Source of the DNA: a virus | Lineage: Duplodnaviria > Heunggongvirae > Uroviricota > Caudoviricetes | Reading direction: 5' to 3' (one strand) | IMG/VR virus record: IMGVR_UViG_2778261172_000008 | DNA length: 10,600 nucleotides | Part shown: one piece after another, positions 1 to 10,600 of the stretch | How the letters are laid out: each line of letters opens with the position of its first letter | Position numbering within the stretch: position 1 is the first letter of the stretch | Notes under the pieces: model-generated | What the model was told of the DNA's origin: nothing | Database searches by the model: none | The model's input: the letters and a program-made list of their open reading frames with translations, nothing else | Program-made: the position numbers and the translations under genes

Positions 1-195
1 TCAAACATCAAAATAAGTCAATGATAAAAAACAAATAATAAAACACAACAATGAAATATGCCCCCTTTTGTGCCCCCACTGTTTTTCTGACCAATCTATT
101 TTCAGCCCATCAACAAATCGGAAAGTTAAATAATTTTTAATCAGTAAGTTTGGATCCGTAGTTCGGATCCAAACCAGTGCATCTTTTATCCACAT

Positions 196-495
196 AAAAA
201 ATTTTTTTTCGGAAGAACTGTTCACACTGTTCACCTTTCTTTTTTCTCCTTTTATTTCATAGTGATAGGTGGTGAATAATGGGTGAAGGGTGAACATTCG
301 ATTCTTCACCTCCGGCATTCTGCCGGTGTGACTTGTGCAGGGGATTAATCCTCCGCACTGAAATCACTCAGGAAGAAAAAAGTTTTTTTTGATTTGATTG
401 TTCACACTGTTCACCTTTCGTTTTTCTCTTTTAATTTCAGTGTGATAACGGGTTAATATACGGTGAAGGGTGAACAGTGGATTGTTCACCTTCGG
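196..495. repeat. crr (cis replication region): two ~120-bp direct repeats (about 196-315 and 371-495) with alpha-binding iterons
   Basis: Seen directly: 218-315 and 398-495 align base for base with few mismatches (period 180 bp). Each copy starts with an A-run/T-run plus GGAAGA and contains TGTTCACA/TGTTCACC (219-226, 228-235; 399-406, 408-415) and inverted GGTGAACA (289-296; 469-476; plus TGTTCACC at 483-490). Known: P4 crr is two 120-bp repeats carrying type I iterons bound by alpha. Confidence 0.75.
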
Positions 496-508
496 GGGAT
501 GTCGGGAT

Positions 509-534
509 AAAAAAAAGACCGGCAGATGCCGGTC
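509..534 (-). terminator. Rho-independent terminator of the alpha/left operon
   Basis: On the minus strand GACCGGC-AUCU-GCCGGUC (7-bp GC-rich stem, 517-534) is followed by 8 U (plus A-run 509-516), 8 nt after the alpha stop codon at 542-544. Confidence 0.75.
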
Positions 535-541
535 AGGTGGG

Positions 542-2875
542 TCAGGCTGTTGCAGGGTCGTCACATTTTGGCAGCCAGTCGCCGTAGCTTTCCTCTTTCA
601 GCGTCAGGTTGGTCTGTATCCCCTGTTTGGTATGGCGCTTCTCGTAATTCAGTCCGTATTCCTTCAGCATCACCGGCAGCCCCAGCCCGAACATTTTCAG
701 ACTGAGTACATTCCGGTAGCCGTTTGCCTCCATGTAGGCCAGATAGGCGTGATAGAGGTATTTACGGTAATTACGCGGGATGATACTGGCGTTCCCCATA
801 TACATGCCGCTGGTCTGCGGCAGGGTTTCCAGATAGCCGATAAAATCAAACGTCGGGTCGGCATCCCGTTTGATGTTCAGTGCCTCGTCTGAGTTCTGCT
901 GGGACTGAAGCAGTGACCGGGCGAGCATCGGGTCGCTGAACTTCTGCATCAGGTGACGCACGATGACCGCCAGCTCGCGGGTGATTTTGTCCTTAAGCTG
1001 CGGGTCGCGCTCCTGCGGGGCTATCTGTTCCGGGAAGTGAATAATCACCCGCCGGCGTGACACGCCGCCGCTGCGGTCGGTGAAGCGCATCGGGTTATTG
1101 TTCACGGCCAGAATCACCGCCGGGATGTGCGTGGAGTACGCATCCCGGTATTTCGGGTCAACGGACACCGCGTCGCCGCCGGTGATGGCCTTGAGTCCGG
1201 CACCGTCGCCGCTCCATTTTTCCTGGTCCGGCAGGCGTATCAGTGAGAAGCCAGTTAACGCGGCACGTTCACGCGGGGATTCCAGCGTCTCGATGGTGGC
1301 CGACGTGGCGTTATCCTCCCCGGCCAGCAGGGTGGCTATTTCGGCCATGATACTTTTGCCGCTGCCGCCGGGACCGGTCACCTCCAGAAAGAGCTGCCAG
1401 TCGTAGCGGTTTGCCAGCACCATAAACAGTGCGGCCAGAATCACGTCGCGTTTTTCCGCACGGCCACCGGCGGCACGGTCAAGCCAGCGCCAGAACGCGG
1501 GGGCGTGGGTCTCCAGCGTTTCACCGTCCACCGGCGGGGTGAAATCCACATCGCACAGGGTGCGCATCCAGTGTGACGGACTGTGCGGGTGGAACGTGCC
1601 GTTCTGCGTGTCGAGCACGCCGTTACGAAAGCCAATCAGGCGGCGGGAGGGGGCTTCCTGCTGCGGAATAATCAGCTTCAGGGTGTCCACCACGGAGGCC
1701 ACCTTCCCGGAGGAGAACGGCGCGCGCAGACGCTGAAACAGCCCGGCCACATCCCGGGCAAAGTCCTGTGGCGGCAGCACCTTCCAGACACCATTTTCAT
1801 AGCGGGACAGAAGCTGGCCGTTGGCATCGACCGCGAGCGCCTCGCCGTAATGCTCATAGATACGCATGGCCTTTTCGCTGGTACTCATGGCGGAAAACTC
1901 TGCTTCGCTCATGGTGTCGAACGGGCTTTCAGCCGGTGGCCGGATGGCATCGTAAATGGCCTTACGGGTGGCCTCCCCGCCGTACTGCGTGAAGGCATCA
2001 TTCCAGTCACCGAAGACCGGCGGCAGGGCAACAACGCCCTCACACGCATCTGCGGCTGCGGCGGCTTTTTTCTGGCCGTCACCGCTGAGGTCACGGTCAG
2101 CAGCAAGGACAATCTGACAGGCCGGATGCTTCTGCCGGGCAAGGCTGGCCAGAGAAAGGAGGTTCACGGAAGAAAGCGCCACCATCACCGTTTCACCGGT
2201 CAGGTGATGTACGGTAAGTGCGGTCGCGTATCCCTCCGCTATCCACAGACGTTTTCCGGCCTGATTCTGTCCTTCAAGGGTGTGACAGGTGCCCCTGACC
2301 TGTCCGCCTTTCAGGGTGCGCTTACGGCCGTCAGCACTGATTAACTGAAGGTTAACCAGTTCGCCGCTGTCGTCATACAGTGGCACCACAAGGTCACCGG
2401 CGCGCCAGCTCACGCCACCGGCTCTGTGTGTGCCGGTCAGCATCCGGCATTCCCGGCCGGGAAAGCCCTTGCGGGTCAGGTAGGCGTTACCGGTTCCGGG
2501 ACGGGTTTTCGCCATCAGGGTTTGTGCCAGTGCGGCGGCGTTCTTCCGGGCAGCGTCTGTTTCAGCAACGGCAGCGGCCGTCACTGCCGGGTCAGCCGGG
2601 GGCAGACTGCCGGTCACGGCAGCCACCTTTGCGGCCGCGTCGGACGGGGAAACACCAAACACCTTTTCAACCAGTTTCAGGCCGTCACCGGCACCACACT
2701 GATTGCAGTACCAGGTGCCGCGCCCCTCCCTGTCATCAAAACGGAAGCGGTCACTCCCGCCACAGACCGGACAGGGCTGATGACGGTTTTTCAGCACCTG
2801 AATCCCCAGCGCCGGGAGAATACGCTGCCAGTGGCCGAGCGCATGGCTGACGGTGGCGGTTACGTTCATTTTCAT
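542..2875 (-). CDS. alpha: P4 alpha-type DNA primase-helicase (replication initiator binding the ori/crr iterons)
   Basis: 777-aa ORF, the length I recall for P4 alpha. N-terminal zinc-ribbon CPVCGG...CNQCG, central Walker A GPGGSGKS. SD AAGGAG 8 nt upstream of the ATG at 2875. Followed by crr and a terminator. Confidence 0.93.
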   Translation of the reverse strand: MKMNVTATVSHALGHWQRILPALGIQVLKNRHQPCPVCGGSDRFRFDDREGRGTWYCNQCGAGDGLKLVEKVFGVSPSDAAAKVAAVTGSLPPADPAVTAAAVAETDAARKNAAALAQTLMAKTRPGTGNAYLTRKGFPGRECRMLTGTHRAGGVSWRAGDLVVPLYDDSGELVNLQLISADGRKRTLKGGQVRGTCHTLEGQNQAGKRLWIAEGYATALTVHHLTGETVMVALSSVNLLSLASLARQKHPACQIVLAADRDLSGDGQKKAAAAADACEGVVALPPVFGDWNDAFTQYGGEATRKAIYDAIRPPAESPFDTMSEAEFSAMSTSEKAMRIYEHYGEALAVDANGQLLSRYENGVWKVLPPQDFARDVAGLFQRLRAPFSSGKVASVVDTLKLIIPQQEAPSRRLIGFRNGVLDTQNGTFHPHSPSHWMRTLCDVDFTPPVDGETLETHAPAFWRWLDRAAGGRAEKRDVILAALFMVLANRYDWQLFLEVTGPGGSGKSIMAEIATLLAGEDNATSATIETLESPRERAALTGFSLIRLPDQEKWSGDGAGLKAITGGDAVSVDPKYRDAYSTHIPAVILAVNNNPMRFTDRSGGVSRRRVIIHFPEQIAPQERDPQLKDKITRELAVIVRHLMQKFSDPMLARSLLQSQQNSDEALNIKRDADPTFDFIGYLETLPQTSGMYMGNASIIPRNYRKYLYHAYLAYMEANGYRNVLSLKMFGLGLPVMLKEYGLNYEKRHTKQGIQTNLTLKEESYGDWLPKCDDPATA

Positions 2876-2889
2876 GGTGTTGTTCTCCT

Positions 2890-3210
2890 TCAGTGCAGTA
2901 CCGGCGCTTTTATGTGACGGGCACAGAGTTCATCCATCACAACCAGCCCGAGAAAGGACAGCGACGGCGCGGCCTTCAGGGGGCCGGATTCCATTAAATC
3001 TTCCAGCAGGGCACAGGCTATCTGACGCCCTTTTTCCTCACCGTGCTGGCGCAGATAAAAGCCTTCCAGCTCAGCGGCGATGGCCGCCTCCAGTGACTCA
3101 AGGGTGAGATGCGGGTAGCGGTGCTGACGTTCGCACACGGTCAGCCAGGCACAGGCGACAGCGCGACGGTAAAGGGCAGCGCGTAAGGCGGGCGGTAAGG
3201 GTGTTTTCAT
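2890..3210 (-). CDS. Left-operon small protein (106 aa), unknown function; possible alternative epsilon candidate
   Basis: ORF with SD GGGAGG about 6 nt upstream of the ATG at 3210. Its stop lies 14 bp before the alpha start, overlapping the alpha SD. Not assignable by eye to a named P4 gene. Confidence 0.6.
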
Positions 3211-3345
3211 TTGTTTTCCTCCCTGTGACAGATGACTGCATTCCGTGCCGGTTGCATTAACTGATAAGGCATATCTGCGTCTCCTGAAGACGTGCGTATC
3301 CCTGCGCGAATACGCACATTTAATTTTTCGGGTGTCGTTTTTTAA

Positions 3346-3801
3346 TTACAGATAATTGCGGTAACTGTTATCCGGGGTGATTTCCGGGTCAGGCTCCGTG
3401 CGGGGAATTTCCCGCCATTCCCGCGCTACCGGTGCTGCCCGGCTGACCGGAACAGTGTCCTGCGGGTAAATATCCAGATATTTTTCCCGCCATTTCTGTA
3501 ATTCCGGGTCTCCGGCCATTTCTTTCAGTACCGCATGCCGGTTTACGGGGCTGCGTTTAAACAGGTCAGGACGGTCACAGGTAAATTCCCGCAGAAAACG
3601 CCCCAGCGGGATGTCTGTGGTGCGCCCGTCAGCGAGGATACGCACAAGGATACTGAATTTACGGCGGTACGGGTTCCAGACAATGTCCGGGCAGCGGTAC
3701 GGCATTTCCCACGGAATACCGTCTTCCAGAATGCCAACCACGGCCACATCGGGAAAACCGGCAGAACGGTAAATCTCACCGGGCTGGGGAAAATCAAACA
3801 T
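3346..3801 (-). CDS. P4 orf151-like protein (151 aa), unknown function
   Basis: Length equals the P4 left-operon ORF known as orf151 and it sits upstream of alpha. Its start overlaps the stop of the upstream ORF by 8 bp (coupled-translation arrangement). Confidence 0.7.
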   Translation of the reverse strand: MFDFPQPGEIYRSAGFPDVAVVGILEDGIPWEMPYRCPDIVWNPYRRKFSILVRILADGRTTDIPLGRFLREFTCDRPDLFKRSPVNRHAVLKEMAGDPELQKWREKYLDIYPQDTVPVSRAAPVAREWREIPRTEPDPEITPDNSYRNYL

Positions 3802-4081
3802 GCGTCCTGTCTCCCCGGTCTTTCTGCTGGGCGAGAAAATCGCGGCACAGGCCTTTGGCTTTCAGTTCATTCAGCACAAAATCAATATCTTCATTCAGGT
3901 AGCTGAAAATATGCGGAATGTAGAGCTGATGCAGGCCGGAGAGTTCACGGTGAATCAAATCACCCCCAACAAACTGGGATACGGCGCTGGCGCGGTTGAG
4001 CTTATGGTAAGCCTCAATGCTGAGGTGTTCACGGGCGTCATGACGCGCTGAGACGGTCTGAGGGGCTTTTTTATTACGCAC
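3794..4081 (-). CDS. 95-aa left-operon protein with GTG start; candidate P4 epsilon (helper derepression/antirepressor) homolog
   Basis: The ORF track shows a 147-aa frame (3794..4237) whose first ~50 residues are Cys/Pro/Arg-rich and lack an SD. In the same frame a GTG at 4081 is preceded by GGAGG (4088-4092) with a 6-nt spacer, giving a 95-aa product ([10 protein letters not shown]...GDRTHV). The epsilon assignment rests only on my recollection that epsilon is about 95 aa and on position. Confidence 0.5.
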
Positions 4082-4271
4082 GGGACACCTCCACCACCGG
4101 CAGACGGGCAGCAAGGGAGAGCACATAGTCACGGACAAGGGAACGGCGGGCACTGCGTTCATCACCGGCGACGGTGCGAAGCATGCAGATACGGGGATGA
4201 CGGTCTGCGCGACGGACAGCCGCAAACACAAAGACAAATTCAGGGTGTGAAGGGGTAAGGGTTGTAGCCAT
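4074..4271 (-). CDS. First ORF of the left operon (65 aa); kil/eta-like candidate
   Basis: In-frame ATG at 4271 within the long 4074..4718 ORF, with SD GGAGG (4280-4284) 8 nt upstream. Stop overlaps the GTG start of the next ORF by 8 bp. The SD lies inside the seqC-like element. Identity with P4 kil/eta is inferred from position only. Confidence 0.4.
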
Positions 4272-4299
4272 GATGGCAGCCTCCGTTAGATAGCAGGTT

Positions 4300-4395
4300 A
4301 CGCTATCGCCGGAGTTTCCACGCTCGATGGCGATAGCCCAGACGGGGGTGGAAATACCGGCTCTAACGGATACCGGCCAGCCCGGAGGCTGCCCC
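4300..4395 (-). ncRNA. CI-RNA-like immunity RNA region (seqB) with cognate seqA/seqC target sites
   Basis: Seen: plus 4362-4369 TCTAACGG and 4383-4393 CGGAGGCTGCC are the exact reverse complement of 4275-4290 GGCAGCCTCCGTTAGA (seqC-like); 4550-4558 CCGTTAGAT (seqA-like) is also complementary to 4362-4369. A 9-bp stem (4302-4310/4329-4337) lies between. Known: P4 immunity uses a small CI RNA whose seqB pairs with seqA and seqC on the nascent transcript to force termination. RNA ends are not determinable. Confidence 0.45.
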
Positions 4396-4604
4396 GCCTG
4401 AGCTACCATTGACTCTGCGGCATAATGAGCGGACGCGGGCAGGATGCACGGAGTGCCATCTGCTCGACTGACCACACACCACACCATAATCTGGCGCTCT
4501 GTGGCGTTGATTGCGACACAAAAAAAGACGCATGGCGCGTCATATGTCGCCGTTAGATTGCTCGGGTTTCCACGCCCGGCTGCCGATTTTGCGACAGCGG
4601 AAAA

Positions 4605-4634
4605 ACTATATCCGCAAATGCCGGAAAAAGGCAA
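4605..4634 (-). promoter_or_regulatory. Candidate sigma70 early promoter (PLE-like) for the immunity region/left operon
   Basis: Minus strand: -35 TTGCCT (plus 4629-4634), 18-bp spacer, -10 TATAGT (plus 4605-4610). Lies 36 bp downstream of the vis stop and about 40 nt upstream of the seqA-like element. Confidence 0.35.
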
Positions 4635-4669
4635 GCCAGAAAAAGGGACTTTTTGCAGAACAGGCATCA

Positions 4670-4936
4670 TCATGCGTCGTACCCCCGTTTGCGTCCGGCA
4701 ATGCGCCCGGCCATCCATGCGGTGACTTCAGAGTGCAGCCAGGCCACATTTTTACCGCCAAGACTCACCTGTGGCGGAAATTCCCCCTTACGGATGAGTT
4801 CATAGATGGTCGAGCGTGACAGGCCGCACAGGTGCATCACTTCCGGCAGACGTAAAAAACGCTCCTGCGTGATGTTCGGCAGCGGCATCAGTGGCGTCAC
4901 AGGGGCGGGAGACGGGGAAGAAAAAACAGCTTGCAT
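4670..4936 (-). CDS. vis: Vis / AlpA-family small DNA-binding regulator (excision/late-promoter regulator)
   Basis: 88 aa, the length of P4 orf88/Vis. AlpA-type helix-turn-helix signature [27 protein letters not shown]. First gene of the minus-strand operon, divergent from sid. Confidence 0.8.
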
Positions 4937-5081
4937 CGGGCTACCTCGTTAATGTCCATACAGCACCGGATAAGTCCGTCCGGCTTCGGGTAGCGCTTTA
5001 TTTTGTGAATATTTTCAGCAGACGCAACAGGGGGGATTTGTTCCGGCAGCCTTACAATGCTTGTGTGTTTTTTGTTCATCT

Positions 5082-5121
5082 CCACTTAAAGTCATTTAAA
5101 GCCACTTAAAGCAATTTGTAA
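5082..5121. repeat. Four tandem 10-bp units (CCACTTAAAG / TCATTTAAAG / CCACTTAAAG / CAATTTGTAA) in the vis-sid intergenic region
   Basis: Read directly from the sequence; one-helical-turn periodicity upstream of vis suggests phased protein binding sites or intrinsically bent DNA. Confidence 0.6.
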
Positions 5122-5174
5122 TTTTTATAGTGAAATACAAATCGTTTTTTCTTATTCATTCCCGGCGAATTAAT

Positions 5175-5345
5175 AAAAACAAACAGTAATAAACAGCACA
5201 AAAAGCCCATCAACGGGTGAACAGTGGTGAACAGACGGTGAACAGTCATTACTGCGATTGTTCACCATTTAACTTACTGTATTACTTATCTTTTTTCTTA
5301 TGGTGAACAGAGGTGAACAGTAAAATATAAAAAAACAAACAGTAA
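5175..5345. other. Replication origin (ori): six type I iterons bracketed by a 15-bp direct repeat
   Basis: GGTGAACA at 5216-5223, 5226-5233, 5237-5244, 5302-5309, 5312-5319 and TGTTCACC at 5259-5266: the same octamer as in crr. AAAAACAAACAGTAA occurs at 5175-5189 and 5331-5345 on either side. Known: P4 ori and crr share alpha-binding iterons and lie about 4.5 kb apart. Confidence 0.75.
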
Positions 5346-5400
5346 GCCGGTTTTTCCTGCGACCTTTTCCTGGCTTGCCGGTGTGAGGATGAGTCTCCTG

Positions 5401-5470
5401 TGTCAGGGCTGGCACATCTGCAATGCGTCGTGTTGTTGTCCGGTGTACGTCACAATTTTCTCAACCTGAA
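5401..5470 (+). promoter_or_regulatory. Psid-like late promoter region with Ogr/delta-type activator dyad
   Basis: Perfect TGT-N12-ACA at 5437-5454 and an imperfect TGT-N10-ACA at 5401-5416, 34-87 bp upstream of the sid ATG; possible -10 CACAAT at 5451-5456; no -35. Known: P2/P4 late promoters are activated through TGT-N12-ACA dyads. Exact register relative to the TSS is not determinable here. Confidence 0.4.
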
Positions 5471-5487
5471 GTGACGAGGAGCCGAAA

Positions 5488-6222
5488 ATGTCTGACAACA
5501 CCATCCCTGAATATCTGCAATCCGCGCTGGCACAACTGGAAAAGGCCAGAGCCGCCCATCTTGAGAACGCCCGTCTGATGGATGAGACCGTCACGGCCAT
5601 TGAACGGGCAGAGCAGGAAAAAAATGCGCTGGCGCAGGCCGACGGAAACGACGCTGACGACTGGCGCACGGCCTTTCGTGCAGCCGGTGGTGTCCTGAGC
5701 GACGAGCTGAAACAGCGCCACATTGAGCGCGTGGCACGCCGGGAGCTGGTACAGGAATATGACAATCTGGCCGTGGTGCTGAATTTTGAACGCGAACGCC
5801 TGAAAGGGGCGTGTGACAGCACGGCCACCGCCTACCGGAAGGCACATCATCACCTTCTGAGTCTGTATGCAGAGCATGAGCTGGAACACGCCCTGAATGA
5901 AACCTGTGAGGCGCTTGTCCGGGCAATGCATCTGAGCATTCTGGTACAGGAAAATCCGCTCGCCAACACCACCGGCCATCAGGGCTACGTCGCACCGGAA
6001 AAGGCTGTCATGCAGCAGGTGAAATCATCGCTGGAACAGAAAATTAAACAGATGCAAATCAGCCTCACCGGCGAGCCGGTTCTCCGGCTGACCGGACTGT
6101 CAGCGGCAACACTCCCGCACATGGATTATGAGGTGGCAGGCACACCGGCACAGCGCAAGGTGTGGCAGGACAAAATAGACCAGCAGGGTGCAGAGCTTAA
6201 GGCCAGAGGACTGCTGTCATGA
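5488..6222 (+). CDS. sid: Sid, capsid size determination protein (external scaffold redirecting helper capsid to small size)
   Basis: 244 aa, the length of P4 Sid. First gene of the late operon, SD AGGAG 7 nt upstream. Stop overlaps the delta start (ATGA at 6219-6222). Confidence 0.88.
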   Translation: MSDNTIPEYLQSALAQLEKARAAHLENARLMDETVTAIERAEQEKNALAQADGNDADDWRTAFRAAGGVLSDELKQRHIERVARRELVQEYDNLAVVLNFERERLKGACDSTATAYRKAHHHLLSLYAEHELEHALNETCEALVRAMHLSILVQENPLANTTGHQGYVAPEKAVMQQVKSSLEQKIKQMQISLTGEPVLRLTGLSAATLPHMDYEVAGTPAQRKVWQDKIDQQGAELKARGLLS

Positions 6223-6719
6223 TTTACTGCCCGTCGTGTGGACATGTTGCTCACACTCGTCGCGCACATTTCATGGACGATGGCACCAAGATAATGATTG
6301 CACAGTGCCGGAATATTTATTGCTCTGCGACATTTGAAGCGAGTGAAAGCTTTTTCTCTGACAGTAAAGATTCAGGAATGGAATACATTTCAGGCAAACA
6401 GAGATACCGCGATTCACTGACTTCTGCCTCCGGCAGTATGAAACGCCCGAAAAGAATGCTTGTTACCGGATATTGTTGTCGGAGATGTAAAGGCCTTGCA
6501 CTGTCAAGAACATCGCGGCGTCTGTCTCAGGAAGTCACTGAACGTTTTTATGTGTGCACGGATCCGGGCTGTGGTCTGGTGTTTAAAACGCTTCAGACCA
6601 TCAACCGCTTCATTGTCCGCCCGGTCACGCCGGACGAACTGGCAGAACGCCTGCATGAAAAACAGGAACTGCCGCCAGTACGGTTAAAAACACAATCATA
6701 TTCGCTGCGTCTGGAATGA
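6219..6719 (+). CDS. delta: Delta, late transcription activator (tandem Ogr-like zinc fingers)
   Basis: 166 aa, the length of P4 delta. Two cysteine clusters: CPSCGH...C (N-terminal) and CCRRCKG...CTDPGC (C-terminal), consistent with a duplicated Ogr-type zinc finger. Confidence 0.88.
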   Translation: MIYCPSCGHVAHTRRAHFMDDGTKIMIAQCRNIYCSATFEASESFFSDSKDSGMEYISGKQRYRDSLTSASGSMKRPKRMLVTGYCCRRCKGLALSRTSRRLSQEVTERFYVCTDPGCGLVFKTLQTINRFIVRPVTPDELAERLHEKQELPPVRLKTQSYSLRLE

Positions 6720-6792
6720 GGGCTGCCGGTTAACCCCGGCCGTCGCCGCACACCGTATTTTTATTCTTCAGCATGATGAGAAAGAGATAACG

Positions 6793-7365
6793 ATGGAAAG
6801 CACAGCCTTACAGCAGGCCTTTGACACCTGTCAGAATAACAAAGCAGCATGGCTGCAACGCAAAAATGAGCTGGCTGCGGCCGAACAGGAATATCTGCGG
6901 CTTCTGTCCGGGGAAGGCAGAAACGTCAGTCGCCTGGACGAATTACGCAATATTATCGAAGTCAGAAAATGGCAGGTGAATCAGGCTGCCGGTCGTTATA
7001 TTCGTTCGCATGAAGCCGTTCAGCACATCAGCATCCGCGACCGGCTGAATGATTTTATGCAGCAGCACGGCACAGCACTGGCGGCCGCACTGGCACCGGA
7101 GCTGATGGGCTACAGTGAGCTGACGGCCATTGCCCGAAACTGTGCCATACAGCGTGCCACAGATGCCCTGCGTGAAGCCCTTCTGTCCTGGCTTGCGAAG
7201 GGGGAAAAAATTAATTATTCCGCACAGGATAGCGACATTTTAACGACCATCGGATTCAGGCCTGACGCGGCTTCGGTGGATGACAGCCGTGAAAAATTCA
7301 CTCCTGCGCAGAACATGATTTTTTCGCGTAAAAGTGCGCAACTGGCATCACATCAGTCTGTGTAA
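6793..7365 (+). CDS. psu: Psu, polarity suppression protein (Rho antagonist / capsid decoration)
   Basis: 190 aa, the length of P4 Psu. Last gene of the sid-delta-psu operon, immediately upstream of cos. Confidence 0.88.
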   Translation: MESTALQQAFDTCQNNKAAWLQRKNELAAAEQEYLRLLSGEGRNVSRLDELRNIIEVRKWQVNQAAGRYIRSHEAVQHISIRDRLNDFMQQHGTALAAALAPELMGYSELTAIARNCAIQRATDALREALLSWLAKGEKINYSAQDSDILTTIGFRPDAASVDDSREKFTPAQNMIFSRKSAQLASHQSV

Positions 7366-7400
7366 AACCCCCCGAAAATCCGCCCGTTTTTACTGAAAAA

Positions 7401-7430
7401 AGCCATGCATCGATAAGGTGCATGGCTTTG
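7401..7430 (+). terminator. Candidate terminator at the end of the late operon
   Basis: 9-bp stem AGCCATGCA (7401-7409) / TGCATGGCT (7419-7427) with a 9-nt loop, followed by TTTG; 36 bp after the psu stop. The T-run is short, so this is moderate. Confidence 0.5.
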
Positions 7431-7529
7431 CATGCGTTTTCCTGCCTCATTTTCTGCAAACCGCGCCATTCCCGGCGCGGCCTGAGCGTGTCAGTGCAAC
7501 TGCATTAAAACCGCCCCGCAAAGCGGGCG

Positions 7530-7548
7530 GGCGAGGCGGGGAAAGCAC
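7530..7548. other. cos site (19-nt cohesive end of P2/P4 type)
   Basis: Exact occurrence of GGCGAGGCGGGGAAAGCAC, which I recall as the P2/P4 cohesive-end sequence, flanked by a GC-rich imperfect dyad (7511-7530). Positioned after psu as in P4. Confidence 0.8.
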
Positions 7549-7682
7549 TGCGCGCAGACCTTGTTACATACTTAATAAAGTTCACAAATACTTAATACCA
7601 TCACGCTCATGTGCAAAACTGTTTATTAAAATGAATACTGCCCTATACATCTAAAGTGTCGTTACCATAATAAAAGAAGATT

Positions 7683-7707
7683 ATAAAAAGCCGCCATAAT
7701 GCGGCTT
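7683..7707 (-). terminator. Rho-independent terminator of the hotspot cargo gene
   Basis: Minus strand: 7-bp stem AAGCCGC / GCGGCUU (7688-7694 / 7701-7707), 6-nt loop, then UUUAU; 24 bp after the cargo gene stop at 7731-7733. Confidence 0.7.
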
Positions 7708-7730
7708 AAATCATACTCATTCCTAATAAG

Positions 7731-9194
7731 TTATTTGACATTCGATGCAGAAACCTTATTAGGCCTAGCATCAATCAAGACTAAATCCTTACCTTCTTTA
7801 ATCCCAAGTTCTTTGAAAGTCTTAAACAATCCAGACAATTCTCGATCAGTAAAATACAAAATAACCTTTATTGATTTTTTTGTTTCATTTGCCGCCTCAT
7901 ACACTTTAACCTGATTTGCCAGGTTCTGTTTAAGCTTGGAGTTACTAGCCAGTTTGAATTCAACCAATGTTTTATCTTTCGAACCTCTCGATATTTTGTA
8001 GTCAACGGGACCACGACCATTATTTACTTCACTATTGACATCAGAAATACTAGCAAACCATGTTAATCTAAACATTAACTGCAAATCAGCTTCACGCTTA
8101 ATTGGGACACCATTCAAATAGAATACTTTATAGCCATCATTATTTTCTATTACCTGTTTAAGATAACAGACTCGCTTATAGGCCTCTTCGAAAGTATCAT
8201 CCTTTGAACTAAAGAACTCCTGATGTTTATTAAAGATTGTATCAACCAAAAGTTGGACAGCTTCAATATACCTTTGCTCAGTTTCGCTAACCTTTGCATT
8301 ACTATCACGTTTAGCACCCCCAGAGTTTTGTTCTTTATAACGAATATAATAATCAATAAAACTCGGGTAATTCTTAATTGTCAAATCAGCAGCGGACTCT
8401 CGTTCCTTTTTCTTTGGAGAGTCTGGGAGACATCTATTGAAATAATCAGACAATTGTCCACGCAATTGATCATTAGGGATACTTTCACATATATCTCTAA
8501 AGTCCTCGATCATTTCATTTCTGTTAATCCAAGTTTCATCTTTTGTGAGTATATCTCTCGGAGTTAAAAGAACATAATCTCCAGCATATGTTGGCAACGT
8601 GAATTTTTTACTCATCCAACTTCTGGTTTCGTAATTAAATTCAACTTTTGGTACTAAGTGTTCAGAGAGATATTTACTATCTATATTTTCTTTAGAGAAA
8701 TCTTCAGTATACTTCAGTAAAAACGATTTAATTAAATTAGTGGTAAAATCACTAATACTATCCTTTCCTACCCCCTCCTTAATCAAACACAATTTTTCAA
8801 GATGACTTCCCTCAGTAATTTCCTCTTTACCAAAGTTTTTTAAAATACTTGAAAATGAGGTGGTTAAGGAATTTGCAAAATCAATACCCAATCCACTCCC
8901 ACCGTTCCCAACCATGCTATAACCCAGCCAGTTTTGTTTTACCTCAGGAAATAAAAACCAACTTTTGATTAAACCTCGATTTAATTCTCCATTCTGAGAA
9001 CGATCTCTTAAGAAAGAAACATATTTAATTATCCCCTGATGTAAATCTATATATTTCTCATTATTAAATAACAAAAACGGATCAATAAATAGCGGCAAAT
9101 CATTAATCAGAGAAATATTAAATGCACCATACTCTTTTATTTTTTCAGGAGATACATTAAAAAAATCTGAAAAATATATTCTTAACTTTGGCAT
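7731..9194 (-). CDS. Hotspot cargo protein (487 aa), unknown family; C-terminal PD-(D/E)xK-like nuclease motif; candidate anti-phage defence protein
   Basis: Single uninterrupted ORF with SD AGGAGG 5 nt upstream of the ATG. Composition roughly 25-40% GC in sampled stretches versus about 60% in the P4 core. It occupies the cos-int interval where P4 carries gop/beta/cII. Motifs: PVD (D398) followed 14 residues later by EFK (E412-x-K414) in alternating hydrophobic context; glycine-rich VGNGGSGLG at residues 95-103. No family recognised by eye. Confidence 0.85.
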   Translation of the reverse strand: MPKLRIYFSDFFNVSPEKIKEYGAFNISLINDLPLFIDPFLLFNNEKYIDLHQGIIKYVSFLRDRSQNGELNRGLIKSWFLFPEVKQNWLGYSMVGNGGSGLGIDFANSLTTSFSSILKNFGKEEITEGSHLEKLCLIKEGVGKDSISDFTTNLIKSFLLKYTEDFSKENIDSKYLSEHLVPKVEFNYETRSWMSKKFTLPTYAGDYVLLTPRDILTKDETWINRNEMIEDFRDICESIPNDQLRGQLSDYFNRCLPDSPKKKERESAADLTIKNYPSFIDYYIRYKEQNSGGAKRDSNAKVSETEQRYIEAVQLLVDTIFNKHQEFFSSKDDTFEEAYKRVCYLKQVIENNDGYKVFYLNGVPIKREADLQLMFRLTWFASISDVNSEVNNGRGPVDYKISRGSKDKTLVEFKLASNSKLKQNLANQVKVYEAANETKKSIKVILYFTDRELSGLFKTFKELGIKEGKDLVLIDARPNKVSASNVK

Positions 9195-9343
9195 AAAAAC
9201 CTCCTTTAAATCAAAGCTTAATCCAATAGATCATTAATCTTAACATACCACACTGAATCCTACCTGAGTTACTAACAAAGTTAGATTGATATCTCAGAAA
9301 ACGTGATAGTGTTAACATAAAATATAACAATAGATGTTACCCG

Positions 9344-10600
9344 CTATTCAGACTTAGCATAATCATAAGGTGTGATATATTTTTCTTTATTTGCTCCCAA
9401 GTAGTCAGCCCACCACTGAATCATTAGCCGACGTTCATCTAAATGCTCTGAAGTATGAATATAAGCAGCACGCACATTGTTACGCTCAGCATGACTCAAC
9501 TGACGCTCTATTGCGTCATCACTCCATAATCCTGACTCTCCCAAGGCTCCACGCGCCATTGTTCTAAATCCATGCCCACAAACTTCAGTTTTGGTGTCAT
9601 ATCCCATTGAGCGTAAAGCATTGTTTACCGTATTTTCACTCATAACTTTCGTAGCATCGTGATCCCCAGGAAAAAGAAACTCCTTATCACCACTAATTTG
9701 TGTTAGCTGCCTCAAGAGTTCCATGGCTTGATGACTTAATGGCACAATATGTTCTTCTTTCATTTTCATACCACGGTATGAGTAACGCACTCCTTTAATT
9801 TCTTCACGTTTTGCCGGAATACGCCAAATTGCGTTATCAAAATCAAACTCTCTCCAACGAGCAAAGCGTAATTCACTTGAGCGAACAAATGTTAGTAAAG
9901 AAAGCTGAACCGCAATTTTTGTCATTATACGACCACGATATGCAGCGAGACGTGCCAATAATTCGGGAAAACGATGGGAGGGTAACGCTGGATAGTGTCG
10001 TGTTTTAACTGTCGATAAAGCACCAGCCATATCACTGGCTGGGTTTGAGTCGATATAATCGTTCTGTACGGCATAACGCATAATAGCTGTAACACGCTGC
10101 TGAAGACGCTGCGCGACGTCATGCTTACCACTGGCATCAACTTTTTTAATCGGGGCTAACAGGTGGCTTGTTTTAAGCTGGCGGATATCGGACGATCCGA
10201 TATGAGGGAAGATATAAAGCTCAAGATAGCGAAGAACGCGCGCTCTATGGTCTTCACTCCAGCGCTTGTTACTGGCATGCCATTCACGAGCGATCGTTTC
10301 GAAAGTATATGCCCCCGATTTCTCGGCCTGAGCCGCTTTCTGCTCGGCTTTTGGATCAATACCCTGCACTAATAATCTTTTAGCTTCATCACGTTTTGCC
10401 CTTGCCTGGGCAAGTGTCACAGTAGGCCAAACGCCAAAAGCGAGGCGATCCTCTTTTTTGTCTGAAGGGCGTCTGTATTTCATACGCCAGTATTTAGATC
10501 CCTTGGCCGAAACCTCAAGATACAAACCGCCACCATCGGCCATTTTGTAGGTTTTGTCTTTTGGCTTTGCGGTCTCGACCAGTCTGGCGTTGAGCTTCAT
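9344..10600 (-). CDS. int: P4-type tyrosine integrase (site-specific recombinase)
   Basis: 418 aa. N-terminal arm-binding signature MKLNARLVETAKPKDKTYKMADGGGLYLEVSAKGSKYWRMKY, C-terminal catalytic HGFRTMARG box and a downstream tyrosine region (RAAYIHT). The ATG is the last three bases of the window, so RBS, promoter and attachment site are outside it. Confidence 0.93.
   Translation of the reverse strand: MKLNARLVETAKPKDKTYKMADGGGLYLEVSAKGSKYWRMKYRRPSDKKEDRLAFGVWPTVTLAQARAKRDEAKRLLVQGIDPKAEQKAAQAEKSGAYTFETIAREWHASNKRWSEDHRARVLRYLELYIFPHIGSSDIRQLKTSHLLAPIKKVDASGKHDVAQRLQQRVTAIMRYAVQNDYIDSNPASDMAGALSTVKTRHYPALPSHRFPELLARLAAYRGRIMTKIAVQLSLLTFVRSSELRFARWREFDFDNAIWRIPAKREEIKGVRYSYRGMKMKEEHIVPLSHQAMELLRQLTQISGDKEFLFPGDHDATKVMSENTVNNALRSMGYDTKTEVCGHGFRTMARGALGESGLWSDDAIERQLSHAERNNVRAAYIHTSEHLDERRLMIQWWADYLGANKEKYITPYDYAKSE

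Follow-up and report, generated by a model that had tools for sequence, protein, structure and literature searches.

The question raised by this locus is whether the stretch that RefSeq records as a single 199-aa Icd-like protein (4673..4074, minus strand), with no RNA gene annotated there, encodes the RNA-based immunity known from satellite phage P4, and if so, which elements that immunity would recognise. The window, by which we mean the whole 10,600-nucleotide stretch of viral DNA analysed here (IMG/VR record IMGVR_UViG_2778261172_000008), had received an initial annotation made from its letters alone, in which complementary seqA, seqB (CI RNA) and seqC elements were proposed to form a P4-style module. 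We consider it highly probable, at roughly 90%, that this region provides a P4-like satellite with its lysogenic immunity, by the same mechanism as in P4. The module is a known system, and the one trait that sets it apart is its specificity allele, which, as read from the blocks described below, appears to be new and to differ from that of P4.

The genomic setting identifies the window, by sequence comparison, as a P4-like satellite prophage of Escherichia coli. The P4 core genes are present in P4 order and collinear with P4 record X51522 (alpha, orf106, orf151, epsilon, kil, vis, sid, delta, psu, a cargo gene, int), and Pfam matches were found to the alpha domains, Derepression (epsilon), AlpA, Ogr_Delta and Psu. 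Window positions 4000-5000 align with X51522 8094-9094 at 96.1% identity without indels, which gives a coordinate offset of 4094 from window to P4. In an E. coli chromosome 98.9% identical to the window, int adjoins tRNA-Leu, the same integration site next to int that P4 uses. A search of a phage collection with the window returned full-coverage matches to P4 records only, while 2694 of 5426 complete E. coli genomes contained matching DNA, with at least 80% of the window covered in 233 of them. Upstream of the module lies the vis-equivalent gene, at the position equivalent to P4 ORF88. Between psu and int, where P4 carries gop/beta/cII as cargo, the window has a 487-aa gene. Searches of Pfam and NCBIfam gave no match for the protein it encodes, and its sole match was to a PADLOC candidate system. 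The features of the module are collected in Table 1.

Table 1. Features of the predicted immunity module and its upstream neighbour, in window coordinates.
Feature	Position	Strand	Basis or remark
vis-equivalent (orf88), AlpA-family HTH protein	4670..4936	-	Pfam PF05930, 7.3e-21; upstream of module
eta-like nested frame, 199 codons	4074..4673	-	through PLE, seqA, CI and seqC, in frame into kil
PLE-equivalent constitutive promoter (predicted)	4605..4634	-	-35 TTGCCT 4634..4629, 18-nt spacer, -10 TATAGT 4610..4605
isrK-family leader RNA = P4 seqA element	4521..4598	-	Rfam RF01394, 72.5 bits, E 2.3e-14
Block A2, GUGGAAA, 8-nt loop of leader hairpin 2	4567..4573	-	complementary to CI block B2
Block A1 (seqA core), UCUAACGG	4550..4557	-	complementary to CI hairpin-2 loop
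CI RNA gene	4326..4413	-	Rfam RF01695 (C4), 76.2 bits, E 6.6e-14
Block B1 (seqB core), CCGUUAGA, loop of CI hairpin 2	4362..4369	-	P4 has CCUGUGAA
Block B2, UUUCCAC, single-stranded junction 3' of CI hairpin 2	4348..4354	-	P4 has UUCUCAC
Hairpin of 3' strand of CI closing stem (GCUAUCGCC) and downstream GGCGAUAGC	4302..4337	-	consensus fold, 119 relatives
Block C1 (seqC core), UCUAACGGA, 9 nt complementary to CI hairpin-2 loop	4282..4290	-	overlaps first three bases of GGAGG SD (4284..4280)
kil-equivalent gene, 65 aa, Icd-like cell-division inhibitor	4074..4271	-	NCBIfam NF033153 phage_ICD_like, 1.6e-21

Transcription of the module can be assigned to a single candidate promoter. The PLE-like site was the only sigma-70-like site detected by a promoter scan across 4200-5500, and its -10 element falls on the stretch that P4 record X02534 marks as "consensus -10". 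Seven nucleotides downstream of this promoter begins the match to the isrK family, which is full length and exceeds the gathering score of 50 by more than 22 bits. The leader is laid out as hairpin 1, hairpin 2, a single-stranded seqA core and then the terminator t1, a Rho-independent terminator found by a terminator scan (stem 4541..4527 followed by a T7 run) at the position of P4 t1; its stems covary in the consensus fold of 119 relatives. The isrK RNA is the seqA RNA, and the C4 and isrK families are the structural homologues of P4 CI RNA and seqA (PMC4825925, PMC3632133). In P4, the CI RNA pairs with seqA and seqC and thereby terminates transcription of the left operon (PMC3632133, PMC4825925).

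The match of the CI RNA gene to the C4 family spans positions 1-87 of 87, and its 76.2 bits compare with a gathering score of 45. The CI RNA is predicted to fold as a long closing stem around hairpin 1 (CAGCC/GGCUG) and hairpin 2 (GCCGGU/GCCGGU), with a minimum free energy of -48.1 kcal/mol (z = -4.4). All 28 consensus pairs of this fold are retained in at least 118 of the 119 relatives, and many of them covary, with two to four pair types. The P4 CI RNA is processed by RNase P at its 5' end to give a stable RNA of approximately 77-80 nt (79 nt), and the terminator t4, like what is called kil and eta here, also follows P4. Since the window RNA has a tRNA-like stem followed by CCA, and P4 CI is processed by RNase P, the mature CI RNA probably extends from about 4407 to about 4328, ending in GCCA (4331..4328). 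The 3' strand of the closing stem can alternatively pair with downstream sequence to form the hairpin at 4337..4302, which is mutually exclusive with the base of the closing stem and whose pairs covary in the same 119 relatives. Block C2, a GUGGAAA at 4321..4315 (minus strand), sits in the loop of this hairpin.

The complementarities on which the initial annotation was built were all recovered by direct reading of the window. Plus-strand positions 4275-4290 are GGCAGCCTCCGTTAGA, the reverse complement of which, TCTAACGGAGGCTGCC, equals 4362-4369 (TCTAACGG) joined to 4386-4393 (AGGCTGCC). The block at 4383-4393 is CGGAGGCTGCC, and the CGG of it overlaps the first complementary block; the 13-nt insert at 4370-4382 is ATACCGGCCAGCC, as had been described, and 4550-4558 is CCGTTAGAT. 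The sequence TCTAACGG occurs at exactly three sites in the 10.6-kb window, all of them the expected ones and in the expected orientations, against an expectation of 0.26, and three occurrences were reached in 1 of 200 shuffles. A second triplet, absent from that first description, is formed by GTGGAAA at 4573..4567 and 4321..4315 and TTTCCAC at 4354..4348 (all on the minus strand), and these are the only three such sites in the whole window. The CI RNA thus exposes two blocks, each with targets both upstream and downstream of the RNA gene: B1 with A1 and C1, and B2 with A2 and C2. For block 1, UCUAACGG stands in seqA (4557..4550) and in seqC (4290..4283), opposite CCGUUAGA in the loop of CI hairpin 2.

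The downstream copy of block 1 falls at a translation start, as the initial annotation had proposed in placing seqC at the ribosome-binding site of the first open reading frame (ORF) of the left operon. The ATG at 4271..4269 (minus strand) starts a 65-codon ORF with an Icd-like product, which is the first ORF translated from PLE transcripts and which we refer to as kil. Since the 9-bp C1 duplex (4290..4282) includes the GGA of GGAGG, seqC overlaps the Shine-Dalgarno sequence. The P4 Rho-dependent terminator timm has been placed at X51522 8365-8209 (PMC3177188), and applying the offset of 4094 to these coordinates puts its equivalent, by homology, at 4271..4115, within kil.

Comparison with P4 shows where the specificity of the element is likely to reside. 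The two immunity regions have promoter and terminator in common, as well as the structure of CI, kil, the nested eta frame and the genes on either side. Differences in leader, CI and seqC are mostly confined to six short blocks that change jointly. Block 1 is UUCACAGG/CCUGUGAA in P4 and UCUAACGG/CCGUUAGA in the window (4 of 8 positions differ), and block 2 is GUGAGAA/UUCUCAC in P4 and GUGGAAA/UUUCCAC in the window (2 of 7 positions differ). The matching changes are present at all three sites, in seqA, CI and seqC. This accords with the earlier suggestion that the immunity specificity could be compared with that of P4, and shows that the two differ. Cognate block duplexes of the window have energies of -11.3, -13.5 and -8.9 kcal/mol (cognate range -8.9 to -14.0), whereas the values for the window CI paired with P4 targets are -3.3 and -4.3 kcal/mol, and cross duplexes in both directions range from -3.3 to -5.0 kcal/mol. 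The seqA duplexes are short, at 8 + 7 bp. Co-folding of the whole CI RNA with the leader or with seqC gave similar energies for cognate and non-cognate partners, in a nested model that excludes loop-loop contacts.

The cognate duplexes are strong and the cross duplexes weak, and the differences from P4 in block 1 (4 of 8 positions) and block 2 (2 of 7) are matched at three sites. We therefore predict that the element would confer immunity against itself and none against P4, with the converse holding for P4, so that the two would be heteroimmune. Homoimmunity with P4 would entail a seqB identical or fully complementary to P4 seqA/seqC, and the window seqB departs from this. Heteroimmune P4-like elements are already known: the P4-like satellite retronphage phiR73 is reported to be heteroimmune with respect to P4 (Sabbattini et al. 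1996, Virology 216:389, as cited in PMC7567579). It provides a precedent for P4-like elements whose specificity has been shifted by changes in complementary RNA blocks, and differs from the window element, which lacks a retron and is located at tRNA-Leu rather than selC.

Blocks of 7-9 nt are short enough that complementarity between them could in principle be a chance inverted repeat, and this was addressed by comparing the module across related elements. We assembled three sets of related loci: 80 from IMG/VR with a near-identical Kil; 120 drawn from a collection of species-representative genomes by a search pattern that left the blocks free; and 119 further viral contigs that were left out of the statistics. 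Pairing was assessed in an alignment of 119 distinct sequences placed by sequence homology and not by complementarity. In this alignment, A1-B1 was paired at 98.4% and C1-B1 at 97.8%, against approximately 66% when permuted and at most 53% in slid controls, while A2-B2 and C2-B2 were each paired at 99.9%, with covariation in the three central columns of A2-B2. Up to four Watson-Crick pair types were observed per column in the block pairings.

A position-free test gave the same picture. We looked in the flanks for a 7-mer from the loop's reverse complement. Among 189 loci, 159 carried it upstream and 167 downstream when loop and flank belonged to the same element, compared with 5.6% and 2.1% when the flanks were those of other elements. 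The complement of block 2 was found in the element's own flanks in 188/189 (upstream) and 187/189 (downstream) cases, versus 2.4% and 0.4% for the flanks of others. In the window, all three of the block occurrences lie at homologous positions, and the blocks are conserved and covary in hundreds of loci. The comparative data thus refute a chance origin, to which we assign practically no probability. Together with the 96.1% identity and shared gene order with P4, the Rfam matches to C4 and isrK, and the compensatory changes relative to P4, the pairing kept at 98-100% among the 119 distinct relatives supports the P4-style RNA immunity first proposed.

The same relatives bear on whether the blocks could be constrained by protein coding alone, since they lie inside a long ORF. 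The eta-like frame begins with an ATG that overlaps the vis stop codon (ATGA), and it is free of stops in 57 of 59 distinct close relatives, in which the other two frames carry 2-9 stops. Spacer lengths in relatives are 62, 86, 98 or 107 nt, so that indels come in multiples of three, and older P4 records annotate the region as a 137-aa "cI protein", much as the RefSeq coding sequence makes it a 199-aa Icd-like protein. Against a purely coding constraint, variable sites upstream of kil are spread equally over codon positions 1, 2 and 3 (20/20/20 in the spacer, compared with 2/0/5 in kil), the blocks change by compensatory RNA-level substitutions at three sites at once, and the Rfam structure models score far above their gathering scores. 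The lack of third-position bias and the covariation led us to reject coding as the sole cause of the blocks, an alternative that the initial annotation had itself raised and that we now regard as very improbable. An open frame without codon-position bias fits translation through the region, as eta, and not a conserved protein. We take the eta-like frame of the window to be P4 eta. Forti et al. 1999 reportedly described P4 eta as a nested frame, with transcripts from the late promoter being translated through the region and termination thereby prevented.

The module also has counterparts outside the P4-like satellites. The P1-like phage D6 has an isrK-like/C4/icd layout with the same two-block complementarity, and the immI regions of P1, P7 and D6 resemble the window in having a C4-family RNA with an isrK-like leader upstream and an Icd-like first gene. 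The ribosome-binding site and start sequence of immI, GGAGGCUGCCAnnAUGGCUAC, is almost identical to that of the window. Recognition in immI likewise runs through two blocks, in its nomenclature a'/b' against a1b1 and a2b2. Since Kil is Icd-like and D6 shares both the layout and the complementarity, we consider the window module homologous to immI of P1/P7, where the c4 RNA blocks the ribosome-binding site and sets P1/P7 heteroimmunity (PMC12197685). The systems differ in what they control: the operon downstream of the P1-type module encodes an antirepressor (ant), whereas that of the window encodes satellite replication and helper-derepression genes. They also differ in the repressor, which in P1 is primarily the protein C1, while the immunity factor of P4-like elements is the CI RNA.

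The initial annotation described seqC as complementary to two blocks of CI separated by a 13-nt insert, and one can envisage seqC and CI pairing over 16 nt. In this geometry seqC would contact the hairpin-2 loop together with the hairpin-1 5' strand (GGCAGCCUCC), so that hairpin 1 is opened and the whole GGAGG is covered. Such a 16-nt complementarity does exist in the window and in P4, and it would have the appeal of masking the entire Shine-Dalgarno sequence, but it would leave 13 nt bulged out and could form only if a GC hairpin of 5 bp melted. The two parts of the proposed geometry fared differently among the 119 relatives. The block in the hairpin-2 loop is kept paired at 98-100%, while GGAGGCUGCC pairs with hairpin 1 at 89.9%, compared with 90.2% when permuted, without covariation, and one position is unpaired and uncompensated in 41 of 119 sequences. 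The hairpin-1 extension of seqB was rejected as a conserved pairing, its pairing being no better than permuted. In D6 the same GGAGGCUGCC precedes icd, yet hairpin 1 of its C4 RNA differs in sequence. Given the lack of covariation and this combination in D6, we read the similarity between GGAGGCUGCC and hairpin 1 as a product of a conserved ribosome-binding site and gene start on the one hand and a conserved hairpin on the other, rather than as a selected pairing, and consider the 16-nt pairing improbable. The second functional block is GUGGAAA/UUUCCAC, and not GGAGGCUGCC against hairpin 1.

A further question is whether the leader acts only as a target of CI. In Salmonella, Gifsy-1 IsrK / STnc1160 consists of an isrK leader followed by a C4-like processed RNA complementary to the leader (PMC4825925). 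This order of leader and C4-like RNA is common to Gifsy-1 and the window module, and the two differ in that Gifsy-1 IsrK is a trans-acting activator of translation for an antiterminator-inhibitor operon in a lambdoid prophage. To our knowledge, no such role as a trans-activator is known for P4-like leaders. The short PLE-t1 transcript of the window might nevertheless be a trans-acting regulator or decoy of its own, either titrating CI or activating a downstream gene as in Gifsy-1. The leader matches the isrK family and forms a compact, terminated 78-nt RNA that displays both blocks; Gifsy-1 IsrK has its own read-through mRNA as a trans target (PMC4825925), and an IsrK-like element was found by TraDIS to be required in Salmonella P4-like prophages (PMC3632133). 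P4 genetics, on the other side, has seqA as a target that promotes termination (summarised in PMC4825925), and a trans-acting leader would supplement the main mechanism rather than replace it. We therefore think this role unlikely, though somewhat less so than the extended 16-nt pairing, and retain the reading in which the leader serves as the seqA target of CI.

The mechanism that we propose for this P4-like module is as follows, with RNA processing, the sites of termination, the involvement of Rho there and the phenotype of immunity carried over by analogy from the P4 literature. PLE (4634..4605) would be constitutive and would drive leftward transcription on the minus strand, producing a primary transcript that runs from the isrK-like leader with seqA through the CI RNA gene and seqC to kil. 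CI would be excised from this transcript, as in P4, where RNase P acts at the 5' end and the stable product is approximately 80 nt, and would then act in trans on nascent transcripts. Each target would be recognised through two short exposed CI blocks, the loop CCGUUAGA (B1) with UCUAACGG and UUUCCAC (B2) with GUGGAAA, the latter being presented in a hairpin loop by both targets. Pairing of CI with seqA would favour the adjacent intrinsic terminator t1, and CI would in this way regulate itself. Pairing with seqC would cover the start of the kil Shine-Dalgarno sequence so that kil is not translated, and the untranslated RNA would then be terminated at the Rho-dependent timm within kil and at an upstream site. 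Termination would keep the replication genes epsilon, orf151 and alpha silent, while transcripts from the upstream late promoter would be translated throughout in the eta frame and so escape it.

The relatives also show how varied the blocks are. Among 81 close relatives including the window, the two independent triplets occur in approximately 20 combinations, the window's own combination being found 8 times. The 189 usable loci contain 38 loop alleles, 6 junction alleles and 52 combinations, with hosts that include Escherichia, Citrobacter, Klebsiella, Serratia, Erwinia, Pantoea, Yersinia, Aeromonas, Pseudomonas, Cupriavidus and Aquitalea, and the loop allele of the window was also found in genomes of Kosakonia, Citrobacter and Atlantibacter. 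Where two satellites reside in the same genome, their alleles differ in 8 of 9 pairs, as a random draw would also give.

In this comparison, P4/C4-type immunity uses a recognition code of two modules, an 8-nt loop block and a 7-nt junction block with three variable central nucleotides, and every module is present three times, in seqA, in CI and in seqC. The modules reassort freely across Enterobacterales, Aeromonas, Pseudomonas and some Betaproteobacteria, and they lie inside an eta frame that stays open as its protein sequence drifts. We tentatively suggest, as a reading that we hold to be rather doubtful as a whole, that this population-level picture, if undescribed, would amount to a naturally occurring collection of orthogonal sets of antisense repressor and target. 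Selection for heteroimmunity between satellites would have shaped it, under a simultaneous constraint against stops in the eta frame. Literature searches did not find a survey of allele diversity in P4/C4-type RNA immunity, and a large census of P4-like satellites (PMC8628076) does not mention the RNA immunity system, so the reassorting two-module repertoire may be undescribed so far.

As a mechanism, this is established knowledge from P4 and P1. For the window, the module corrects the annotation. Because RefSeq calls the whole stretch a 199-aa "Icd-like protein" without an RNA gene, genome records at present do not show the regulators: a promoter, a leader with its terminator, an antisense RNA predicted to be processed, and the two targets of that RNA. 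P4-like DNA matching the window is present in about half of the complete E. coli genomes searched. The two reassorting blocks, at three sites in hundreds of elements, provide unusually clean covariation support for an intermolecular RNA pairing, and could be drawn on for orthogonal pairs of RNA repressor and target. From the specificity allele one can predict between which satellites superinfection or co-residence is possible, and this is relevant because satellites of this kind carry anti-phage cargo.

The immunity module is covered by a reading frame that RefSeq annotates as an "Icd-like protein". This frame spans the promoter, the leader, the CI RNA and seqC, and RefSeq annotates no RNA gene here. 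The frame stays open in 57 of 59 relatives and all indels within it are multiples of three, and comparison of the relatives revealed no third-position bias. In this it resembles the nested eta gene of P4, in which selection acts on translation itself and not on the protein sequence.

A hairpin that overlaps the 3' end of the CI RNA borrows one strand of the CI closing stem, the 3' one, which is thereby used a second time. Its loop exposes the downstream GUGGAAA block. The hairpin and the base of the CI stem cannot form at the same time, and the shared strand covaries with both of its partners. The hairpin may act as a switch for processing or termination, perhaps as the t4 site of P4.

Coordinates of the features discussed
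Feature	Sequence	Position	Strand	Source
199-aa "Icd-like protein" CDS	window	4074-4673	(-)	RefSeq annotation
Hairpin with GUGGAAA loop	window	4302-4337	(-)	
487-aa ORF, psu-int cargo position	window	7731-9194	(-)	
First CI-like pattern match	L217	10463-10496	(+)	
Second CI-like pattern match	L217	10779-10811	(+)	
Second tyrosine recombinase	L323	32-1297	(-)	
tRNA-Leu	L323	12264-12348	(-)	

Two IMG/VR relatives, L070 and L056, are natural recombinants between immunity types; their CI and seqC blocks belong to one type and their seqA blocks to another, and seqA is therefore non-cognate. In the related loci L015 and L060, the blocks have decayed and are no longer complementary. Two CI-like pattern matches lie 316 nt apart on the viral contig L217 (IMGVR_UViG_3300007747_000025), whose antisense RNA gene may have been duplicated in tandem. 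A search of genome contigs also returned L177, L133, L116 and L151, among which are a 44-kb plasmid of Apirhabdus apintestini carrying a P4-type CI module and short contigs and MAGs labelled Vagococcus and Clostridiales with exact P4-like modules, the latter probably reflecting contamination or mis-binning.

The E. coli F8 locus (L323) is 98.9% identical to the window element. There, a second tyrosine recombinase lies directly past the alpha end and a tRNA-Leu adjoins int, an arrangement that hints at several elements integrated in tandem at this tRNA gene.

Between psu and int, where P4 carries gop, beta and cII, the window instead has a 487-aa ORF. Pfam and NCBIfam searches returned no match to this ORF, but among the PADLOC candidate defence families it hits PDC-M36A (8.2e-21). 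The ORF probably belongs to the anti-phage cargo of the P4 hotspot that PMC9122126 describes.

Follow-up and report, generated by a model that had tools for sequence, protein, structure and literature searches.

A P4-like satellite prophage with a probable single-protein nuclease defence gene in its psu-int hotspot

The 10,600-nt stretch of DNA analysed here (the window; all coordinates count from its first letter) is the prophage of a P4-like satellite, inserted at a tRNA-Leu gene, and the AT-rich island between its cos site and its integrase gene is the published psu-int hotspot of P4, a type of locus that has already been described and is nothing new in kind. The slot holds a self-contained cargo gene, which probably encodes a single-protein defence system of the abortive-infection type. 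Its features, and those of its surroundings, are as follows.

7530..7548, no strand: cos 19-mer, GGCGAGGCGGGGAAAGCAC, the cohesive-end site common to P2 and P4 (identical to bases 1-19 of the reference P4 genome)
7549..7560, no strand: last conserved bases, TGCGCGCAGACC (five-element alignment, megablast ends, GC change point)
7561..7687, no strand: cargo-specific AT-rich spacer from cos to the terminator, holding a 10-bp repeat (seen only in the 17 E. coli genomes with the cargo)
7688..7707, minus strand: intrinsic terminator serving the cargo gene, an AAGCCGC-loop-GCGGCTT hairpin with a T-run behind it (terminator scan, RNA fold)
7731..9194, minus strand: cargo gene, 487 aa, WP_001572310, Pfam DUF8371 and DUF8370, Rousset system 20 (ORF list, translation, PGAP, Pfam, Table S1B)
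7734..8195, minus strand: predicted PD-(D/E)xK nuclease domain, codons 334-487, with E368, D398 and E412-x-K414 (predicted structure, conserved residues)
8196..8534, minus strand: middle region, codons 221-333, variable and helical, with a long helix at 292-323 (alignment and predicted structure)
8535..9194, minus strand: N module, codons 1-220, the most conserved part (alignment of relatives)
9195..9343, minus strand: spacer of 149 nt separating the cargo start from the int stop (sequence)
9344..10600, minus strand: int, a 418-aa tyrosine recombinase, allele linked to the cargo (allele comparison)

The original prediction described a compositional island set between flanks of about 60% GC. 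The island is real, with a sliding-window profile that is far from uniform: it has 32% GC (0.323 over 7561-9343; 0.245-0.365 in 200-nt windows across 7601-9400), compared with 55% to its left (0.549 over 1-7560; psu-cos 0.585, alpha 0.612) and 45% in int (0.450). The figure given for the flanks is thus roughly right for the left side but not for int. The cargo ORF itself has a GC content of 0.327 and a GC3 of 0.275. A likelihood fit with two breakpoints gained 98 nats and put the composition change points at 7561 and 9391. Since the cos 19-mer ends at 7548, the left-hand shift starts 12 nt past cos, within the ~20 bp proposed, and the right-hand shift ends, likewise as proposed, near the int stop codon (9344-9346), ~45 nt within the 3′ end of the gene. 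The step on this side is smaller and more gradual because the int flank has 45% GC.

The left edge of the island, at 7560/7561, is a true recombination junction. Klebsiella and further P4-like loci of E. coli share the cos 19-mer exactly, and an alignment of five elements showed conservation through cos plus 11-12 nt, followed by unrelated sequence. Megablast matches to the left flank in 2273 genomes end at the same place (7560-7561). Positions 1-7529 are 98.2% identical to P4 4096-11624, and after cos the homology to P4 restarts only at 9359 (P4 2674), within int. The left flank occurs in 2273 of 5426 complete E. coli genomes, and just 17 of these 2273 carry the cargo, which is therefore not a core gene but, as had been supposed, one of several occupants of the slot. 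The island sits where P4 has gop/beta/cII, in line with the proposed replacement of these genes, and further P4-like elements of E. coli that share the left flank hold either gop-beta-cII or a P-loop NTPase there.

The gene order (sid, delta, psu, cos, cargo, int, tRNA-Leu) puts the island between psu and int and next to cos, and its content varies among near-identical elements. This is the arrangement of the psu-int hotspot for which variable anti-phage systems are described in Rousset 2022 (PMC9122126); element type, slot and the conserved-to-variable junction after cos are all the same, and we found no structural difference. Indeed, the exact cargo protein is listed in Table S1B of that study as system 20, named "Nuclease" and annotated DpnII-MboI, at 73 of 5251 loci. 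System 20, which is the same system as Domainator cluster 10, ranks among the 30 most frequent hotspot occupants in E. coli and is missing from the tested systems in Table S2 (Rousset 2022, PMC9122126).

As originally proposed, the interval contains one gene and its terminator (ORF 7731-9194 and terminator 7707-7688, both on the minus strand). The cargo ORF is the only credible one; a second gene inside the island was considered and rejected, as every other ORF of at least 30 aa lies antisense to the cargo gene or overlaps cos or the spacers. The small WP_071837912, paired with the cargo in Table S1A of Rousset, was rejected as such a gene too; in the single record examined, the RefSeq annotation now in force does not list it. 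The terminator has seven stem pairs (RNA fold -17.3 kcal/mol, z = -4.2), and its hairpin is kept in Salmonella. In the spacer 9195..9343, at the other end of the gene, AAGGAGG (plus-strand 9200-9206) forms a strong ribosome-binding site, and the block CATCACGTTT(C)TCTGAG is conserved with Klebsiella. Presumably this spacer also holds the cargo promoter, for which a scan with the sigma-70 consensus returned no match there. The only Rfam hits in the window, the known P4 C4/CI RNA and isrK, both lie outside the island.

The spacer on the cos side, 7561..7687, is 61% identical to its Salmonella ortholog. The idea that other cassettes reuse this side of the slot was dropped, the stretch 7561-7729 being seen only in the same 17 genomes. 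It does contain the direct repeat reported earlier: ATACTTAATA is found exactly at 7568-7577 and 7588-7597, and the window has no further copy. A pair of perfect 10-mers at a spacing of 20 nt, and 20-50 nt from cos, might suggest terminase recognition, IHF-like binding or recombination. However, the repeat lies in the variable part and is missing from four other elements with the same cos (P4, the gop-type, the P-loop-type and Klebsiella), is degraded and no longer repeated in the orthologous Salmonella spacer, and has an equivalent in 14.5% of composition-matched shuffles of the island. We thus see no sign of function and attribute the repeat to chance; the terminase or recombination role once suggested for it is hardly credible.

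What exactly was exchanged is a separate matter. The original prediction saw a cassette swapped between conserved flanks, and alignment with other P4-like elements bore this out on the left, where the breakpoint lies 12 nt past cos and other cargo follows, but not on the right, where no conserved flank was found. There, an int allele at least 99% identical to that of the window occurs only alongside the cargo (17/17 genomes), all other alleles being 82-85% identical and P4 int 82.9%. In Salmonella, int and the cargo ORF are equally diverged from the window (84.6% and 83.9% identity), and psu stands at 70.7%; in Klebsiella, one unbroken alignment of 80% identity covers ORF, spacer and int. The 149-nt length of the int-cargo spacer, found in Klebsiella and Salmonella as well, is thus the same in three genera. 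Since the allele is restricted to cargo genomes and co-diverges with the cargo, the unit that moves against the P4 backbone appears to be the cargo together with int (the equivalent view being a replacement of the left arm), and it is larger than 7549-9343.

On balance, we lean toward the view that the differing unit, from 7561 to at least 10600, is a long-standing linkage group belonging to a separate P4-like lineage and not a 1.8-kb cassette. The mosaic would then date from an event in which E. coli P4-type sequence either displaced the arm running from cos to att (psu...alpha) or homogenised it, and the 98.2% identity of the left arm to P4 is as expected from this. Weighing against this, the comparison is based on 17 E. 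coli genomes and three other genera, with Rousset's 73 loci outside it, and int homology to other alleles restarts within 10-15 nt of the int stop, which still allows for older swaps with a crossover at the int 3′ end. The sections of Rousset 2022 (PMC9122126) drawn on here do not raise a cargo-private int allele; its strict linkage suggests that at least some of the "cassette swaps" among P4-like elements involve an entire arm, bounded by cos on the left and reaching at least through int, and not a cassette of gene size. This concerns history only and is compatible with a defence function of the cargo.

PGAP names the cargo a "DUF8370 family protein", and the precomputed Pfam entries PF28123 and PF28130 match its identical-sequence cluster and all relatives, which places them in DUF8370/DUF8371. 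Our scans with NCBIfam and with a Pfam release predating these two families gave no meaningful match; the protein matches PHROG 30194 (E = 5e-33). An AF2 model built on 52 sequences of 31-65% identity reached a pLDDT of 89.6, compared with 64 for a shallow alignment of 60-91% identity. In this model, the C-terminal domain shows the alpha-beta-beta-beta-alpha-beta core fold of the PD-(D/E)xK superfamily. Residues E368, D398 and E412-F-K414 are invariant in close relatives and kept in 45-51 of the 52 distant ones, of which 10 are matched by PDDEXK_9. We therefore assign this domain as a predicted PD-(D/E)xK nuclease with its catalytic residues retained.

The nearest folds to the nuclease domain are BstYI, BamHI, OkrAI and BglII, all cutters of sites with a GATC core, and this resemblance to type II restriction enzymes would also fit direct restriction. 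The cargo might accordingly be a solitary restriction-type endonuclease that cuts incoming DNA at a particular sequence or modification state, with no abortive infection, the cell being protected by host methylation (e.g., Dam at GATC) or by the enzyme's dependence on modification. The DpnII-MboI label of Rousset points the same way, as do the lack of a methyltransferase in the cassette and the restriction-type neighbours of the gene in Enterobacter and Billgrantia. As for the label, one of the 52 relatives matches Pfam DpnII-MboI (at 7e-4) and the window protein does not at E <= 1. The adjacent cognate methyltransferase expected of the DpnII/MboI family is missing from the single-gene cassette, and in most other contexts no methyltransferase is called beside the gene, Enterobacter and Billgrantia being the exceptions. 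We consider such an enzyme an unlikely answer, and continue to favour an abortive-infection-type system.

The N module is the best-conserved part of the protein, with a mean identity of 49% compared with 44% for the C-terminal domain and 27% for the middle region. Its polar residues D32, D38, E84, D145, S148, D149 and T163 are invariant, and H52, H131, E133 and K134 nearly so. Structure comparison revealed no solved relative of the module, which is unlike CARF, SAVED and every other solved domain; Foldseek against the PDB gave no match at E <= 1e-3, nor did a profile search of PDB sequences with the cargo protein. We propose that the module is a sensor or regulatory domain, possibly an enzymatic one. 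Judged by its conservation pattern, with invariant acidic residues and histidines, it would be a better fit to an enzyme or a binder of small ligands than to a fast-evolving sensor of phage proteins, a point that counts against the explanation favoured here.

The slot delivers one gene with its own ribosome-binding site and terminator. In the mechanism that we envisage, the N module and middle region of its protein would keep the nuclease in check until they detect a cue of infection. The activated nuclease would then cut DNA, that of the phage and possibly that of the host, and phage production would be halted in satellite-carrying cells. Trigger and substrate are proposals of ours, as is the anti-phage activity itself, and the outcome might be cell death, dormancy or direct clearance.

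Relatives of the protein show effector swapping: the N module is kept and the nuclease replaced by TIR or CHAT, and some relatives with the module add SIR2, or a caspase plus EAD7. The PADLOC profile PDC-M36A matches the cargo (E = 8e-21) and all relatives examined, including the TIR, CHAT, SIR2 and caspase forms. PDC-M36 (PADLOC-DB v2) is an unpublished candidate model without published validation. The match spans cargo residues 5-329, or profile positions 5-324 of 457, and this partial coverage, which also counts against the favoured explanation, makes the cargo a distant branch with a different C-terminus.

The family comprises at least 2252 clusters at 50% identity, and identity remains ~58-65% from E. 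coli to Vibrio and Bacillus. Its genomic settings vary widely. The gene is found in P4-like hotspots of Klebsiella, Salmonella and Pantoea, on 19 plasmids, in V. parahaemolyticus as a lone integron cassette flanked by attC-like repeats, in a cassette array with DUF4145, DUF6602 and SymE in Xanthomonas, and at a solitary locus in Bacillus. In Enterobacter it belongs to a defence island, beside ScoMcrA-HNH, a DNA methylase and AAA_5/LlaJI; in Billgrantia a methyltransferase-HNH fusion lies directly downstream. In each of the eight hosts examined, the gene is richer in AT than the DNA around it. The compared loci share no conserved neighbour gene: the upstream neighbours in Vibrio and Billgrantia are mutually unrelated, and a 287-aa HNH gene in Klebsiella, also considered as a partner, is missing from E. 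coli and Salmonella.

Such a distribution bears on whether the cargo might serve the satellite and not the host, as a nuclease against helper P2 or rivals, an anti-defence factor or an addiction module. In favour of this, the gene sits beside cos, the element's other accessory genes act to manipulate the helper, and a role of P4 hotspot genes in inter-viral competition is proposed (PMC9122126). Yet the gene also occurs far from satellites (in integron cassettes, on plasmids, in a defence island and at the Bacillus locus), a tblastn search of 50,697 phage records found no match to the protein, and no antitoxin-like partner gene accompanies it. We regard a benefit to the satellite as very improbable, and host defence as the better account.

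A literature search found no paper that names DUF8370, PDC-M36 or the cargo's family, and nothing relevant under DpnII-MboI. Tentatively, and with rather less confidence than in the defence function, we suggest that the N module (the DUF8371/DUF8370 region) defines an uncharacterised, phylum-spanning family of single-chain immune proteins with interchangeable nuclease, TIR, CHAT, SIR2 and caspase effectors, and that it may be an enzyme or a small-molecule receptor instead of a sensor of phage proteins. If true, this would be a new sensing principle. As a genome feature, the island is a textbook example of a P4 defence hotspot, and its residual value is practical. The family is very widespread and unusually conserved, and its N module is linked in relatives to five classic types of immune effector. 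A frequent yet unvalidated hotspot occupant from such a family, with a structurally unprecedented N module, makes a cheap and well-defined candidate for validation and for trigger hunting.

Among known systems, the closest in location is gop-beta-cII of the reference P4, a validated defence system of the hotspot that fills the same cos-int interval and is likewise AT-rich (28-44% GC). It differs in having three genes, unrelated in sequence to the cargo of the window, and its paired P4 int allele is 83% identical to the window int. The newly named systems of P4 (Crouga, Bandua, Aernus, Toga, Reve and Hailong) were rejected as matches, because the domains published for them do not fit. In architecture, Can2/Card1, NucC, Cap4 and Shedu SduA are sensor proteins with PD-(D/E)xK effectors from signalling defences; unlike in these, the N module of the cargo is neither CARF nor SAVED, and the cassette contains no cyclase or other signal-generating partner gene.

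A further parallel is GAPS1, a single protein whose C-terminal PD-(D/E)xK domain is essential for defence, whose N-terminal part is presumed to sense infection, and which has been spread across phyla by mobile elements (Mahata et al., bioRxiv 10.1101/2023.03.28.534373). The cargo resembles it in being a single protein with a predicted C-terminal PD-(D/E)xK domain and an uncharacterised N-terminal part, and in its mobile spread across phyla. WP_001572310 is absent from the supplement of GAPS1 homologs, and, compared by description and not by sequence, the catalytic D313 and K328 of GAPS1 (WP_005477165.1) stand against D398 and K414 of the cargo. GAPS1 homologs are 24-29% identical between Vibrio and E. 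coli, and 78% of them come from K. pneumoniae (bioRxiv 10.1101/2023.03.28.534373). In contrast, members of the cargo family from Vibrio and E. coli share 64% identity, and the family is rare in Klebsiella.

Window positions 1-7529 correspond to P4 4096-11624 at 98.2% identity, a stretch that takes in crr, alpha, orf106, the immunity region, sid, delta and psu and stops at cos. The int gene shares just 82.9% identity with its P4 counterpart. Two Rfam matches mark the P4 immunity (CI RNA) region, as expected in a P4-like element:

4326-4413, minus strand, C4 antisense RNA (P4 C4/CI RNA), 76 bits
4521-4598, minus strand, isrK, 72 bits

Direct repeats of ∼120 bp, ∼81% identical, lie at 196-315 and 376-495 and correspond to the P4 crr repeats (4291-4410 and 4471-4590). 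In an E. coli chromosome with a copy 98.8% identical to the element, the integration site adjoins a tRNA-Leu gene. Past the alpha/attR end, the E. coli AF3 locus (L001, 870-2901) carries a pseudo-integrase with IS3 and IS30, and the Salmonella locus (L018, 17391-19464) a 421-aa integrase and, after it, a ScoMcrA-HNH gene. Given these further integrase genes or fragments, the tRNA-Leu site appears to hold several islands in tandem.

Using a 200-nt sliding window, we observed a GC content of 0.245 to 0.365 within 7601-9400, as opposed to 0.46 to 0.60 leftward and 0.39 to 0.50 in int, and a two-breakpoint likelihood fit over 5500-10600 placed the composition change points at 7561 and 9391 (gain, 98 nats).

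Composition of the window by segment
1-7560, left part, GC 0.549 (alpha 0.612, psu 0.529, psu-cos spacer 0.585)
7561-9343, AT-rich island, GC 0.323
7731-9194, minus strand, cargo ORF, GC 0.327, GC3 0.275
int, GC 0.450, GC3 0.379

The profile and the fit thus bear out the original prediction of an AT-rich island inside ∼7560-9340 that starts close to cos, which ends at 7548. Its estimate of ∼60% GC for the flanks is roughly right for the left part, but not for the right, where int reaches only 45%. Other low-GC patches (0.33-0.42) lie in the crr repeat region and at 5000-5300 (ori). Homologues of the cargo gene have 33-45% GC and fall below their surroundings in 8/8 loci (L002, L005, L007, L011, L013, L015, L017 and L018), even in genomes of 60-64% GC (Xanthomonas, 45% versus 60%; Billgrantia, 41% versus 64%). 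It follows that the island reflects the composition of the mobile gene itself, consistent with an intrinsically AT-rich gene that is often horizontally transferred.

About 12 nt past cos (YGCGCGC.AAC-like) are common to the window, P4, a gop-beta-cII element, a P-loop-NTPase element and a Klebsiella element, beyond which the sequences of all five are unrelated. Among 5426 complete E. coli genomes, the left flank was matched in 2273, the matches stopping at window 7560-7561, as against just 17 for the whole island, which argues against a core gene; the cos-side spacer (7561-7729) is present in those 17 only. We therefore regard the left edge as a sharp recombination junction 12 nt past cos, in agreement with Rousset et al. 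(2022; PMC9122126), whose Fig. 1A depicts it in this way. Alignment to other P4-like elements thus placed the conserved breakpoint on this side and revealed gop-beta-cII and a P-loop NTPase as other cargo of the slot.

An int allele at least 99% identical to that of the window occurs only in the same 17 cargo-bearing genomes; all other E. coli int alleles are 82-85% identical, with alignments beginning at window 9354-9408. The orthologous element of Salmonella aligns continuously from psu into int (identity: psu, 70.7%; cos plus 12 nt, 87%; spacer and terminator, 61%; ORF, 83.9%; ORF-int spacer, 66%; int, 84.6%), and in Klebsiella the ORF, spacer and int form a single 80% alignment. In all three genera (E. 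coli, Salmonella and Klebsiella), the ORF-int spacer is 149 nt long. Based on the restricted int allele and these joint alignments, we lean slightly toward cargo and int being an old linkage group, which in E. coli meets a P4-type arm at cos; either side may be the replaced one. Linkage of cargo and int extends the mosaic block past the AT-rich interval, so that the exchanged unit would reach at least the window end, beyond 7549-9343. Of the proposed cassette swapped between conserved flanks, the sharp left junction holds, but the unit was probably drawn too small.

As anticipated, the island contains one credible gene, preceded by a strong ribosome-binding site, and its terminator; their positions, with that of cos to the left of the island, are:

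7530-7548, cos 19-mer
7707-7688, minus strand, intrinsic terminator (fold −17.3 kcal/mol, z = −4.2)
7731-9194, minus strand, cargo gene (487 aa)

The 10-bp direct repeat noted near cos, ATACTTAATA, is indeed present in two copies, at 7568 and 7588. A functional role for it was dropped, as it sits within cargo-specific sequence, is missing from four other elements with the same cos, is degraded in the Salmonella ortholog and finds a chance match in 14.5% of shuffles; we treat it as coincidental. Between E. coli and Klebsiella, the int-cargo spacer is poorly conserved except for a block of 16-17 nt, CATCACGTTT(C)TCTGAG (minus strand, 9283-9298; 46-61 nt downstream from the int stop), which could be a promoter/operator element of the cargo gene. 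The current RefSeq record that we examined does not annotate a 78-aa GTG ORF spanning cos (7418-7654, plus strand); this ORF may correspond to WP_071837912, a small "hypothetical" paired with the cargo by older annotations in Table S1A of Rousset et al. In the Klebsiella slot (L002, 9477-10340), a second, convergent 287-aa gene with the HNH motif CHVC...ECHHLNP...CSNCH lies between the DUF8370/8371 gene and cos. Neither E. coli nor Salmonella has this gene in the slot, which suggests that it is probably a separate system stacked onto the first.

The psu-int locus by cos is described by Rousset et al. as a P4 defence hotspot with >300 gene arrangements (PMC9122126); re-analyses come from Domainator (PMC11754643) and Moura de Sousa et al. 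2026 (PMC13586616). The exact cargo sequence is system 20 in Table S1B of Rousset et al. (Pfam label "DpnII-MboI," 73/5251 loci, comment "Nuclease"), missing from its table of tested systems (PMC9122126), and the same system as Domainator cluster 10 (14 loci, 1 CDS, "Nuclease"; PMC11754643). Our literature search found no paper naming or testing the protein family. RefSeq calls the protein "DUF8370 family protein," precomputed Pfam matches are DUF8370 (PF28123) and DUF8371 (PF28130), and PHROGs places it in family 30194, of unknown function there. In PADLOC, its N-terminal 325 residues partially match the unpublished candidate PDC-M36A (E = 8e-21). The original interpretation was right in kind, yet the hotspot was already published and the cargo already catalogued; added here are the int-cargo linkage and a modular nuclease whose N module (residues 1-220) is structurally novel.

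The family is large, with at least 6,900 90%-identity clusters and at least 2252 50%-identity clusters at E ≤ 1e-3, and is unusually conserved, the cargo being 64% identical to a Vibrio, 58% to a Bacillus and 52% to a candidate-phylum homologue. In the structure predicted from a 52-sequence alignment (pLDDT 89.6, pTM 0.87), secondary structure and motif positions assign the BamHI/BstYI-like matches to the C-terminal PD-(D/E)xK nuclease domain (334-487). Its residues E368, D398, E412 and K414 are retained in 45-51 of 52 relatives, 10 of which match Pfam PDDEXK_9. Conservation is highest in the N module (mean identity 49%, 37 columns at ≥90%), with D32, D38, P39, F82, E84, D145, S148, D149 and T163 invariant and H52, H131, E133 and K134 nearly so; residues 221-333, the helical middle part, vary (mean identity 27%). 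Longer relatives retain the N module and differ at the C-terminus:

P0143, P0163, P0215, P0224, TIR replacing the nuclease
P0160, CHAT replacing the nuclease
P0131, CHAT appended after the nuclease
P0132, SIR2 appended after the nuclease
P0151, P0156, caspase added, one of the two with EAD7

All these forms match PDC-M36A, and the effector-swapping series seems undescribed so far.

No conserved neighbour gene was seen across the contexts compared. The gene occupies P4-like hotspots of Klebsiella, Salmonella and Pantoea, is carried by 19 plasmids and occurs in 0/50,697 phage records. In V. parahaemolyticus (L005), the 64%-identical homologue is a single integron cassette flanked by ∼127-nt attC-like repeats (7850-7977 and 9462-9588); the array, with at least 16 repeat copies and nearby DUF4238-like, AAA_15/21, NUDIX and DUF4145 genes, looks like a chromosomal integron. 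The Xanthomonas gene sits in a cassette array with DUF4145, SymE and DUF6602, the last being the domain found in Damona, an integron defence system. The gene adjoins ScoMcrA-HNH, a DNA methylase and an AAA_5/LlaJI pair in Enterobacter kobei, and a methyltransferase-HNH fusion in Billgrantia.

The family thus combines a nuclease domain with interchangeable effectors, and a single-chain defence protein is the best-supported reading of the cargo. In the scheme that we infer for its defence activity, trigger, substrate and outcome, the N-terminal and middle regions would keep the nuclease inactive until infection, whereupon it would degrade DNA and the infected cell would be arrested or killed. 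The main functional rival, a solitary restriction-type enzyme, would fit the predicted BamHI/BstYI-like fold and the DpnII-MboI label of Rousset et al. (PMC9122126). We consider it unlikely, as the window protein has no DpnII-MboI Pfam match and its relatives exchange effectors (TIR, CHAT, SIR2 and caspase). In addition, the family occurs in lineages not known to carry Dam. Within the defence-protein reading, a simple phage-protein sensor model does not account for how strongly the N module is conserved or for its acidic/histidine signature, both of which would be compatible with an enzymatic or ligand-binding function. This widespread, modular nuclease protein is a reasonable experimental target. 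A functional precedent is GAPS1, which acts as one protein whose C-terminal PD-(D/E)xK domain is essential, with a capsid protein as its trigger and dormancy as its outcome (Mahata et al., bioRxiv 10.1101/2023.03.28.534373); the cargo resembles it in domain layout, and the distribution patterns of the two differ.

Follow-up and report, generated by a model that had tools for sequence, protein, structure and literature searches.

The single cargo gene of the P4 satellite analysed here, a stretch of 10,600 nucleotides referred to below as the window, is DS-20, a gene that was catalogued in 2022, experimentally validated in 2025-26, and is thus already known. With its discovery pre-empted, the remaining value of the locus lies in its sensor-effector architecture and in an apparently new-fold domain of a very large immune superfamily. 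DS-20 belongs to the many validated yet unexplained defence systems, and its family is both very large and very widely transferred. We hold with moderate confidence that it is a stand-alone, one-protein anti-phage system in which an N-terminal module serves as sensor or switch and a C-terminal nuclease as effector, with a probably abortive outcome; the combination of an N-terminal module of no known fold with effector swaps that go together with nuclease decay makes this a concrete sensor-effector hypothesis, with residues named for mutation.

Locus and published identity

The DS-20 coding sequence occupies positions 7731-9194 on the minus strand (487 aa plus stop, ATG start, from the open reading frame list), and the encoded protein is identical over 487/487 residues to RefSeq CDS WP_032291790.1. 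A strong Shine-Dalgarno sequence, AAAGGAGG, lies at 9200-9207 (minus strand), separated by 5 nt from the ATG at 9194, and an intrinsic terminator, consisting of the stem-loop AAGCCGCATTATGGCGGCTT at 7688-7707 (minus strand) and then a T-run, follows about 20 nt past the stop codon. These signals were read directly from the sequence, as was the P2/P4 cos 19-mer, GGCGAGGCGGGGAAAGCAC, at 7530-7548 on the plus strand, which marks the left edge of the swapped cargo segment. The right boundary of the hotspot is formed by a divergent allele of the P4-type tyrosine integrase gene int (9344-10600, minus strand; open reading frame list and P4 alignment). Since cos and int lie at these positions, the 487-aa DS-20 reading frame is the sole gene of the cos-int interval in the open reading frame list of the window, and a cognate DNA methyltransferase is absent from this single-gene hotspot.

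The initial annotation had described an AT-rich reading frame with its own Shine-Dalgarno sequence and terminator between cos and int, and its coordinates, signals and low GC content are all confirmed: GC falls to 0.28-0.35 over approximately 7600-9400, against 0.55-0.65 in the backbone. Positions 1-7529 of the window align to reference P4 (NC_001609) at 98.2% identity, and this homology reaches the last position of the P4 record, at cos, and stops there. In the alignment to reference P4, no DNA homology was found at 7530-9358, the low-GC segment, delimited by GC profile and P4 alignment and without an assigned strand, that stands in place of the P4 genes gop, beta and cII; homology picks up again at about 9359, where the 3'-terminal part of int aligns at 83% DNA identity. 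From the near-identical backbone and the homology gap between cos and int it follows that the window is P4 itself with its gop/beta/cII cargo swapped. The statement that P4 itself holds these three genes in this interval agrees with Table S1 of Rousset et al. (2022; PMC9122126), where the reference P4 cargo at this site is given as gop-beta-cII. The view, already put forward in the initial annotation, that DS-20 is a horizontally acquired single-gene cargo of the P4 defence hotspot is supported. Homology of the 487-aa protein to the products of gop, beta or cII, named at the outset as a finding that would speak against a new defence gene, was looked for in the PADLOC, Pfam and NCBIfam profiles as well as in the P4 DNA alignment, and none was found.

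The published record of the gene comes from two screens. Table S1 of Rousset et al. (2022; PMC9122126) lists P4 hotspot system 20 as a 'Nuclease' of type 'DpnII-MboI', a label derived from HHpred, with 73 occurrences, and contains WP_032291790 at least 18 times; the system 20 representative is the same protein at the same locus and differs at one residue, with C296 in place of the R296 of the window protein. Because DS-20 sequence strings were not found in that paper's table of tested systems, system 20 apparently fell outside the 18 P4 systems cloned there (PMC9122126). DeWeirdt et al. (DefensePredictor, Science 2026, PMC13092281; bioRxiv 10.1101/2025.01.08.631726, January 2025) cloned WP_032291790.1, which appears in their Table S6 as PDX1, with the DS_name DS-20, the description 'Predicted novel defense gene' and the entry defensive = TRUE, having been tested as a single-gene transcription unit and scored defensive. 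That study validated 42 transcription units in MG1655 against 24 phages, 13 of them with PD-(D/E)XK domains, and gives the Lamassu LmuA PDDEXK effector as the HHblits nearest neighbour of DS-20 (PMC13092281). The designation 'DS-20' does not occur in its main text, which gives no DS-20-specific mechanism.

Among the texts accessible to a literature search, no paper on the mechanism of DS-20 was found, and a text search returned none linking DUF8370/DUF8371 (PF28123/PF28130), PDC-M36 or DpnII-MboI to defense. Additionally, DS-20 was looked for and not found in the supplementary data of four other recent screens: that of de Sousa et al. 2026 on new P4 systems, that of Darracq et al. 2024 on SCI cassettes, that of Mordret et al. 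2025, and a screen of integron cassettes from 2026. Crouga, Bandua, Aernus, Toga, Reve and Hailong, all of them newly described P4 systems, were considered as possible identities and are set apart from DS-20 by their descriptions. Relative to published DS-20 (PMC13092281) there is no difference in sequence, and what is added here is a domain dissection and a comparative analysis. The earlier suggestion that the gene may be undescribed therefore gives way to system 20 of 2022 and to the DS-20 validation, and PADLOC holds a related candidate, PDC-M36A; the accompanying inference of a defence gene has been vindicated, the identical protein being scored defensive in Table S6 of DeWeirdt et al.

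Predicted nuclease domain and N-terminal module

The C-terminal nuclease domain spans residues 356-487 (7734-8129, minus strand). In the full-length AlphaFold2 model (102-sequence alignment, pLDDT 81, pTM 0.64) its elements follow in the order helix (368-377)-strand-strand (398-402)-strand (408-415)-helix (421-435)-strand, which is the alpha-beta-beta-beta-alpha-beta topology of the PD-(D/E)xK core, with E368 on helix 1, D398 on strand 2 and E412/K414 on strand 3. These four putative catalytic residues (E368, 8091-8093; D398, 8001-8003; E412, 7959-7961; K414, 7953-7955; all on the minus strand) are invariant across the 102 aligned homologues, as are PVD396-398 and EFK412-414, and Q428 is nearly invariant. 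Its closest folds are found among Type II restriction endonucleases, in the BamHI/BstYI/BglII/OkrAI group. Taken together, model and alignment identify the C-terminal ~130 residues as a predicted BamHI/BglII-like PD-(D/E)xK fold with an intact predicted E-D-ExK centre. The restriction-endonuclease-like C-terminus of the initial annotation is thereby upheld, with canonical topology in the model and a tetrad invariant in the 102 homologues, and the nuclease-like fold that it expected a structure prediction to reveal is likewise present as a PD-(D/E)xK topology in the AlphaFold2 model. Its motifs PVD396-398 and EFK412-414 were placed correctly, and its 'E369' was wrong by one position: residue 369 is alanine, the invariant helix residue is E368, and D370 is variable across the superfamily. 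[quoted passage not shown]

Foldseek with the full-length model against the PDB returned nothing significant (best E 0.03), and PF18742 (DpnII-MboI) reached 12.5-13 bits (E ~0.1) by hmmscan in 3/7 orthologue C-domains, below its gathering cut-off of 27 bits, with no match to full-length DS-20 in the Pfam search. DS-20 differs from the BamHI/BstYI/BglII/OkrAI enzymes and from PF18742 in having no cognate methyltransferase and in carrying an additional 355-residue module. The domain is basic, with a net charge of +9 in the query and a family mean of +7.1.

Several of these features would suit direct restriction, a less likely alternative in which the N-terminal module would recognise phage DNA by, for example, a modified base, a DNA end or a replication structure, and the nuclease would cut only that DNA, so that the cell survives, in a Type IV-like, methylase-free manner. 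The closest folds are those of Type II restriction endonucleases, the nuclease domain is basic, a methyltransferase or second gene is absent, as in Type IV enzymes, restriction enzymes are frequent among P4 hotspot cargoes, and the strong conservation of the N-terminal module suits recognition of an invariant chemical feature. A weak tandem-HhH-like sub-domain in the N-terminal module points the same way and is ranked as a weak lead only, because HhH Pfam models gave no match to the segment in seven orthologues and the segment is slightly acidic. In the preferred sensor-effector reading, the nuclease would most likely act without sequence specificity, and the outcome would therefore probably be abortive rather than restriction-like.

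The N-terminal module spans residues 1-355 (8130-9194, minus strand) and corresponds to Pfam DUF8371 (PF28130) plus DUF8370 (PF28123), assigned from precomputed Pfam annotation and from the models; it is thus longer than the ~280 residues originally allotted to it. Both are newer Pfam families, taken from precomputed protein-database annotation and not from the Pfam copy searched directly, and they are annotated on the identical cluster (P0001/P0002) and on every full-length homologue. Profile searches with the full-length protein yielded no functional name in Pfam (best DUF349, E 0.54) or NCBIfam, and neither single-query nor profile searches of PDB sequences gave a match for DS-20. Modelled by itself with AlphaFold2 (residues 1-355, 126 diverse sequences), the module reaches a pLDDT of 90.6 and a pTM of 0.88, and the models show it as mainly helical with a single long beta-hairpin at 176-203. 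Residues 1-355 thus model confidently, and the predicted structure matches no solved fold.

The module is acidic overall by net charge and about 60% identical across phyla. A set of polar residues, comprising D32, D38, H52, E84, N97, H131, E133, D145, S148, D149, T163 and E288, is essentially invariant among 83 representatives drawn from all architectures. Furthermore, the module contains a glycine-rich loop, V95-G103 (VGNGGSGLG; 8886-8912, minus strand; defined by conservation and model pLDDT), of which N97 and G99 are conserved superfamily-wide. This loop is the sole low-confidence part of both models (pLDDT <50 at 84-100 and 92-97) and is predicted to be flexible. Its reading in the initial annotation as a possible nucleotide binder finds no support: GNGGSGLG lacks the K[ST] of a P-loop, the module is helical with one hairpin and has no Rossmann fold, and no notable NTPase or Rossmann profile matches were obtained.

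Two properties of the module were counted against a sensor reading, namely that ~60% identity across phyla is unusual for a sensor of phage proteins, and that the invariant Asp/Glu/His set may be the signature of an enzyme instead. Under the latter alternative, the module would act on a nucleotide or nucleic acid as a new hydrolase or transferase that depends on metal; defence would require this activity, and the nuclease fold would provide a second activity or a DNA anchor. The residues D32, D38, H52, E84, H131, E133, D145, S148, D149 and E288 are kept in every architecture together with the N-x-G-x-G-L-G loop, a pattern typical of catalytic or metal sites, and the nuclease fold is retained in relatives where it is catalytically dead, which argues for a non-catalytic role of that fold. 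We nevertheless regard an enzymatic module as improbable, given that no profile or fold match to enzyme families was obtained and that the classic suicide effectors attached to the module in its relatives are more typical of sensors.

Superfamily architectures and genomic contexts

The superfamily comprises at least 6,895 homologues in a 90%-clustered protein database and, at 50% identity, no fewer than 2,252 clusters with E <1e-3, and the family spreads from Proteobacteria to Chlorobium, Firmicutes, Chloroflexi and Actinobacteria. Between Gamma- and Betaproteobacteria and Chlorobium, solo full-length forms still share ~60% identity. Many of the best 150 representatives (E 1e-121 to ~1e-58) keep the N-terminal module and join it to a different C-terminus: TIR in eight representatives, with TIR/SEFIR also found; SIR2_2; CHAT in three; a Peptidase_C14 caspase in two, one of them also with EAD7; a PNP_UDP_1 phosphorylase; and EAD7 alone.

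The fate of the catalytic tetrad follows this division. After alignment of all representatives onto the family alignment, E-D-E-K was kept in 40/47 solo forms (480-520 aa), in none of the 15 fusion forms (0/15; ≥550 aa) and in 4/20 shorter forms (430-479 aa); the contrast between solo and fusion forms gives a Fisher p of 1.8e-9, a value that counts representatives as independent and ignores phylogeny. In the fusion proteins the nuclease-fold domain is recognisable yet eroded, the hairpin bearing D398 being typically deleted, and conservation of the N-terminal module is equal in the solo and fusion groups.

The PADLOC profile PDC-M36A (PDLC04597) matches DS-20 with E=8e-21, aligning residues 5-329 to profile positions 5-324 of 457, and matches all architectural variants at a similar level. 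The likeness covers the N-terminal module and not the C-terminus, so that the match falls short of full length, and PDC-M36A is a distant sister family of DS-20 and not the same family. The PADLOC 'M' series consists of multi-gene candidates; the DS-20 locus, by contrast, holds one gene.

The two-gene idea associated with PDC-M36, that short tetrad-less relatives would work with an effector supplied in trans, was considered and is not supported: in three genomes, the short relatives P0193 and P0272 lie in a conserved synteny of radical-SAM / gene / holB / M20 peptidase / pcrA / guaA, a housekeeping setting with no partner gene, and no effector was seen near them in those three genomes. At one short-relative locus, an unannotated open reading frame lies downstream. 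Since short tetrad-less forms occur in housekeeping synteny, the wider superfamily is not uniformly defence cargo.

In every locus examined for the full-length gene (the window and seven others), it stands solo amid mobile or defence DNA. The Pantoea homologue occupies another P4-like hotspot; that of Vibrio parahaemolyticus is a cassette of the chromosomal integron with attC-like repeats on both sides, and a homologue of PD-T7-4 (E=9e-77) as well as an NsnB/AriA-like ATPase belong to the same array; the Methylomagnum homologue is a prophage moron; the Chlorobium homologue lies in an island adjoining a SMODS+SLATT CBASS and an MmeI-type RM system; the Neisseria homologue lies in an ICE adjoining a type II CBASS and an EndoU toxin; and the Billgrantia homologue forms an islet after guaA. 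Additionally, nineteen plasmids carry a homologue, 10/19 of them conjugative, and the whole segment is present in 17/5,426 complete E. coli genomes, always annotated as 'hypothetical protein'. A tblastn search of 50,697 phage genomes found no DS-20 homologue; despite this null result there is a PHROG match, phrog_30194.

In strain 63-2 the DS-20 gene and int remain in a decayed satellite, as might be expected of an addictive gene, and the gene is satellite-borne and adjoins cos and int; a role that serves the satellite (as addiction toxin or in the exploitation of the P2 helper by P4, with plaque reduction incidental when cloned) is nevertheless very improbable, because the solo gene is also carried by integron cassettes, prophages, ICEs, plasmids and defence islands with no P4/P2 link, no antitoxin-like partner is present, DS-20 was scored defensive outside the P4 context (PMC13092281), and P4 cargo systems are generally inactive on P2 (Rousset et al., PMC9122126).

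Proposed mechanism and comparison with known defence systems

In the preferred reading, that of a sensor and an effector in one chain, the acidic N-terminal module would keep the basic nuclease domain inactive in the uninfected cell, an autoinhibition step suggested solely by the opposite net charges of module and nuclease. The invariant acidic/His pocket, together with the flexible glycine-rich loop, would then sense an infection cue, upon which the nuclease would be released or assembled and the freed nuclease would cut DNA. The division into sensor and effector is proposed because relatives join the same N-terminal module to TIR, SIR2, CHAT, caspase, a PNP-type phosphorylase or an EAD7 adaptor, and because an appended effector goes with a nuclease fold that is kept and catalytic residues that are lost. 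Likewise, an abortive outcome directed at the cell is suggested because the effectors of these relatives act by NAD+ depletion, proteolysis and nucleoside cleavage.

A broader proposal, which we put forward tentatively and rate at somewhat below even, is that the DUF8371/DUF8370 module is a hitherto unrecognised and structurally new immune sensor or switch, that it defines a superfamily of single-chain defence proteins with plug-in effectors, and that its pocket and loop may read a conserved small-molecule or nucleic-acid cue and not a variable phage protein.

Such modularity has counterparts among known systems. Avs/NLR-like STAND proteins, Lamassu LmuA and Shedu SduA combine a constant sensing or regulatory module with interchangeable effectors (PD-(D/E)xK, TIR, SIR2, protease), and the DS-20 family has this modular logic in common with Avs/STAND, Lamassu and Shedu. 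STAND/P-loop NTPase, SMC and DUF4263 domains were not detected in DS-20 by Pfam and PADLOC searches, and with respect to Shedu SduA there was neither a DUF4263 match nor a PADLOC Shedu match at E<=10. In Shedu the nuclease is constant and the N-terminus varies, whereas in the DS-20 family the N-terminal module is constant and the effector varies. If the broader proposal is true, the DUF8371/DUF8370 module would be a non-NTPase counterpart of STAND/Avs-type receptors, into which a PD-(D/E)xK nuclease, TIR, SIR2, CHAT, caspase, PNP or EAD7-recruited partners would be plugged as effectors.

Cargo exchange and backbone elements of the satellite

Past the cargo, homology to P4 resumes at window position ~9359, a junction within the 3' end of the integrase gene, int (window 9344-10600, minus strand). 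The DNA of this gene is only ~83% identical to P4 int, as against 98% for the remaining backbone, so that another allele of int seems to have come in together with the exchanged cargo. The int ORF starts at the final base of the window, so that its true start may lie beyond it.

The backbone itself carries replication and regulatory elements of P4 type. Two direct repeats of 120 nt (window 196-315 and 376-495; 80% identity, 60-nt spacer) lie immediately 3' of the alpha primase gene and are the counterpart of the P4 cis replication region (crr) annotated in record X05623. Additionally, repeated GGTGAACAG iterons occur in the AT-rich interval that separates the leftward operon from the rightward one (window 5216-5234 and 5302-5320), and are probably the P4 ori type-I repeats, since the P4 match beneath them is annotated as 'origin of DNA replication'. 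On the minus strand, gathering-level Rfam matches identify a C4 antisense RNA (window 4326-4413; 76 bits), of the family of the P4 CI immunity RNA, and the Hfq-binding sRNA isrK (window 4521-4598; 72.5 bits). Long ORFs called mechanically across these positions are thus unlikely to be real genes.

DS-20 in a decayed satellite and in an integron

In E. coli 63-2, the defence gene DS-20 resides in a decayed satellite (NZ_CP050040.1, 7061-13201), in which the alpha primase survives only as a truncated pseudogene and neither sid nor delta is present. DS-20 and int are still intact there, adjoining tRNA-Leu, which suggests that the defence gene survives longer than its vehicle.

A DS-20 homologue also forms a single cassette (8001-9455) of a Vibrio parahaemolyticus chromosomal integron array (JMMP01000018.1, 1-17455), which contains at least 16 copies of an attC-like repeat of ~127 nt each. 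Elsewhere in the array, cassettes code for an NsnB/AriA-like ATPase pair (381-2229), a protein with a faint DUF4238 match (7037-7852), a homologue of PD-T7-4 (14506-15183; E=9e-77), and several proteins without annotation.

Relatives lacking the catalytic tetrad

Short relatives of 476-477 aa without the nuclease catalytic tetrad occur at 7001-8434 of loci L011, L012 and L013, from three ~2.5-Mb genomes, in the conserved order radical-SAM, relative, holB, M20 peptidase, pcrA-uvrD and guaA, with no mobile-element marks at any of the three. Within the superfamily, these proteins may represent a branch that has been domesticated for a role other than defence, adjoining replication and repair genes. 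In locus L014, a 464-aa ORF (2683-4077, plus strand) with no Pfam matches immediately follows another tetrad-less relative, P0194, on the same strand, and could be a partner or effector gene in a two-gene variant.

DS-20 among described systems and phage collections

DS-20 of the window and WP_032291790.1 carry Arg296 (GGAKR), whereas the representative of system 20, its P4 hotspot entry, has Cys at this residue (GGAKC; Rousset et al., 2022, PMC9122126), a one-residue variant within a variable linker region. The window protein matches PHROG 30194 (E=5e-33), in contrast to the zero tblastn matches among 50,697 deposited phage genomes; the members of this PHROG presumably originate from prophages or satellites rather than from sequenced virions.
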